Below the pieces are notes generated by a model that was not told the DNA's origin, ran no database searches, and was given only the letters and a program-made list of their open reading frames with translations. This document shows, in pieces, positions 1 through 55,873 of a stretch of DNA of 55,873 bases (within the stretch, counting starts at the first letter, position 1; each line of letters starts with the position of its first letter). Made by a program: the position numbers and the translations under genes. Source of the DNA: a virus (taxonomy: Duplodnaviria > Caudoviricetes); IMG/VR virus record IMGVR_UViG_3300025128_000048, positions 1 to 55,873 of that record. One strand, given 5' to 3'.

Positions 1-127
1 AGATTATCTACATACTTTGCTATATCGCCTATATCGTTGGCGGTATTAATGGTAGACTTAATACCATCTACGGCACTCTTCACCAGTGCGATACCCGCAA
101 GGGTTTCTGCAATCATCTCTGTTCCTC
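1..127. repeat. Exact 127-bp copy of 54945-55071 (circular overlap)
   Basis: Base-by-base identity ends after position 127 (t128 vs a55072); diverged homology continues to about 930. Confidence 0.95.
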
Positions 128-151
128 TTTGATTGGTTAATTGTCATATCT

Positions 152-1234
152 TTACGCTGCCAGTGCGGGATTACTAGCATCTACCTGCATCCATTTAGAC
201 CACTCATTGTAGTAGTGACGCATACCTACTTCATCGTGGATTGTACTATTCTCATGCCTACCATGCAAGATGTTACGGGGTTCTGTACCTTCTCGCATTG
301 TAGTACCTTGACCTGCGACACCAAGCAGGTCTTCATGTAAGTTTCTACCAAACGGTCCCCATATGGAGTTATGGTGTTTGATACGTGTCTGTCTTTCTTC
401 TTCTGTGTCCCTACGCAAGCCATAGCCACGGAACTCAATCAATACTTTGTTTGGTCCTAGTGGTGTTACGCTGTCACTGCGATAGGCACTGCCGCGTAGG
501 TTAAAGTTGTAACCGGGGAATAGGTCAACCATGTACCACTGGTTGGGCGGCAGATTGGGAAAAGATAACTCCCCCCTATCTTCAAATCCGTCATACTCTT
601 CATAGTTAACAGTAAAGCTGCTGACGTTAACATGACCATTATCAAAAGGAATATTCTTTCTAGCGAAATACTCATCGTTGAAACCTGACACACGATTAAA
701 ATAATGCATAAAGTCGTGATAGAACTCTGAATTAGTATCGTGCCACAATTTGTAGTTTGTGTCTATGACAGCTTTGTGATAGTGAAATACTTCTAGTTCT
801 TCTGCGTCAATGGCATCTGCAATACAGTCAAATGCGCCGCATGTCCACTCTTCTACACTTTGCGTTGGATTAGGGTCTAGTGTAACCCAGATCATACCAC
901 CGTGTTTTACTTCGCTATGCAGAGGTGTTTCTACGGTAGCAAAATCATAGGTAATATTTCCAGCAGGTTTACGATGGTCAATATCGTTAGTATTATAATA
1001 AGCCTGAACATTCTCACCATCTATGTTTATTGCAATAACTCTTTTGCCAGCAATTCTTGTAGTCCTGTAGTCACCCTTGTTTCGCATCTCACTGATGTGG
1101 CACATAGGCACCCATACTTTAGAAAAGATATTTTCTTGTTCCTGTTCATATAAACTGTAGTCAGAATATATTAAAGAGTTTATGTACTCTACTTTAGGTT
1201 TCTTTGTCCAGTCTTTATGGTTACGTGGGGGCAT
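152..1234 (-). CDS. msmA: Methanesulfonate monooxygenase hydroxylase alpha subunit-like protein (Rieske oxygenase alpha family), auxiliary metabolic gene
   Basis: N-terminal YEQEQENIFSKVWVPMCHISE; mononuclear Fe motif NYKLWHDTNSEFYHDFMH...EDL. An msmA-like gene is known from phage HMO-2011. Rieske ligands are absent. Confidence 0.8.
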   Translation of the reverse strand: MPPRNHKDWTKKPKVEYINSLIYSDYSLYEQEQENIFSKVWVPMCHISEMRNKGDYRTTRIAGKRVIAINIDGENVQAYYNTNDIDHRKPAGNITYDFATVETPLHSEVKHGGMIWVTLDPNPTQSVEEWTCGAFDCIADAIDAEELEVFHYHKAVIDTNYKLWHDTNSEFYHDFMHYFNRVSGFNDEYFARKNIPFDNGHVNVSSFTVNYEEYDGFEDRGELSFPNLPPNQWYMVDLFPGYNFNLRGSAYRSDSVTPLGPNKVLIEFRGYGLRRDTEEERQTRIKHHNSIWGPFGRNLHEDLLGVAGQGTTMREGTEPRNILHGRHENSTIHDEVGMRHYYNEWSKWMQVDASNPALAA

Positions 1235-1237
1235 AGG

Positions 1238-1444
1238 CTACTCTATAATCTCCAATATCTGACCATCTTTTACTTTAACTTTTAATTCTTTGCATGACCA
1301 TTTCTGGTCAAAGTTATTAGTTGGGCCTACATTGCGTTTTATTTTACGCCGTACAGACAGACATTCAGATAAAGATTGATAAGGAGTATACTCTACTTTT
1401 TCTCCACCCATAACTAGTAACAATACAAAAGTAAGTTCAACCAT
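1238..1444 (-). CDS. Hypothetical protein with hydrophobic N-terminus and two Cys
   Basis: Tightly packed ORF in late operon. Confidence 0.7.
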   Translation of the reverse strand: MVELTFVLLLVMGGEKVEYTPYQSLSECLSVRRKIKRNVGPTNNFDQKWSCKELKVKVKDGQILEIIE

Positions 1445-1835
1445 CGCCGTTTCTCAACTTCTCTATGTTCTCTTCTAGGTTTGTAATGCGCTTTTCATAA
1501 AACTCTAGCGTTAGCTTTTGCTGCTGATCGTATGGAGCTTTACCACCCTCAATATCTGTCTGCAACTTTTCTAGTTCACTAGCCAAATGCTCAATGAGCA
1601 TAAACTGCTCACTGTCTGCTGGTAAGCTACCCATCTCGCCGCGAGGCCACTTTATACGAAACTCTGTGTTTTGTCCTAAATCAGCTTGCATCATAGTGAT
1701 GTTAGTTTCCATCTGATTTAGTCTTTCTATAATACCAAAGTATGCCCAAGTTGCCACAGACGCTGCAACTACCATGCTTAGTATGTTACGTAATGGTAGC
1801 GCAACTTCTGTGTTTTCGTTTAGTTTTGTAGGCAT
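1437..1835 (-). CDS. Hypothetical membrane-anchored coiled-coil protein
   Basis: One TM segment followed by coiled-coil; TAATG coupling with upstream gene. Confidence 0.75.
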   Translation of the reverse strand: MPTKLNENTEVALPLRNILSMVVAASVATWAYFGIIERLNQMETNITMMQADLGQNTEFRIKWPRGEMGSLPADSEQFMLIEHLASELEKLQTDIEGGKAPYDQQQKLTLEFYEKRITNLEENIEKLRNGDG

Positions 1836-2023
1836 TAGCTTCTATAACCGCCACCTTTGGCTTTATATTGTTTTGCAAGCATCTGAGCTTTTCTAGCACT
1901 CCACTGACCTGCACCACCACCTTTAGTGCCAGCCTTGATGCGGTTAAATAAATTCTTCCGCATCGTAGGCTTGGTGTAGTTTCCGGCTTTGTTAACAGTG
2001 CTTTTTGGTTTATGTCCTGCCAT
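1835..2023 (-). CDS. Small basic protein, N-terminal half of a DUF5872-like family
   Basis: Motif YTKP..R....IKAG.KGG..GQWSARKAQMLA..YK..GGGY. Confidence 0.7.
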   Translation of the reverse strand: MAGHKPKSTVNKAGNYTKPTMRKNLFNRIKAGTKGGGAGQWSARKAQMLAKQYKAKGGGYRS

Positions 2024-2026
2024 AGC

Positions 2027-2404
2027 TTACTTCTTCTTTTTTGCCATACCGCCGCGCATCATTTTCTTTTTAGCCATCTTAGCCATACCGCCTCCGGCCA
2101 TACGTTTCGGCATTACACCGCCACCACGCATTTTCTTCTTAGCCATTTTAGCCATGCCACCGCCAGCCATCTTCTTTTTGGCTACGGCACCACCACGCAT
2201 CATTTTCTTCTTCTTATCCATTGTGACTCCTCCTCCGCGCATTTTCTTAATAATACCACCTTTAGCTCTACGGACTCCCTCTTCATCTACTTTGGTAAGT
2301 CCTAGCATATCAGCGATTTCGTTTTTTGAAAAACCGCCCTCACGAATCATTTTCATAAATTCAGATTCTCTAGTGGTTTTTTTATCCTTGTTGTGATTGC
2401 CCAT
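2027..2404 (-). CDS. Lys/Met/Gly-rich repeat protein, possible DNA-condensing core protein
   Basis: Repeated KKKM(R/A)GGG(M/V) units. Confidence 0.7.
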   Translation of the reverse strand: MGNHNKDKKTTRESEFMKMIREGGFSKNEIADMLGLTKVDEEGVRRAKGGIIKKMRGGGVTMDKKKKMMRGGAVAKKKMAGGGMAKMAKKKMRGGGVMPKRMAGGGMAKMAKKKMMRGGMAKKKK

Positions 2405-2921
2405 TTCTTAATCTCCTTCTGTCTAATACTAGGCTATGAAACACTTCTACTGGGAAATGTTTATAATAACCAGACTTCTCCAGACTTAATGCTGCATCGT
2501 CTAGTTTTGATAGTAGCTGCACAAACACCATGCAATATTCTAATGTCTCATCTGTGACACCATCATCTACTAAGAAATCCAGACCTGCCTCTTGTGCATC
2601 ATAGTCTGGATGAAACACCATTAGGTGCATATCTACACCTGCTATGGACATGGCTTCATTTACACCATCGCACCACCCGTCTAGGTACTCCATCTCAGGT
2701 AAGTTTTCTTCGGCCCATACAACTATATCATAGTCATGTGAAGAAAACTTTTTTATTTCGTCTGCTAATCCTTCTAGCCCAGTATTAATACTGAAGATGA
2801 CTTTATCATCTAGCCATGCTTGTTTAGCATATGGGCAAGGCGGTAGTCCATTTAGTTTCTCACTTGGAACTTCAAGAAACTCATGTGACCATTTCCGTAT
2901 ATCAGCTTCTACGGGATGCAC
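2382..2921 (-). CDS. DUF1415-like protein
   Basis: LNGLPPCPYAK and FHPD motifs; start probably GTG at 2921 rather than 3035. Confidence 0.55.
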   Translation of the reverse strand: MHPVEADIRKWSHEFLEVPSEKLNGLPPCPYAKQAWLDDKVIFSINTGLEGLADEIKKFSSHDYDIVVWAEENLPEMEYLDGWCDGVNEAMSIAGVDMHLMVFHPDYDAQEAGLDFLVDDGVTDETLEYCMVFVQLLSKLDDAALSLEKSGYYKHFPVEVFHSLVLDRRRLRNGQSQQG

Positions 2922-3204
2922 GGGTCTTTTTCTTCTGTGATTCAATGAACCTACGGTATACACTAGCTGCAGCAAATTTTCCCGCTGCTTTGGCTCGTTG
3001 TTCCATAGCGATAGCAGCTTGTGTCTTGTGAGCATGTGAACGTCCTGATGCTTTTATCTTACGCACAGATGCCTCCGCATCTTTGACTGTGGCAAACTTC
3101 AGACCTTTGATAGTACCTTTAGGGTTTTCATCCGTGTACAGGTCACTGTGTTTCTTAGACCCGGCGGGTTGGCCCTTTTTTCTTGGTATTCTTCTTAGCG
3201 ACAC
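2902..3204 (-). CDS. Conserved basic phage protein
   Basis: HSDLYTDENPKGTIKGLKF...AIAMEQRA; packed in late operon. Confidence 0.7.
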   Translation of the reverse strand: MSLRRIPRKKGQPAGSKKHSDLYTDENPKGTIKGLKFATVKDAEASVRKIKASGRSHAHKTQAAIAMEQRAKAAGKFAAASVYRRFIESQKKKTRASRRS

Positions 3205-3304
3205 TTGGTAACAATCCTTTGTTTACTGCTCTTGCTCTTTCACTGAAGCCTAACTTTTGGCCTGAACGTATCTTACGTTTTATTGTGGATACTTTAGCAA
3301 CCAT
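3155..3304 (-). CDS. Small basic protein (49 aa, not in ORF track)
   Basis: Reads MVAKVSTIKRKIRSGQKLGFSERARAVNKGLLPSVAKKNTKKKGPTRRV; TAATG coupling; fills a gap. Confidence 0.6.
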   Translation of the reverse strand: MVAKVSTIKRKIRSGQKLGFSERARAVNKGLLPSVAKKNTKKKGPTRRV

Positions 3305-3525
3305 TATTTTTTTAGAATCTTTTTAACTACGTCTGGTCTTTCTTTAGCTAATGCTTTTAATCCGGGGTTTAAATTTTCTGTAACCAATGCACCTTCGTTA
3401 AGATACATATGCTTCTTTCCATTAGCCATGCCACCCATAGCCATTTTCATTGGACCTTTGCCCTTTTTCATTTCAGCCATACCTACAGATATAGCAATTA
3501 CGGGGACTTTTTTCTTCTTAGTCAT
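3304..3525 (-). CDS. Small basic protein with MAMGGM motif
   Basis: Coupled ORF. Confidence 0.7.
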   Translation of the reverse strand: MTKKKKVPVIAISVGMAEMKKGKGPMKMAMGGMANGKKHMYLNEGALVTENLNPGLKALAKERPDVVKKILKK

Positions 3526-3827
3526 TAGTATTTTCCTTTACGTGTTTTGGGGCTAGACTGTTTTGGTTTACCTGCCCCACCCCACAAGGTACGACATGCC
3601 CAATATCGTGCTGACAATATGTCACTAGCTGTATCACACTTGTGTCTGGCACGAAACGACTTACGTGCTGCAGCACTATAGTTGTGACCATAGCCTGTAG
3701 CACCAAAATGAATTAATCTGATTGTCTCACCCTTCTTGGCAAGAACCATTTTCTTTTTACCCGGACGATTAGATTTGATAGGTTTGTTATAGCCGGGAAA
3801 TGTTATGCCACGATATTTGACAGACAT
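3525..3827 (-). CDS. Conserved basic phage protein
   Basis: IHFGATGY...RKSFRARHKC...SARYWAC pattern seen in many viral proteins. Confidence 0.75.
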   Translation of the reverse strand: MSVKYRGITFPGYNKPIKSNRPGKKKMVLAKKGETIRLIHFGATGYGHNYSAAARKSFRARHKCDTASDILSARYWACRTLWGGAGKPKQSSPKTRKGKY

Positions 3828-4069
3828 TATGTAGACAACTCCTCTGTAGGTAGTTCGGGTATTTTAGGTGATTCGTTAAACATTAAAGTCATTGGACCAC
3901 AAGATGCTGCCCAATCTCTTATTTCACCTTTATCTAATCTATGCTGATGCATTTGTAGCACAGCTTCTTCTGTAGGACACTCAACTACATTTTCTGTGTA
4001 GCTTTTAAGGGTGCCATCTGGCATGACTATTACGGATAGGAATACATAAAAGGTAATAGGTATCATCAC
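3827..4069 (-). CDS. Hypothetical protein with hydrophobic N-terminus
   Basis: Coupled ORF. Confidence 0.65.
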   Translation of the reverse strand: MMIPITFYVFLSVIVMPDGTLKSYTENVVECPTEEAVLQMHQHRLDKGEIRDWAASCGPMTLMFNESPKIPELPTEELST

Positions 4070-4284
4070 TCATCTTTCTCTTTCCACCCTTCAGCCCTCA
4101 TTGCATCTTCTACGTGCTTTAAAGTAAATGAACGACCATAGTGCGCCTCTACTGCCTGTCGCACATAGAAGACATCACTGTGGGGGATATGTAAACGGTC
4201 TAATGAATTAGTACAGATAGCACGATAAAATGCTTCTAGTACATTATCTGTGTATAGTTTTACAGATTTTTTAGCCAATGTCAA
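4066..4284 (-). CDS. Hypothetical protein, first gene of the late operon
   Basis: ORF downstream of promoter at 4445-4483; start uncertain. Confidence 0.65.
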   Translation of the reverse strand: MTLAKKSVKLYTDNVLEAFYRAICTNSLDRLHIPHSDVFYVRQAVEAHYGRSFTLKHVEDAMRAEGWKEKDE

Positions 4285-4444
4285 GAACTTTCTTTTATTT
4301 AATTACAGATATAGGCAGTTAAAGTGTATTAACAAAGAAAATTTAGTATAGTCTAACTTTAAAATCCATTTAAGTGCTATAGTTAAAGAGTTTTTAAAGA
4401 ATTACTATATAGACATTTAAGTGTAATCACTTTAAGTGTGTTTA

Positions 4445-4483
4445 GTTATACATAATTATACCAGATTTTGTCAAGCCCGTCAA
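4445..4483 (-). promoter_or_regulatory. Tandem overlapping sigma70-type late promoters
   Basis: TTGACG-17-(TG.)TATAAT at 4483-4455 and TTGACA-18-TATAAC at 4474-4445. Confidence 0.75.
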
Positions 4484-4710
4484 CCCCTACTATTAAAAAA
4501 TATTAATATGCCTAATATTTAGGCAATTGCACGATACTTGAGCATATACATGGTGTCAGTTGTTCTTGTGGTTAACACTTAATTTTCCTGATCTGTGTAT
4601 TTATACATATACATATACGCATACCCCCCCGGTGGCACCTGCCCTGCCGCCTTACCGCGCCTGCATGTGCCGCATTATGCCTCTGTGTAGCGCATGGTAA
4701 GAGCCACCTT

Positions 4711-4726
4711 GGTCCAACATTGGACC
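4711..4726. promoter_or_regulatory. Palindromic box GTCCAA-N2-TTGGAC, copy 1
   Basis: GGTCCAACATTGGACC; four copies in the early region. Confidence 0.65.
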
Positions 4727-5087
4727 TAAAGCATTGAAAATGCTGTATCTTATTCCGTCAAGCCAGTTGCTTGCAACTGTTATGGTATCAGTTGCCATCC
4801 GAAGGATGAATGTTGAAGGTCAACTTTTCCAGATTGCAACGAAGTTGAAGAGTTGATGCATCTATCCTGTATAGCCAGAGCTATACACTTTCAACCACAA
4901 ACCATACCCCCTACACGTGTACGCATGATGCGCATACACACACGCGGAAAACTTCACGCCTGTTTCCCCACGCATAATGCGCAGGAGAAATCGCGCACAG
5001 TTTTTTGTTGCAATTTTCAAAACAATCGGGTTACAAAGTAAGGGTCAAACGGCACTGATGCCACAACCAACTAAACGGAGTTTAGAT

Positions 5088-5675
5088 ATGACACAGAAAA
5101 TTGTTAACGAAGTTATCGCCGCTGAGATCAACACTCTTGAAGCTGAAGGCAAAGCCTTAGCCGAAATGTGGACAACTATCTGCAAGGCAGATAAGGCTCG
5201 GTTCACCAAGTCAGTCAAGGCAGATGGCTTTGACACACGGCTTGGAAAGCTGATGCAAAAGCTGAAGGCTGAAGGCGGTGAGCGGATTTCATCCGACAGG
5301 CTGAAAGATTGCAATATCAATGGAATTGATAAACGCCGCAGAGCAGAGGCTCTCTGGTTCGTTGAAAACGAAACTGAAGCAAGGGCCTTCATCAAAGCCT
5401 CAAAGAAAGGCTTCACCAACTTGACTGCACTGCAAGCCGCAATGCGGAAAGCCGCTAAAGCGGTTGAGCCAAAAGCTGAAACCAACGAAGTTGAGCCTAA
5501 GTCCAATGTTGGACCTACCAACGAAGTTGAGGCAAAGCCAGAGGCCAAGCCAACACCAGAAGCCCTTGTGCTTGCATTGCTTACACAATGTCGTGAAAAC
5601 GACATCCCTGTTAGCGAGGTGCTTGCCATCCTTAACCAAAAGGTTAAGCCCCAAAACAAAAAGGCAGTAGCGTAA
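5088..5675 (+). CDS. First early protein, hypothetical, Ala/Lys-rich
   Basis: GGAG at 5077-5080 supports ATG 5088 (track ORF 4977-5675). Confidence 0.8.
   Translation: MTQKIVNEVIAAEINTLEAEGKALAEMWTTICKADKARFTKSVKADGFDTRLGKLMQKLKAEGGERISSDRLKDCNINGIDKRRRAEALWFVENETEARAFIKASKKGFTNLTALQAAMRKAAKAVEPKAETNEVEPKSNVGPTNEVEAKPEAKPTPEALVLALLTQCRENDIPVSEVLAILNQKVKPQNKKAVA
5501..5514. promoter_or_regulatory. Palindromic box copy 2 (intragenic)
   Basis: GTCCAATGTTGGAC flanked by two CAACGAAGTTG. Confidence 0.6.
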
Positions 5676-5721
5676 GCTACTGTCTACCCTTCCTTTCAAC
5701 TTACAATACGGAGTATTGAAA

Positions 5722-5958
5722 ATGATTATCAACGAAATTATGCATGGTTTCCTTTGCGTATTCATGTGGTGTGTAGCATTCGCATTCTTCTGTGCTGGCC
5801 TCGTGACAGCTTTGCTAATTGACCCATATACTGGCGGCATGTGCTGGTGTGTAGCATTCGTAGCTTGGGCGGCTGGCTTGGCTTTCTACGATAGCCACTT
5901 GAGACTCCGCCAAAACCGTATTCACGAAAACATTTTGAGGCAGTACAATGCAAAATAA
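5722..5958 (+). CDS. Small two-TM membrane protein
   Basis: RBS GGAG at 5710; two hydrophobic segments. Confidence 0.7.
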   Translation: MIINEIMHGFLCVFMWCVAFAFFCAGLVTALLIDPYTGGMCWCVAFVAWAAGLAFYDSHLRLRQNRIHENILRQYNAK

Positions 5959-6214
5959 AGGTGATTTATTTCAAGTCTGGAATGGTCGGGCAGACTTTGT
6001 GCCAGACCTACGGTCAAGAGCAAAGTGGGCTGGTAACAGCCCCAATGCCTACACACATGCCTATATGCCGGAGAGAAGCCTTGAGCCTCGTTGCTTTGTG
6101 ACGGGTCAAGCTGACGCGGCGCGGCAAGCGTATGAGGCACGTATACAACGTGAGGCTGACTTGCGGAAAATTGATGACGAGTTGGCGGCGTTGGCTGACC
6201 TTGACTTGCTTTGA
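5948..6214 (+). CDS. Hypothetical early protein
   Basis: Overlapping ORF in early operon. Confidence 0.65.
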   Translation: MQNKGDLFQVWNGRADFVPDLRSRAKWAGNSPNAYTHAYMPERSLEPRCFVTGQADAARQAYEARIQREADLRKIDDELAALADLDLL

Positions 6215-6220
6215 CATATA

Positions 6221-6277
6221 GTGTAACTTACGTAATAACACTTGAAACTTTGTGAAAGTGTTATTACTTAGATACAC
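6221..6277 (+). other. Long intergenic stem-loop
   Basis: GTAATAACACTT (6232-6243) pairs with AAGTGTTATTAC (6256-6267); outer GTGTA/TACAC. Confidence 0.7.
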
Positions 6278-6284
6278 TTAGCTA

Positions 6285-6298
6285 GTCCAATGTTGGAC
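6285..6298. promoter_or_regulatory. Palindromic box copy 3
   Basis: GTCCAATGTTGGAC, 20 nt upstream of ATG 6319. Confidence 0.65.
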
Positions 6299-6318
6299 CT
6301 AACCAAACGGAGTTTGAA

Positions 6319-6591
6319 ATGCAAAATCGTAAAGATGAATTGATACAAACCTTGTGGGATTTGTTCAAGGATGTGCATGGTGTACGTCCTCGTGGCATGG
6401 ACTATGACCGTTGGTCAGTGACTGACCTTGAGTGGGAAGTAGCTATGCTACAGCAATCCCTTGAGGATGACTTGCGCTGGGAGCGTGAGCAGGAAGACCG
6501 TGCAATCAATGCTTGCATGGAATTTGGTGCCAGTGACATAGCTACAGCTATGCGGTGGCTGGAAGAAGCGTATGATATGGAGTGGGTGTAA
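6319..6591 (+). CDS. Conserved small phage protein
   Basis: DLFKDVHGVRPR ... GASDIATAMRWL; good RBS. Confidence 0.8.
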   Translation: MQNRKDELIQTLWDLFKDVHGVRPRGMDYDRWSVTDLEWEVAMLQQSLEDDLRWEREQEDRAINACMEFGASDIATAMRWLEEAYDMEWV

Positions 6592-6812
6592 TGACTGACA
6601 TTGGAAAAACTTTAACTTTGCAAGGCAAAACTAGGCATGGTAAAGAACGTATTGCTACACATGGTGAGCAATGGACAGTGATGCGTGATGATGTGAATTG
6701 GCGTGGCAATCCGGCATGGGCTGTTGTATCTATGGATACGACTGACCGGGGTGACTTTAACTCACGTTTAATTTTGAAACAAAATGACCCAGACTTTGAG
6801 GTGATAACATGA
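6591..6812 (+). CDS. Hypothetical early protein
   Basis: TAATG coupling; LQGKTRHGKERI motif. Confidence 0.7.
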   Translation: MTDIGKTLTLQGKTRHGKERIATHGEQWTVMRDDVNWRGNPAWAVVSMDTTDRGDFNSRLILKQNDPDFEVIT

Positions 6813-7507
6813 CTTACCAAATCTTAGGCGTTGGCAATAATGCCAAAACAATAAAGGGTGATGGCTCAGAATACGTAACAGCTATCCGCTATCTCAAGCC
6901 GTTCAAGTCCGTGTTCAATGGCAAGGTGCATAACCTATGCGCTATGGCTGAGAAAGCGCAGTGCCATGTCGGTTGCCTCAATACGGCAGGCCGTGGTGCT
7001 ATGAACGCAGTGCAACGTGGCAGGGAACGTAAGACTATGTGGATGCTGTCTGACCCTATCAGGTTCTATGATGCCTTGAATGCTGACATCGCCACGTTCA
7101 TACGCCGCCAGCGCAAGCAGGGCACACAGCCATGCATACGGCTTGGTGGCACGGATGACAAGGGTGACGCTATCAAGCTGGCTCCAAGCTATCCTGATGC
7201 ACAGTTCTATGACTACACAAAGGTAGTCAAACGTGCCTATCAGGACTTGCCAGCCAACTACCATATCACACTGTCTTACAGTGAAGCTGATATGGACTAT
7301 GCTGACCAAGTGTATCAGGCTGTGCTTGACACTGGTGTCAACATGGCTGTGGTGTTTCGTGACAAGCTACCTGCTACGTTCCGTGGCTTGCGTGTCATTG
7401 ACGGTGACAAGGATGACTTGCGCTTCCTTGACCCGAAGGGTGTGGTCGTTGGCTTGATTGCCAAGGGCAAGGCCAAGCGTGATGACACTGGCTTTGTCAT
7501 TGACTGA
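6809..7507 (+). CDS. GP88-like (radical-SAM-related) phage protein
   Basis: Cys cluster LCAMAEKAQCHVGCLNTAGRG; IRLGGTDD; FYDYTK; DGDKDDLRFLD. Confidence 0.7.
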   Translation: MTYQILGVGNNAKTIKGDGSEYVTAIRYLKPFKSVFNGKVHNLCAMAEKAQCHVGCLNTAGRGAMNAVQRGRERKTMWMLSDPIRFYDALNADIATFIRRQRKQGTQPCIRLGGTDDKGDAIKLAPSYPDAQFYDYTKVVKRAYQDLPANYHITLSYSEADMDYADQVYQAVLDTGVNMAVVFRDKLPATFRGLRVIDGDKDDLRFLDPKGVVVGLIAKGKAKRDDTGFVID

Positions 7508-7647
7508 TGCGTATCAGACCCATCAATCCTGTGGCGAGGGCAGTGGCACAGTCACGCCGCAGGACAACCGTTGTGCCAGACAAGACCAAATACAACCGTA
7601 AAAAGGAACAAGACCGTGAAAACAAAGCACGAAAAAATGACCGCTGA
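7507..7647 (+). CDS. Small basic protein (46 aa, not in track)
   Basis: Reads MRIRPINPVARAVAQSRRRTTVVPDKTKYNRKKEQDRENKARKNDR; TGATG coupling. Confidence 0.6.
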   Translation: MRIRPINPVARAVAQSRRRTTVVPDKTKYNRKKEQDRENKARKNDR

Positions 7648-7789
7648 GTTTGACCATGACTGGAATGACGTTAGCGTATTTGAAAAGTTGCCAGTGCGTA
7701 AAACTGCTGGCAAGCGTAACGATTGGAAGCGTGACCGCAAAGCGGCTCGTAAAGCAAAGCAATTTATGCAGGAGAAAAACTATGCCTAA
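7616..7789 (+). CDS. Small basic hypothetical protein
   Basis: AAGGA upstream of GTG 7616 (track ORF 7571-7789). Confidence 0.55.
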   Translation: MKTKHEKMTAEFDHDWNDVSVFEKLPVRKTAGKRNDWKRDRKAARKAKQFMQEKNYA

Positions 7790-8006
7790 TAACGATATGT
7801 ATGGCTGTTCAAGAGAGGAACTGCTAGACGTGTGTGAAAACGCACAGCAACCGTATATGGGTGGACTTACCATGCTGGCTATGTCCATCTTATCTGATGC
7901 ACAAGAGTGCATTGCCGTGGGGCGTAACGACATGGCACGACAGTTTATTAATCGTGCCAAGTTTGTTATCTCACAAAATGAGTCCAACATTGGACTAACC
8001 AACTAA
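7782..8006 (+). CDS. Hypothetical early protein
   Basis: RBS AGGAG then ATG 7782; MSILSDAQE motif. Confidence 0.7.
   Translation: MPNNDMYGCSREELLDVCENAQQPYMGGLTMLAMSILSDAQECIAVGRNDMARQFINRAKFVISQNESNIGLTN
7981..7996. promoter_or_regulatory. Palindromic box copy 4
   Basis: AGTCCAACATTGGACT upstream of gene 8030. Confidence 0.65.
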
Positions 8007-8029
8007 CCAACAGAAAAGGAGACTTTATC

Positions 8030-8413
8030 ATGGCTATTAAAACTGTAACTTATCACCAGCGTTCAACAGGCAAAACAGGACAGGTGCTTGCATCACAAGA
8101 GATTGAGGCCAAGCTGTCTAAAGTTGAGGCACTCTATCGTGAGTATCACGGCGTGAAGCTGGGGCGTGGCAAGTTCTATGACCTTGCGTTGCAGTATGCC
8201 CGTGAATGCAAGTCGGACACAGGTGGCTACCTGCAGTACACGACAGAGGCTATCGCTGGCATCTTCCTTGACCACATGCACAAGGAGCTTGGCAAAGCTG
8301 TTAAGCTCAAGGATCGCAATCGTGATTTGTCCATTGAGATTGGTAGCATTAGCGTTAGCAATCTTCGTAAGCTTGCTCGTAATGGTCGGGGTAAAGCCAA
8401 AAAGATAGCATGA
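8030..8413 (+). CDS. Hypothetical early protein
   Basis: Strong RBS AAGGAG. Confidence 0.8.
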   Translation: MAIKTVTYHQRSTGKTGQVLASQEIEAKLSKVEALYREYHGVKLGRGKFYDLALQYARECKSDTGGYLQYTTEAIAGIFLDHMHKELGKAVKLKDRNRDLSIEIGSISVSNLRKLARNGRGKAKKIA

Positions 8414-8607
8414 CCAAGTGGGTCTGCTACGAATGTGGTGGCACGAATGTGTGGGAACTCTCGTGGGTTCGTGCCAACCGCATTTCATGGATGCTGATGT
8501 GGGATGATGATGTTCATGCCTACACAGATACCTTCCCCACGTCTAACACAAAGTGTATGGACTGTGGCAAATTAGTTGAACTTAAAGAGGAGCAATACGA
8601 TGTCTAA
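8410..8607 (+). CDS. Zinc-ribbon protein
   Basis: CYECGG...CMDCG; ATGA overlap. Confidence 0.7.
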   Translation: MTKWVCYECGGTNVWELSWVRANRISWMLMWDDDVHAYTDTFPTSNTKCMDCGKLVELKEEQYDV

Positions 8608-8723
8608 GTGCATAACTGCACTGTGCGTATACAACCAGATGCCGTGGGACAGTGTGTTCATTGGCGGTTATCTGGTTGTATCTGTAGTCGGAATATGTTA
8701 TATAATATATAAACTGTATAAGG

Positions 8724-8921
8724 ATGGGTGATATGACTGACCAAAACCAAACAATAGTTGTGCGTGAAATACACACAGGAAAACTATTTGACATGACTAT
8801 AAAAGAAATGCTTGCACTGGTAAACGAGATGCAACCCTACGACTATCCATACAAACTGGATGAGTGGGAAGAGGGCTGGTATAGTCATTGTGAAGGTGAT
8901 TATTATGAAATTGTCACATAA
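8724..8921 (+). CDS. Hypothetical acidic protein
   Basis: ORF in early operon. Confidence 0.6.
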   Translation: MGDMTDQNQTIVVREIHTGKLFDMTIKEMLALVNEMQPYDYPYKLDEWEEGWYSHCEGDYYEIVT

Positions 8922-9144
8922 CTGGAAGCCCACTGAAAAAACATGGGCTGATGCTAAGCTGTATCGCTGTGACCTATACGACACACGTTATCCTGTATGC
9001 GGCACACGTCTTGTCTGGGTAGTGGTGGGCAGAAAGTGGGTACGCTTTTGCACACCTATCCAGCATGACAAGTGGCGTATCAGGCGTGAGGAATGGGACA
9101 AGATACCACATGAATTATTTGTAAAGGAGATTGATGATGCCTAG
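8905..9144 (+). CDS. Hypothetical protein
   Basis: AGGTG before ATG 8905; CGTRLVWVVVGRKWV; ends KEIDDA. Confidence 0.65.
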   Translation: MKLSHNWKPTEKTWADAKLYRCDLYDTRYPVCGTRLVWVVVGRKWVRFCTPIQHDKWRIRREEWDKIPHELFVKEIDDA

Positions 9145-9274
9145 ATACAAGGTGCGCATAGATTATGAGGTTGAGGTAGAGGCAGAAGACAGTGATGATG
9201 CTGAGAATATTGCCGCTGGCATATTTAACTATGCAGATGCTGACTTTGAAACAGAGGAGATTGATGATGACTAG
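9137..9274 (+). CDS. Small acidic protein (45 aa, not in track), paralog of 10083-10256
   Basis: Reads MPRYKVRIDYEVEVEAEDSDDAENIAAGIFNYADADFETEEIDDD; strong RBS. Confidence 0.7.
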   Translation: MPRYKVRIDYEVEVEAEDSDDAENIAAGIFNYADADFETEEIDDD

Positions 9275-9410
9275 AAAAGAGTTTTGGGAATGGATGCTGA
9301 CTTGCCCAGCAAAAGAAAATGCTGACCCATCAGGTTGGTTTTTTGCAGATGACATGGGTGATGAGTGCCGTATATTCTTTTACTTTGATGAGGAGAATGA
9401 TGATGACTAA
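9264..9410 (+). CDS. Hypothetical protein
   Basis: RBS repeat then MMTRKEFWEWM. Confidence 0.65.
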   Translation: MMTRKEFWEWMLTCPAKENADPSGWFFADDMGDECRIFFYFDEENDDD

Positions 9411-9567
9411 AACAGAATTACTGCAAGCTATATATCGCCTGACACATGGCACGGGTGTCGTGTATAAAATCATCTATGAAGATTTGGATGAAGGTACAGA
9501 ATTGACAATAGCTTTCACTGAGTTAAGTGACACACCTACAAACACAACATCTAGTATAGGTGGGTGA
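9400..9567 (+). CDS. Hypothetical protein
   Basis: RBS repeat then MMTKTELL. Confidence 0.65.
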   Translation: MMTKTELLQAIYRLTHGTGVVYKIIYEDLDEGTELTIAFTELSDTPTNTTSSIGG

Positions 9568-9570
9568 GTG

Positions 9571-9738
9571 ATGGCTAAACTTGTGGAACATATTTGCGTA
9601 TACTGCAAAAGTGTGCAGTACATACCCACACGATTGCGTAACCTGATAGACAAGATGTATTGTTATGTATGTGGTAAGCGCATTGAGGAAAGAATACCCA
9701 AGTATCTGGGTGGAAAAAAGGAGATTGATGATGACTGA
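9571..9738 (+). CDS. Zinc-ribbon protein (55 aa, not in track)
   Basis: CVYC...CYVCG; ends KEIDDD. Confidence 0.65.
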   Translation: MAKLVEHICVYCKSVQYIPTRLRNLIDKMYCYVCGKRIEERIPKYLGGKKEIDDD

Positions 9739-10090
9739 CAATTACGACAGTGGCTTTGACCTTGTGTTATCTGATGATGAAAAAGACCAGTTAATACATT
9801 ACTACAGGACAGAGGCATACCCCGATTGGATAGCCAACTGGCTACCAACAGATGTAGACCCAAGCACAGGATTATACACTGATGAATCTGAGTACGCTGG
9901 CGAGGAGTACGAAGAGATGCATTACGATGGCATCCAGTTTGAGGACAGCGACAGAATGTTTGACCTGTGTATGCACTTTGTTGATGGCAAAGTGTGGGTT
10001 GATGTTTATGAATGTGATTGGGAAGGTGATAACTGGACTACTAACTGCCGCCATAGCTGGACACTGACAAAGGAGATTGATGATGCCTAG
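9728..10090 (+). CDS. Hypothetical acidic protein
   Basis: RBS repeat then MMTDNY; ends KEIDDA. Confidence 0.7.
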   Translation: MMTDNYDSGFDLVLSDDEKDQLIHYYRTEAYPDWIANWLPTDVDPSTGLYTDESEYAGEEYEEMHYDGIQFEDSDRMFDLCMHFVDGKVWVDVYECDWEGDNWTTNCRHSWTLTKEIDDA

Positions 10091-10256
10091 ATACGAAGTA
10101 ACCCGAAGCTATACTGTTATCTGCGTTGCTACAGTTGAAGCTGATACGCATGACCATGCAGAGGAAATAGCTTGTGATTCTGGTGACATACACTGGAAGG
10201 AATATGATGGTGACTATGATACCGAAGTATATGTAGAGGAGATTGAAGATGCGTAA
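10083..10256 (+). CDS. Small acidic protein (57 aa, not in track), paralog of 9137-9274
   Basis: Reads MPRYEVTRSYTVICVATVEADTHDHAEEIA...EEIEDA. Confidence 0.7.
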   Translation: MPRYEVTRSYTVICVATVEADTHDHAEEIACDSGDIHWKEYDGDYDTEVYVEEIEDA

Positions 10257-10530
10257 CACATACAAACTAATCATGGATAGTAGATACAATCCGCTGTCCA
10301 ACATACCTGACGCAAACACAAGGCACATGGTCATGCAGATACTTGCATGGATGTGGTGCATTATCTTCTCCATGTGGGTAGGCTCTGTCGTTGTGTTCGG
10401 TATCAGTGCCGCACTACATGCCTTGCTGATAGCTGGTGTGTTCATTACGGCTGGTGTATTTGAAACAGCCAAGCGTAAGCCGCAGTATTTTGGTGGGCTT
10501 GGCAGGGGCGATGGGGGTGAGCATGAGTAA
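10249..10530 (+). CDS. Conserved membrane protein
   Basis: YNPLSNIPD...MQILAWMWC; two TM segments. Confidence 0.75.
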   Translation: MRNTYKLIMDSRYNPLSNIPDANTRHMVMQILAWMWCIIFSMWVGSVVVFGISAALHALLIAGVFITAGVFETAKRKPQYFGGLGRGDGGEHE

Positions 10531-10666
10531 GATATGGCACAAAGTGAGATATTATTATCTCACGCATGATGACATTGAAATGTTCTTGTTCTTTTGCATC
10601 TTTGCATTTTTAGGCTGGGCAGGTTATCATGCCATAGCTGGTATCATAGAAAGGATAATAGGATGA
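10523..10666 (+). CDS. Small membrane protein
   Basis: MSKIWHK... with one TM segment. Confidence 0.55.
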   Translation: MSKIWHKVRYYYLTHDDIEMFLFFCIFAFLGWAGYHAIAGIIERIIG

Positions 10667-10872
10667 ATGGTGTAGCAGTTATTCTTGCCTGTGTAGGCAC
10701 AATCAATACAAGCACAGTAGAGTTAGATGTGTGGTCTGGACATGCGTGGATGTCGCAGTGTCACATGGCATCTACCGTGCGTAGCTTTGACTATCCACAG
10801 CAACAATGCTTTTGCATAGAAAGGAGTGATGACGATGTACATAGACCCAATATACCCGGACAAGGCCAGTGA
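10663..10872 (+). CDS. Hypothetical protein
   Basis: ATGA coupling (MNGVAVILAC...). Confidence 0.55.
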   Translation: MNGVAVILACVGTINTSTVELDVWSGHAWMSQCHMASTVRSFDYPQQQCFCIERSDDDVHRPNIPGQGQ

Positions 10873-11038
10873 TAAACGACTGGTTCATGTAGCAGACGAG
10901 AAGCGTAGGCTCATGCGTGAGTTTGGTGACTTGGTATTTGAAGAGGCAGACCAAGCCCTGATAGATGCCAAGCACAAAGAATACATGGCTATGAAACAAT
11001 TAGACAAAGAGGGTGTCACTTTAGTGACCAAGTTTTAA
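10835..11038 (+). CDS. Hypothetical protein
   Basis: RBS AAGGAG. Confidence 0.65.
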   Translation: MYIDPIYPDKASDKRLVHVADEKRRLMREFGDLVFEEADQALIDAKHKEYMAMKQLDKEGVTLVTKF

Positions 11039-11092
11039 AATGGAAATAGCAATAATTATAACGCTGATACAAATACTGTATGCAATTAATAG

Positions 11093-11121
11093 TTGACATA
11101 TATTTTTTTGCGTGATACAAC
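11093..11121 (+). promoter_or_regulatory. Sigma70-type promoter
   Basis: TTGACA-17-(TG.)TACAAC. Confidence 0.6.
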
Positions 11122-11164
11122 TCACACAAGATAATCGTCAGTTGACATGAAAGGAGACTATAGA

Positions 11165-11404
11165 ATGGAAATAACATACGAAGAGAGACTTGAATTTCTC
11201 AATGCTCACAATGACTTAAAGAATATAATTCAGACACTATATGAGTGTCAAGATCTGTGGATGTCTGATGTGGGCAAGCTAGAAAAAATGGAGTGCCTCA
11301 TGCACAGAGTGCTAAAGTTTGTGCCGCAAGAGGACGATGAGGGTAGACCAAAGCACTATGCAGATTGGGTGCTTGCTGATGATAACAACGAGGAAGGAGA
11401 ATAG
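11165..11404 (+). CDS. Hypothetical protein
   Basis: RBS AAGGAG before ATG 11165. Confidence 0.7.
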   Translation: MEITYEERLEFLNAHNDLKNIIQTLYECQDLWMSDVGKLEKMECLMHRVLKFVPQEDDEGRPKHYADWVLADDNNEEGE

Positions 11405-11406
11405 AT

Positions 11407-12255
11407 ATGCCATTTGATATTCCAATGAACATGATGATCCCAGAAGAACTAAACTTTAAGCCTGTGTTTGAGCCTACCAAGGTGAAGGACAAGAAATATG
11501 TTATCAATGGTAACACAGGTGACTATATCGGTGTGGTGGGTGACACGTTCAACTGTGCCAGTCACGCTGATTTCTTTGAGGGTGTGCATGATACCATCAC
11601 AGAGAACCTTGGTGATGCAGAGTGCGAGGGCATGAACATGAAGTGGAGAATTGCCCGACAGAACGCATGGGCTATGCTTGACATGACCCTGCCTAACGTG
11701 ACTGCTCGTATTGAAACAGACAAGCACAGTACCACTATTGCACAGCGTATCATTGCTTTGCATGGTATTGATGGTAGCTGTTCCAACCAGACATACTTTG
11801 GTGCTATAGATTTCTTCTGCACCAACGGCATGATTCGTGGTGAGCATGACAAGGTGCGCCGGAAGAACACTGCTAACTTTAGCATGGCTAGGTTTATTCG
11901 TGACCTGCGTGAATCTACGCAGTCATTCTATGCACAGTCAGAGCGTCTACAAGGCTGGGCTAACAAGCCACTGTATGTTGGTGACGTTAAGTCTATGCTT
12001 GAGACTCTGCTAAAGTCTGATCGCACTGCAGAAAAGATGCTTGCCTTGTATAACCAAGAGGCATCAGTTCGTGGTCAGAATGTCTGGGCTTTGTACTCTG
12101 CGTTTACTAACTATGCAAGCTATGCTGATGATCGTAACGGTTTCACCCTGCGTAACACTGGCAAGGATACTAACGCAGTGTCTATGTTCCAGCGTGAGAG
12201 CAAGGTGTCACAGTGGATTGACAGCAAGCCATTCAGGGAGTTGATTGCAGCATGA
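11407..12255 (+). CDS. DUF932/DUF945-family protein
   Basis: HGIDGS...GAIDFFCTNGMI...H; NVWALYSAFTNYASY. Confidence 0.75.
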   Translation: MPFDIPMNMMIPEELNFKPVFEPTKVKDKKYVINGNTGDYIGVVGDTFNCASHADFFEGVHDTITENLGDAECEGMNMKWRIARQNAWAMLDMTLPNVTARIETDKHSTTIAQRIIALHGIDGSCSNQTYFGAIDFFCTNGMIRGEHDKVRRKNTANFSMARFIRDLRESTQSFYAQSERLQGWANKPLYVGDVKSMLETLLKSDRTAEKMLALYNQEASVRGQNVWALYSAFTNYASYADDRNGFTLRNTGKDTNAVSMFQRESKVSQWIDSKPFRELIAA

Positions 12256-13130
12256 ACACCGTGAAACATCTTGTGGATAAATACTATAATTCCAATGATT
12301 TCAAGATGTTACGAAGCAGAACTAAGAAAGACTATCAATACTTTCTTAGTGTCATGGTGGCTGATTTTGGCTCTGTGAATTTTTGTGAACTCACAAGTAA
12401 GCAAGCCAAACATGCATACGAAAAGTGGGTTGAGCGAGGCATCAGTCTCGCCAACCACGTCTGCACTGTATCATCCATCTTGTTTCGTTACGCTATTGAG
12501 ATGGAGTATACGCACGTAAATCCATTCGCAAACATCAAACGAAAGACACCACCACAGCGTAAAGTTGTGTGGACTGACGATGATGTGCGTCAATTTCTTG
12601 ACACTGCCTACAGTGAGTTTCAATACCGTAGTATCGGATTGATAGTTCACATGGCGTATGATTGGTGCCAGCGATTGGGTGACATGCGCCTACTTACATG
12701 GGATAACATAGACTTTGAGGCTAAAAAACTATATCTTGAGCAATCAAAGCGTAGGGCAGAGGTAACTTTGCCTATACAAAATGATCTGCTTGAGATGCTG
12801 ACACAGCAGGAGCAAGACTTTGGCTTTCAACAGTACGTTGTTCCCCGTACAACGCCCGTACACGGGCAGTACGAGCCGTATAGTATGGAGAGACTGTCCA
12901 AAGCTGGACGGGCTGTCATGCGAGAAGCTGGGCTGTCTGATGAACTACGCCTGATGGACTTGCGGCGCACTGGTACAACACAAATGGTTGAAGCTGGTGT
13001 GCCTATGGGACAAATCATGTCGGTTACAGGACACAGTAATCCACAGTCAGTAAAACCTTACATGAAAAATACATACGAAAGTGCAAATAATGCATTGACT
13101 GCACGTAAATCGTATGGTAAAAGCACTTAA
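12252..13130 (+). CDS. int: Tyrosine recombinase/integrase
   Basis: CQRLGD (Arg I), MDLRRT (Arg II), TGHS, terminal Tyr in KPY. Confidence 0.85.
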   Translation: MNTVKHLVDKYYNSNDFKMLRSRTKKDYQYFLSVMVADFGSVNFCELTSKQAKHAYEKWVERGISLANHVCTVSSILFRYAIEMEYTHVNPFANIKRKTPPQRKVVWTDDDVRQFLDTAYSEFQYRSIGLIVHMAYDWCQRLGDMRLLTWDNIDFEAKKLYLEQSKRRAEVTLPIQNDLLEMLTQQEQDFGFQQYVVPRTTPVHGQYEPYSMERLSKAGRAVMREAGLSDELRLMDLRRTGTTQMVEAGVPMGQIMSVTGHSNPQSVKPYMKNTYESANNALTARKSYGKST

Positions 13131-13155
13131 CTGCCGCAAAGGAGAGTGATATATA

Positions 13156-13926
13156 ATGAATAATATATATAACATTATAAGTGATTTAGAATTACCTAAT
13201 GGACATACTAAACGTATGGATTGTCCTAACTGTGGTGGTAAGAATACTTTCACTGTAACTAACAATCTTGGTAGTCTTGTGTGGAACTGCTACAAAGTAT
13301 CTTGTAATGTTCGTGGTGGTAATCGTGTGCATCTAACTGTAGATGACATACGTGCTGGTATGGGTAATGCACAACAGTTTGCTGAAGAAGAATTTAAGTT
13401 GCCTGACTACATTGTACCACATAGAAATACAAATGATGTCTTACAGTTTTGTTGTAGCTATCAGCTTGACCCAAATGAGTTGGGTGTGTTATACGATGTG
13501 AAAGAAGATAGGGTTGTGTTCCCCATATCACACAACGGTAAACTTGTAGATGCTATAGGGCGAGCATTGGGCAAGCGTTTACCAAAATGGAAAAGATATG
13601 GAAAAAGTGGCTTGCCATATGTGTATGGTTGTGGTAATGTCGCAGTAGTTGTTGAGGACTGTGTGAGTGCAGCCGTTGTTGGTTACGGTTCCTTTGTCGG
13701 GGTTGCACTTCTTGGCACCTCTTTACAGGAAGTGCATAAAGGGTATCTTGCACAGTTCTCAACAGCAGTCATAGCGTTAGACCCCGATGCGCTACCGAAG
13801 ACGCTACAGATGGCGAAGGAACTACGTGGTCATGTAAACGATGTTCGTGTACTACGTTTGAATGACGATTTGAAATATCGTAACCCGACAGATATGGAGA
13901 AGCTAAATGGAATTATCAATCATTAG
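13156..13926 (+). CDS. DNA primase (zinc finger plus TOPRIM)
   Basis: CPNC...CYKVSC; VVVEDCVSA; ALDPDA. Confidence 0.85.
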   Translation: MNNIYNIISDLELPNGHTKRMDCPNCGGKNTFTVTNNLGSLVWNCYKVSCNVRGGNRVHLTVDDIRAGMGNAQQFAEEEFKLPDYIVPHRNTNDVLQFCCSYQLDPNELGVLYDVKEDRVVFPISHNGKLVDAIGRALGKRLPKWKRYGKSGLPYVYGCGNVAVVVEDCVSAAVVGYGSFVGVALLGTSLQEVHKGYLAQFSTAVIALDPDALPKTLQMAKELRGHVNDVRVLRLNDDLKYRNPTDMEKLNGIINH

Positions 13927-15130
13927 AAGTCTGATGGACAAGTCATTCTACGATGACCATCGTGGTAGCAAATGCCCACCACGTTTGTTCAGCAAGGATG
14001 CACGTAAGATCAAAGAATCTATTGACACTGCTATGGACAGGTATTCGCGTACAGTCACGCCAGATGAGGTAGAGGCATTGTTCATGGCTAATAACCCCAC
14101 ACTTACTACGGCACAGAAGCAAGGCTATTCTTCTATGTTTGCTACGATCAAACGTGAGGAGCCAATGGGCAGTGACGTGGCACAAGAAGTGTTGTCCAAG
14201 CTGTTTCAACAGGTTGTGGGCGAGGATGTTGCCAACATAGGATTTGATATGGTCAATGGTGATGCGTCTACGCTAGAGCGTTTACGCAACCTGCTTGAGC
14301 AGTATGGTGATGACTTCATACCCAATATGAATATTGAGTGGGAAGATATTAGCATTGAAGCTATCATGGCGGCTGCAGAACTAGAAGCCAAGTGGAAGTT
14401 TAATATACCGTCTGTCGTGCGCAAGATAGAGGGTGTGAGTGGTGGACACTTGATTGAGGTAGGTGCTAGACCTAATGTGGGCAAGACATCCTTCCATGCC
14501 AGCTTAATTGCAGGGCCGGGCGGCTTTGCACATCAGGGTGCGCAGTGCATTATCTTGTGTAACGAAGAGTCTGGTAAGCGTGTAGGTGAACGGTATCTGA
14601 ACGCTGCCTCTGGCATGTCTCGTTACGAAATAAGTGATGAGTTCACCAAGGCATCCGCTAAGTATTACCCTATATCACAGAACATCAAGATCAAAGAATG
14701 TCAGGGCAGAGACATGGCTTGGGTAGAGTCTGTCTGTAAATCCTACAGACCTGACATACTTGTGTTAGATATGGGTGATAAGTTCAGCGCAGGTGGGAAC
14801 TATGCACGTCCAGATGAAGCACTAAAGGCTTGCGCTATCTATGCAAGACAGATTGCCAAGACCTACGACTGTGCTGTGTTTTACATGTCACAGCTATCTG
14901 CTGATGCAGAAGGTCGTGCGCAGTTAAATCAGAGCATGATGGAAGGTAGCCGCACAGGTAAGGCAGCAGAGGCTGACCTTATGCTACTGATAGGCAAATC
15001 ACCCTCTGTAGAGGGACAGGAAGAAGAAAGCCCCCTGCGCCACATTAACATTGTCAAGAACAAGCTCAACGGCTGGCATGGCATGGTGAACTGTGAGCTT
15101 AACTACCTTACCGCGAGGTACGAAGGATGA
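13907..15130 (+). CDS. Replicative DnaB-like helicase
   Basis: Walker A GARPNVGKT; LVLD; MSQLS; KNK. Confidence 0.9.
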   Translation: MELSIIRSLMDKSFYDDHRGSKCPPRLFSKDARKIKESIDTAMDRYSRTVTPDEVEALFMANNPTLTTAQKQGYSSMFATIKREEPMGSDVAQEVLSKLFQQVVGEDVANIGFDMVNGDASTLERLRNLLEQYGDDFIPNMNIEWEDISIEAIMAAAELEAKWKFNIPSVVRKIEGVSGGHLIEVGARPNVGKTSFHASLIAGPGGFAHQGAQCIILCNEESGKRVGERYLNAASGMSRYEISDEFTKASAKYYPISQNIKIKECQGRDMAWVESVCKSYRPDILVLDMGDKFSAGGNYARPDEALKACAIYARQIAKTYDCAVFYMSQLSADAEGRAQLNQSMMEGSRTGKAAEADLMLLIGKSPSVEGQEEESPLRHINIVKNKLNGWHGMVNCELNYLTARYEG

Positions 15131-15585
15131 GTCAGCTAGATTTCTTCCGTGACAATACTATTGAGGATCTGTGTGAGGATGGTCTTGTCTGTATAAAATG
15201 TGACATAAGACAACCTATACAAAACTTTCAGCAGATGTCTTATACAAAGACGGGAGAAGCTGAGATAAAAAGGACTTGTAAATCTTGTCAGAAAGGACAC
15301 CGACAAGTCATAGCTGACTTGAGAAAAGAAAATATGTATCCACAAGAGGCAAGCTATGCATGTCCTATTTGTACGCGCACGATAGATGAGGTAAATAAGT
15401 ACGGACAAAAGTTGCTGGGAACTTGGGTGTTAGATCACTGTCACGACACCAACACGTTTCGTGGTTACATATGTAAGCATTGTAATGATGGTCTGGGTGG
15501 GTTTCGTGATGACTTGACAACAGTTAAGAATGCTGTTAAGTATCTTGAAGAACATAAGGAGAAGCTAAATGAAACTGACACTTGA
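15127..15585 (+). CDS. Endonuclease VII-family nuclease
   Basis: CPIC...VLDHCHDTNTFRGYICKHCNDGLG. Confidence 0.85.
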   Translation: MSQLDFFRDNTIEDLCEDGLVCIKCDIRQPIQNFQQMSYTKTGEAEIKRTCKSCQKGHRQVIADLRKENMYPQEASYACPICTRTIDEVNKYGQKLLGTWVLDHCHDTNTFRGYICKHCNDGLGGFRDDLTTVKNAVKYLEEHKEKLNETDT

Positions 15586-17611
15586 TATTGAGAACACAGT
15601 CACGAAGCGTGATGGTAAGATGCATCTTGATCCCTTTGAGCCAGAGAACTCACTAACCATGATTGGTGTGTTGACTGACCAAGACGTGGAGCGACACTTC
15701 CCATTTGACCATTGCGACGTACCTAATCAACAACATTTCTACGAGCAGGTGCAATGGTTCTTAGACGAAGCTACCATACTTATCTGCCACAATGCTGCGT
15801 ATGATTTGATGTGGCTGTGGGAGTCGGGCTTCAAGTATGATGGTCCTGTCTTTGACACTATGCTTGCGGAGTATGTGCTACAGCGTGGTATAAAAGAGCC
15901 GTTGTCCCTTGAGGCATGTGCGGAACGATACGAGTTGGACACTAAGAAACAAGATACGCTGAAGGAATATTTTAAGAAGGGTCTTAGCACTCGTGATATA
16001 CCGTATAATGAGTTGTGTGAATATCTTTCTGCTGATCTACATGCTACGCAACAGCTATCAAATAAATTGGTGCAACGTCTATATTCACCAGCAGATGCAG
16101 GTTTAATGGACACGGTTAACCTGACTAATCAGGTCGCTGTATGCCTTGCACGTATATATCAGCGTGGTTTTACTGTAGATAAGTCGGCACTTGAAACTGT
16201 GCGTGGTGAATTTGAACAAGAAAGAAAGCAGCTTATAGATGACCTGCAAGCACATGTTCGTAAGCTGATGGGTGATACCCCTATAAATCTTAATAGTCCA
16301 GAGCAACTGTCTTGGGTTATATACAGCCGTAAGGTTAAGGATAAACAGCATTGGGGTAATGCTATTGATCCATACATGGATGATCAAGACTTCCGTAGTT
16401 TAATATCCGGTGGCACTGAGCGTGTGTACAAGACACGTGCGGAGCAATGCCGTGACTGTAACGGCACTGGACAGATTAGAAAGGTAAGGAAAAATGGAAC
16501 ACTCTTTGCTAACACAAATAAATGTCCACGCTGTGGTGGGCTTGGTTATTTGCTTGTGGATACTACAAAATTGGCTGGACTAAAGTTCAAGCCCCCGTCA
16601 TCTAAGTGGTCAAGTGCAAATGGCTTTAGTACATCCAAACAAAATTTGGAAATATTAGAGTCTGCTGCAAGACAACGTGGTATGGACGATGCTGTTGACT
16701 TCTTGTACAAGGTGCGCAGACTATCTGCTGTAGATACATACCTATCCTCTTTCATTGAGGGTATCCAGATGTACACTAAGCAGGATGGTAAGTTGCATGT
16801 ACGCCTATTGCAGCATCGCACGGCTACTGGACGTTTCTCTGGTGCAGAACCTAATATGCAGAACATGCCTCGTGGCGGCACGTTTCCTGTTAAGAAAGTA
16901 TTTGTGTCACGATTTGCTGGTGGCAAGATTATGGAAGCTGACTTTGCACAGCTTGAGTTTAGGACTGCTGCCTATTTATCACAGGATGAGGTTGCAATAA
17001 ATGAAGTATCTACTGGATTTGATGTACACTCATATACCGCTAAAGTTATTACCGATGCTGGTCAACCTACGGATCGCCAGACTGCGAAGGCTCACACGTT
17101 TGCACCGCTTTATGGCGCAACGGGCTTTGGGAGAACAGCAGCGGAAGCAGAGTATTACACACACTTTACAGACAAATACAGAGGAGTCGCAGAATGGCAC
17201 TCCCGACTGGCTAAAGAAGCTATAAACACACGTAAGATTACGACACCAAGTGGTCGTGAGTTTGCGTTTCCAGATGTAGTGCGCAAAGTAAATGGTCGTG
17301 TGTCACACTTTACGCAGATAAAGAACTATCCTGTACAGTCTTTTGCTACTGCAGACATAGTGCCTATCGCTTTATTGCACATAGATAACTTGTTATCTGG
17401 AATGAAATCATGTATAGTAAATACAGTGCATGACAGTATTGTTATTGATGTGCATCCAGATGAAGAAAGGAGTGTTATCAATATAATAGATCAAACTAAT
17501 AAAGAACTACCTCAACTAATCACATTACGGTGGGGTATTAAATTTAATGTTCCTCTACTTTTAGAGGCAAAAATAGGACCAAATTGGCTTGACACCAAAG
17601 ACGTATCCTGA
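15569..17611 (+). CDS. polA: DNA polymerase family A with 3'-5' exonuclease and inserted DnaJ-type zinc finger
   Basis: ExoI LDIE; HNAAYD; motif A DFAQLEFR; motif B RQTAKAHTFAPLYG; motif C VHDS; two CxxCxGxG. Confidence 0.95.
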   Translation: MKLTLDIENTVTKRDGKMHLDPFEPENSLTMIGVLTDQDVERHFPFDHCDVPNQQHFYEQVQWFLDEATILICHNAAYDLMWLWESGFKYDGPVFDTMLAEYVLQRGIKEPLSLEACAERYELDTKKQDTLKEYFKKGLSTRDIPYNELCEYLSADLHATQQLSNKLVQRLYSPADAGLMDTVNLTNQVAVCLARIYQRGFTVDKSALETVRGEFEQERKQLIDDLQAHVRKLMGDTPINLNSPEQLSWVIYSRKVKDKQHWGNAIDPYMDDQDFRSLISGGTERVYKTRAEQCRDCNGTGQIRKVRKNGTLFANTNKCPRCGGLGYLLVDTTKLAGLKFKPPSSKWSSANGFSTSKQNLEILESAARQRGMDDAVDFLYKVRRLSAVDTYLSSFIEGIQMYTKQDGKLHVRLLQHRTATGRFSGAEPNMQNMPRGGTFPVKKVFVSRFAGGKIMEADFAQLEFRTAAYLSQDEVAINEVSTGFDVHSYTAKVITDAGQPTDRQTAKAHTFAPLYGATGFGRTAAEAEYYTHFTDKYRGVAEWHSRLAKEAINTRKITTPSGREFAFPDVVRKVNGRVSHFTQIKNYPVQSFATADIVPIALLHIDNLLSGMKSCIVNTVHDSIVIDVHPDEERSVINIIDQTNKELPQLITLRWGIKFNVPLLLEAKIGPNWLDTKDVS

Positions 17612-17617
17612 TATAAC
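17589..17617 (+). promoter_or_regulatory. Sigma70-type promoter
   Basis: TTGACA-17-(TG.)TATAAC. Confidence 0.7.
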
Positions 17618-17648
17618 TATGGGCCTACAATAAGAAAGGAGTTAATAT

Positions 17649-18524
17649 ATGACTGACATTACTACTATTGATACTAACAACTTTGCTGAAATGGCAAAGG
17701 CTATGGGCATGGCTAATGAAACTGCTTCCCAAAAGAAGCAGGGCATGTTCTTATCTAGACTACGCATACAGCACTCGCCTATTCTTGGCTCTGAGTCTAT
17801 CTTAGTTAAGGCGGGTACATACAAGCTGGAGATTCCAGACGGTCCAACTTACTACGCAGACTCTGCTGTAATTCGTCCGTTTCTGCAACGCTTCATGTAC
17901 AAGAAGTTTGTCATGGGACAGGGTGGTTCACCTAATCGTTACGTCAAGACTGTTATGGCTGATACGCTAAACATGGACTTGAAAGACAATGACGGTGGCT
18001 TTAACTGTGGAAAACCTGCAGGTTGGATACAGGACTACAAGTCCTTACCTGAAGCTACTAAAGACTTAATTAAGTCTATCAAGCGTGTGCGTGTAGTCTT
18101 AGGTGCTATTCGCTTGGTGAATCCTAAAGATGAGAGTGGTAAACCTGTAGAAGAAACCACTAGCAACTTTATCTGGGAAATAGAAAACCGTGATGCGTTT
18201 AAGACTGTGGGTGGTGTATTTAATCAGCTTGCTAAGATGAAGCGTTTACCTGTGCAGCATAACGTAACCCTGAATACTGAGGAGCGTAAGTTGCCTAATG
18301 GTAATAGCTTTTACTTGCCCACCACGTCTTTAGACATCACCAATTCTATTGAGTTGACTCAAGAAGACCAGACTTTGTTTGGTGATTTCATGGGTTGGGT
18401 TTCTAACTACAATGAGTATATCATCAATGCATGGACAGAGAAGTCTTCTAGAGTAGAAGATGATGACGATCTTGATATGCAATTGAATGACCTCATTGAT
18501 ATTGAGGAAGGAGAGGTAGCATAA
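17649..18524 (+). CDS. Putative ssDNA-binding protein
   Basis: Follows the polymerase and has an acidic C-terminal tail; function inferred. Confidence 0.55.
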   Translation: MTDITTIDTNNFAEMAKAMGMANETASQKKQGMFLSRLRIQHSPILGSESILVKAGTYKLEIPDGPTYYADSAVIRPFLQRFMYKKFVMGQGGSPNRYVKTVMADTLNMDLKDNDGGFNCGKPAGWIQDYKSLPEATKDLIKSIKRVRVVLGAIRLVNPKDESGKPVEETTSNFIWEIENRDAFKTVGGVFNQLAKMKRLPVQHNVTLNTEERKLPNGNSFYLPTTSLDITNSIELTQEDQTLFGDFMGWVSNYNEYIINAWTEKSSRVEDDDDLDMQLNDLIDIEEGEVA

Positions 18525-19381
18525 TGAAACACCCTGCTGAACTGGCGTTACATCAATACATGGAAAACGCTGTAAAAGGTAAGTCATCTATGGCTGATGA
18601 TACCATTAAACAAGTAGCGTCTGACGTGGCCTTCGCACTAAAGCGTCAGTTCGGCGGGGTCAACAAGCGTGACAAGTTTGGTCTGCGTATGTCTAATGTA
18701 GGTAGGCCAACTTGCCAACTCTGGTATGACAAGAATAAACCAGAGGCAGCTATACCCCTACCAACCACATTCGTTATGAACATGATGCTTGGCGATATAG
18801 TTGAAGCAGTGTTTAAAGCAGTATTAAAAGAAGCAGGAGTTAAATATGAAGACACGGATAAAGTTTCTCTTGACCTTGGTGATGATAGCGTTTCTGGTAG
18901 TTATGACCTCATCGTTGATGGTGCAGTGGATGATATTAAATCAGCTTCAGACTGGTCATACAGAAACAAGTTTGAATCCTATGACAGTCTTGCCAGCGGT
19001 GATAGCTTCGGGTATGTGGCCCAGTTAGCTGGATACGCAAAGGCGTCAGGTAAAAAGGCTGGCGGCTGGTGGGTTGTAAACAAAGCTAATGGGCAGTTTA
19101 AATATATACCAGCGACAGGTCTTGACATTGACAAAGAGATATCACATATTAAGAAGACTGTTGAAACAGTAAAGGAGAACAAGTTTGAAAAGCGTTTTCA
19201 ACCAGTACCAGAGAAGTTTAGAGGCAAGGAGACAGGCAATACTGTGCTTAATACTGGCTGCAAGTTTTGTTCTTATCGCTTTGACTGCTGGCCTTCTCTG
19301 GTGGAAAGACCTGCTGTAAAATCACAGGCAAAGAACCCACCTATCGTGGCATATGTGGAACTAAGAAAGGAGTATGTATAA
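18524..19381 (+). CDS. PD-(D/E)XK (Cas4/RecB-like) exonuclease
   Basis: LRMSNVGRPTC; GSYD...VDDIKS; QLAGY; CKFCSYRFDC. Confidence 0.8.
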   Translation: MKHPAELALHQYMENAVKGKSSMADDTIKQVASDVAFALKRQFGGVNKRDKFGLRMSNVGRPTCQLWYDKNKPEAAIPLPTTFVMNMMLGDIVEAVFKAVLKEAGVKYEDTDKVSLDLGDDSVSGSYDLIVDGAVDDIKSASDWSYRNKFESYDSLASGDSFGYVAQLAGYAKASGKKAGGWWVVNKANGQFKYIPATGLDIDKEISHIKKTVETVKENKFEKRFQPVPEKFRGKETGNTVLNTGCKFCSYRFDCWPSLVERPAVKSQAKNPPIVAYVELRKEYV

Positions 19382-19591
19382 ATGGAGATTGAAATAAATG
19401 AACTCGCAGAGCAAATCAAAGAGGCAGAGGCACATCTTGTGGAACTTAGGAAGGAGTATCGTGAACGGAAGACTGCAGGTTTACGTGCGGCGATATCAGC
19501 GCGTAATGAAGCAGATAAGGTCTTGCGCGAAGAGCTACAGGCTCTAGGATATCGCGGTAGTCCTTTTGTATCGTGGCGTGACGTTGGTTAA
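19382..19591 (+). CDS. Small coiled-coil protein
   Basis: RBS and packing. Confidence 0.7.
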   Translation: MEIEINELAEQIKEAEAHLVELRKEYRERKTAGLRAAISARNEADKVLREELQALGYRGSPFVSWRDVG

Positions 19592-20042
19592 CGCAAAACA
19601 ATTTAGAGCCGCACGTAAATACGGTTATCGCAGTGGATTAGAGTTAACTGTATCGGACAAGTTGAAGTCGGACAAGGTTAAGTTTAGATACGAGTCCATT
19701 AAAATAGAATGGGAAGACATAGCGTATAGAACTTACACCCCCGACTTCATTCTTTACAATGGTATTATTATAGAGGTTAAAGGTAGATTTACTTCAGCGG
19801 ATCGGCGTAAACATTTGCTAGTGCGTAAGCAACACCCACATTTAGATATACGTTTTGTATTTGAAAATAGTAATTCCAAAATTAGGAAAGGTTCTAAAAC
19901 AAGTTATGCTATGTGGTGCATAAAGCACAAGTTTAGGTACTATGACAGAATCATACCTGAGTGTTGGATTAAAGAAAAGGGTAAAGACAAACACCCTAAG
20001 TTTATACTACACCCTAGCTCAACAGTAAAAAGGAGAATGTAA
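19566..20042 (+). CDS. T7 gp3-like endonuclease I (Holliday junction resolvase)
   Basis: YRSGLE...YTPDF...EVKGRF...DRRKH...DIRFVF; true start probably about 19584. Confidence 0.9.
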   Translation: MYRGVTLVNAKQFRAARKYGYRSGLELTVSDKLKSDKVKFRYESIKIEWEDIAYRTYTPDFILYNGIIIEVKGRFTSADRRKHLLVRKQHPHLDIRFVFENSNSKIRKGSKTSYAMWCIKHKFRYYDRIIPECWIKEKGKDKHPKFILHPSSTVKRRM

Positions 20043-20398
20043 TGGATAAAGAATACCTTAGAAAACAGATAAACGATGAAGATTACATTATCCGTGTTCG
20101 TCCCGGTCAAGATGAAGATGGTGTATGGACAGGTGAAATAGACCTATCAATTATTACTTTGCCGGGTAATTCACTTGATGATGATGCATATCATAGTGTT
20201 ATGCACCTAGTTAAAATGATGTGTGCTTCTGTTCCAATAATGGAAGAGATAGAAGCAGTGCGTGATTGCATACACGAATACGTAATGTCTATGGATAAAG
20301 ATGATGTTGAAATTACGCTTGAAGATGAAGTTGAAAAGGTGTATGATGGCAATGTTATTAAGATAGATTTTTCTAGTAGAACTAGGGGGTCAGCATGA
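20042..20398 (+). CDS. Hypothetical protein
   Basis: Coupled ORF ending GNVIKIDF. Confidence 0.75.
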   Translation: MDKEYLRKQINDEDYIIRVRPGQDEDGVWTGEIDLSIITLPGNSLDDDAYHSVMHLVKMMCASVPIMEEIEAVRDCIHEYVMSMDKDDVEITLEDEVEKVYDGNVIKIDFSSRTRGSA

Positions 20399-20736
20399 GT
20401 AGACACGAAGATTATATGAAAGCAATGATACAGCAAGAGGAGTTACGTATGGCACAAGCAAAGAAACAAAGTGATAATGTTGCTGAAATGGCAAAGGCTA
20501 TGGGCATGGCTGTTGATATGGTCAACAGTCCACCACACTACAATCAGACGGGCATTGAGTGTATTGATGCTATCTCTGCTGCCACTGATAGTAACTTCAA
20601 GTATTACTTACAAGGTAACATTATGAAATACCTGTGGCGATTTGACTATAAAGATAAGCCATTAGAGGATTTGCAAAAGGCCAAGTGGTACTTGGACAGG
20701 TTGATAGAAGAGGTTATGGCGAGTGATAAGAGTTAA
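20395..20736 (+). CDS. DUF3310 (T7 gp1.7 nucleotide-kinase-like) protein
   Basis: VNSPPHYN...IECIDAI...GNIMKYLWR...EDLQKAKWYL. Confidence 0.85.
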   Translation: MSRHEDYMKAMIQQEELRMAQAKKQSDNVAEMAKAMGMAVDMVNSPPHYNQTGIECIDAISAATDSNFKYYLQGNIMKYLWRFDYKDKPLEDLQKAKWYLDRLIEEVMASDKS

Positions 20737-20884
20737 AATGTACATAACCATTGAGGTGGACGATGAAGAGTATCCGGTCCCTGCTGATGGCAGGGTTGGA
20801 GAAGAATTAGAGGATAGCCTACACGATTATTTCCATGATATAGATGGGGCTAACATTAAGCATATTAGAACGATTACGGAGTAA
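20723..20884 (+). CDS. Small hypothetical protein (53 aa, not in track)
   Basis: Reads MIRVKMYITIEVDDEEYPVPADGRVGEELEDSL...; fills the gap before RNR. Confidence 0.65.
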   Translation: MIRVKMYITIEVDDEEYPVPADGRVGEELEDSLHDYFHDIDGANIKHIRTITE

Positions 20885-20887
20885 GAA

Positions 20888-22819
20888 ATGATAAACAACC
20901 AATTACCAACAGACTACCAAAACTTTATAGCTCTCTCACGTTATGCACGTTGGAAAGAAGAAGAGCAACGTAGAGAAACATGGGGCGAAACTGTGCAAAG
21001 ATACTTTGACTACATGGATAAGCATCTAGCCGACAATCACAACTACAAACTATCTGATGAGTTACGTTCAGAGTTAGAAGAGGCTGTGCTTAACATAAGC
21101 GTCATGCCTAGCATGAGAGCGTTGATGACCAGTGGCCCTGCACTAGACAGATGCCATGTAGGTGGATACAACTGTTCCTATGTACCTGTAGATAGCCCAC
21201 GTGCATTTGATGAAACTATGTATATTCTTATGTGTGGCACGGGCGTAGGCTTTAGTGTAGAGCGTCACAACATTGAAAAGCTACCCATCGTGGCAGAAGA
21301 TTTCTACAAGACTGACACAGTTATCAAGGTAGGTGATAGCAGACCCGGTTGGGCAAAGTCTCTAAAAGAACTTATTGCCATGCTATATGCTGGACAGATA
21401 CCAGCATGGGATGTGTCAGAGGTACGCCCTGCAGGTGCTAGGCTCAAAACATTTGGTGGTAGAGCATCAGGTCCACAACCATTGGTTGAGTTGTTTGAGT
21501 TTGTTGTACAGAAGTTTAAGGGTGCAGCAGGTCGTAGGCTATATCCAATTGAATGTCACGATATCATGTGTAAGATTGGGGAAGTGGTAGTCGTGGGTGG
21601 AGTACGTAGATCAGCACTCATTAGCTTATCTAACTTAAACGATGACCAGATGGCTCATGCTAAATCAGGTAAATGGTATGAGTATGAAGGACAACGTGCG
21701 TTGGCTAACAACTCTGTAGCGTACAAAACTAAGCCTGAGATGGGTACATTCATGCGTGAGTGGTTGTCTCTGTACGACAGCAAGTCAGGTGAGCGTGGTA
21801 TCTTCAACAGGCAATCTGCTATTAAGCAAGCAGCTAAGAATGGTAGGCGAGATACAGAGCATGACTTTGGTTGTAATCCTTGCTCTGAGATTATTTTACG
21901 CCCCTATCAGTTCTGTAACCTATCTGAAGTAGTCATCCGTGAGAATGACACTATGGATACGTTAAAAGAAAAGGTGCGTCTTGCCACAATACTTGGCACG
22001 TTCCAAGCTACAATGACTAACTTTAAGTATCTACGCAAGGTATGGAAAGATAATACAGAGGAAGAGCGTTTACTTGGTGTGTCTTTGACGGGTATTATGG
22101 ACAATGTTATGACCTCTACTAACGGTGAAAAGTTGCCTATACTTTTAGGTGTGTTAAAAGACGAAGCAATTCGTACTAATGCAGCCATAGCAAAGCAGCT
22201 AGGGATATCACAGTCCACTGCAGTGACTTGTGTTAAGCCTAGTGGCACTGTGTCACAGCTTACTGATGCAGCGTCAGGTATCCACGCTAGACATAACCCA
22301 TACTATATACGCACTGTGCGTGGCGATAATAAAGACCCTCTGACACAGTTTCTTATATCTCAAGGCATACCTGCTGAACCTGATGTAACGAAACCTGAAT
22401 CAACAACAGTATTTAGTTTTCCTATGAAAGCACCAACAGGTGCAATAACTAGAACACAAATGAACGCCATTGAACAGCTAGAATTATGGCTTACTTATCA
22501 GCGTTATTGGTGTGAACATAAGCCATCTGTATCCATCACTGTCAAAGAACACGAATGGATGGAAGTAGGTTCTTGGGTATATAAATATTTTGATGAAGTA
22601 TCAGGTGTTTCATTTTTTCCTCACAGTGACCACACGTATGCACAGCCTGTTTATCAAGATATAGATAAAGATGAATATAAAAAGTTCTTGACAAAGATGC
22701 CAAAAAATGTAGACTGGTCATTGTTGCAAGAGTTTGAGAAGGAAGACACTACAACAGGTGGCCGCGAGTTAGCGTGTACTGCTGGTGTGTGTGAAATTGT
22801 AGACATAGAGGCAGCGTGA
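20888..22819 (+). CDS. nrdJ: Class II (B12-dependent, monomeric-type) ribonucleotide reductase
   Basis: GGYNCSY; GGVRRSA; NPCSE; VKPSGT; C-terminal ACTAGVC; no beta-subunit gene. Confidence 0.9.
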   Translation: MINNQLPTDYQNFIALSRYARWKEEEQRRETWGETVQRYFDYMDKHLADNHNYKLSDELRSELEEAVLNISVMPSMRALMTSGPALDRCHVGGYNCSYVPVDSPRAFDETMYILMCGTGVGFSVERHNIEKLPIVAEDFYKTDTVIKVGDSRPGWAKSLKELIAMLYAGQIPAWDVSEVRPAGARLKTFGGRASGPQPLVELFEFVVQKFKGAAGRRLYPIECHDIMCKIGEVVVVGGVRRSALISLSNLNDDQMAHAKSGKWYEYEGQRALANNSVAYKTKPEMGTFMREWLSLYDSKSGERGIFNRQSAIKQAAKNGRRDTEHDFGCNPCSEIILRPYQFCNLSEVVIRENDTMDTLKEKVRLATILGTFQATMTNFKYLRKVWKDNTEEERLLGVSLTGIMDNVMTSTNGEKLPILLGVLKDEAIRTNAAIAKQLGISQSTAVTCVKPSGTVSQLTDAASGIHARHNPYYIRTVRGDNKDPLTQFLISQGIPAEPDVTKPESTTVFSFPMKAPTGAITRTQMNAIEQLELWLTYQRYWCEHKPSVSITVKEHEWMEVGSWVYKYFDEVSGVSFFPHSDHTYAQPVYQDIDKDEYKKFLTKMPKNVDWSLLQEFEKEDTTTGGRELACTAGVCEIVDIEAA

Positions 22820-22977
22820 TGAATTGCTGGTATTGTGGAACAGAATTAATCTGGGGTGGGGACCATGACATAGGAGAAGAATTTGAAAACTTCTGTATGG
22901 AAACAAACCTATCATGCCCTAATCCAGATTGTAGGGCTGAAGTTATTATGTATTTGCCAAAAGCAGAAAGGAGTTAA
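22819..22977 (+). CDS. Zinc-ribbon protein (52 aa, not in track)
   Basis: MNCWYCGTELIWGGDHD...NLSCPNPDC; TGATG coupling. Confidence 0.7.
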   Translation: MNCWYCGTELIWGGDHDIGEEFENFCMETNLSCPNPDCRAEVIMYLPKAERS

Positions 22978-22978
22978 C

Positions 22979-23164
22979 ATGGAAGCATTATTAGTATTAG
23001 GCGCATTAGCATATGGTATTCATCATATGAACAAACAAGATGAACCAGAGGTAGCAGAAGTAACTGTGCAAAAATTAGAAGACATTGACTGGTCTAAAGC
23101 AGGTAACTTTAGGACAGCCAGCACAGAAAATAATGTGCAATGGGTAATAATAACGGAAGGATAA
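22979..23164 (+). CDS. Small membrane-anchored protein
   Basis: RBS AAGGAG before MEALLVLG. Confidence 0.65.
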   Translation: MEALLVLGALAYGIHHMNKQDEPEVAEVTVQKLEDIDWSKAGNFRTASTENNVQWVIITEG

Positions 23165-23167
23165 AAA

Positions 23168-23422
23168 ATGAGAGATGTAATAATACGAGGAGCAAGAGCG
23201 CACTTTATTGGGAATATCAATAAACACTTAGCTAATATTGAAATATATATGAACAACACAATTGGTATCGGTGAACACTCTGATATCATAGAGACTGTAG
23301 AACTAGAACTTGAGCAGGTCGCTAACTATCACGATAAGTTAGAGATGCTTGAGAAATATTTTATCAAACCACAACAGAAACAAAATGAAGGAGTTGAGGA
23401 TGAGGTGGAACAATCTGACTAA
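23168..23422 (+). CDS. Conserved phage protein
   Basis: IGIGEHSDIIE motif. Confidence 0.75.
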   Translation: MRDVIIRGARAHFIGNINKHLANIEIYMNNTIGIGEHSDIIETVELELEQVANYHDKLEMLEKYFIKPQQKQNEGVEDEVEQSD

Positions 23423-23657
23423 ATATGATGCGCCTTTGCGTATACAATATCAATCAGGTTACGATGCATTTTATAGGGGTGGGGACTTTGTTCCTGACCC
23501 CGATCATAAAGATAGATTTGTATTTATAGAAATGCGTCCTAAGATTAGTCAGAATACTATGCAGTATCGTGAGTGGCAACGAGGCTGGAATACTGCGTAC
23601 TTTGAGAATCTAAGAAAGGTTAAGAGTCGTGAACAAGCTAGAGCAAGACGCAAATAA
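23400..23657 (+). CDS. Hypothetical protein
   Basis: GYDAF...EWQRGWNTAY; RBS before ATG 23400. Confidence 0.65.
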   Translation: MRWNNLTKYDAPLRIQYQSGYDAFYRGGDFVPDPDHKDRFVFIEMRPKISQNTMQYREWQRGWNTAYFENLRKVKSREQARARRK

Positions 23658-24015
23658 CTGGATGAGGGAGAGATATATGAGTAACATTACAGCAACGGAG
23701 TACCAACGTAAGGCTGCAGAGACTGCCATATTCCCTAAAGAAAAAGCCCTTGAGTATTTAACTCTGGGGCTTACTGGTGAGGCAGGTGAGATTGCCAACA
23801 AGGTCAAGAAGTTGATTCGTGACGGTGCAGATAGAGAAGAGCATCACGCTAAACTAAATGCTATTGGTCACGAGATTGGAGATGTTATGTGGTATTGTGC
23901 CATGCTTGCTAAAGAAGTGGACATGAACCTTGGTAGAATTATGGAAGACAACTTGGACAAACTGGCAGATAGGAAAGCTAGGAATCGTCTACAGGGTGAC
24001 GGGGATAACCGATGA
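23629..24015 (+). CDS. mazG: MazG-like nucleoside triphosphate pyrophosphohydrolase
   Basis: LGLTGEAGEIANKVKK...EIGDVMWY...NLDKL. Confidence 0.85.
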   Translation: MNKLEQDANNWMRERYMSNITATEYQRKAAETAIFPKEKALEYLTLGLTGEAGEIANKVKKLIRDGADREEHHAKLNAIGHEIGDVMWYCAMLAKEVDMNLGRIMEDNLDKLADRKARNRLQGDGDNR

Positions 24016-24067
24016 TATCATTAGGTATTATAACAATAGCATACATGTATATGCTTCATGTACTAGC

Positions 24068-24101
24068 AAAAGAGCAGGGGATTTAGTCCCCTGTTTTTAT
24101 T
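24068..24101. terminator. Probable bidirectional intrinsic terminator at the convergence point
   Basis: CAGGGGA-TTTAG-TCCCCTG with a T-tract to the right and an A-tract to the left. Confidence 0.8.
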
Positions 24102-27100
24102 TGTATACAGAGCGTAATACTTTACCAATTGTAGCTAGTTCATAAAGATCTTCTATCTTAGCACCATCTGCTGGTCTACCATTTCTCGCTATAAATTCTG
24201 ATGCTGCATTTTTACGTATTTCACGTGGTAGTCTACGATATGCTAACATAGCTTCAGTATAAGCAGGTGCATCTGCAGAAATACTTTTACCATCAGATAG
24301 TAGTCGTTTTACACTTTTTACTTGTTCTTTTATCAGTGCTTTCACTCTACTGTTGACAAACTCTTGTGCAGTCATTTCTTTTTGTAGAGATTCATTTTCA
24401 TTATACTCTATAATGGATTGTTTTTCATACGCTTGTGCCGCGTCAACCAAGCCGGGAATAATTTCACGCAGTTGTTCATTTTCAAATCTGCGTATGCTAG
24501 GCACCTTAGATGAGCTACCTAATTCAAATTCACTGATACCAAGACGTTTAATATACTCACCTTGCTCACTATCTCTTGTTTTGAGAGACAAACCTAATCC
24601 AACCTTAAATGCAGAACCCACTCTGCTTGGCTCTTCTTGGAACAGACTCTGACGTAAAGGTAATTGCTCATCTTCTTTACCCGATGTCAAGAACCCCCTC
24701 GCACGTAGTGGCTGTTTTAGATTCTCTGTGAATGTTCTACCAAATGTTAGTGTAGGATCTTGTGCTGTATCTCTAAACTCTTCTCCTCGCATACCAATAG
24801 CACGTTGTGTATCAATAATCTGCGCACCCGGCACAGCCCACGTAGATAGGTAATTACCCAAGGCTCTGGCTGTAGCACGAGCGAGTGCTTCATCACGAGT
24901 CAAGTCACCACCACCTGCTAAATTGACTACCTCTTCAATAATACTGTTTCCTACACCTGTTCTTACGTTTGTTCCTAAAAATGTTTCAGAGAACTCCTTG
25001 CCTTTAAAGAAGTCATCAAACGTGCCATCCATAAGACGCTTTGTTGCCTCTCCTAAATACAGATACTGACGCAGTGGGAACTGTGGTGTGGTATCCATCA
25101 CTGTGCCATCACCCATACTTAATTCTTTATAATCTGCAGGTGCATCTTCTGTGCTACGTGCTTGATATGCTGCATATACACCTGCCATACCTACAAGGTT
25201 ACGTGATATGCGCCTTCTATCTGCGGCAGACAGTTTAGTGCCTTTAGGTAACTGGCCCATCAGCTTCTTAGTAAGAGGTATAGAAGCACCGCCCATATAG
25301 TTACCCATCAACTCAAGGCTGTTGAACATGAAACGTGGGAATGGTATGGCTACCGTCAAACCATTACGAGTGATAAAGTTTGTTATTTCCCTAAACAGCG
25401 GAGTCTCTGGCTGCTTGGCATATGTTACATCAAGTGCTTTGTTCGTGGAGTCTGCTACAAGTTCCATAAAAGAACGTGCGCCTTTAGGACGTACTGTTGT
25501 AGAGTCATTTAATAAATCACGAATTTGCCCGTTATTAATGGTATCAATTAGATCAATTTTATATTCACGTTTTACCAGACGTTCTAACTCACCTAAAAAA
25601 GAACCACGGCGTACAAGATACTCTTGATATCTGTTTGCACTATTTAAAACGCTGACCGCATCCTCTAGTTCAGATAATACTGTATCCGTTCCTCGTCCTA
25701 GTGTGCTAAACTTACCACCAAGAATACCTTTGTCAGCAGCCGCTTCAGCTTCCTGTCTAACTTTCTTTGCATCAAATTTTGTTTTAGTGTCTTTGGCTCG
25801 TTGTTTCGCCGCTGCTATAAAATTATCCACCTGCTCTTTACGAGCCATGCCCCTACCAGTAGCAGATTGTAATTCATTTAGCTGATTAAACATAAGATCA
25901 AACTGCTTGGACAATTCAGGACGATTTAAAATAAAGTCCACATAGTCTTTAGTATCTAGTCTGCTTTCTGGCCCAAACATATACCGCATATGACGGAAGC
26001 TGTCGTTCCAGTTAGAGCGACTTAACACTGTGCCTGTAAATGCTGCTGTTTTACGTGCGACACCCGTTGCTTCTCCTGCATTATATAAAGCGGTATCCAT
26101 TACATTAGTAAGAGTGTCCAGAGGCGCACGAATACCTGCAGATGTCACGTTACGTGCAGCAGTCGCTAACTGTGATACTAACCCACCACGGCGTATACCC
26201 TCAATACGCATAATATTGTTACGTATCTTACCTTGCTGTGCCTGTGTAGCTACGCGCTGCAGTTCCTGCATCTCATTCAAAGGTCTTGCACGTTTAATCT
26301 GCGATAGTTTCTGCAGAGTCTTACCTGCCTCAGAGCCAGAGCCTACGACAGTTAAGATGTAATCTTCAAATGATACATTATACTTGTTCAGTATATCAAT
26401 CAGTTCATCGCCGGGTATAAGTTCTTTATCTATAGTCAAATCAAACAAATGGTCAATTAATCTATATTCTTTTCCATCTTCAAACTTTTTAGGAGCAAAA
26501 GCATTTGGATTTCTATCTTTTAATTCAGCCGCCGCTGCAACAAGCCCGTTAAGTTTATCAGACTTTAGTACGGGCATGGTAATCTTGTCTTCTTGACCTG
26601 CCAATAATGCAGCGTCATCTAATTCCACATCACTACCTAAAGCTCTTTGAACTCTAGTACGTGTGTCACCTGCGTCTAACTCTTTTGCTGTTTCTCTGCC
26701 AGCTTCACGTGCCTTATCTGCGTTTAGCACCTTCTTTCCATCTACTTCATCTGAAATAGTTTTACCAGTGGAAAGTTCAAAGTCTTCTATTAATGCTTGT
26801 CTAAGATCATCATTTTGATCGGCTATCTCTGCAGCCTCATCTGCTTTCTTAGTCACCTCTTCTGCTGTAGCGTCTTTAGCCCTATTAATATTCATCTTGC
26901 GATTGAGTAGTTTTTCACGAGCAGCTTCGCTACGCTTCTTTGCTTTCTCTATCTGTTTAGCTTCTCTAAATGTTTTACGTGCTACACCTGCTCCAGCAGC
27001 ACCCGGAACTACAGCTTCAGCCATCTCTAACATCATTGTTAAATCTGTACCAAACTTTCTCCCTGCAGTTTTAGGGTCAAACGGCAATAATTCCTTGCCC

Positions 27101-27816
27101 GTTTTACCTAGTAGCTTATTATCCTCTGTAAATGTTTCGTGCATATAACGAGTAAATGCCTCTCCTGTATCTTCTACAGTTTCTGACACAGCAGTAACGC
27201 CAGCAATCAATAATGCCAACCCCTCTTCACCTAAACCTGCAACAGCTTTTACTGTGCTACGTAGTGGTGCTGGTACTTTTTCTTCAAAAGCCGCACTGTC
27301 AATAAAGTCTCTATTACCTTGCTCACCATACATGGCTGCAATCATGTCACGAGTTTTATCAAAGTCAAATACAGCGTCAGTTTGCTCTGACACTGTTGGG
27401 GTAGGCGCATCAATTCGTTCTAGTTTGGGGAGATAGTCTTCTGGTGCATCGCCAGTAGGCACTGAAGGCACCACTCTAAACCCTGCAGGAACCTCACCAG
27501 TACGAGCGTATTCATCTACAGGTGTTTCTGCTGGCTCAGAAGGGTCTATAGGTATGTCTACCACACCCTCTTCAGCATTATCAAGTGCGTCTAGCGCATC
27601 AAGTTGTGAAGTTATGTTATTAGGAGTCTCAGCCTGAACATCAATGTCTTGAACATCACTTTCTTCTTGATCCTCAAGTTCATCAAGTCTTCTTAATTCA
27701 TCCGCTAAACTTGTGTTAGTTTCTTCGTCATCAACATTTAATGTATCTTGATCTTCCTCATCTGTATCAAGCTGATCTAAAAGGTCAAGTTGCCTAGACA
27801 GGTCAATTTGTGACAT
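24097..27816 (-). CDS. Large internal virion (ejection) protein
   Basis: 1239 aa, last late gene, acidic N-terminus; assigned by synteny with podoviruses. Confidence 0.65.
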   Translation of the reverse strand: MSQIDLSRQLDLLDQLDTDEEDQDTLNVDDEETNTSLADELRRLDELEDQEESDVQDIDVQAETPNNITSQLDALDALDNAEEGVVDIPIDPSEPAETPVDEYARTGEVPAGFRVVPSVPTGDAPEDYLPKLERIDAPTPTVSEQTDAVFDFDKTRDMIAAMYGEQGNRDFIDSAAFEEKVPAPLRSTVKAVAGLGEEGLALLIAGVTAVSETVEDTGEAFTRYMHETFTEDNKLLGKTGKELLPFDPKTAGRKFGTDLTMMLEMAEAVVPGAAGAGVARKTFREAKQIEKAKKRSEAAREKLLNRKMNINRAKDATAEEVTKKADEAAEIADQNDDLRQALIEDFELSTGKTISDEVDGKKVLNADKAREAGRETAKELDAGDTRTRVQRALGSDVELDDAALLAGQEDKITMPVLKSDKLNGLVAAAAELKDRNPNAFAPKKFEDGKEYRLIDHLFDLTIDKELIPGDELIDILNKYNVSFEDYILTVVGSGSEAGKTLQKLSQIKRARPLNEMQELQRVATQAQQGKIRNNIMRIEGIRRGGLVSQLATAARNVTSAGIRAPLDTLTNVMDTALYNAGEATGVARKTAAFTGTVLSRSNWNDSFRHMRYMFGPESRLDTKDYVDFILNRPELSKQFDLMFNQLNELQSATGRGMARKEQVDNFIAAAKQRAKDTKTKFDAKKVRQEAEAAADKGILGGKFSTLGRGTDTVLSELEDAVSVLNSANRYQEYLVRRGSFLGELERLVKREYKIDLIDTINNGQIRDLLNDSTTVRPKGARSFMELVADSTNKALDVTYAKQPETPLFREITNFITRNGLTVAIPFPRFMFNSLELMGNYMGGASIPLTKKLMGQLPKGTKLSAADRRRISRNLVGMAGVYAAYQARSTEDAPADYKELSMGDGTVMDTTPQFPLRQYLYLGEATKRLMDGTFDDFFKGKEFSETFLGTNVRTGVGNSIIEEVVNLAGGGDLTRDEALARATARALGNYLSTWAVPGAQIIDTQRAIGMRGEEFRDTAQDPTLTFGRTFTENLKQPLRARGFLTSGKEDEQLPLRQSLFQEEPSRVGSAFKVGLGLSLKTRDSEQGEYIKRLGISEFELGSSSKVPSIRRFENEQLREIIPGLVDAAQAYEKQSIIEYNENESLQKEMTAQEFVNSRVKALIKEQVKSVKRLLSDGKSISADAPAYTEAMLAYRRLPREIRKNAASEFIARNGRPADGAKIEDLYELATIGKVLRSVYK

Positions 27817-27817
27817 A

Positions 27818-29374
27818 TTAATATCCTCTAATGTATGTTGTTCCTGTCCATATACGTGCTACCTTTTTAGGTTCACCTGAATTTGTTGTTATTTCATATT
27901 CAACAATGTCACCCACTTTTAAGCCTTTAGTAAAGTTAACCTTTGAAGATTCAGCTTTTGTAGTTGGTACTAACTTTTTACCTTGCTTTTGACTTGCTCT
28001 AACTTGCTCTACATAATTATTAACATTATTTTGAAGTGTGCTTCTTTGCGTTCTTATTAAAGCGTTCATTCGTGCGTCATTTAATCCACTTACCTGCTCT
28101 GTTACATTATTTAAAGCCCTAGTCATACTGTCAAAATACTGAGTTTCATTACCTTTAATTTTGTAATCAAGTTGACCCTGTATATCAGTTACTAGACCTT
28201 TAGGCTCAAGTATGCGTTTAATTTCTCCATTGAGTATTGCTTGTCTGCTTTCTTTTGAGAATTGTGGTGTAGGCGCATCAGCAGTTTCAGTTTGTTCATT
28301 ATAGGCTTTAGCACCAGCTATAGCATCTGCTCTCATACGCTCAAAATCCGCAACTTGCTGATTGGTCAGACCACCTTCAGACAGTTTCTGTGTTGCATAC
28401 ACAGCCATATCTTCAAAGTCTTTAAACTGAGGATGAGACTTTGCTTTTTGTAATTCTAATTCGTCTTTTTCAATACCTATCTTTTTACTTCTCATGTTTA
28501 GTATGTGTGCTTCAGCTTCACGTGCTAGTGACTCTTGCCTCTGTAAAGCAGCAACTTCAGCACGAGCATTATCTAATGCACGTTGGTCTGCATCGGTAGC
28601 CTCTTTTCTTTGCGCCCGTGCTTCAGCCGCGTCAGCAATCTCCATAGCTTGGTCAATGCGTTTAGTGTTTTGCTTAAAGGCAGAAACTTTCATGTCATGT
28701 GCCGTAATGTCTCTTTCTATCTTACTTACTACTCTGCCTTCTTCCACAGCGGCTTGAAGCATTGATCTGTCTATTCTACCGATAGTAGGTAAACCCTCTA
28801 CCTCTTCTCTAGGTTTAATCATTGTTGCTTCTGTTTGTTTTCGTAAAGAAGCCGCTGCTTTTTCTGCTGCTTGCCCCTCTTTTCCAAAGAGCCTACCAAG
28901 AGGATCGTCTACACCTAATGTAGCACCAGAAAATCCAGTTGGTAATGATGTATCTTTGCGTTGATATAAAATTTGTGCCTCGCCCTGTTCATAATCCAGA
29001 GTTGCCGTACCTTTTTTAATGTCTTGAAACAGGGTAGTTACATCAAGGGGAGCATCACCCGGTTGCAACTTAGATCTACGCTCCTCTATGCTGTTTTTTA
29101 ATGCTAATGCATCATCAGCCGTACCTAATTTTTTCATAGCAGCAGTAGCTAAAGCAGGATCACCTAATTCATCAGCAAAATATCTATAGGCTTCTTTAGC
29201 CTTTTTATTGTATTCAGCTTCCTCCTTATCTTCTGCTTCCATTTTACGTAATCGCGTTTGTTGCCAAAAAGACTTAGCGGCAGAAATTTCACGATCACGT
29301 TTTTCCATAGCGTTTTGTAGACTTCTATCTACGCTACTAGCTAATCCTGTTGTAAATCCTGTCCAAAAACTCAT
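27818..29374 (-). CDS. Putative internal virion protein
   Basis: Amphipathic start SFWTGFTTGLA; coiled-coil. Confidence 0.6.
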   Translation of the reverse strand: MSFWTGFTTGLASSVDRSLQNAMEKRDREISAAKSFWQQTRLRKMEAEDKEEAEYNKKAKEAYRYFADELGDPALATAAMKKLGTADDALALKNSIEERRSKLQPGDAPLDVTTLFQDIKKGTATLDYEQGEAQILYQRKDTSLPTGFSGATLGVDDPLGRLFGKEGQAAEKAAASLRKQTEATMIKPREEVEGLPTIGRIDRSMLQAAVEEGRVVSKIERDITAHDMKVSAFKQNTKRIDQAMEIADAAEARAQRKEATDADQRALDNARAEVAALQRQESLAREAEAHILNMRSKKIGIEKDELELQKAKSHPQFKDFEDMAVYATQKLSEGGLTNQQVADFERMRADAIAGAKAYNEQTETADAPTPQFSKESRQAILNGEIKRILEPKGLVTDIQGQLDYKIKGNETQYFDSMTRALNNVTEQVSGLNDARMNALIRTQRSTLQNNVNNYVEQVRASQKQGKKLVPTTKAESSKVNFTKGLKVGDIVEYEITTNSGEPKKVARIWTGTTYIRGY

Positions 29375-29877
29375 TACTTTCTCCGTGCCATTAAACCTTT
29401 AGGCTTTTCTTCTTCATCTGATTCTTTAACTTCTTTTACTGCTGCTTTAACATCTTTCTTTTTTAGGTCATCCTCATATTCTTTAAGCATCTTTGAGAAT
29501 AGAGAGTCACGTATGGTTCCTTTATTTGGATCTTCCATACCTGTGTCATACTTAATGCCAGCACTATCGCCTAACAACATCATCATTTCCATTAACATAG
29601 GTAATACTAACATACCTACATCAAGGCTATGCTTTCCATCCATAACGCTGCCCATCTGTATTGTGTTAGCCAGTACAGTTACAGGTACACCGGATTCAAG
29701 AGTTTCTACTAGCTGCACCATAAACTCTTCACTACTCATGCGTTCCATGTAGTAATCAATAGCTTCATCAACATTAGTTAACTGTGCAGGAGTTTGCCAA
29801 GGTCTATCGCCTAACTCATGCGTTAATGCCATGCCCGGTATGGGTGCATCAAATATTGGTTCTTGACTAACTTCCAT
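29374..29877 (-). CDS. Conserved late protein
   Basis: FDAPIPGMALT...RPWQTP; ends KGLMARRK. Confidence 0.75.
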   Translation of the reverse strand: MEVSQEPIFDAPIPGMALTHELGDRPWQTPAQLTNVDEAIDYYMERMSSEEFMVQLVETLESGVPVTVLANTIQMGSVMDGKHSLDVGMLVLPMLMEMMMLLGDSAGIKYDTGMEDPNKGTIRDSLFSKMLKEYEDDLKKKDVKAAVKEVKESDEEEKPKGLMARRK

Positions 29878-30094
29878 TTATCTCATCCCTATATTTACGA
29901 ACAACTTGCATTTGCTTTGCCACTCTAACTGCAGGATTTTTGTAATCTATGCCGTCACCAGAAGGCTCGCCCATAGAGCTTCTAACTAACAAGCCACCAG
30001 TTTTTTTAGGCTCCTTTGGTTGTTCTAATTTATTAAAGTCATCTAGATTCATTCTTCTATATGCTGAAACTGCAGGGTTATATTGTCTGGACAT
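29867..30094 (-). CDS. Hypothetical late protein
   Basis: RBS and overlap with neighbours. Confidence 0.7.
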   Translation of the reverse strand: MSRQYNPAVSAYRRMNLDDFNKLEQPKEPKKTGGLLVRSSMGEPSGDGIDYKNPAVRVAKQMQVVRKYRDEINGS

Positions 30095-32285
30095 TATGCT
30101 TTCTCCGTTTGTGTTCTACTACTATATCCATTAACTGTTTAGTTGCCCATTTTAGTGGAGGCACTTTTGATATAAGTTTAGCATAGGATTGCCCATACTT
30201 AGTGTATAGCTTCTTAAACCATTTAGGGGCATCATACTGTAACCATGTGCGGAATACAAACCACTCAGCGTTTTCTTTGCCATACACTTCTCGTGCTACG
30301 TGGCACGACATTATAAACGCACTGCCTAATGTGCCTATCAAACTACCGATAGCATTACCTGCTGCAGATTTACCTGCCGCACTTGACGCAGCAGCAGATG
30401 TTTTAGCATCTAGTTCTGCAATAGCCATAGCACTGTATCTGTCTAGCTCACTTTCTGCAGATTTCCATGCCCACTCCATAGTGTCTGCATAGTAACCCCA
30501 CAAGTTGTTGTACGCTTGTTTACTTATATCTAGTACGTTGTTAGCGTTTATTTCATTTGCTCTGTTTATAGCAGCAGTGTCTGCTGTAGCTATTTGTTTA
30601 CGCCACTGTGCATTTGATTGTGCAATCACCAACTGGTTCTGTGCATTAAACTGATCACGTTGGTTGTTTAGCTCTGCGTTGAAACGCTCAATGGTATTTG
30701 TTTGACCTGCGTTAAACTGTGACTGTGCATTTTGTTGTGATGCATTAAACTGTGCAGTTGAACTGGCAAGGTTAGCAAAGAACTGATCCACTTGATTCTG
30801 TGAAGATGCGTTAAACTGCCGTGCAGCATTTTCTGCAGCCTGATCTGTAAAGAGTGACTGTACTCTCTGCTGTGCTTTAAACATATCTGTCTGCTGTTGA
30901 TTAGAAAGATTAGCCATGTCCATCTGCAAGAATGACTGTGCGTTCTGCACTGCAGCTTGTTGTCTGTTGTTGAGATTAGCAGCGTCAAGTTGTGCTAGTG
31001 CAGCAGCCTCTGACATTACAAGAGCTTGATTATTGGACAGGTTATTTAAATCCATTGTATTAGCAGCACGTGAGTTTTCTAACTGCACTTGTTGCTCTGC
31101 TGTAAAGTTCTGATTGGCAATATCGCTAATCTTACTAGCGTTCATCACCTTTGTTTGAAAGGCTTGATCAAACTCCATGCCAGCAAACTTAGCACGTTGC
31201 TCTGCCGCAAGCATCGCTGATTGCTGTCTGTTAGATAGATTCTGTGCTTCAAATCTAGCTACTGTCTGCGCATCTGCCATTGCAATAGGCATGGCTGATT
31301 CCATAGCAGCCTGTACAATAGCTTGTCCTGCCATAGAGGATGCACCCAGACCACGTGCAGCCATTGCTGCCGTAGCACTACGCATAGCCCCTGCAGCCCA
31401 TGCTGGTGTGGCACCACCTTGGAACTGTTGCATCAAGCCATCAAGTTGTTGTGCCACCATAGTCTGTGCAGATGGATTAGCTGTAGCTGCCGCAGCCTGT
31501 GTTTGTGCAGTTACCTGCGCCGCTTTTACAGCATCTACACCCGTGCCTGTTACGAGTTCACCAGCTTGAATCTGTCGTTGTACAGGGTTGTTTATAAGAG
31601 TAGCATTACCTTGTGCTGCTTGTAGGTTGCCTACAGATGAAGTTGTTTGTTGTGCAGCAGCAACTTGCGCACGAGGATCGTCTGGGTTTGTCTGCGCTGC
31701 TTGTGTCGCTTGAAGAGCAGCGTCCACCCCAGCAGCAGCCTGTGATGCTTGCACTGTATTTGCAGCAGTTTGTGCTGTCATACCTGCTTGTGCTGTTGCC
31801 GCTTGAGCAGGATTTACATTTACAGTAGCACCAGTAAGCTGTCCAGTGCCAGCAGCTATCTCTTGATTGGTATCAAAATCTATACCTTTTGCAATAGTTG
31901 CACCACCCACAGGTAGGCCGGGGTCATATATTTGCTCTGTTGTAAAAGCAGCTATACCGGGTGTTGTTGCTGTTTGTGTTACTGGATTGCCTTGAGCATC
32001 TAATACTGGATTACCACTAACATCTAAAACAGGAGTTTGTGTTGTTTGTGAAGTTGTTGGGGTTGTGACAGTCGGCACAGCTTGTTGACCACCGGGTTGT
32101 CCTGTTCCAGTAGCCATACCACCAGTAGCCATTTTAACTGCAGCACGTGTGTATTTATTCATTTGCTCCTGACGCTGCGGATCTTCTTCAAGAAACGATT
32201 GAAACTCATTCATGTTTCCTTGATACCCCATAGCTTGTGCTATTTTATTCATAGCTTCAGGTTTAAATCCTTTAAATATAGCCAT
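30078..32285 (-). CDS. Gln/Ala/Asn-rich putative ejection protein with C-terminal CFI-box-CTERM-like domain
   Basis: Repeated QFNA coiled-coil; C-terminal hydrophobic segment then CHVAREVYG; start at 32285 by TAATG coupling. Confidence 0.65.
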   Translation of the reverse strand: MAIFKGFKPEAMNKIAQAMGYQGNMNEFQSFLEEDPQRQEQMNKYTRAAVKMATGGMATGTGQPGGQQAVPTVTTPTTSQTTQTPVLDVSGNPVLDAQGNPVTQTATTPGIAAFTTEQIYDPGLPVGGATIAKGIDFDTNQEIAAGTGQLTGATVNVNPAQAATAQAGMTAQTAANTVQASQAAAGVDAALQATQAAQTNPDDPRAQVAAAQQTTSSVGNLQAAQGNATLINNPVQRQIQAGELVTGTGVDAVKAAQVTAQTQAAAATANPSAQTMVAQQLDGLMQQFQGGATPAWAAGAMRSATAAMAARGLGASSMAGQAIVQAAMESAMPIAMADAQTVARFEAQNLSNRQQSAMLAAEQRAKFAGMEFDQAFQTKVMNASKISDIANQNFTAEQQVQLENSRAANTMDLNNLSNNQALVMSEAAALAQLDAANLNNRQQAAVQNAQSFLQMDMANLSNQQQTDMFKAQQRVQSLFTDQAAENAARQFNASSQNQVDQFFANLASSTAQFNASQQNAQSQFNAGQTNTIERFNAELNNQRDQFNAQNQLVIAQSNAQWRKQIATADTAAINRANEINANNVLDISKQAYNNLWGYYADTMEWAWKSAESELDRYSAMAIAELDAKTSAAASSAAGKSAAGNAIGSLIGTLGSAFIMSCHVAREVYGKENAEWFVFRTWLQYDAPKWFKKLYTKYGQSYAKLISKVPPLKWATKQLMDIVVEHKRRKHNVQTI

Positions 32286-32491
32286 TACCCAACCCCTACA
32301 AGTACAGTGCCAGCTAGTCCTATTATAGTCACTGTAGATGCCATAATCATAGCTTCTAAACGCCACAGACGTTTATCAACACTTTCTAATTTATCATTCA
32401 TCATTTGATAACGGACAGCGCACTCTTTTTCATGTGCGTCTAATTCCATTTGAACTTTAAGCTCTGGCTCTAAAGATTGTGTTAACTTCAT
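32285..32491 (-). CDS. Small membrane protein
   Basis: HEKECAVRY coiled-coil plus C-terminal TM segment. Confidence 0.75.
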   Translation of the reverse strand: MKLTQSLEPELKVQMELDAHEKECAVRYQMMNDKLESVDKRLWRLEAMIMASTVTIIGLAGTVLVGVG

Positions 32492-32518
32492 TTGTCAATA
32501 CCTAATTTGTATGTTCTA

Positions 32519-32547
32519 ATTATACCACATTTGTGTGTAAAAGTCAA
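32519..32547 (-). promoter_or_regulatory. Sigma70-type promoter for the ejection-protein genes
   Basis: TTGACT-17-(TG.)TATAAT. Confidence 0.75.
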
Positions 32548-32550
32548 GTT

Positions 32551-33120
32551 TTATATCTTATCAGGCCAGTCATTAATTTTTGCTACAGCCGTAATGTTGC
32601 CATCGCTATCTCTGGTGTCTTCAAACAAAGCCATGAACGCTGTTAAGTTCGCCGCGCCATTCAAAGCTGTCTCTATCTCTGCACATTTGGTACGGACTGC
32701 ATCCCTGTATGTCGTAACTGAACTAGGTATCGCCGTTCCTTTTTCTGCTTTGCGAGTAACATACCAATCATATACTGAAAGTTTTTTGTTTGCAGTTGTT
32801 TTTGTCTGTGCTACCCAAACAGATTTCAAACCCAATGTAACCGCTTGGTTGCCTTGCATGTCTAATATAGGATTGCCATCCCCATCTACCTGATTAGTAT
32901 CTGTTAGACTGCGCGGTATAAGCGTACCGTCACTTTCACGACCCCGGTAGAACCTATTGTCATAAGGTGTCTCTGATGCTGATGGGTCTTCCCATGTTAA
33001 ACCAAATGCTTTCTTTTGAGAATCGCTGTACCTCATCCATACTTTAGGATGCTGAGTACCATCAGAACCAGTCCATTCTTTTCCCTCTCTAATTATACTA
33101 TGTCCAAGTTTCCACGGCAT
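32551..33120 (-). CDS. Tail fibre assembly/chaperone-like protein
   Basis: DWYVTRKAE...IP...YRDAVR...WP; follows the fibre genes. Confidence 0.65.
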   Translation of the reverse strand: MPWKLGHSIIREGKEWTGSDGTQHPKVWMRYSDSQKKAFGLTWEDPSASETPYDNRFYRGRESDGTLIPRSLTDTNQVDGDGNPILDMQGNQAVTLGLKSVWVAQTKTTANKKLSVYDWYVTRKAEKGTAIPSSVTTYRDAVRTKCAEIETALNGAANLTAFMALFEDTRDSDGNITAVAKINDWPDKI

Positions 33121-33129
33121 TATTTTCTC

Positions 33130-36100
33130 CTATCGTGCGTTCGCAAATTTAAATGGGGCTTCGGCAAATGCCAAATAGATGTATGTGTTACCTGACGCAT
33201 TCATATTGTCAAAATCCGTTCTTAGTTTAAATCCATTACTAACAAAATCTATATGAGGTGGACCGCTAGTGTTTTCTGCCCCAGTGTCTTGTGCCTCAAT
33301 CCTTACATCTATTTCATTCCCAGCATTAAAGTAGTCGCCATCAAATGATCTCTTATTATCAAACATGTGCCAGCCCCCACTGCCACTACGCTTTATCATA
33401 ACCCACGCTGGTCTAAATCCCAAGTAGACAAACGTGCCATTTGCATCATTGTTGCCTATATAGCTGCCGAACTTGCTGTAGCCCTCAATCGGAGCAAATA
33501 CATACGCTATAAAATCATCACTGCTGTTATTAGTAGAGCCAGCACTGCCGACACTAAAAACATTTGCCGTAGGAGCAGTATTGTTGAAATATGTACTACC
33601 TGAAAATGTTGAACCTGTACCGTTTAATTCAAGATAATTATTACCTAATACAGTCGGATAAAGATTCCAATTTTTTGTGTCGTCATCTAAATTTTTAACA
33701 TATATAAATTCAGGAGTTGCCCCTAAACCATGAGGAATTGTTCCTGCTGATCCCGTCCCTGTCCAACGCACAATGGAAAATCCCGATGTAGTGTTTGCTG
33801 AAAGTTTTTTAATTGCTATAGAAGGAGAGCCAGAAAATGCACCGCTTTGATTAGAACCATCTATTTTAGCGGAACCTGCTGTGGGTTCTGCATCATTCGC
33901 AGCAGAATTATCCGCAGTGGGTGTGCCACCTGCTCCCCACACCCAACCTACATAGCTGTATGTGCTTTGATTAACATTGCTACTGTCGCCTACTGTAAAA
34001 CCTTGACTATCAAAACTTAACAAATAATTAGCATTGTCTTGCTGTCCATCAGGAGCGTTTGATTGTAATAGCTGTGTCCCTCTCAACGTATCGTGCAAAC
34101 TGTGTACTGTAGTATTGTTTCGTCCTTTTATCCAAACCCAATCAGGACCAATTACATCACTTTTTCTAGGTAGGTTGTCATCCATCAATGCTAAAAACCC
34201 AGTTGGCGGTGTATCATAAAACCTGCCTACGCCGTTACCATCTGCCGCCACTGCACTGCCGCTAGTTTTTAAACCGTTAAAACTATCATCTTGTCCAAAG
34301 TTAGCGATATGAAAACAGTTACCAGACCCGATACCACCCTCAGATGCTATTGCAAATCTGAAAGGGCCAGTAACACCACTAAAAGCAGGAACCCCAGAAT
34401 TTTGCACTGTGCCATTTTTAGTAAAAGAAATTTCCCCGTCATCAGCATTAATCATAACACCGACAATATCACTTGAACCATCTGCGGCAACTGTATAACT
34501 ATCTCCATATGATGTGTACGAGTTATTGTTTACTTTACGTCCATCAAAGTAATATGCGTAAGTGTAAGCATCTTGTCCTAAATATTTGTTTGCGGCAGGA
34601 AGTGTATTTCCAGCAATCACGCCTACACCACTGTTTCCTACATCTAAATAAAACTCAGCATAAAACTTACCTTCTGTTATAACCACATTTGAATAGGCTT
34701 GTGCAAAATGAGTGCTTGTCCTTTCTGCTTTTAAGTTACCTTCAGAGTATGTTAGCGTTGTGCCTGAAGAACGAGTGGGATCAAAAGTGGCAAAGTTTTG
34801 TGTGGGGCTATCAAAAACTTTATCTGTCGCAGCCAAACCGGATACCGCAAAGTCGTTAGTATTTCCGCTAGTATCATCTCCCAATGCACTGCCGTCTGCA
34901 AAAGTTAATCTAAACCCATTATTACCATAAGAGCCGGAATAAGCTATTGGTATCCAGTCATCATTTGCTCCTACTTGACCAAAAGCCGTTGGGTCAACTA
35001 TGCTACCATCAATTACATTCATTTCAGCAAGGTAGCCATCAAAGTGATAGGAACCATCAGTGTCATCACCGATATAAGTTGTAACACCATTACGCAATAA
35101 CATAGTGGCTGTATCATCTGCAACAAAAGAGCCACTGGTAGTTCCTGATATCAAATTACCATTAATATAAACTTTGTGGATATTTGCACCTGTTTGTCCA
35201 TCGCTGTCTGCTTGAGCCAGAATATGATACCACGTTCGCACATCTTTAAACTCTCTATCACTTGTAAAGCTGGTATATCCTGTATTGTATGCGTTCCATA
35301 CTATTTTGTCATTTGCATCAAAATGTAAAAAAGCACTACTACCACTTTTTGCAAATATAATGGTGTCTCTTCTGCCTAGAGTAGCACGTTTGACCCATAC
35401 AGATATTGTCATTTTCTTAGTATTAGTCTGTGTGCCGAAATCGTTTTTTGATAATGCTGGCTCATCACCCTTCTCAAATCGTAAACTCTGTGCAATAGAA
35501 ATTGTGTCAAGTGGCCTTCGCATACCACCCGTGCCGACTGCTAATTCATTGCCATTGCCTGTGTAAAGTATGGTGTCAAAAAAGTCATTTGCTTGATTAT
35601 CTTGCCCGGGGCCGATGGTTACGTCTGGTAGGTTGGATGTACACCATGCTTTACCATTAGAAGCTTGAGAATATTTAAACAGACCAATACCGCCGTCACC
35701 GGATGTAGCTGTATGGGTTGTTTCTGTTCCGGCAAAACTGTCATCTTGTCCGGGGTTTACAGTGCAAGACTTATCACTGTGGCCTGAACAGAAAAATCCT
35801 ACAGGATCAGTTTGATTTGGTAAATTTTCAGCACTTCCTGCGGCAGACCCATTAACATAAAACTGAACAGTGTGTGCATCCATATCTAGCAACATACCAG
35901 TTATGTCACCCAAAGAATTTGTTGTAGACAAACTGGACTGCGCTGAACTGCTAGCATTATTTCTTATGGTTCCATTGGATAAATAGGTGACGCACTCATG
36001 GTCAACAAGAACTCCAAAATTAGCGTCATCGTGATATCCTTCAGCTACTGCATGATTTAATCCTGTCGGAGTCCAACAACCGACATAATGTCCATTTGAA

Positions 36101-37041
36101 CTTGCAGTGCTTGTTCTAAACTCAACATACCATTTTCCTGAATCGGGAGGCACTAACATGGTTGATCTATTCGCACCAGATTCCCATTTAAGACTACCCT
36201 CTGTTAATGTAGTTGTAATGTCTAATGGATTAAAAGTAGCAAAATTATTAGTCGGGCTGTCTGGCACGACATCGCTTGCGACTAGATTAGAAACTGCAAA
36301 ATTGTGTCCTTCGCCAGATTGGTCATCGCCAATATTTGTTTGCGCTGTAGTGCCTTGACTTGTGGTGCCTGTGCCTGTGCCTTCAAAGGTTAAATGAAAA
36401 CCATTATTGCCATAGCTACCATCATAGGCTTTTGGCACCCAGACCCCATCTTTTGTTTCTGCAAAGCTAGTGGGGTCTAAAGCAGTACCGTCAATAAAAT
36501 TGATATCTGCCATATAGCCATCAAAAAACTGTCCACCATTTACCCAACGGCTAATGTAATGAACATTACTATTTGCATTTAGTCCTGTGTCGTAATCTTG
36601 TGAAAAACTAGACCTATTATCTGTTGAAAATGAAGTTATTTGAGTACCGTTGACATATAGTTTTGTTCTAGCATTTACATCTGCTTGGGTAGTGTCGTTT
36701 TCAACAACGATATGATACCACGCACCTACATCACGGAAGAGAGCAGTCGTGAGAAAAAGATATGTGCCGTTTGTGTCAAGCAATCTAATGGCATCAGTTG
36801 TTTCAAAAGAAAGCTCTACGCTTTCTGATCCACCAGTGCCGCCAGAAAAAATAGTTTGGACAGACCCTAAATTTCCACGCTTTATCCACGAACTCCAAGT
36901 CCAAGTTTTTTGATTGCCAGCAACTTGAGTTCTACTTAAAACTGGACTATCACCATCCTCAAAACGCAGAGACTGATTTACATTAAAATCAAAAAATCCG
37001 GTGCTTACTTCACCTGCACCTGCTGCCTTAATAACACTCAT
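33130..37041 (-). CDS. Tail fibre/receptor-binding protein with duplicated LamG (ConA-like) plus SPRY units
   Basis: Two QSLRF...W.KR..LG...WYHI...DGY.A units and two GKWY/GKFY SPRY-like units. Confidence 0.75.
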   Translation of the reverse strand: MSVIKAAGAGEVSTGFFDFNVNQSLRFEDGDSPVLSRTQVAGNQKTWTWSSWIKRGNLGSVQTIFSGGTGGSESVELSFETTDAIRLLDTNGTYLFLTTALFRDVGAWYHIVVENDTTQADVNARTKLYVNGTQITSFSTDNRSSFSQDYDTGLNANSNVHYISRWVNGGQFFDGYMADINFIDGTALDPTSFAETKDGVWVPKAYDGSYGNNGFHLTFEGTGTGTTSQGTTAQTNIGDDQSGEGHNFAVSNLVASDVVPDSPTNNFATFNPLDITTTLTEGSLKWESGANRSTMLVPPDSGKWYVEFRTSTASSNGHYVGCWTPTGLNHAVAEGYHDDANFGVLVDHECVTYLSNGTIRNNASSSAQSSLSTTNSLGDITGMLLDMDAHTVQFYVNGSAAGSAENLPNQTDPVGFFCSGHSDKSCTVNPGQDDSFAGTETTHTATSGDGGIGLFKYSQASNGKAWCTSNLPDVTIGPGQDNQANDFFDTILYTGNGNELAVGTGGMRRPLDTISIAQSLRFEKGDEPALSKNDFGTQTNTKKMTISVWVKRATLGRRDTIIFAKSGSSAFLHFDANDKIVWNAYNTGYTSFTSDREFKDVRTWYHILAQADSDGQTGANIHKVYINGNLISGTTSGSFVADDTATMLLRNGVTTYIGDDTDGSYHFDGYLAEMNVIDGSIVDPTAFGQVGANDDWIPIAYSGSYGNNGFRLTFADGSALGDDTSGNTNDFAVSGLAATDKVFDSPTQNFATFDPTRSSGTTLTYSEGNLKAERTSTHFAQAYSNVVITEGKFYAEFYLDVGNSGVGVIAGNTLPAANKYLGQDAYTYAYYFDGRKVNNNSYTSYGDSYTVAADGSSDIVGVMINADDGEISFTKNGTVQNSGVPAFSGVTGPFRFAIASEGGIGSGNCFHIANFGQDDSFNGLKTSGSAVAADGNGVGRFYDTPPTGFLALMDDNLPRKSDVIGPDWVWIKGRNNTTVHSLHDTLRGTQLLQSNAPDGQQDNANYLLSFDSQGFTVGDSSNVNQSTYSYVGWVWGAGGTPTADNSAANDAEPTAGSAKIDGSNQSGAFSGSPSIAIKKLSANTTSGFSIVRWTGTGSAGTIPHGLGATPEFIYVKNLDDDTKNWNLYPTVLGNNYLELNGTGSTFSGSTYFNNTAPTANVFSVGSAGSTNNSSDDFIAYVFAPIEGYSKFGSYIGNNDANGTFVYLGFRPAWVMIKRSGSGGWHMFDNKRSFDGDYFNAGNEIDVRIEAQDTGAENTSGPPHIDFVSNGFKLRTDFDNMNASGNTYIYLAFAEAPFKFANAR

Positions 37042-39347
37042 TAAGTCAAAGCCCCCGATGCAGATACGGCTATTGTATTAGCAGTACCACTGTCGGCACT
37101 GCAGAAGTAAGCAAGGTGATAAGTCCCAGCCGTAGACAAAGAAGTTAGCGCTGTAGCGTTGATTGCTATATCAGCATGAGCAGAAACCGTGTGACCGCCC
37201 GTGTTAATTAAGAGTATATTTCCTGACTGTCCTTGATCACCATTTGTAAATGTTAATGTAAAGTCACCACTAGGAGTACATTTAAAATCATTACTTACAG
37301 ATAAATCAAAACTACCATCGTTGTCTGTGGTCATGGTTCCGACTGCTCTACCTGCCACTGTGATGTCATCACCTACAGCCACATCACCTGTAACTGTTGC
37401 GCTGTCAATATAAGCATCCTTAAATCTGGCACCTGTTGTGCCTAAGTCTACATCGCTATCTGTCTGTGGTCCAAACACACCGTCTGATACAAATACCTGT
37501 TCAGCATTTGCAGCATAAAAATGTATTTCATCAGCAGTCTCAAAGTCAATCTTAGTCTGATCGTCTTCACCTATTTTTAAATCTGTTGCTAGTACAGATG
37601 TTATAGCTGTTTGTGCAGCAGCCATTCTAGCAGCGGCTAATGTTCCAGAACCAATGTTACTCGCGTCAGTTGTATCTGTGGTTGCTGAAGCAGCTAATCC
37701 AAGATCGGATCTAACTTCTGAAGCAGATCGTCCTTCTACAGAGGTGCCATCAATACGTAAAAAGTCATCGTCTGCAACACCACTTGTAAATACAGCTACG
37801 TTGCCGTTGCTAATGCCTGTGTCTGCCGTTGATGATGAACCAAGTCCCATAGAGGTACGTGCAGTGGCACCTGTCTCAAGCACAAAATTTGAACCATCCC
37901 CAACAATAAAGCCACCATCTGTAACGGCAAGACCTGCTACATCTTGGAGTTGCGCATCAAGACGTGCGTTAGCAACTGTACCAGAAAGCTGACTAGCATC
38001 AATTGTTTTGTTTGTAAGTGTGGCGGTTGAGGATGTTGATACTAATCTAGCATCACCACCAGTGCTAGGAAGGGTTAAAACATTACTAGCACTCTCTGAA
38101 TGTGGTGCTGCTTTAATTTGCTGCCCGTGAGAATTATTTTCGCAGTTAAGTTGAAGCGTACCTTGATTAGTGTTACCCTTAATAGTAACATGACCTGTGC
38201 CATTTGGTGCAAGTTCAATATCAGCATTTGATGTAGTCACGATATCTTGACCATTCATGTCCAAATCGCCACCAAGTTGCGGTGTACTATCATCTGCTAC
38301 ATTTGATATCGCTCCTGAAGCAGCTAATCCAGACACTATAGCACTACGTGTTATTTTCTTTAAACCACCACCAGAAGTATCTACGGCTATAAATACATCA
38401 TCGTTTGCTACAGTTGATATTTCTGATAAACTTCCTACTGCTACAGAATTAAAGTTAGTACCATCTGCAATAAGCAAATTGCCAGCAGTGTTAGTACCCA
38501 TAGTTATATCATCACCAGAGACAGTCAAATCCCCTGTAATAACTACGTCCTGAGAAAATGTAACATCTCCGTCAGAGGCAATGGCTATGGCATCTGTATC
38601 TGATGTGTGACCTATATTAGTTCCGTTGATAACAATATTGTCAACAGTTAGCGTAGTTAGAGTGCCTACAGATGTTAGGTTAGGCATCGCTGTAATTTCA
38701 TCATCTAAATAAGCAGCAAGAGTTTGCACTGTGGTTTGTGCCATAGTGCCACCATGATTCATTACAATACCGTGTCCGTCAGATACAGCAGTTGTTCCTA
38801 TGCTAGTATTACCATCTAAAATATTTAATTCTGTAGTGGTAACAGTTGCGCCATCTAATATCTCTAACTCAGCTTCAGATATACCCGCACTACCAATTGT
38901 CAAAGTTCCAGATATGTCTACGTTACCATTTATGTCAATTGTTGTAGCTGCTATCTGTACTTCTGTATCTGCTACAATATCTAGTTGTCCGTCTGTGCTA
39001 GAGTTAATATATAATGCTGTGTCTCTAAATTGTAACTTTTCTGTAGTGGACATTAGTATGTCATCAGAAAACTCAAAGTAGTCTTCATCTTCCTTCCACG
39101 TCAACACACCATCACTAGTATTTGCATCAAATGTTATAGCAATGTCTGTGTCTGCACCTGTACCAAACGTAATTGAGTTTGTCGCAAGCGCAGTGATAGG
39201 TCCACCCTCACCAGTAGTTCCATCGTGAGTATGTCCTGTGCTGGCTGCGAAAGCAGCAACTAGCTGGTCAAATTCATCATTGGTGTGTGCGGCGGTAATA
39301 GTATCGCCATCTGAATACGTGGATTGTCTTGTATAAGTTGCACCCAT
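37041..39347 (-). CDS. Tail fibre protein
   Basis: Thr/Asp/Gly-rich; GHTHDG; DSTPQLGGDLDMNG. Confidence 0.75.
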   Translation of the reverse strand: MGATYTRQSTYSDGDTITAAHTNDEFDQLVAAFAASTGHTHDGTTGEGGPITALATNSITFGTGADTDIAITFDANTSDGVLTWKEDEDYFEFSDDILMSTTEKLQFRDTALYINSSTDGQLDIVADTEVQIAATTIDINGNVDISGTLTIGSAGISEAELEILDGATVTTTELNILDGNTSIGTTAVSDGHGIVMNHGGTMAQTTVQTLAAYLDDEITAMPNLTSVGTLTTLTVDNIVINGTNIGHTSDTDAIAIASDGDVTFSQDVVITGDLTVSGDDITMGTNTAGNLLIADGTNFNSVAVGSLSEISTVANDDVFIAVDTSGGGLKKITRSAIVSGLAASGAISNVADDSTPQLGGDLDMNGQDIVTTSNADIELAPNGTGHVTIKGNTNQGTLQLNCENNSHGQQIKAAPHSESASNVLTLPSTGGDARLVSTSSTATLTNKTIDASQLSGTVANARLDAQLQDVAGLAVTDGGFIVGDGSNFVLETGATARTSMGLGSSSTADTGISNGNVAVFTSGVADDDFLRIDGTSVEGRSASEVRSDLGLAASATTDTTDASNIGSGTLAAARMAAAQTAITSVLATDLKIGEDDQTKIDFETADEIHFYAANAEQVFVSDGVFGPQTDSDVDLGTTGARFKDAYIDSATVTGDVAVGDDITVAGRAVGTMTTDNDGSFDLSVSNDFKCTPSGDFTLTFTNGDQGQSGNILLINTGGHTVSAHADIAINATALTSLSTAGTYHLAYFCSADSGTANTIAVSASGALT

Positions 39348-41059
39348 TATCTTCTAGCCCCTAATTGATATTCCATTTGAAATCCTTTTAATGAATATGG
39401 TGCTGTGCTTGTAGCCCCATCTTCTACTCGTAAAGCTACAGCAAAACCAGAACCTTCTACTGCTTTACGCACAATTGGTTGTGAAGGTCCACCGTATGAT
39501 GTAGTTCCATACGTTGATGATCCGTATATACCACCAACATTTAAACTGTCTAATGGATACGCTGCTGGTCTAGATGATTGAGCAGATTCATAATCGTAAC
39601 GAACAAACATGTCTGCATCTATCGTGGACTCAGGAGCGTAGTTAATATTAACTCGTTGCATATATTTTCTGACACCCGGATCTCCAAAAGTTATGTCAGG
39701 ACTTCTATACTTAGCTAATATTAAAGCACCATCAAATGTGTTACCTTTGTCTTGCCTATAAACAAATCCGTCAAATCCACCATGCACAGGTATTACTTCT
39801 CCATTTTCAACAACGCTATCTGTAGCTGAAGGTTTAATACCTTTTAACTCAGCAAACTCAAAGCCTGTACTTTTCATAACACATATTACACCTTTAGTCG
39901 CTGCTTCCGTGCTATCCTTGCTAAAGAATATTCTATATTGTGTTTTGTCAGGTATAACTAATGAGTCAAAATTATCTGCATCTTCTAAGTTTTCTCTGAA
40001 GATAGACTGCACGGCACCACTAATAGTGCCAAGTTCAACGTCACCAATTCTTGCAGTACCAGCAATTGTTCTCAAACCATCTGGCCCTAAGAATATTAAG
40101 TCACCCGCAAATTCTTGTATAGTAAATCCGTTGATGCAGCCAATGTCACGAGTAACCGCTGTAACCGCAAAGTCTGAACTAGAAGTTCCAGACAATTTAA
40201 ATATTCTATTTTCACAAAATACAAACAAGTCATCGCGAAAAACTTTAAGACCAGTAATAGTGTCGTCAACTTTTAGACTACCTGCACCGCTACCAGAATT
40301 AAAACCGTCTTCATTAAACGGCTCACTAAAAACTATTTCTTGTGGGGTGCTTGATTTACCAGCATAGAACATGTGGTTTTTAAAAGAAGCCACAAATTTA
40401 GAACCAGCCACACTGCTATCACTTACATCTGTTGCAGATAAAGAAGCGTTAAATACTGTAGGTGCATTAACCTGATCAACAACTACAATTTTATCAGTTC
40501 CGTCAAAGTTAAATCTTTCAAACTGATATTTTAAAGCTCCTGTTCTACCATTGTCCCTAGTAGTCCAAGACTCCGATACCACATCTGTAGTGGCATGATT
40601 TGCTGCTGTGGTGCTACTTGCTGCTCTAGTCACGCCCGTGAAAGATGTAGCAGACTTACCAGTGTAAGTAAAGATTTCAGAATTAATTTGTAGTGTACCG
40701 CTTGAACTAAAAGAAGTAGTATCTCCTACACTAATTGTGCCTGAACCAGTCATACCCGTACCTGATTCTATTTTTAAAGATAGAGTAGTAGATGCAGAGC
40801 TATATATCAATCTACCTCTAGCTGCTAGTACAAAGTTATTAAATAGTGCAACCATAGTGACGCTTTCAGTTGGATCTGCATCCTCTGGTACTTGTTGGTT
40901 TATGTGTTTTGTAAAACCATTTATTCTTCTGTAACCACCTTCAACGTCAGGCTCAAAGTTTGTAAGCTCTAGTGCTTGACCGGGTTCCATAATAAATGTA
41001 GAACGGTTTAATACTAGACCACCTTCACAGTTGAAAGCGAAAGGTACTATGTCTGCCAT
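39347..41059 (-). CDS. Tail nozzle / tubular protein B-like beta-propeller
   Basis: Position; GGL near N-terminus; ITGLKVFRDDLFVF; IGC. Confidence 0.7.
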   Translation of the reverse strand: MADIVPFAFNCEGGLVLNRSTFIMEPGQALELTNFEPDVEGGYRRINGFTKHINQQVPEDADPTESVTMVALFNNFVLAARGRLIYSSASTTLSLKIESGTGMTGSGTISVGDTTSFSSSGTLQINSEIFTYTGKSATSFTGVTRAASSTTAANHATTDVVSESWTTRDNGRTGALKYQFERFNFDGTDKIVVVDQVNAPTVFNASLSATDVSDSSVAGSKFVASFKNHMFYAGKSSTPQEIVFSEPFNEDGFNSGSGAGSLKVDDTITGLKVFRDDLFVFCENRIFKLSGTSSSDFAVTAVTRDIGCINGFTIQEFAGDLIFLGPDGLRTIAGTARIGDVELGTISGAVQSIFRENLEDADNFDSLVIPDKTQYRIFFSKDSTEAATKGVICVMKSTGFEFAELKGIKPSATDSVVENGEVIPVHGGFDGFVYRQDKGNTFDGALILAKYRSPDITFGDPGVRKYMQRVNINYAPESTIDADMFVRYDYESAQSSRPAAYPLDSLNVGGIYGSSTYGTTSYGGPSQPIVRKAVEGSGFAVALRVEDGATSTAPYSLKGFQMEYQLGARR

Positions 41060-41994
41060 TATTCAGCCCTTACGTTTGTGGCACCTCGTGTATTACCAGT
41101 GTGTGGTATATAAGTTGAGCGTACATATTCAAATTTATTTACTAAGAGGGTTTGCATATTTTTGATGCCCTGTTCAAATCTAGCAAAGTTTATTCCGTAC
41201 TGTTGTGCTTCTCCTCTGTACTGGTATACAAAAGCACAAGCACCGTCTACGATTACAGGTGCAAATCTATCAGGTATAGTTGTAGTGTCTCCGTGTGCTG
41301 ACATATCACTGGGAAAGGTAAAAAAGTCATACTTTAATGTGTACGCTTTGTCGGGATATGGGTGCAGTAAATAATTATTGTCTAGCGTCCTAACAATAAA
41401 ATCTGGTCTACTGCCTTCTTCAAATTGAGTTACGGTAGTTCCATCAGCATGTGCTGCAGCAGTGGTACTTTCAGCACCTCTGGTGCAACCAGTTATGTCA
41501 TTGCCTAATATTCCTGTGTATGTTATTATTTCACTTCCTATGTGAACTTTACCTGTAGCATCTAATCCCGTTGTAGATGTGAGAGTTAAAGTTGTCACAC
41601 CTGCAGAGTGTGAGCCATTTAATGTTGTAGAGACAATATCATCTTCTTGCTCACTATATAAATTAAGATATTCATTGTAGTCTAGTTTGCGTAAGCGACC
41701 GCCAACGATACCATTAGCTTGATCTTTTACAATTCTAAAAGTATTATAGTCTACTGTTTTTGCTGTAGTAGGTATGCTGTAACGAACTACCCCAGCAGTC
41801 AGCGTATCAGATTGACTAGAGTGATTAAATGGATAGTTAAATTCTCTTTGATTAATATATCTTATGGCTTCGTTAACTGCGTTTTTTGCTTGCGTCTGTA
41901 TGCCGCGAGATGTAGCAAACGTAGAAGACGTTAACTCTACTTCATTTAAACGTGCCAGAACTTTATTTGTTATTGTTAAAAATGATTCAGCCAT
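41059..41994 (-). CDS. Tail adaptor / tubular protein A-like
   Basis: Position; N-terminal FL.ITNKVLARLNE; C-terminal IPDRF. Confidence 0.7.
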   Translation of the reverse strand: MAESFLTITNKVLARLNEVELTSSTFATSRGIQTQAKNAVNEAIRYINQREFNYPFNHSSQSDTLTAGVVRYSIPTTAKTVDYNTFRIVKDQANGIVGGRLRKLDYNEYLNLYSEQEDDIVSTTLNGSHSAGVTTLTLTSTTGLDATGKVHIGSEIITYTGILGNDITGCTRGAESTTAAAHADGTTVTQFEEGSRPDFIVRTLDNNYLLHPYPDKAYTLKYDFFTFPSDMSAHGDTTTIPDRFAPVIVDGACAFVYQYRGEAQQYGINFARFEQGIKNMQTLLVNKFEYVRSTYIPHTGNTRGATNVRAE

Positions 41995-42021
41995 GTGTTT
42001 GTTTCTCTTTAATCAGATGTA

Positions 42022-42051
42022 GTGAGGGGGCAAGTTGCCCTGCCCCTTCAC
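42022..42051 (-). terminator. Stem-loop after the capsid operon
   Basis: GTGAGGGGGCA/TGCCCCTTCAC; U-tract weak. Confidence 0.5.
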
Positions 42052-42057
42052 ATAAGA

Positions 42058-42552
42058 TTACGCGAGTTGATCGCGGTCTACCTCTTGAGCAGTCATGTCG
42101 CCCGGATCGTCCACGTCCAAGCAGACAGCAAACATGCGGATCTTACCGCCTGTTGTTGTACCTGTCATTGCTTGAATTTCAACGTCAATGGTATCAGAAG
42201 TGCCACCGATAAGAACAGGAGTTTGACCTGCCTTAAAAGCGTAATCACCTACTGATGCACCATCAAAATCAAAACCGTCAACGAAGTTATCCAAGTCACC
42301 ACCTGTGATACCGAAGTCAAAATCTGTATCGGTTGAAGTGCCTGTATGAGCAGACGTTACTTCAAAACCAGCACACATGATGAGGGTATTCGCAGGAATA
42401 GTCAAACCCGGAATAACATCGTTAGCAGCGAGGGCTGTACCCTTATCGCTTGCAGCAGTTGCAAAGTTTAACTCTGCTGAAAGCAAGTAAGGCTTACGAC
42501 CACGTGCGTCATTGCCACGTGCTACGGAAGTAGTATTATCACCTAGAGCCAT
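42058..42552 (-). CDS. Capsid decoration/minor capsid protein
   Basis: Follows the major capsid gene; beta-rich, IPANTL. Confidence 0.6.
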   Translation of the reverse strand: MALGDNTTSVARGNDARGRKPYLLSAELNFATAASDKGTALAANDVIPGLTIPANTLIMCAGFEVTSAHTGTSTDTDFDFGITGGDLDNFVDGFDFDGASVGDYAFKAGQTPVLIGGTSDTIDVEIQAMTGTTTGGKIRMFAVCLDVDDPGDMTAQEVDRDQLA

Positions 42553-42566
42553 AACTCAATCCTCCC

Positions 42567-43625
42567 TTACACTAAGCAGAACCGGGCATTAACAAGAGCC
42601 TCTGGTCGGAGAATCTTGCGCCCATACAAATGCATACCACGAACAATATCAGCGAAGCTGTCAGGGTCACGATATGTCTCAGTCTTGTTGATTTGCTCTG
42701 CGGTAGCAACAGCAGATGAATGTCCACCAACAATCACACCGAAGTTAGAAGAGTTCGTGCCACCTGTGGTAGCAGAGCCTGTTCCAATTTCTGGCAGGTT
42801 GTTTGAAACATACACTTGGAAGCCGTGCAGATTATTAACAACAAGTCCGTTACGAAGTCCACCAGACTCACCGTAGTCTTGGTTCAGAAGTTTTGAATCT
42901 TCGTCCTTCAAGATCTCCAAGAAGACTGGGTTAACAACGAGCCAGCGGCCTTGCGTATCAACATTTTGCTGGTCTAGCTTACGAGCCATACGAGCAATAA
43001 TCATGGTTGGGTTAGCGTTACCTGAACCCGGTACTGCAGAAGCACCCGGTAGGCGTGGCTGAATACCAATACCATTATCTGCTGATCCACCAAAGTCATT
43101 GGCGTCAACTTGCATTTCAGCCAGCAGTTCGTTAGTCCCTGCTGTAGAAATTGCCTTTGATCCATTCACAGTAGTATTTGCTGTGTCAGCAACACTGTGA
43201 AGAGATGATTGCTTAAAGCCGCACATATAGCCAAGAACATCTTGGTCAAACTGGTCGGCTAGGCGATACGCAGCACGGTCACTTGCCAGAGCTTGGAAGT
43301 TCACGTGTGAGTGCGCCTCTTCAATGTCATCAACCTTAAATGCAAAGTAGTTAGCTTTGTCAATTGTTAGGTTGAAATCTTCATCGTCAAGATCTTGCGG
43401 GGTAATAGTTGTACCACGCGCATACGCCTTAACGGTGATTTCGGGTTCCTTGATAATCTTAACGGAATCTCCCATCTGTGCAATCTCACCAAAGTAGTCG
43501 TTATTGGTGATCGCTTCAGCAACAGCACTCTTGCGGAAAGCAAGTTGCACCTGTTTGCTGTAGATAATAGGGGAGAAATTACCGTTGGGAAGATTACCAT
43601 ATCCCGACGCGGTAGTAAATGCCAT
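42567..43625 (-). CDS. Major capsid protein
   Basis: FSPIIYSKQVQ; GEI..GDSVKI; FADIVRGMHLYGRKILRPE. Confidence 0.9.
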   Translation of the reverse strand: MAFTTASGYGNLPNGNFSPIIYSKQVQLAFRKSAVAEAITNNDYFGEIAQMGDSVKIIKEPEITVKAYARGTTITPQDLDDEDFNLTIDKANYFAFKVDDIEEAHSHVNFQALASDRAAYRLADQFDQDVLGYMCGFKQSSLHSVADTANTTVNGSKAISTAGTNELLAEMQVDANDFGGSADNGIGIQPRLPGASAVPGSGNANPTMIIARMARKLDQQNVDTQGRWLVVNPVFLEILKDEDSKLLNQDYGESGGLRNGLVVNNLHGFQVYVSNNLPEIGTGSATTGGTNSSNFGVIVGGHSSAVATAEQINKTETYRDPDSFADIVRGMHLYGRKILRPEALVNARFCLV

Positions 43626-43820
43626 TTCAAATTCTCCTAATTAGCATTTTGACAGATGCAAACTCACGAGACTTTTAGAGGCTGATTTACTTGGGTGCGT
43701 TCTATAATAAGGTGGCCGCCCTACTATACAACGGGCCTTGTCAATCAGGTAATCCGTAAGACTTTGCGGTTTGCTAATAAAGTGTAACTAGGTGCGCAAT
43801 AAAGTTACACTATCTTTGTG
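43626..43820 (-). ncRNA. Candidate structured 5' leader of the capsid mRNA
   Basis: About 195-nt non-coding leader with nested complementary segments (see findings). Confidence 0.5.
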
Positions 43821-43826
43821 ACTATA

Positions 43827-43854
43827 GTTATACTGATAAATAACTATTTGTCAA
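43827..43854 (-). promoter_or_regulatory. Sigma70-type promoter for the capsid gene
   Basis: TTGACA-16-TATAAC. Confidence 0.6.
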
Positions 43855-44512
43855 CACTTTTCTCTTTCGGCACTTCAATAAAATTCATATTCATGCTGAA
43901 AGACCTACGCTCACCCTTTGTGTAAAAAGGATAAACGCAGTGAAATAGTTGTGATGGAAATACGTAGAAGTCACCTACTTGTGGTTTTATTATAAAGTTT
44001 GTACAGGTATAGCCTGAAGCTGTTCCGTATGCAAACTGTATATGTCCGTTAGCAGGATGATGATCTTTGTAATCTTCTTCCCATTCTTCCTCTATTCCAT
44101 CAGGAAGTTTTAAATAACCCACACAAGATAATCTAGCACCCGTGTGAATATGTAATGGATTATATTCATTTTCAAACTGACGTACAAACCAACCTGAAGC
44201 TATTTGTAATCCATAGTTGTTATTTTCTGTATCTAAAGTTTTTGCACCCATAGAGTTTCTATATTCTGTATAGTTTTGATATTTGCCTACAAACTGCCCT
44301 AAACCTTCTTGAGCAATACGTACAATCTCATCATCAAAAGCTAACTCTTCAGAAACTTTACCTACAAGTTGATCAGAGTAGTCTTCTAGTCTGGCAGACA
44401 TTCTATCATTTAGTTTATCTACCAACTCATCTGGCATACGATAATATCCCATCGTAGGCCCAAAGGGTGCAAATAACTGCGTGTCTTTTTCAGGAGTAAA
44501 GATGATACTCAT
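43844..44512 (-). CDS. 2OG-Fe(II) oxygenase-family protein
   Basis: YNPLHIH...FPSQLFHCVYPF...ERRSFSMN. Confidence 0.8.
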   Translation of the reverse strand: MSIIFTPEKDTQLFAPFGPTMGYYRMPDELVDKLNDRMSARLEDYSDQLVGKVSEELAFDDEIVRIAQEGLGQFVGKYQNYTEYRNSMGAKTLDTENNNYGLQIASGWFVRQFENEYNPLHIHTGARLSCVGYLKLPDGIEEEWEEDYKDHHPANGHIQFAYGTASGYTCTNFIIKPQVGDFYVFPSQLFHCVYPFYTKGERRSFSMNMNFIEVPKEKSVDK

Positions 44513-45384
44513 CGTGCTGACCCTGAAATGTCGTAAATAAATTTACCACTGCGTATCGCTTCCATAATGTTATCCGCTTCTTTTTCATATTGTTGCGGTG
44601 ACATTTTTTGAACGTCTGACTCTTTTAAGTAATTAGTCGTTTCGTCCTGTTGTGGCTTACTACGTGTGTTTTTAGTGGCTACAGATTTAGCTGCTGCTTT
44701 ATCTGACTTAGGCTTTTCTTTAATACCCATGTCAGCCTTGTACAAGTCAATAGCTCTAGCAGCAGAACGTGCATCGTTGTCATTGTCATACAGTGCATCT
44801 TGTACCCACTTAGGCTGTTCTTCTGCCCAGTTGTGAAACTCGTCACTGTCACGTATCTCACCAAAGTCAGGGTGCATACGCATTAGTTCTGCTTCTGCTT
44901 TTTCTTTTGTCGCAGTAGTCTGTAGCTCATCAATTGCCTTCATGCGTTCTTCAAGAGCAGTAGATTGCTCTTTAGCTTTCTTCATGGCAATTGTCTCAAC
45001 TATAGCTGCTACATCTGGGTAGTCTGCTGCCCACTGTTCAATGTCCTCATCAGACTTAGGCAGTTTCATTTCTTTCTGTGCAGCTTGACTTAGTTGACTT
45101 TTAAGACTTTCAATCTCTTTCTTAAAATCTTCAGCTTGCTGTTGTTGATGTCTACGCAGATCAGAGTAACGCTTTTTAAATGTTTTCTCTTCTGCATTAG
45201 TAGGTTCAGCTTCTTCGGGTTCAGCAGCTTCTTGTTCTACTTCTCCCTTCTGTTCCTTTATCAACTGTTCTAGTTCTTCTTCTTCCATCTTGCGTTTTTC
45301 TTCGTTAGTGTACTTACGATTTGCAAACGCAACTTTTCTTTGCGGCTTCATTTCTTCAGCCATGATTGTAGCTTCTTCAGCCAT
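44509..45384 (-). CDS. Capsid scaffolding protein
   Basis: Acidic coiled-coil; FKKRYSDLRRH; HPDF; C-terminal IMEAIRSGKF; RBS AAGGA before ATG 45384. Confidence 0.75.
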   Translation of the reverse strand: MAEEATIMAEEMKPQRKVAFANRKYTNEEKRKMEEEELEQLIKEQKGEVEQEAAEPEEAEPTNAEEKTFKKRYSDLRRHQQQQAEDFKKEIESLKSQLSQAAQKEMKLPKSDEDIEQWAADYPDVAAIVETIAMKKAKEQSTALEERMKAIDELQTTATKEKAEAELMRMHPDFGEIRDSDEFHNWAEEQPKWVQDALYDNDNDARSAARAIDLYKADMGIKEKPKSDKAAAKSVATKNTRSKPQQDETTNYLKESDVQKMSPQQYEKEADNIMEAIRSGKFIYDISGSAR

Positions 45385-45397
45385 TGTACTTCCTTTC

Positions 45398-45442
45398 GTT
45401 GGGGCCAACCGTAGCCACGGGGTGGGGGATTAGGTAGCCAAC
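45398..45442 (-). promoter_or_regulatory. Candidate structured RNA leader of the scaffold gene
   Basis: GUUGG/CCAAC enclosing the hairpin CCG[UGGCUA]CGG. Confidence 0.5.
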
Positions 45443-45463
45443 ATATTGTAAGATTTAAGCCTC

Positions 45464-47206
45464 TTACGCAGCTTCTTGACGTACTTCTCTGTATCTACCG
45501 TGAACAATATATGTATTATCTTCAGTATATACGTTGAAGCTATTACCATCAATTACGATGGATACCGTTGGTGTCATGCGGTCAATATAATTTAGGGATG
45601 TAACTTTAATACCATTAATAGTGTCTCCTACTACTAACTGTTCTGGAACTATCCAGTCAGCTTTACCAAGACCGCCAGACTTAGCCCATACAGGATGGTC
45701 ATTCGTAATTTCAAGTTCGTTGTTAATTACAAAGTAACCGCTACGCATATGCTTGTGCAGAACTTCTTTCACAACATAACCATCAATCATGTCATCAACT
45801 TTGATGTTTGTTACAAAGTCAATTACACCGTTAAGTTTGACTTTCATGTTTTCTGTCAAGCAGTCTGTGCCTGAACCAAGACCAACATCACCCTGATCCG
45901 TCATACCTTGACCTGCTCTGCCACCTCTATCACCTTGATCGCCTCTATCTTCACCTTCTCTACTGTAGTCACCAAACGCAGTAAAGTCTCTAGCCGTTCC
46001 AGCCGCCTGTTTTGCTTGTTCTTTCATTGCTTCTATTCTTGCTTTTTCAGCTTTCTTAGCTGCTGATCGTCTTTCTGCTAATTCCCGTAAACCTTCTCTT
46101 GCTCTTTCTGCCTTCTCTTTTATTTCTTCATCTTTTTTTGCCTTTTCCTCTGTAGACATACTAACTCTATCAAAGAAAGAGGTAAAACTATCAAATACAG
46201 GTTGACCGAATTGATCTTTTGCTATACTACCATCTGAATTACGAGCCATACCATCTGGACCCATAACAGCACCCGGCATACCCGGTACTGCATCACCCAT
46301 TTCATATCCTACATATCCTGTTGGTGTAATACCCATGCCATTTATAACATCTAGACGTGCTTGAATTTGAGAGGATGTTAATGCGACACGCCCATATTGT
46401 TTTCTATCCGTAGGAGACATGCTCCCGAAAGGGGTCTTTTGACCAGAGGAATCTAAATTAGCAGTGAGTGTATCATAATCAAGAAATCCCGTGCCAGCCA
46501 TAGGTTCTTCTCCAAATGCATACCCCATACTTCCGGGTCTATCTTTTTGAAAACCTAGTTTATCTGCACCTACTTTACCTGCAACATTTAAAGCAAGGCC
46601 CGGTAAACCACCTGAAACTGCCGAAGCAAATGTTCCTAACATGCCTATATCTGCACCTCTAACTCCTGTAGCTCCATATATATCTGCACCCGCTTTAGTT
46701 GCTTCGTTTGAGTCTTTGTATGAAACGCCGCTATACTCAAAAGTAGTGTCTTCTCTGCCGCCCCCATCTTGTTGTGCAACTGTCGTAGGTTGTTGTTGTG
46801 TAACTTGAGTTGTTTGCACAGCAGCGGCTGGATCTCCCTCTGTATATCCGGGTGGTATAGGATAAATAGGATTACCGCCTATAAATGGTATCCGTAAAGT
46901 TTGACCTGCTTCATTTGAATACGTTCTTAATTCATCGTATCTACCCGGAGTAGATGTTCCTAGTTGATCAACAAAACTTGTAGTCGTTGTTGGAGTACCC
47001 ACTGTCGGCACTGTTACCGTAGGCACGTTTGGTACATTAGGGGTAACTGGCTGAGTGCCGGGTAAAGGTGGCGGTGTGTACGTAGGAACTTGGGATTGTA
47101 TTTGAAAAGTACCGGGCTGTTGCATGTTAAATGTTCCAGTCTGTGGATTTACAACCCCACCAGTTTGAAAAGCTAAAACTGTTTGATCTTTTAATGTTTT
47201 ACTCAT
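45464..47206 (-). CDS. Putative internal virion protein with C-terminal Hint domain
   Basis: Block A CLTENMKV, block B ITNDHPVW, EQLVVGD, terminal YIVHG. Confidence 0.7.
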   Translation of the reverse strand: MSKTLKDQTVLAFQTGGVVNPQTGTFNMQQPGTFQIQSQVPTYTPPPLPGTQPVTPNVPNVPTVTVPTVGTPTTTTSFVDQLGTSTPGRYDELRTYSNEAGQTLRIPFIGGNPIYPIPPGYTEGDPAAAVQTTQVTQQQPTTVAQQDGGGREDTTFEYSGVSYKDSNEATKAGADIYGATGVRGADIGMLGTFASAVSGGLPGLALNVAGKVGADKLGFQKDRPGSMGYAFGEEPMAGTGFLDYDTLTANLDSSGQKTPFGSMSPTDRKQYGRVALTSSQIQARLDVINGMGITPTGYVGYEMGDAVPGMPGAVMGPDGMARNSDGSIAKDQFGQPVFDSFTSFFDRVSMSTEEKAKKDEEIKEKAERAREGLRELAERRSAAKKAEKARIEAMKEQAKQAAGTARDFTAFGDYSREGEDRGDQGDRGGRAGQGMTDQGDVGLGSGTDCLTENMKVKLNGVIDFVTNIKVDDMIDGYVVKEVLHKHMRSGYFVINNELEITNDHPVWAKSGGLGKADWIVPEQLVVGDTINGIKVTSLNYIDRMTPTVSIVIDGNSFNVYTEDNTYIVHGRYREVRQEAA

Positions 47207-48009
47207 GCTGGCCTCACTTGTATTTTATCTCGCATAGAATCCGGTATTGTTGATAAATCTGCTATATAACCTGTCTGATTATTAAAAGTTACAAAACCGC
47301 CTTTGTCATCTCGCGGATCTTTCATGGTAGGCATACCGCCCTGAGACATATTATTATCATCTTCAATGTCTAAATCATACATATCAAATGGCAAGTCATC
47401 TGGCATAGTAGCTTCTTCACTGTTGCCCATCTGACCCATAGCTTCCATCTGTGCCAAACCTTGCTTTGCTTCTTGACGCATACGCATTAAGTTTTCAAGA
47501 CCGATGTAACGCACTACATCTGCAGGGAATACAAACTCACCCTCGCTAAGTTGGGCAGGGATGTCATCACGTACTTCTTCTCTTAATGAACCGGATGGTA
47601 CATCATTGCCAGACTCTTCGTCAATCATACCGCCCTCATCAAGTAGGCCACCCTCGTTTAAATTGTACTCATTTTTAAGTTTCTTGTATTCCTCTACAAA
47701 TGCACGTTTTTCTTCATCAGACATGTCGGCAGTTTTACCAGTGGTAAGCATACGCTGCATTTCTTTAAAACGAGTTCTAGCACCTAACTCTTCTTCCAAA
47801 CCCTGCATACCATACGCAGCAGCATCTTCTGCTGCTTGTTGTGGAGTTTTACCCTCGCTAGTAGGAGCAGCTTTTCTTTCTCTTTCTAGACGCTTTGCCA
47901 TTTCTTCAGGCATGTTACCATCTCTAGTAATTGTACCCTCTTCTGTTTTTTCAACAGAAAAGCCGCGATTACCAAAAAGTTCCATTTGCTCCGCTACTTG
48001 TTTAGCCAT
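47203..48009 (-). CDS. Putative virion protein with DDIPAQLSEGEFV domain
   Basis: Motif familiar from tape-measure and internal virion proteins; three xxGG motifs. Confidence 0.65.
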   Translation of the reverse strand: MAKQVAEQMELFGNRGFSVEKTEEGTITRDGNMPEEMAKRLERERKAAPTSEGKTPQQAAEDAAAYGMQGLEEELGARTRFKEMQRMLTTGKTADMSDEEKRAFVEEYKKLKNEYNLNEGGLLDEGGMIDEESGNDVPSGSLREEVRDDIPAQLSEGEFVFPADVVRYIGLENLMRMRQEAKQGLAQMEAMGQMGNSEEATMPDDLPFDMYDLDIEDDNNMSQGGMPTMKDPRDDKGGFVTFNNQTGYIADLSTIPDSMRDKIQVRPA

Positions 48010-48244
48010 TTATTTCGTCCCTTATCATTTTAAGTCTACGTAAAGCTGCCACAGCACCCTGTGATCTATGCATTATAATAGCGTTATCTGATTGCTCTAA
48101 CGCACGTTGTTGTTGTTCTATAAGAAGGTCAATATAACTATTGAACGCTTCCCATTGCTGCTTGTTGTTCACCAGCGGCTTGAGGCTGCTGAGTACCTGC
48201 TTGTGGTTGAGGTTGTTGTGCATTTCCACTAAATCCTTGTTCAC
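48002..48244 (-). CDS. Small conserved protein following the portal
   Basis: HRSQGAVAALRRL motif; start uncertain. Confidence 0.65.
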   Translation of the reverse strand: MNKDLVEMHNNLNHKQVLSSLKPLVNNKQQWEAFNSYIDLLIEQQQRALEQSDNAIIMHRSQGAVAALRRLKMIRDEING

Positions 48245-50282
48245 CCGGTACAGGAGCTTGTCCCATACCTATGTTACCGCCGCCAGCACCAGTTGGGTCC
48301 ATAGCATCTGCACCAGCAGGTGCGCCCGGTTGTGGCTGATCACCTTGGAACTGTTTCATTAGTTCTGCTTGCAGGGCGGCTTCACTCATATTGTTGGTAA
48401 CTTTGTCGGGATCTAAATCCATTGACTTAGCAATCTCACGAATGATATATTGGAATTTAGCAAAGGGTGCTAGTGCAGGGCTACTTGCTATTTGTAAGAA
48501 CTGCATCAAGCGTTGACTACGCACTTCATTCTTCATAAGGCTTTCTGTGCCACGTGCCTTAACTTCTAAGTCACCTTTTATTTCTTTGTCAAAATCAAAC
48601 TGCATGTTGAAACGAAAGAAACCCTCTCCAAGTGGACGGAGAAGGTAATCGTCAACATTCTTAATAACTGTTTTAATATGCCCACTAGCTGCACCCATCA
48701 GCATAGATATGCCAGAGGCTGTGCGTCCTACACCCGTCACACCTGTCTGACCATGAGAAAAGCTAGGTAGTCCGGTGCTTTCATCAGCAAGCTGTCTAGC
48801 TTTGTCAAATAGCTGCATATTTTCTGAAGACACATTTGGAAACTTAGTACCAAAGATAGCCTGTCCCGGTGCGCCAGATTGTCTACGGAATACTTTACCC
48901 GGATAGATAGACATGTCCTGACCCGGCACTAGATTAGTCTCATCTACTTCTATAAGCAGATTGCCTGATAATACAGCATTGTCTACAGCCATACGCATAA
49001 AACCATTCATCAGCGTTTGAGTATCGTCCATGTTTTCTGCGATACCAATGCCAAAGAATGAGTATGGGTTTAGTTCATACGGCGCAGCACAGTATGGTAT
49101 CTTAGCTGGCTTAAATGGATTAAGCACCATGCGCAATAGTTTGTTATTACACACCCATACGTTTGCTTGCAGTTCATCAAAATCTTTTAGTTCATCTGGT
49201 ATATCAACACCCTGCTCTTCCAGCATGTCTGTATCTACCATACCCCAATACTCAAGAACTTCAAAACGCTCTATACCATGCTCTGGTGCATAGTCCGTTA
49301 AATCATCTTCCCAATATTTTTTGTTATAGTTTTCTCCCATTGCGATACACTCATCAATTACAGTGTCGCGGAAGTATGGACGCTTTTTTAGACCACGTAG
49401 TTGTGATCTTGACATCTTATGTCTTTCAATTACAAACTGTGCCTCATCCATGTTGTTGGCATCTGGATCTGGATAAAAGTTCCAGCATGACACATGGGAT
49501 ACCTGTGGCACTGTTTTGAACAACGGGTCATATTCACCATCATCCCCCCAGTTAGGATATTCTTTGTCTGTAGCAAACGGGCCTTTCATAATACCTGTAC
49601 CAAACAACGCCATCTCAAAAGCACTGCTACGTAAGTTTTTATTAGCACCCGACTCTTCTAGCTGATCGTGTATTTTCTTTTGCATCTTCTTAGCCGCAAC
49701 CATAGCTGGGCTAAACTCAATAGCTGTTGGTGTTTTACCGGGGCCAGCTTTAAGTTGATCAGATACACCTTCTAGTTTATTCTGGAATACACCTAGCTTT
49801 TCTTGGAGCGATCTTTCCGTAGCCCCTTTAGGAAACTCTTTACCATCGTCTGCAAATCCATAAGGCGATTCCAAATCGGCATCACCACGCAGTTCTTCAG
49901 GTTCTTTAGGATCAAAGTGAACGTCTTCCACAACTCCTTCAGGAAGCTCAGTGGGTTCAATAGACAAAGGGAACTTGTTGTTAGCAAAAAGGACATCCAC
50001 GATTTGACTGTATGCAGCCAATGTTTTGGTTTTAGTAACTTTGATAAATACACGCGACTTCTCCGCTTCTGTAAATTGCACATCTGGACTATACAATCCG
50101 CGATAATTACGATAGGCTCTTAGCCATCTTGATTCATCCTGATACCTATAATCTTCTGCGCGATTGTACCGTTCTACAATGAATGGAATAATGCTAGATA
50201 CATCACTATCTTCAACTTCTGACTCATCTGTATCGTCTAATGCAATAGCATCGTCTTCAATCATAATTTCATCTTCAGCCAT
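48138..50282 (-). CDS. Portal protein
   Basis: 714 aa after TerL; FGTGIMKGP; FYPDP; RTASGISML. Confidence 0.9.
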   Translation of the reverse strand: MAEDEIMIEDDAIALDDTDESEVEDSDVSSIIPFIVERYNRAEDYRYQDESRWLRAYRNYRGLYSPDVQFTEAEKSRVFIKVTKTKTLAAYSQIVDVLFANNKFPLSIEPTELPEGVVEDVHFDPKEPEELRGDADLESPYGFADDGKEFPKGATERSLQEKLGVFQNKLEGVSDQLKAGPGKTPTAIEFSPAMVAAKKMQKKIHDQLEESGANKNLRSSAFEMALFGTGIMKGPFATDKEYPNWGDDGEYDPLFKTVPQVSHVSCWNFYPDPDANNMDEAQFVIERHKMSRSQLRGLKKRPYFRDTVIDECIAMGENYNKKYWEDDLTDYAPEHGIERFEVLEYWGMVDTDMLEEQGVDIPDELKDFDELQANVWVCNNKLLRMVLNPFKPAKIPYCAAPYELNPYSFFGIGIAENMDDTQTLMNGFMRMAVDNAVLSGNLLIEVDETNLVPGQDMSIYPGKVFRRQSGAPGQAIFGTKFPNVSSENMQLFDKARQLADESTGLPSFSHGQTGVTGVGRTASGISMLMGAASGHIKTVIKNVDDYLLRPLGEGFFRFNMQFDFDKEIKGDLEVKARGTESLMKNEVRSQRLMQFLQIASSPALAPFAKFQYIIREIAKSMDLDPDKVTNNMSEAALQAELMKQFQGDQPQPGAPAGADAMDPTGAGGGNIGMGQAPVPGEQGFSGNAQQPQPQAGTQQPQAAGEQQAAMGSVQ

Positions 50283-50299
50283 TATACTTCCTTTACTTC

Positions 50300-51859
50300 T
50301 TAATATCCGAATGTAGAATCGGCTACCTGCATACCCACGCTGGGTCTGCCCATAGGATCATAATCAAATATACTAAATCTTGGTCTAGACATTATACCAT
50401 ATCTTAACGCATCATACAAGTGGTCTTCACTCTTTGTATCCACGTCTTCCGGGTTTTTCTTATCCAACGGTATGGCGGGTAATTGGGATATGACATGTGA
50501 GCAAGTATTAAAGAAAACAAGTCTAGGTTCCTCTGTAAATTCGTCTATCTGTAAACGCCTATGTATTTCGTTTTTGCCAGCTACCCGGCTACCTCTACTT
50601 CTATCTGATGGACGCCAACGGCAACCCTTACTAATCATTTGTTCTGCCAGAGAAGGACCAGTATCGCCACGTTTATGCCACAGAGAGCTATCCAAAACAC
50701 CGTACTTAATATTACCATCTTCCGCTTCCACATCCAGAATCATATCTGCCAAGTCTGTGGCAAGGACTTTAGAAACGTAGAGTTCTCTATATACCACAAG
50801 TTGTTCGCTAGGCGCAACGGCAAACCAAATAACACCACTATAGCTACCGTAGCCATAATCGCAAGCGCGAAACTTAACCCAGTTACTAGGTATACGATAA
50901 GGTTCAACAACATGAACCCGCCTATCAAACTCAGTAAACGCTGCTCCTTCTTTAATATCCCAATCGCCTTCAAGAAGTTGCCTTCTTTGTTGCTCTGGTA
51001 GTGAGAGAAGCATGGCTTCGTAATCACCTGCTTGCGCAAGGTATGGGTTATCAGAAAGTCTCGCTGGAATAAATCTTCTTTTAAATAAAGGTTTTCCTGC
51101 CTTGCTATGTCCTGCTGGATACCGTAGGACTTCGGTTGTTTCAATATCGGTTGCATCAAAGGCTCTATTATACGCTGCAGGGTCAATGAACATCTTCTTA
51201 ACCCACTGATGACCTCTGCCGCCGGGGTTGGTCGTAGCCCTCATAAAAATTGGCAAGTCGCTTGCAGTGGACCGTAGACGTGACCGCATGTAATTCCATG
51301 CATACGGTGTGGCCCATTGTGTCAACTCGTCAAAGCCTATCCAGCTAAAAGCCAGACCCTGATAGCGCAAGACATCTTCATCCCTGTCTAGGTAAGACAT
51401 CCACAACCTTGCACCAGATGGCGCAGTCCACTGCATCTTTCTTTCTGACCACTTTATACCGGGCCAGATTTTTGGGTACAACTCCTGCGACTTAAATATA
51501 AGTTCGCGCAACTCCTCTGTGGTGTGTCGCAGCAGAAGCCCACTAAACTGTGGATGCCCCATGTATCGCAAAGGGTCTGCAAGCATGGCATAACTTTTGC
51601 CACCACCTGCAGAACCACCGTACAAAACTTCTCGTTCACTTGCAGCCAAGAACTCCGTCTGTGGTCCGGGGTTTGGCTTGAACAACACATTAGCATGTTC
51701 TTCTATGCTCTGTGTTTCATATGAAACTTCTTTTACTTTAGCTGCTGGCTCTGGAGCCTGTTCTTTGGCTACTGATTTCTTCCGCTTTGGCGATTGCCTT
51801 TTCCGCATACTCTGCCCACTTGCGGAGGCTTGCAGCTTGATTCTTACGTCTTCGCTCAT
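50300..51859 (-). CDS. terL: Terminase large subunit
   Basis: Walker A YGGSAGGGKS; FDELTQ; TTNPGG; DYGY; DHLYDALRY; start uncertain. Confidence 0.95.
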   Translation of the reverse strand: MSEDVRIKLQASASGQSMRKRQSPKRKKSVAKEQAPEPAAKVKEVSYETQSIEEHANVLFKPNPGPQTEFLAASEREVLYGGSAGGGKSYAMLADPLRYMGHPQFSGLLLRHTTEELRELIFKSQELYPKIWPGIKWSERKMQWTAPSGARLWMSYLDRDEDVLRYQGLAFSWIGFDELTQWATPYAWNYMRSRLRSTASDLPIFMRATTNPGGRGHQWVKKMFIDPAAYNRAFDATDIETTEVLRYPAGHSKAGKPLFKRRFIPARLSDNPYLAQAGDYEAMLLSLPEQQRRQLLEGDWDIKEGAAFTEFDRRVHVVEPYRIPSNWVKFRACDYGYGSYSGVIWFAVAPSEQLVVYRELYVSKVLATDLADMILDVEAEDGNIKYGVLDSSLWHKRGDTGPSLAEQMISKGCRWRPSDRSRGSRVAGKNEIHRRLQIDEFTEEPRLVFFNTCSHVISQLPAIPLDKKNPEDVDTKSEDHLYDALRYGIMSRPRFSIFDYDPMGRPSVGMQVADSTFGY

Positions 51860-52138
51860 TAGTTAACCGTTTCCTCAAACCTACATGCGAGATGTATCTG
51901 CCAGTCTGCGTACTCAACCAGTTTGCTACTTCACGATAGCTGTATTGATTTACGTGTGACCTAGCTTTCTCTAGCAAATCCAATTCTATTGGTATAGGTT
52001 GAAGAATGTCGGGGTCTTCATCATCCTGTTTATATCCGAATGGCACTGTACGTGCAATACGTGGAATAGCTATCCACTCGTTTTCTTCTTTGATGTCTGT
52101 TGGCTGTGGTAGCTTCCACTTGCCTATGCTTCTACTCA
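51738..52138 (-). CDS. Putative DNA-binding (HTH-like) packaging-region protein
   Basis: VPFGY...SYREVANWLS...ISHVGLRKR; RBS before ATG 52138. Confidence 0.65.
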
Positions 52139-52506
52139 TCGTCCTCAACAGGTGCTTTAGGTGGCATAAGCATAACGCCGCCACTTGCTTCTACCTGCAT
52201 CTTCTCTGTTTTTACTAGACCTACACGGTCAAGCAGTTCTTTTGCTGCAGACATCTTATCACGAATACCCAACTCAGTCGGGTCATACAATGCACCTGTC
52301 ATCGCCATCGCAGCTTTCGGTGCGTTACGTGCCATGTACATTTGTGTTGCCTCAAGGATCTCTTCCTTAATACCTTTAACAATTTCCGAAGTGCTAGAAG
52401 TGTCAGCATACCCCGCCATCTTTTTTGCTACTACCATATCGCCACCTGCCTCTTCAAACAGGACGTTTAGAAATGCTTGTTGCTTTTCTGTGAGTTCTCT
52501 AGCCAT
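52132..52506 (-). CDS. Terminase small subunit-like protein
   Basis: LTEKQQAFL...AKKMAGY...AAKELLDRVG. Confidence 0.65.
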   Translation of the reverse strand: MARELTEKQQAFLNVLFEEAGGDMVVAKKMAGYADTSSTSEIVKGIKEEILEATQMYMARNAPKAAMAMTGALYDPTELGIRDKMSAAKELLDRVGLVKTEKMQVEASGGVMLMPPKAPVEDDE

Positions 52507-52512
52507 TAATTA

Positions 52513-52767
52513 TTACCTTCTACGTGTAGGTCTACGGGTTCTACGTGTGGGTAGTTTCATGCCACCACCAGTTCTTGGCCTACGCACTTTAGGTCGTGTT
52601 GGATCTACTTGAAGTCTTGGCCTACGCACTTTGGGTGGCCTCAGACCCCCACCAGTATCAGATACTCTGGGCTTTGGTATTGACGGACGACCAGCAATTG
52701 CTCTTGCTCTTCGTCTTGTGTTTGCCATTGCTCTTTGTCTAGAAACATTTGATCGTCTTCCTAACAT
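52513..52767 (-). CDS. Arg/Pro-rich protamine-like protein
   Basis: Very Arg-rich; PKVRRPR twice. Confidence 0.55.
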   Translation of the reverse strand: MLGRRSNVSRQRAMANTRRRARAIAGRPSIPKPRVSDTGGGLRPPKVRRPRLQVDPTRPKVRRPRTGGGMKLPTRRTRRPTRRR

Positions 52768-52770
52768 AAT

Positions 52771-52944
52771 TTATTTCCCCTTTTTAATAAATTTTTTGAA
52801 CAACCCGTCCAAATATCTACTATCACCAAATCTTTTTTTATCTGATGGTTTCCCCATATATTGTTGACCAGATGCTGTTTTACTAACTTTAAAAATACCA
52901 CCCTCGCCTTGATACTTTGATTGGTAAGTTTTTGCACTAGCCAT
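52771..52944 (-). CDS. Small basic protein (57 aa, not in track)
   Basis: Reads MASAKTYQSKYQGEGGIFK...FIKKGK; TGATG coupling. Confidence 0.6.
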   Translation of the reverse strand: MASAKTYQSKYQGEGGIFKVSKTASGQQYMGKPSDKKRFGDSRYLDGLFKKFIKKGK

Positions 52945-53429
52945 CAAAACTCTCCATTGTGCATAGCATTAGCTAACTTAGTAGCCCTGCCTTTTACTTG
53001 CTTTGCCCATCTGCTGTCAAGCATCTCCTTTGCTGCAGTAGGAAAGTCTTCAGCTTCTACAGCAGCCCACATCTTCTTAAACTTACACAGTCTAGGCACT
53101 CCCATATTAAATGCCATATCTATTAATATAAGCTGACGTACAGAGTCTAATCTGTCCACGCAAGGGTGCGCACGTACCAGTTCTTCCTCAACAATCTGTA
53201 CGTCATTCGTTGCTAGATAGACCGCATCAGCTTCGGTGATTCCCCATTCATATACGTGATCAATAGATGGTATATCCATCCAGTCAAGCTCTTCCTTGCT
53301 TATACCACGGTCTTCTAGGTTTCGTCCGATACCAATAGTATCAATTCCTAATGTGTCTTTATATACCTGTAATCGCAGACCCTCTGCAACTATAAGTTTT
53401 TCAATTAAATCTTGTCTATCATATTTCAT
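52944..53429 (-). CDS. Endolysin, T4-type lysozyme (GH24)
   Basis: EGLRLQVYKDTLGIDTIGIG; MAFNMG; MLDSRWAKQV..RA. Confidence 0.9.
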   Translation of the reverse strand: MKYDRQDLIEKLIVAEGLRLQVYKDTLGIDTIGIGRNLEDRGISKEELDWMDIPSIDHVYEWGITEADAVYLATNDVQIVEEELVRAHPCVDRLDSVRQLILIDMAFNMGVPRLCKFKKMWAAVEAEDFPTAAKEMLDSRWAKQVKGRATKLANAMHNGEF

Positions 53430-53620
53430 GTACCAATAGCCCCTACTATTCCACAGCTATATTCAACAGTTTTCCAATCACCATCTCTTGGTATTGATTC
53501 GTGTATGGCTTTATACTCTAAACACTCGGGTTCATTTTCAAACCACTGGATAGTTTGATTAAAACATTGACCATCTGCAAAACAAACATTTAACACCAAC
53601 GCCCAGATTATGTGTGTCAT
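53426..53620 (-). CDS. Small Cys-containing protein with hydrophobic N-terminus
   Basis: ATGA coupling. Confidence 0.65.
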   Translation of the reverse strand: MTHIIWALVLNVCFADGQCFNQTIQWFENEPECLEYKAIHESIPRDGDWKTVEYSCGIVGAIGT

Positions 53621-53868
53621 TTAGAACGACTTTCTCTGTCCAGTCGTTTTGCTTGGGTTTGATGTGCATTACCCTCGTGGCTCATCCATACCGCAAATGC
53701 ACCTGTCATGGCCCCCGTGACTACACTCACCAGTGCCGCTTGTTGACTTGTTGGATCTTCCAGTGTCATAAACCATTCTACTACTCTCCATGCTGACACT
53801 GACATCATTAGCATCATTAGTCGTGGTAGTAACTTCCACGCCAACACTCTTTCCATTACGCCTGTCAC
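53617..53868 (-). CDS. Two-TM membrane protein (holin/antiholin candidate)
   Basis: LPRLMM...WFMTL.DPT..QAALVS; located in the lysis cluster. Confidence 0.6.
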   Translation of the reverse strand: MTGVMERVLAWKLLPRLMMLMMSVSAWRVVEWFMTLEDPTSQQAALVSVVTGAMTGAFAVWMSHEGNAHQTQAKRLDRESRSK

Positions 53869-53928
53869 GGTTTCTCCTTGCCTGTTCTTCTGTGGTTCGG
53901 TTGGACATACTCCACATCTGCACTAGGA

Positions 53929-54312
53929 CTACCTCTTACCAAAGAATTTTGTAGCACTGCGTACACCAAAGCTGGCAGCAACAATAACACCAAGGCTGTA
54001 TTGATACCACTCAGGCATTTTGTTGAGTTGTTCAAATCCATTCTGCACTATACCTTCCATACCGGGGATGAACGCCAGTATTAACGGTATACTAAATAAA
54101 ACGACTAGCCACTCATCCTTCCAACTTGATGCCGAAGAACGAGCCATTTCAATGTCCCAATCAATTTCGCCAGTGGCTTTCTTTTCCATGATAGCCGCTT
54201 CAGCTTTAGCTCTTGCGACATTAGCATTTGCTTTCGCCTTTGTTTGCTCAACTTTGCCATCCATCCAACTCCCTGCAATATTTGCAATCGGACCTATAAG
54301 TGCTGTCCACAT
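53929..54312 (-). CDS. Holin-like protein (3TM, GTA-holin-like)
   Basis: SWKDEW; TM segments; ASFGVRS. Confidence 0.65.
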   Translation of the reverse strand: MWTALIGPIANIAGSWMDGKVEQTKAKANANVARAKAEAAIMEKKATGEIDWDIEMARSSASSWKDEWLVVLFSIPLILAFIPGMEGIVQNGFEQLNKMPEWYQYSLGVIVAASFGVRSATKFFGKR

Positions 54313-54566
54313 TAGCTTCCTACTCCCCGTCTGAACTGCGCCGTTTTCTTTTGTATTTTTTTAGGCTGCTTGACGAATTGCTTACCAGCACGAGTTCCTG
54401 CTCTTTTAGCACGGGTGGTAGCGGCGTATTCAGATGGCGATAACGCCTTGATAGCAGCGGTTGGTAAGTAACGCTCACCTGTCTCTGAAGACTTTTTACC
54501 ACTCTTGGTTCTCCACTTTTGTTTAGTCCAAGACTTTAAACTCTTTTGTGATTTTGCTAGTGTCAT
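54312..54566 (-). CDS. Small basic protein, C-terminal half of a DUF5872-like family
   Basis: QKSLKSWTKQKWRTKSG...ERYLP..AIKALS..EYAATTRAKR. Confidence 0.7.
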   Translation of the reverse strand: MTLAKSQKSLKSWTKQKWRTKSGKKSSETGERYLPTAAIKALSPSEYAATTRAKRAGTRAGKQFVKQPKKIQKKTAQFRRGVGS

Positions 54567-54586
54567 GTTTAAGTTATACCATCATA

Positions 54587-55060
54587 TTACATAATTGTCA
54601 AGAGAAAAATTAAAAAACCCACACCAAGGGCTACTATTAAGCCAACGCCAGCAGCAAGTTTCATACTATCTATCATTTCTTGCTGACGTAGTCTTGCCTC
54701 TCGTCTAGCTTTAGCTGCCGCTTCTTTTGCCTCTTTAATACGCTTTGCTCTTAAATCTACTATACTTTGCCACGTACCCGGACCAAATCTCATATCAATC
54801 AACGTGCGCATCTCTTGTATTTTTTCTTGCGCTATACGTGCATCTATAACTTCTTGGGCTACTGACTCTATTCCAAACTGGTCCCCAATACTGGCTCCAG
54901 ATTTCTTAGCCCTTTGTTGTTGTACTTGCTTTTCACCCTCAAGTAGATTATCTACATACTTTGCTATATCGCCTATATCGTTGGCGGTATTAATGGTAGA
55001 CTTAATACCATCTACGGCACTCTTCACCAGTGCGATACCCGCAAGGGTTTCTGCAATCAT
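54587..55060 (-). CDS. Coiled-coil protein with C-terminal TM anchor
   Basis: RFGPGTWQ motif; 5' part repeated at 1-116. Confidence 0.75.
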   Translation of the reverse strand: MIAETLAGIALVKSAVDGIKSTINTANDIGDIAKYVDNLLEGEKQVQQQRAKKSGASIGDQFGIESVAQEVIDARIAQEKIQEMRTLIDMRFGPGTWQSIVDLRAKRIKEAKEAAAKARREARLRQQEMIDSMKLAAGVGLIVALGVGFLIFLLTIM

Positions 55061-55094
55061 CTCTGTTCCTCATTGGTTGGTTGATAGTCATTGT

Positions 55095-55873
55095 TTACGC
55101 TGCCAGTGCAGGATTACTAGCATCTACCTGCATCCACTTAGACCACTCTGCATAATAGTGGCGCATACCTACTTCATCATGGATTGTGCTATTCTCATGT
55201 CTTCCATGCAAGATGTTACGGGGTTCTGTACCTTCTCGCATTGTTGTGCCTTGACCTGCGACACCAATCAGGTCTTCATGTAAGTTTCTACCAAACGGTC
55301 CCCATATGGAGTTATGATGTTTGATACGAGTGTTACGCTCTTCAGGCGTATCCTTTTTAAGACCATATCCACGAAATTCAATAAGAACTTTGTTTGGCCC
55401 AAGAGGTGTAACGCTATCGCTTCTATAAGCACTACCCCGCAGATTAAAATTAAATCCGGGGAATAGGTCCACCATGTACCATTGGTTGGGTGGGAGATTA
55501 GGGAAACTAAGCTCTCCTCTATCCTCAAAGCCATCGTACTCCTCGTAGTTGACTGTGAAGCTGCTGACATTAACATGTCCGTTATCAAATGGTATGTTTT
55601 TTCTAGCAAAATACTCATCATTAAATCCTGACACACGATTAAAGTAATGCATAAAGTCGTGGTAGAACTCGCTGTTGGTATCGTGCCACAGTTTGTAGTT
55701 TGTATCTATTACGGCTTTGTGATAGTGGAATACTTCCATTTCTTCTGCATCTATTGCATCTGCTATGCAATCAAATGCACCCGCTGTCCACTGGTCTACA
55801 CTTTGAGTTGGGTTAGGGTCTAGTGTAACCCATACCATGCCGCCGTGCTTAACTTCACTGTGCAAAGGTTTTT
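55095..55873 (-). CDS. msmA: Second, 5'-truncated msmA allele running off the window edge
   Basis: Protein nearly identical to the C-terminal 256 aa of 152-1234, with many synonymous differences. Confidence 0.75.
   Translation of the reverse strand, partial: KPLHSEVKHGGMVWVTLDPNPTQSVDQWTAGAFDCIADAIDAEEMEVFHYHKAVIDTNYKLWHDTNSEFYHDFMHYFNRVSGFNDEYFARKNIPFDNGHVNVSSFTVNYEEYDGFEDRGELSFPNLPPNQWYMVDLFPGFNFNLRGSAYRSDSVTPLGPNKVLIEFRGYGLKKDTPEERNTRIKHHNSIWGPFGRNLHEDLIGVAGQGTTMREGTEPRNILHGRHENSTIHDEVGMRHYYAEWSKWMQVDASNPALAA

Follow-up and report, generated by a model that had tools for sequence, protein, structure and literature searches.

The gap that precedes the major capsid gene of a marine podophage of the HMO-2011 type holds a host-type promoter followed by a conserved, covarying RNA leader, which we regard as a real and new structured 5'-leader motif. 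The leader was identified in the window, by which we mean the whole 55,873-nucleotide stretch of DNA analysed here. It comprises three modules on the minus strand: a promoter-proximal hairpin (P1), a long irregular hairpin (the rod) and a hairpin that includes the start codon. Its length, estimated at about 195 nt, depends on a transcription start placed by promoter geometry. Compensating mutations maintain the folded leader in more than 100 related phages. It most likely controls capsid translation or mRNA stability, by a mechanism that we infer. A covarying RNA of this size between an invariant promoter and a capsid gene is a candidate for a new class of cis-regulatory RNA, with a possible role as protein operator, riboswitch or elongation element, and it would offer a handle on how capsid synthesis is timed and dosed via the host polymerase. 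Furthermore, the covariance model built here can serve as a lineage marker in metagenomes and metatranscriptomes.

The phage shares 73.8% nucleotide identity with HMO-2011 across 43867-43402, a region that takes in the whole gap, and phages of this type form one of the dominant marine virus groups as presented in PMC9038755. The words 'promoter' and 'intergenic' are absent from the main text of that article, and our literature search found neither a published description of an HMO-2011-type capsid leader nor an account in print of gene expression in these phages. The major capsid gene (42567-43625, minus strand; Pfam PF25209, E = 1.4e-9) encodes 352 aa that are 86% identical to the HMO-2011 capsid, and relatives carry a coat-protein annotation. 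Upstream lies a gene for a 222-aa protein of the 2OG-Fe(II) oxygenase family (43844-44512, minus strand; Pfam PF13759, E = 9.8e-18), flanked in this phage by a scaffold-like gene (44509-45408) on one side and the promoter on the other. At that place HMO-2011, CRP-345 and CRP-1, the three isolate relatives compared, lack an oxygenase gene, and their gaps before the coat gene measure 240, 262 and 263 nt. The corresponding gap here is 218 nt, the third longest in the genome after 367 and 240 nt on a crude ORF map. The same map contains 16 gaps of at least 90 nt, so the sequence-only reading, made before any database search, overstated the case in calling the genome otherwise gap-free. Downstream of the leader, a block of co-oriented genes extends from 43625 down to 24097. 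The promoter-leader unit stays intact despite upstream insertions (the 2OG-Fe(II) oxygenase gene here, an HNH endonuclease gene elsewhere), which indicates a functional module.

The promoter itself, of the sigma-70 type and conserved in relatives, occupies 43823-43854 on the minus strand. It consists of a -35 element TTGACA (43854-43849), a 16-nt spacer into which the stop codon of the oxygenase gene (43846-43844) falls, and a -10 element TATAAC (43832-43827). The latter sits within the invariant block TATAACTATA (43832-43823), and the exact 10-mer of this block occurs once in the window. A general promoter consensus scan missed this promoter, since it accepts only T as the final base of the -10 element. 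Two sets of relatives were compared. The first comprised 83 loci, five of them cut short, with 75 distinct leaders including that of the window; TTGACA-N16-TATAACTAT was present in all 78 loci with enough upstream sequence. The second, more divergent set was found with the CRP-1 capsid and comprised 80 loci, of which those with at least 300 nt upstream were kept and five that were too short were left out; TTGAC[AT]-N15-17-TATAAC was present in 75 of 75. The distance from promoter to capsid ATG ranged from 203 to 330 nt across relatives. By promoter geometry, transcription would start about 7 nt past the -10 element, at 43817-43822 on the minus strand. The conserved promoter lies upstream of the structure, as the sequence-only reading needed in order to place that structure within the message. 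Additionally, another strong promoter lies at 32547-32519 in the same gene block, and this phage seems to employ promoters of the host type. For two further promoter-leader gaps (32367-32515 and 4285-4450), predicted folding did not exceed that of shuffled sequences (z = -1.4 and -1.2).

Every stem proposed from the letters alone was located in the window, and each is present in both the MFE and the centroid fold of the mRNA (minus) strand. The 218-nt gap gave z = -2.08, with 6 of 200 shuffles folding equally well, and the stretch 43822-43611 gave z = -2.77, with 1 of 200. As the plus strand folded similarly (z = -2.68), energy cannot choose the strand; modestly above chance, folding energy alone is weak evidence, and covariation in relatives decides. 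The strand is indicated by wobble pairs. Read in mRNA sense, the rod alignment holds 164 G.U cells and 71 A.C cells; at two rod pairs G.U is close to fixation (44 and 32 of 52 rows), and the A.C cells are confined to poorly supported pairs. These conserved G.U pairs agree with the earlier argument that the structure belongs to the mRNA strand. RNAalifold, run on all 75 leaders together, recovered the 5' hairpin only; since that alignment mixes three architectures, the leaders were split into groups. In relatives the leader proved conserved and covarying, so the long structured leader first proposed for the capsid mRNA has survived the alignment that could have undone it.

P1 occupies 43781-43811 on the minus strand and consists of 9 bp closed by a 13-nt loop, with pair probabilities of 0.83-0.99. 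Its strands are AGUGUAACU (43811-43803) and AGUUACACU (43789-43781), and the loop contains an invariant GC. Across 38 relatives, double changes were found in 7 of 8 consensus pairs; one pair, for example, reads CG in 14, GC in 13 and AU in 10, and another reads U.G in 24. From the predicted start to 43811, where P1 begins, there would be about 6-11 unpaired nucleotides.

The rod is a single irregular hairpin of 117 nt (43658-43774, minus strand) with 41 pairs. In order from the base, it contains the outer helix GCAAAC/GUUUGC (43774-43769 with 43663-43658), intermediate short helices that include GGA/UCU (43755-43753 with 43679-43677), the helix CUGAUU/AAUCAG (43748-43743 with 43687-43682), GG/CC (43737-43736 with 43694-43693), CGUU/AACG (43733-43730 with 43701-43698) and a 10-bp apical stem with two G.U pairs (43728-43719 with 43712-43703). 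GG/CC was recognised by covariation, and the outer, CUGAUU/AAUCAG, CGUU/AACG and apical helices appear in the MFE and centroid folds. The internal loops are C-rich and hold invariant bases. In a MAFFT alignment of 56 rod sequences (52 distinct), 78.4% of cells were paired compared with 30-42% in slid controls, and 219 cells carried double changes compared with 43-72. The covariation score was 0.284 against at most 0.08 in slid controls, and none of 500 shuffles reached it. A model-fitted alignment gave 81.4% paired cells and double changes in 31 of 41 pairs; across alignments, 29-35 of the 41 pairs showed double changes and slid controls paired at 29-43%. Moreover, an unbiased mutual-information analysis that used no fold at all returned the same rod pairs.

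A covariance model of the rod (R1) scored 129 bits in the window, where it matched a single copy. The second set, which played no part in model building, gave matches at 72 of 80 loci (E <= 0.01), each of them in capsid orientation and ending upstream of the capsid start (locus position 401). Here 81.1% of cells were paired, 35 of 41 pairs had double changes, the covariation score was 0.443 against at most 0.088 in slid controls, and the outer helix varied as GC 14, AU 11, CG 8 and UA 2. When 80 sources (445,095 bases) were searched, the model produced 57 matches, at most one in each source. A further 76 contigs share an exact 15-mer with the rod, and 43 of these carry the promoter and a capsid-like ORF; among the other 33, only three matched R1, all of them before a capsid-like ORF, and the 30 without a match were set aside as chance occurrences, based on a rough estimate of the collection's size. 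Thus, every rod that the model located in these loci stands before a capsid gene. The rod is, however, not universal among relatives: two subgroups (19 of the 75 distinct leaders) gave no R1 match at E <= 1 and fold differently, retaining the promoter, a 5' hairpin and a hairpin adjoining the ribosome site. In a freshwater relative, an HNH endonuclease gene lies upstream, the gap is only 116 nt, and the rod model finds a weak 32-bit match.

Directly 3' of the rod, the hexanucleotide AUCUGU (43652-43657, minus strand), unpaired in the model, is invariant in 56 of 56 main-group leaders. A conserved partner for it was not found among the leaders, and lineage-specific ACAG partners exist. AGAU at 43814-43811 pairs with it in one MFE fold and was rejected because the pairing is not conserved. 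Two further likenesses were dropped. ACGGAU resembles a CsrA site, but its GGA is paired in the model and reads AGA in two subgroups; the most conserved block resembles the 16S rRNA 3' end, but no SSU rRNA model matched at E <= 10. A leader peptide was rejected for the 75 leaders, in which the longest sense ORF ranges from 9 to 54 codons at shifting positions and leader lengths modulo 3 spread over all three classes (23, 21 and 31).

The rod ends in the hexaloop CGGCCA (43713-43718, minus strand), which in the loop alignment takes the form N-GNNC-A with a self-complementary tetranucleotide. All 47 readable rows of the 52 distinct first-set rows are palindromic (GGCC 39, GUAC 4, GCGC 2, GAUC 2), and the other five have a shortened apical hairpin, CCGUACA when read by eye. 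In the second set, grouped by hand, 53 of 60 loops are palindromic (GGCC 33, GCGC 14, GAUC 6) and seven read GGCA or GGCG. All four possible GNN'C palindromes therefore occur, and conservation of the base that follows the tetranucleotide is confined to one strand. The genome is depleted of GGCC (48 occurrences compared with 103 expected), yet the apical loop keeps it. Pairing of the apical GGCC with the internal one at 43737-43734 as a pseudoknot was rejected, given that GUAC, GCGC and GAUC loops accompany an internal AGCC or GGCC; the internal site thus fails to follow changes in the loop, and an intramolecular loop partner is not supported.

The third module, the translation-initiation hairpin (43617-43649, minus strand), emerges from the MFE fold and from conservation. 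An 'anti-start' strand, AAAUGCUA (43649-43642), pairs with UGGCAUUU (43624-43617; UG-GCAUUU), which comprises the UG of the start codon (AUG, 43625-43623) together with codons 2 and 3, and the loop presents the Shine-Dalgarno motif GGAG (43637-43634) and the A of the start codon. Among 60 leaders, 84.8% of cells were paired compared with 33-44% in slid controls. Because its 3' strand is coding, the evidence for this hairpin is mostly conservation. The sole freely variable coding-side base, the third position of codon 2, pairs as UA in 47, AU in 6, UG in 1 and otherwise in 6; its six double changes were reached by none of 500 shuffles, and compensating variants such as AAAGCUA/UGGCUUU and AGCCA/UGGCU occur. 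This conserved helix between leader and start codon was absent from the pairings listed in the sequence-only reading.

Competing folds were compared by predicted occupancy. The start hairpin exceeded 0.5 in 35 of 74 leaders and an upstream competitor did so in 12; both states exceeded 0.2 in only 13 of 74, and a switch is therefore not a general prediction. In the window's own predicted ensemble, the closed rod with the start hairpin accounts for about 0.40 and the competitor helix, GCAU (43659-43656) with AUGC (43647-43644), for about 0.58; forcing the latter costs 1.2 kcal/mol, so the two are modelled as nearly isoenergetic. The switch originally suggested was another one, between UUAGCA (43777-43772) and UGCUAA (43646-43641). 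These segments are indeed complementary, but the pairing is neither conserved nor favourable: its probability is about 0, the forced fold reaches -49.4 compared with -54.3 kcal/mol, and the UUA flank varies in relatives, where only GCA is conserved. What holds from the description 'cis-regulatory RNA, possibly switching' is a conserved, covarying leader; the proposed switch pairing fails, and regulation itself is an extrapolation from structure. It is also awkward that the predicted default fold conceals the start codon of a protein of which hundreds of copies are required.

Contigs from marine RNA libraries offered a view of the message. The share of the stretch was below 0.4 in all 18 RNA runs, and contigs were aligned for four runs from two studies; uncovered parts count as no evidence in such data, and strand and transcript ends are not readable from contigs. 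In run X1, metatranscriptome contigs cover 43624-43815 at a depth of 25-33, compared with 0.66-3.8 upstream of 43816, a drop that was not used to place the transcription start. In single contigs of this run, sequencing-adapter sequence directly adjoins the window at 43804 and 43680, and these edges may mark one discrete RNA fragment of 125 nt. Runs X2, X4 and X5 cover the leader little or not at all. A single contig of X4 (43469-43659) spans the start codon and extends 34 nt into the leader and more than 150 nt into the gene. In two libraries, contigs of relatives extend across the promoter and on into the leader, with loose ends at 43824 (X2) and 43823 (X5); this reflects read-through from upstream genes or carried-over DNA.

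The leader matched no catalogued RNA family. The 4227 models of Rfam 15 gave no match at the gathering threshold in the whole window and none in the loci of 20 relatives (99,054 bases); at E <= 10, the region 43400-44000 yielded only four matches, with E values of 1.9-8.8, to eukaryotic snoRNA and miRNA models. The survey in PMC10690425 presents 10,006 predicted structured-RNA candidates for viruses and phages, drawn from IMG/VR among other collections. They include motifs with covariation support that lie no more than 25 nt ahead of a phage gene, five candidates standing before PHA00201-type capsid genes. Those candidates are the same kind of object from the same data source; the capsid type described there is a different one, and the present motif may itself be among the 10,006.

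Our preferred reading is that the gap carries a host-type promoter and a cis-acting leader of about 195 nt, whose three modules would set the amount of capsid post-transcriptionally through docking on the rod and sequestration of the start codon; we consider this reading about evenly balanced between right and wrong. A trans-acting factor, at first guess a phage or host protein, would dock on the rod. The 3' strand of the rod's closing helix (UUUGCAU) could also pair with the anti-start strand, so sequestration of the start codon would depend on the state of the rod, and P1 would add mRNA stability. In this way the leader would set capsid protein output after transcription. Were the bound factor a host small molecule instead, the rod would be an aptamer whose binding shifts the closing helix against the anti-start pairing and gates capsid translation. 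Such a riboswitch would suit the invariant unpaired bases inside covarying helices as well as the alternative helix, which shares bases with the closing helix, excludes it and has almost the same energy in the window; as no terminator follows the leader, any control would be translational. We nevertheless consider it quite unlikely, given that no Rfam riboswitch family matched even at E <= 10, that bistability is predicted in only 13 of 74 leaders with two subgroups folding differently, and that the controlled gene is always the capsid gene and not one of metabolism or transport, which suggests that there is no ligand. A single unbranched rod is, moreover, not a typical aptamer shape. Rather unlikely, in turn, is a leader without factor-dependent regulation, in which P1 and the rod would simply shield the abundant capsid mRNA from decay that starts at its 5' end, or would be cut by RNase III or RNase E to yield a stable mRNA. 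A hairpin near the predicted 5' end, a long irregular duplex, a dedicated near-consensus promoter that implies a very abundant message and the possible 125-nt fragment between 43804 and 43680 (run X1, single contigs) are in line with it. However, the invariant internal loops, the apical loop and AUCUGU exceed what a passive stabiliser needs, the conserved start-codon pairing points to translation, and P1 would begin about 9 nt past the start, farther from the 5' end than classic protecting hairpins, such as those of the ompA or T7 gene 10 type, which sit within a few nucleotides of it.

Control might also act on elongation, on the DNA or in trans. In antitermination of the kind known from HK022 put, a nascent RNA of two hairpins would bind the polymerase and permit read-through of some 18 kb of structural genes. 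Two structured modules do stand directly after a strong promoter and before the co-oriented block 43625-24097, in a phage that appears to use host-type promoters. Yet terminator-like sites between 43900 and 24000, counted as intrinsic sites only, number 12 compared with 13.7 in shuffles; the only convincing terminator closes the module at 24075-24093, the promoter at 32547-32519 re-starts transcription anyway, and the start-codon helix would be left unexplained, all of which makes this reading improbable. Very improbable is a functional RNA of its own, released or trans-acting, that pairs with a second copy through the apical loop for assembly or as a concentration sensor. The palindromic loops (47 of 47 readable in the first set, 53 of 60 in the second), the GGCC held there despite its genome-wide depletion and the upstream internal GGCC that does not follow loop changes favour such an RNA; the seven of 60 loops with GGCA or GGCG, the lack of a terminator or processing signal past the rod and the RNA-library contig that joins leader and capsid ORF speak against it. 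A DNA-level element, with the inverted repeats bound by a dimeric protein as its operator or serving as an origin or packaging site, is scarcely credible. The stems are indeed inverted repeats, some of them near-perfect palindromes, adjoining the promoter, and the plus strand folds equally well by energy. Nevertheless, the helices stay complementary while their sequence changes, the opposite of a protein-binding DNA site; G.U pairs are frequent, the two near-fixed ones standing on the mRNA strand where the other strand has A.C, and the base after the loop tetranucleotide is kept on one strand only.

A further reading, decidedly unlikely in our estimate, is that two capsid-mRNA leaders kiss via the GNNC loop and that the dimer state is coupled through the closing helix to the start-codon hairpin. 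If true, the mRNA would sense its own concentration or gather at the assembly site, in one of the ocean's most abundant phage groups. Kissing-loop RNAs include the HIV-1 dimerisation initiation site and the phi29 packaging RNA. The apical loop resembles these in its centre, which is self-complementary despite changing identity and followed by a conserved A, but its palindrome spans 4 nt only, has exceptions in seven of 60 loops and lies within an mRNA leader.

Several other known systems share features with the leader. Covarying helices around invariant unpaired bases, the mark of a riboswitch-type aptamer, are present, and as these are common to protein-binding RNAs the feature does not discriminate. 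The HK022 put RNAs, which mediate processive antitermination, measure about 70 nt and are unlinked to a start codon; two stem-loop modules right after the promoter of a long operon are a common trait, whereas no terminators to overcome are evident here. In phage T7, gene 10 (major capsid) has its own promoter, a 5' stem-loop and a strong ribosome site; there, a phage-encoded polymerase recognises the promoter, and the leader, at only some 60 nt, has no second domain. As in T7, a dedicated strong promoter stands directly before the capsid gene inside the structural block, with a hairpin near the predicted 5' end of the message and an exposed Shine-Dalgarno motif. Unlike T7, the HMO-2011-type unit combines a host sigma-70-like promoter with a leader of about 195 nt, a 117-nt rod and a start-codon hairpin, a comparison of architecture and not of sequence. 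Phage translational operators, such as those bound by Mu Com on mom mRNA, those of T4 gene 32, regA and gene 43, and the MS2 coat-protein hairpin, are short elements of 20-50 nt with known binding proteins. The leader differs in that its docking candidate is a 117-nt rod and the gene it would regulate encodes the capsid of a dsDNA phage. Like those operators, it places a structured RNA in or immediately before the initiation region, where the state of that structure would decide access to the start codon, with an upstream hairpin as candidate docking site, and it has a conserved helix that includes the start codon (AAAUGCUA with UGGCAUUU).

A real, conserved and strand-specific structured RNA leader precedes the major capsid gene of this phage, which by sequence belongs to the HMO-2011-type podophages. 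A query of 701 nt taken around the leader showed 73.8% identity to Puniceispirillum phage HMO-2011 over 43867-43402, with the entire pre-capsid gap lying within this range, and, across the capsid start, also matched a number of Roseobacter CRP phages. On the minus strand, a scaffold-like gene (44509-45408) is followed by a 2OG-Fe(II) oxygenase gene (43844-44512; PF13759), a 218-nt gap (43626-43843) and the major capsid gene (42567-43625; PF25209). In the three isolate relatives examined, HMO-2011, CRP-345 and CRP-1, the gap before the coat gene directly follows the scaffold-like gene (240, 262 and 263 nt, respectively), and no oxygenase gene is present at that place. The window's oxygenase gene is an insertion between the scaffold-like gene and the capsid promoter, with its stop codon inside the promoter spacer. 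The genome had been described as otherwise gap-free; a crude ORF map instead yields 16 gaps of at least 90 nt, of which the capsid gap is the third longest. Elsewhere, a strong two-way terminator-like hairpin (24070-24098; 13 pairs on the plus strand, 7 on the minus) lies where plus- and minus-strand gene blocks converge. A 580-aa protein (45464-47206, minus strand) with a long, low-complexity N-terminal half had no Pfam match at E <= 0.001, and its C-terminal part looks, by eye, Hint/intein-like.

Alignment with the three isolates revealed an invariant TTGACA followed, after 16 nt, by TATAACTATA. A first set of 80 contigs encoding close capsid relatives provided 83 loci, 5 of them too short upstream, and 75 distinct leaders, window included; TTGACA-N16-TATAACTAT was found in all 78 usable loci, 203-259 nt 5' of the ATG. 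A second set of 80 contigs, retrieved with the CRP-1 capsid, provided 75 loci with at least 300 nt upstream, every one of which carried TTGAC[AT]-N15-17-TATAAC 224-330 nt 5' of the ATG (spacer of 16 in 68 loci and 17 in 7). Promoter geometry places the probable transcription start near 43820, for a leader of about 195 nt. The promoter 10-mer occurs once in the window; near-consensus TTGAC-N17-TGGTATAAT sites with an extended -10 are present on the minus strand in two other gaps, at 32547-32519 (a 184-nt gap within the structural gene block) and 4483-4455 (a 367-nt gap), which suggests that the phage depends on host sigma-70-type promoters. For the leaders of these two promoters (~150-165 nt), folding energy does not stand out from that of shuffles (z = -1.4 and -1.2).

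All stems listed by the sequence-only reading, which had proposed a long structured capsid leader at 43626-43820, are present in the sequence and in both the minimum-energy and centroid folds. Folding energy alone is weak evidence for the structure, with z = -2.08 for the gap, -2.77 for 43822-43611 and -2.68 for the opposite strand. The promoter-proximal hairpin P1 (43811-43781) has pair probabilities of 0.83-0.99; among the 38 relatives (of 52 distinct) with a P1 of similar length, RNAalifold gave 8 pairs, 7 of which show double changes, for example CG14/GC13/AU10 and AU22/GC10/UA3/CG2. The rod, a 117-nt irregular hairpin (43774-43658), was tested by projecting the window's own fold (41 pairs) onto a plain MAFFT alignment of 56 main-group leaders, with 3' partners slid by 1-3 columns as the control. 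Paired cells reached 78.4% versus 30-42% when slid, double-change cells 219 versus 43-72, and the covariation score 0.284 versus 0.053-0.078; 0 of 500 shuffles reached the unslid score. Fold-free mutual information with average-product correction ranked the same pairs at the top and added G43737-C43693 (GC48/AU8). A covariance model of the rod, R1 (130 positions, 41 pairs), gave 57 matches in 80 sources, one per locus and all on the capsid strand, including a single match in the window (129 bits, 43650-43777). The second set played no part in building R1; of its 80 loci, 72 matched at E <= 0.01, just 5' of the capsid start. When aligned by fitting to R1, these showed 81.1% paired cells versus 35-43% slid, double changes at 35 of 41 pairs, and a covariation score of 0.443 versus at most 0.088; outer-helix pairs included GC14/AU11/CG8/UA2 and CG22/UA11/AU5.

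Invariant or near-invariant rod blocks in the main group are GGAUUACCU, GGCC, CACCC, AGCCUCU and UUUGCAUCUGU, and the GA, CC, GCC and CC cores are invariant across all 75 leaders. Directly 3' of the rod, AUCUGU (43652-43657, minus strand) is invariant in 56/56 main-group leaders, among which no conserved pairing partner for it was found. GGCC occurs twice in the rod despite its genome-wide depletion (48 found versus 103 expected). GATC is likewise about halved (96 versus 196 expected) and TCGA is entirely missing (0 versus 52.7 expected from trinucleotide counts), a scarcity that looks like restriction-site avoidance.

Folding with 15 coding bases added revealed a start hairpin, an addition to the sequence-only reading, in which an anti-start segment AAAUGCUA (43649-42) pairs with UGGCAUUU (43624-17) around the start codon and GGAG lies in the loop. 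Across 60 distinct initiation regions, 84.8% of its cells are paired versus 33-44% when slid. The third position of codon 2, the sole free coding-side base, reads UA47, AU6, UG1 and other 6, and its 6 double changes were reached by 0 of 500 shuffles; pairing is also preserved in the variants AAAGCUA/UGGCUUU (HMO-2011 lineage) and AGCCA/UGGCU.

Marine metatranscriptome runs from 8 studies contain parts of the stretch, and four runs from two studies, all of them contig data, were mapped. Contigs from one run (X1) cover 43624-43815, and a single contig from another (X4; 43469-43659) links the leader with the capsid ORF. Relatives' contigs in two runs (X2 and X5) extend across the promoter and into the leader, which means that either read-through or DNA carry-over occurs; these data establish presence in RNA libraries, nothing more. 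At 43680 and 43804, single X1 contigs give way to sequencing-adapter letters; the interval between, from inside P1 to the internal loop of the rod, may represent one discrete 125-nt RNA fragment, though not conclusively.

A DNA-level element is the least credible explanation, and the pairs have a strand: rod G.U cells number 164 versus 71 A.C cells, the latter concentrated in weakly supported pairs, two rod pairs are almost fixed as G.U, and one P1 pair comprises 24 U.G, equivalent to A.C on the opposite strand. A self-pairing RNA in its own right is very improbable. The apical loop of the rod has the form N-GNNC-A. First-set loops read GGCC 39, GUAC 4, GCGC 2 and GAUC 2 (47 of 52 distinct rows readable); the remaining 5 rows, with a shortened apical hairpin, are blank in this count and have CCGUACA in the printed sequences. 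By our own grouping of the listed second-set loops, the 60 distinct apical hairpins include 53 with GGCC (33), GCGC (14) or GAUC (6) and 7 with GGCA/GGCG. Conservation of self-complementarity is thus strong without being absolute. No covariation links the internal GGCC to the apical loop, and an intramolecular partner is therefore unsupported.

A metabolite riboswitch is unlikely. The alternative pairing suggested earlier for a switch (TGCTAA/TTAGCA) has a probability near 0 and costs ~5 kcal/mol. A different competitor, GCAU (43659-56) with AUGC (43647-44), overlaps the rod's closing helix and is predicted at ~0.58 in the window, versus ~0.40 for the closed rod with the start hairpin formed; one divergent subgroup follows the same logic, with ACAUUU/AAAUGU adjoining a different upstream hairpin. 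The anti-start segment pairs with the start region at > 0.5 in 35/74 leaders and with upstream bases at > 0.5 in 12/74, both exceeding 0.2 in only 13/74. Switching is possible but is not predicted for the leaders in general. A put-like antitermination RNA is equally doubtful, weakened by downstream terminator-like sites not above chance (12 versus 13.7), and a pure stability or processing element is only slightly more plausible. The reading that we favor, at roughly even odds, is a cis-acting leader that would dose or time capsid synthesis post-transcriptionally. The rod would act as a platform on which a trans factor docks, and it would be coupled to the start hairpin through a shared UUUGCAU segment, with P1 as a putative stabilizer. 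This mechanism is testable in cultured phage-host pairs.

The family has limits. Nineteen distinct leaders in two subgroups retain the promoter, a 5' hairpin and a hairpin beside the ribosome site; they have a different fold and are unmatched by R1. The freshwater podovirus MW202701 has a gap of only 116 nt that retains no more than the 3' half of the rod-like sequence (R1 32 bits, E = 4.5e-4); at this locus (L084, 829-1514), an HNH-type endonuclease gene lies directly 5' of the capsid gene. The soil Rhizobium phage RHph_N3_13 has a marginal R1 match in the right place (L085, 1358-1512; 19.5 bits, E = 0.38), and its 155-nt gap before the capsid gene holds blocks similar to the conserved cores. 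The element may predate the marine group. At least 120 viral contigs contain an exact 15-mer of the rod; of 76 new 15-mer loci, 43 have both promoter and capsid, and R1 matches only 3 of the other 33, all before a capsid-like ORF. No rod copy was seen outside the pre-capsid context among these loci. The leaders contain no conserved ORF, and every class modulo 3 is represented among leader lengths. Neither the window nor 20 loci of relatives matched any Rfam 15 family, and no description of the leader was found in the literature searched; it may or may not be among the 10,006 candidate structured RNAs of viruses catalogued in 2023 (PMC10690425). The leader is a new motif, and the kind of element that it represents is already known.

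What the first reader, a model, noticed from the sequence alone, without database searches (positions are those of the whole stretch)
45464..45862. Hint domain lacking the splicing Asn at the C-terminus of a putative ejection protein
Seen: after a Gly/Asp-rich linker (GLGSGTD) the last 132 aa begin CLTENMKV and contain ITNDHPVW (block B TxxH) and EQLVVGD, ending YIVHG-RYREVRQEAA. Known: inteins need terminal His-Asn plus a +1 Cys/Ser/Thr to splice, whereas Hedgehog and BIL-type Hint domains use only the Cys1 thioester to cleave or ligate an external nucleophile. Inference: this is not a selfish intein. It may release the 448-aa N-terminal virion protein or attach a lipid, amine or protein to its new C-terminus.
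Basis: partly seen in the sequence, partly recalled or inferred. Interest (0 to 1): 0.85.

Follow-up and report, generated by a model that had tools for sequence, protein, structure and literature searches.

The report
Self-cleaving Hint cap on phage protein
A head-module protein of an abundant type of marine phage ends in a real but very divergent intein-like (Hint) domain that has kept its cutting cysteine and lost the splicing asparagine, so it most likely just cuts itself off; it is one of several interchangeable end-pieces, and no processing has been shown experimentally.

Summary
ORF 45464-47206 (minus strand, 580 aa) ends in a 132-aa domain that starts at Cys449 after a Gly/Asp linker. 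It contains TNDH and ends His-Gly plus a 10-residue tail.

It is a true Hint fold: AlphaFold2 pLDDT 86.8, and VIA-align Z 14.7 to the gp41-1 intein, 14.5 to BIL domains, 14.2 to Hedgehog. Gly570 sits in register with the canonical Asn of distant relatives.

The phage is HMO-2011-type. The gene lies between the portal and scaffold genes.

In an unbiased sample of 62 related contigs:
- 13 carriers end in this domain.
- 3 end in a second Hint type.
- 3 end in an unknown Cys-first helical bundle.
- 31 end in a basic tail.
- 12 end in nothing.

Seven of 11 module-less carriers compared stop 1-7 residues before the predicted cleavage site.

dN/dS is 0.09-0.20. Across the wider family, Asn-less copies are terminal (81 of 86) and Asn-bearing copies are internal (25 of 26).

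Best reading: an N-terminal self-cleaving cap that works like a B-type BIL or Hedgehog Hint. Covalent ligation is not excluded but looks non-essential. The 'ejection protein' label is untested.

The scan has noted other phage C-terminal Hint caps on other DNA.

The parts
45464..47206 (-). Whole carrier gene, 580 aa plus stop. It is a head-module protein of an HMO-2011-type phage, lying between the portal and the scaffold-like gene.
   Evidence: The context TerL-portal-g268-carrier-scaffold-MCP comes, and is conserved in 56 of the 65 related loci.
46832..47206 (-). N-terminal conserved region of the carrier (aa 1-125, Thr/Pro/Gly/Gln-rich). It is the only part alignable to HMO-2011 gp49.
   Evidence: 31% identity to P0123 residues 113-217. 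It recurs in homologs at 36-60% identity.
45977..46831 (-). Hypervariable body of the carrier. It comprises a Gly/Ala-rich low-complexity stretch (aa 126-340) and an Ala/Glu/Lys/Arg-rich helical stretch (aa 341-410).
   Evidence: Composition is. Identity between relatives is only 27-47%, while neighbouring genes are 73-95% identical.
45863..45976 (-). Gly/Asp-rich flexible linker (aa 411-448, 32% Gly and 18% Asp), ending in Asp448 at position -1 of the predicted scissile bond.
   Evidence: Equivalent linkers precede Cys1 in all Hint-bearing relatives. Module-less orthologs end inside this linker.
45497..45862 (-). Hint fold (aa 449-570; domain residues 1-122).
   Evidence: AlphaFold2 pLDDT 86.8. 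Foldseek top hits are all Hint proteins. VIA-align gives Z 14.7, rmsd 1.7 A over 110 residues to the gp41-1 intein.
45860..45862 (-). Cys449 codon, which is Cys1 of the Hint domain and the predicted nucleophile.
   Evidence: Invariant in A1 and A2. Present in 59 of 59 complete copies from the loci. Present in 49 of 49 wider-family domains aligned from profile position 1.
45695..45706 (-). Thr-Asn-Asp-His (aa 501-504), the block-B TxxH motif.
   Evidence: N, D and H are invariant in A2. HMMER aligns the motif to the corresponding motif of the KlbA intein 2jmz and RecA mini-inteins.
45497..45502 (-). His569-Gly570, at the position of the canonical block-G His-Asn. The Asn is replaced by an invariant Gly.
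   Evidence: Invariant H121 and G122 in A2. At this profile position the dipeptide is HG in 33, HN in 26 and another Asn-less pair in 53 of 112 domains.
45467..45496 (-). Conserved 10-residue C-terminal tail (RYREVRQEAA), predicted disordered. Tyr and the penultimate Ala are invariant.
   Evidence: pLDDT is below 50 for residues 125-132. Y124 and A131 are invariant. A C-terminal Ala is found in 31 of 83 terminal-domain representatives against 1 of 53 others.
47203..48009 (-). Upstream partner gene g268 (268 aa). Its stop overlaps the carrier's start codon (ATGA). It is fused to the carrier in HMO-2011 and in many relatives.
   Evidence: 72% identity over 102 aa to the N-terminus of HMO-2011 gp49. 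Fused forms appear.

Best explanation
The last 132 residues are a catalytically competent but splicing-incompetent Hint domain. It acts as a self-removing C-terminal cap.

After translation, Cys449 attacks the Asp448-Cys449 peptide bond in an N-S acyl shift, helped by the block-B Thr/His. The resulting thioester is resolved by water or a small cytoplasmic thiol. This releases a 448-residue mature carrier that ends in its Gly/Asp-rich linker, plus a free 132-residue Hint by-product.

The terminal Asn has been replaced by Gly and nothing follows the domain except a 10-residue tail, so there is no C-terminal cleavage and no ligation of exteins.

What is shown: the fold, the residue pattern, the conservation, the position and the distribution. 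What is inferred: catalysis, the fate of the thioester, and the reason for a transient cap. The cap could be an assembly or solubility aid, or a benign passenger kept functional because failure to cleave would harm the carrier.
For: 1. Hint fold. Foldseek top hits are the BIL2 domain 6y75 (E 1.4e-4, TM 0.69), class 3 DnaB intein, Hedgehog 1at0/6tyy, gp41-1 intein and the C. thermocellum BIL 2lwy. VIA-align gives Z 14.7/14.5/14.5/14.2, with 78 of 761 chains at Z>=8.

2. Sequence-level link. The A2 profile hits P0167 (8e-18) and P0200 (5e-13), and both pass Pfam thresholds for PT-HINT, Hint and Vint.

3. Catalytic pattern. Cys1 is invariant, as are N, D and H of TNDH. His-Gly is in register with the canonical His-Asn.

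4. Asn loss goes with terminal position. 81 of 86 Asn-less domains have at most 30 residues after them, and 25 of 26 HN domains have more than 30.

5. Always terminal. The domain is exactly 126 or 132 aa from the stop in 59 of 59 complete copies, on carriers of about 560-1455 aa.

6. Module-less orthologs. 7 of 11 end 1-7 residues before the homolog's Cys1. One pair is 78% identical over 553 aa.

7. Purifying selection. dN/dS is 0.09-0.20 in the 16 of 20 comparisons with finite dS, with dS from 0.4 upward.
Against: - No experiment or proteomic datum shows cleavage.
- Only one of the five AlphaFold2 models is confident, and I could not inspect active-site geometry.
- Conservation extends across the whole domain (74% mean column identity) and into the tail (Tyr and Ala invariant). 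That is more than self-removal alone obviously needs, and would also fit a retained binding domain.
- The penultimate His is Tyr in L063/L064.
- One core-family representative, P0141, has the domain internally with 451 residues after it.
- Three of the 11 module-less carriers end 26-79 residues before Cys1, and one had no hit.
Confidence: 0.6

Rival explanations
1. Thioester-mediated ligation. The Cys449 thioester is resolved by a specific nucleophile rather than by water. Candidates are a Lys of another virion protein, a lipid or another amine. The carrier's new C-terminus would then become covalently attached, as in Hedgehog cholesterolysis or BIL-mediated conjugation in Tetrahymena BUBL.
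For: - The chemistry is the same as in the best explanation, and BIL2 of the BUBL locus (6y75) is among the top structural matches.
- The conserved tail beyond the fold (invariant Tyr and Ala) could recruit a nucleophile, by loose analogy with the Hedgehog sterol-recognition region described in PMC7765530 (passages read).
Against: - The domain is optional. Only 16 of 62 resolvable relatives carry either Hint type.
- Phages with near-identical scaffold genes differ in their end-module: 8 Hint-1 rows need 8 changes on the tree.
- Module-less orthologs end at the same point with a free C-terminus, so no essential covalent link is implied.
- The tail is only 10 residues and is predicted disordered.
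- The window's own tail has no Lys.
Confidence: 0.13
2. Retained, non-cleaving domain. The Hint fold has been co-opted as a structural or binding module that stays attached to the carrier in the virion.
For: - Whole-domain conservation is comparable with portal, scaffold and capsid genes: 53-92% against 73-95%.
- The tail is conserved.
- The alternative end-pieces at the same position (basic tail, helical bundle) are not obviously self-cleaving.
Against: - The catalytic positions are invariant: Cys1 in 59 of 59 copies and 49 of 49 wider-family domains.
- A purely structural role would not predict the correlation between Asn loss and terminal position.
Confidence: 0.15
3. Benign selfish passenger. 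The mechanism is the same as in the best explanation, but the domain gives the phage no benefit. It spreads by recombination in a hypervariable gene end, and stays catalytically intact only because failure to excise would damage the carrier.
For: - Its distribution on the scaffold-gene tree is scattered. Hint-1 shows no clustering, with 500 of 500 shuffles as low.
- It also occurs on an unrelated carrier in T4-like myovirus baseplate modules.
- It is optional.
- Purifying selection is expected under this model too.
Against: - There is no homing endonuclease or other drive mechanism. The domain is a 122-residue mini-Hint.
- The invariant tail beyond the fold has no role in self-excision.
- Recombination between carrier and scaffold genes would scatter labels regardless of selfishness.
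Confidence: 0.1
4. A true intein, or a decaying intein remnant.
For: Weak sequence hits to inteins: 2jmz at E 0.035 and RecA mini-inteins at E 1.2-1.3.
Against: - No Asn, no +1 nucleophile and no C-extein.
- Not inserted in a conserved site of a conserved protein.
- dN/dS of 0.09-0.20 excludes decay.
Confidence: 0.02

Closest known systems
B-type bacterial intein-like (BIL) domains (Amitai 2003 and Dassa 2004, as summarised in PMC7765530; passages read)
   Same: - Hint fold with the N-terminal and block-B motifs but without the intein C-terminal motif.
- N-terminal cleavage.
- Sits in hypervariable regions of non-conserved proteins.
   Different: - No B-type BIL profile was available to test membership.
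- Pfam Hint_2 does not hit this domain.
- The carrier is a phage head-module protein, not a bacterial secreted protein.
- The domain has a fixed 10-residue conserved tail ending Ala-Ala or Ala-Ser.
Hedgehog (Hog) Hint autoprocessing domain, PDB 1at0/6tyy
   Same: - C-terminal Hint with Cys1 and TxxH and no terminal Asn.
- The thioester is resolved by something other than a C-extein.
- Structural match of Z 14.1-14.2, rmsd 2.3-2.4 A over 119-120 residues.
   Different: - No sterol-recognition region, only 10 residues after the fold.
- 11-13% sequence identity.
- Pfam Hint PF01079 is not matched.
A-type BIL domains: C. thermocellum BIL (2lwy) and Tetrahymena BUBL BIL2 (6y75/6tmm)
   Same: Among the best structural matches: Z 14.5, rmsd 1.7-2.0 A over 114-118 residues. 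They have a non-nucleophilic +1 residue.
   Different: A-type BILs keep a highly conserved C-terminal His-Asn (PMC7765530). Here the Asn is an invariant Gly.
Self-cleaving C-terminal intramolecular chaperone domains of phage tailspikes and endosialidases. This is recalled; I saw only search listings of PMC3828593 and PMC3742440.
   Same: A C-terminal domain of a phage virion protein that removes itself autocatalytically after doing a transient job. This is a functional analogy for the 'cap' idea.
   Different: The fold and chemistry are unrelated, and no similarity was found here.
Other C-terminal Hint caps on phage virion proteins noted earlier by this scan. These are unchecked AI notes on other genomes.
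   Same: A terminal Hint domain after a flexible linker on virion proteins of uncultured phages. It is optional in at least one of those cases.
   Different: Those notes describe mostly A-type-like domains with HN and a trailing Lys on fibre or tail proteins. This one is Asn-less, sits on a head-module protein, and shares no look-alike sequence with any noted window.

Membership tests
Hint (Hedgehog/intein) superfamily | Horseshoe-like all-beta Hint fold | tested here: met
   AlphaFold2 pLDDT 86.8. Foldseek probability 1.00 and TM 0.62-0.70 to Hint proteins only among the top rows. VIA-align Z 14.7-11.0 for 50 listed Hint chains.
Hint (Hedgehog/intein) superfamily | Nucleophile at position 1 and block-B TxxH | tested here: met
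   Cys1 is invariant. N54, D55 and H56 are invariant in A2. HMMER aligns the motif to block B of 2jmz and RecA inteins.
Hint (Hedgehog/intein) superfamily | Significant sequence relationship to curated Hint families | tested here: met
   There is no direct Pfam hit. The link is transitive: the A2 profile hits P0167 and P0200 at 8e-18 and 5e-13, and both pass the gathering scores of PT-HINT, Hint and Vint.
Canonical (class 1) intein | Terminal Asn (block G His-Asn) | tested here: not met
   His-Gly. The Gly is invariant and in register with the Asn of 26 HN relatives.
Canonical (class 1) intein | C-extein beginning with Cys/Ser/Thr, and insertion in a conserved site of a host protein | tested here: not met
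   Only 10 residues follow the fold, beginning Arg or Gln. The carrier is hypervariable.
A-type BIL | Highly conserved C-terminal His-Asn (PMC7765530) | tested here: not met
B-type BIL | All intein splicing motifs except the C-terminal one, located in hypervariable regions of non-conserved proteins (PMC7765530) | tested here: inconclusive
   The descriptive features fit. No B-type BIL profile or reference sequence was available, and Pfam Hint_2 gave no hit.
Hog-Hint (Hedgehog) | Hint module followed by a sterol-recognition region | tested here: not met
   Only a 10-residue disordered tail follows.
PT-HINT (PF07591, polymorphic toxin pre-toxin Hint) | Pfam model match and a toxin domain downstream | tested here: not met
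   No PF07591 hit for P0001 or P0002 at E<=10. Nothing lies downstream of the domain.
Vint (PF14623) | Score above the Pfam gathering threshold of 27 bits | tested here: not met
   12.5 bits, E 0.13. The profile-to-PDB hit on the Vint structure 8r2c has E 0.17.
   No Pfam, PHROG, NCBIfam or PDB match. The Atlas lead to crAss cargo protein 1 scored 0.78, below its 0.9 bar, and was not confirmed by Pfam at E<=10. I found no proteomic data.

The most novel reading that the evidence does not exclude
The Hint domain is not a disposable cap but a ligase. Its thioester would transfer the carrier's Gly/Asp-rich C-terminus onto a specific nucleophile, such as a lysine of a capsid or portal protein or a host envelope amine or lipid. 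That would give a subset of one of the ocean's most abundant phage groups an enzyme-free, Hedgehog/BUBL-like covalent attachment step. The conserved Tyr...Ala-Ala tail would select the acceptor.
Probability: 0.12. Interest if true: 0.85.

Novelty: new variant of a known kind. Interest (0 to 1): 0.55.

Why it matters
HMO-2011-type phages are described as a dominant, broadly distributed marine viral group (PMC9038755, abstract and passages read). That paper's main text mentions neither Hint nor intein.

About a quarter of the relatives sampled here (16 of 62) finish a head-module protein with a self-processing Hint domain that Pfam does not recognise.

The family offers a natural comparison for asking what a transient thioester-forming cap does for a virion protein. 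Near-identical phages exist with the cap, without it, or with a different end-piece.

It also supplies a compact (122-residue), naturally Asn-less, N-cleaving Hint domain. That is the type engineered from inteins for thioester generation in protein chemistry (this comparison is recalled).

Together with earlier notes of this scan, it suggests that C-terminal Hint caps are a recurrent and unstudied theme in phage structural proteins.

Tried and rejected
- Direct family assignment failed. Pfam, NCBIfam and PHROGs gave nothing significant for the domain or the carrier.
- tblastn of the whole protein against 50,697 phage records found nothing. The domain alone found one weak hit, Phage NCTB at E 0.08.
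- Trans-ligation onto the next gene product is rejected. In the T4-like loci the downstream ORF begins MS, MP, MT, MA or MN, so there is no consistent nucleophile. In the window the next gene is the scaffold-like gene, about 55 nt away.
- Recent horizontal transfer as the cause of the high conservation is rejected. dS runs from 0.4 to saturated, and the domain is no better conserved than the portal, scaffold or capsid genes.
- The crAss cargo protein 1 lead for g268 was not confirmed.
- PDB sequence searches with g268 and with the carrier body found only chance hits.
- The intergenic region after the stop codon has no significant RNA structure (z 0.52) and no convincing promoter or terminator.
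- There is only one copy of the domain in the window.
- Fold searches for the alternative helical module found nothing credible. Foldseek's best E was 2.3. VIA-align's best Z was 5.5, to NEL-type E3 ligase domains, which is inside the noise range the tool states for helical models.
- The literature searches found no paper describing a Hint cap on a phage virion protein. Searches, on HMO-2011 biology and virion proteins, found no mention of this gene or of a Hint or intein. led to the review used for the BIL definitions. Paper supplements are closed. Supplementary Table 2 of PMC9038755 (protein groups) may annotate this gene, and I could not see it.
Full report
**What is there**

The minus-strand ORF 45464..47206 encodes 580 residues. 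After a linker that is 32% Gly and 18% Asp (aa 411-448), the last 132 residues begin with Cys449. They contain Thr-Asn-Asp-His at 501-504 and end His569-Gly570 followed by RYREVRQEAA.

**The phage**

The neighbours on the same strand are:
- large terminase (phrog_979, 9.8e-60)
- an SU10-type portal (PF23899, 2.2e-28)
- a 268-aa gene with no family
- the carrier
- a 299-aa scaffold-like gene (phrog_13678)
- a 2OG-Fe(II) oxygenase
- the major capsid protein
- an SU10-type adaptor

The capsid protein is 86% identical to that of Puniceispirillum phage HMO-2011, and 54-80% identical to those of the roseophage CRP series. So this is an HMO-2011-type marine podovirus.

**Is it a Hint domain?**

Direct library searches barely see it:
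- Pfam Vint: E 0.13, 12.5 bits against a cut-off of 27.
- PDB by sequence: only the KlbA intein 2jmz at E 0.035, aligned over the TxxH region.
- A 21-sequence profile (A2) against PDB sequences: four weak hits, all Hint proteins.

Three stronger lines settle it:
1. The A2 profile finds 568 representatives at E<=1e-3 (117 at <=1e-10). Among them, P0167 and P0200 pass the Pfam gathering scores for PT-HINT, Hint and Vint.
2. The AlphaFold2 model (pLDDT 86.8, pTM 0.79) is all-beta with a disordered last eight residues. The other four models were poorer, at 73.7-54.5.
3. Foldseek's top rows are exclusively Hint proteins. VIA-align gives Z 14.7 (rmsd 1.7 A, 110 residues) to the gp41-1 intein, Z 14.5 to the Tetrahymena BIL2 and C. 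thermocellum BIL domains, and Z 14.1-14.2 to the Hedgehog autoprocessing domain. 78 of 761 chains score Z>=8.

**Catalytic pattern**

In A2 the invariant residues include Cys1; Asn54, Asp55, His56 and Pro57; His121 and Gly122; Tyr124; and Ala131.

At the profile position of His-Gly, 112 wider-family domains read as follows: HG in 33, HN in 26, and other Asn-less pairs in 53 (KS, SG, KG, KA and others). So Gly570 occupies the place of the splicing Asn.

Asn loss goes with terminal position:
- 81 of 86 Asn-less domains have at most 30 residues after them (median 10).
- 25 of 26 HN domains have more than 30 residues after them (median 162.5).
- All 49 domains aligned from position 1 start with Cys.

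The family therefore keeps the N-terminal chemistry everywhere. It keeps the C-terminal chemistry only where there is something downstream to release.

**Conservation and position**

- Of 160 homologs, many match only the last ~130-160 residues, at 67-91% identity, always running to their last residue.
- All 93 distinct C-termini I aligned show the same Cys/TNDHPV/VHG pattern.
- In IMG/VR, 65 loci hold relatives.
- In 59 complete copies the domain is exactly 126 or 132 residues from the stop, on carriers of about 560-1455 aa.
- The exceptions: L059 is a 174-aa ORF without the Cys and is probably broken. L063 and L064 have Tyr for the penultimate His.
- 56 of the 65 loci show the same order, TerL-portal-g268-carrier-scaffold-capsid.
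- In those loci the Hint domain is 53-92% identical to the window's copy. Portal, scaffold and capsid are 73-95% identical. The carrier body is only 27-47% identical.
- dN/dS of the domain is 0.09-0.20 in the 16 of 20 comparisons with finite dS, and dS runs from 0.42 to saturation.

This is long-term purifying selection, not decay and not recent transfer.

**A second context**

Nine loci (L050-L056, L058, L059) carry the domain with none of the window's other genes.

In L055 the neighbours are T4-type baseplate wedge proteins (phrog_438, 2.3e-78). The 1404-aa carrier matches phrog_358 positions 577-1394. The next ORF matches the same profile from position 1421. So the domain sits where a protein that is continuous in that profile is divided.

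The downstream ORFs begin MS, MP, MT, MA or MN. I therefore reject trans-ligation onto them.

**The end of the carrier is a cassette site**

HMO-2011 gp49 (762 aa) is a fusion of the window's g268 (72% identity over 102 aa) and the carrier's N-terminal region (31%). It ends in a different module beginning ...VI-Cys-Thr-Glu. CRP-345 gp62 ends in a related module after a poly-Gly run.

To avoid bias I fetched loci through the adjacent scaffold-like gene. At least 597 relatives exist, and the best 80 were kept. Eighteen had no resolvable upstream ORF. The other 62 ended as follows:

| Carrier end | Loci |
|---|---|
| Short basic tail (...GGLASKK) | 31 |
| This Hint family (Hint-1) | 13 |
| No module, ending in a Gly/acidic stretch | 12 |
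| Second Hint-like module (Hint-2) | 3 |
| Cys-first helical module | 3 |

Hint-2 begins Cys-Phe-Ala-Ala-Gly-Thr, also lacks Asn and also ends Ala-Ala. Its Pfam signals are Hom_end_hint at 3.7e-6 and Vint at 1.3e-3, both below threshold.

I compared 11 of the 12 module-less carriers with Hint-bearing carriers. L134 was dropped because it is identical to L133. The results:
- 7 stop 1-7 residues before the homolog's Cys1.
- 3 stop 26-79 residues before it.
- 1 had no hit.

In the closest pairs, L118 is 78% identical to L041 over 553 residues. L090 ends ...DMGVFGP where L062 reads ...DMGVI followed by Cys1.

On a tree of the scaffold-like gene, the 8 Hint-1 rows need 8 changes, at least 6 of them forced by well-supported branches. 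They are no more clustered than shuffled labels. The tree held 52 rows, because 11 of the 63 rows given were left out by the tool as too gappy. The window's nearest neighbours on that tree carry a Hint-1 end (L078) or a basic tail (L072, L073).

**Mechanism**

The evidence fits a self-removing cap. An N-S acyl shift occurs at Asp448-Cys449. The thioester is resolved by water or a small thiol. This releases a 448-residue carrier with the same kind of Gly/acidic C-terminus that module-less orthologs have naturally.

The definitions in PMC7765530 (passages read) make it work like a B-type BIL or a Hog-Hint domain. It fails the defining His-Asn of A-type BILs and of inteins, and it lacks a sterol-recognition region. 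Membership of B-type BILs could not be tested.

Ligation to an external nucleophile is chemically possible but seems non-essential, given the optional and exchangeable distribution. A retained structural role, or a benign selfish passenger, cannot be excluded.

Nothing I ran supports or refutes the label 'ejection protein'. Its place between the portal and scaffold genes is all that points to a head-internal role.

**Prior knowledge**

- Searches found no description of such a cap on a phage virion protein.
- The main HMO-2011-type comparative paper contains neither 'intein' nor 'Hint' in its main text.
- BFVD holds many uncharacterised phage proteins with a similar fold, some auto-named 'Hint'.
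- This scan has already noted other C-terminal Hint caps on phage proteins in other genomes. None is a sequence look-alike of this one.

I therefore rate it a new variant of a known kind.

Noticed in passing
L124:2408-2749 (= HMO-2011 gp49 C-terminus; also L069:7271-7612), L094:2436-2744, L097:2451-2750, L151-L230: A Cys-first module of about 100-120 aa occupies the same end position as the Hint domain in HMO-2011 itself. Its conserved start is ...V-I/L-Cys-Thr-Glu, and it has an invariant Gly-Tyr-(His) and a Pro. IMG/VR holds 188 relatives, and it is C-terminal after a Gly/Ser/Asp linker in every copy I examined. AlphaFold2 gives a confident five-helix bundle (pLDDT 91.6). There is no credible structural relative (best Z 5.5) and no Pfam hit. 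The Atlas finds only unnamed viral clusters of about 95-120 aa.
   Followed up: partly
L091:2549-2941, L121:2555-2950, L077:698-1090: A second, unrelated-looking Hint-like end-module (Hint-2) sits on the same carrier family. It has Cys1 followed by Phe-Ala-Ala-Gly-Thr, a TGTH/TGNH block B and no His-Asn, and it ends Ala-Ala like Hint-1. The A2 profile does not detect it at 1e-5. Pfam gives Hom_end_hint at 3.7e-6, below threshold.
   Followed up: partly
L072, L073, L079, L099, L101 and 26 more loci: The commonest carrier end (31 of 62) is a short, strongly basic tail with a repeated Gly-Gly-Leu...Lys motif, ending ...GGLASKK. Its function is unknown.
   Followed up: no
window 47203-47206: The 268-aa gene's stop and the carrier's start overlap (ATGA). 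The two genes are a single ORF in HMO-2011 (762 aa) and in many metagenomic relatives, so the window has a split form of a protein that is fused elsewhere.
   Followed up: partly
L055:4257-10058 (also L050-L054, L056, L058): In T4-like myovirus baseplate modules, the Hint-1 domain ends a carrier of about 1330-1407 aa that matches the first part of phrog_358. The next ORF, starting 3-25 nt later, matches the following part of the same PHROG. The Hint domain marks the point where a protein that is continuous in that profile is divided.
   Followed up: partly
P0141 (800 aa, metagenomic representative): This is the only core-family representative in which the domain is internal (residues 224-344), with 451 further residues after ...VHGDY. 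It could be a genuine fusion or a lost stop codon.
   Followed up: no
window 45467-45472 and homologs: The protein ends Ala-Ala (or Ala-Ser) in essentially all core-family members. A C-terminal Ala is enriched in terminal-domain relatives (31 of 83, against 1 of 53). From recall, non-polar ...Ala-Ala C-termini resemble bacterial protease degrons, which might dispose of the freed domain. This is untested.
   Followed up: partly
window 43844-44512: A 2OG-Fe(II) oxygenase gene (PF13759, 9.8e-18) lies between the scaffold-like and capsid genes, and its start overlaps the scaffold gene's end. It is present in only a subset of related loci (for example L001-L006, L018, L019, L042) and absent from the rest.
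   Followed up: no
P0150, P0161 (metagenomic representatives): Bacterial-looking secreted or lipoprotein-type proteins carry the same Asn-less Hint type (Cys-Leu-Leu-Glu...VHGDY). P0150 has it directly after a canonical HN-type Hint domain. So the subfamily is not confined to phages.
   Followed up: no
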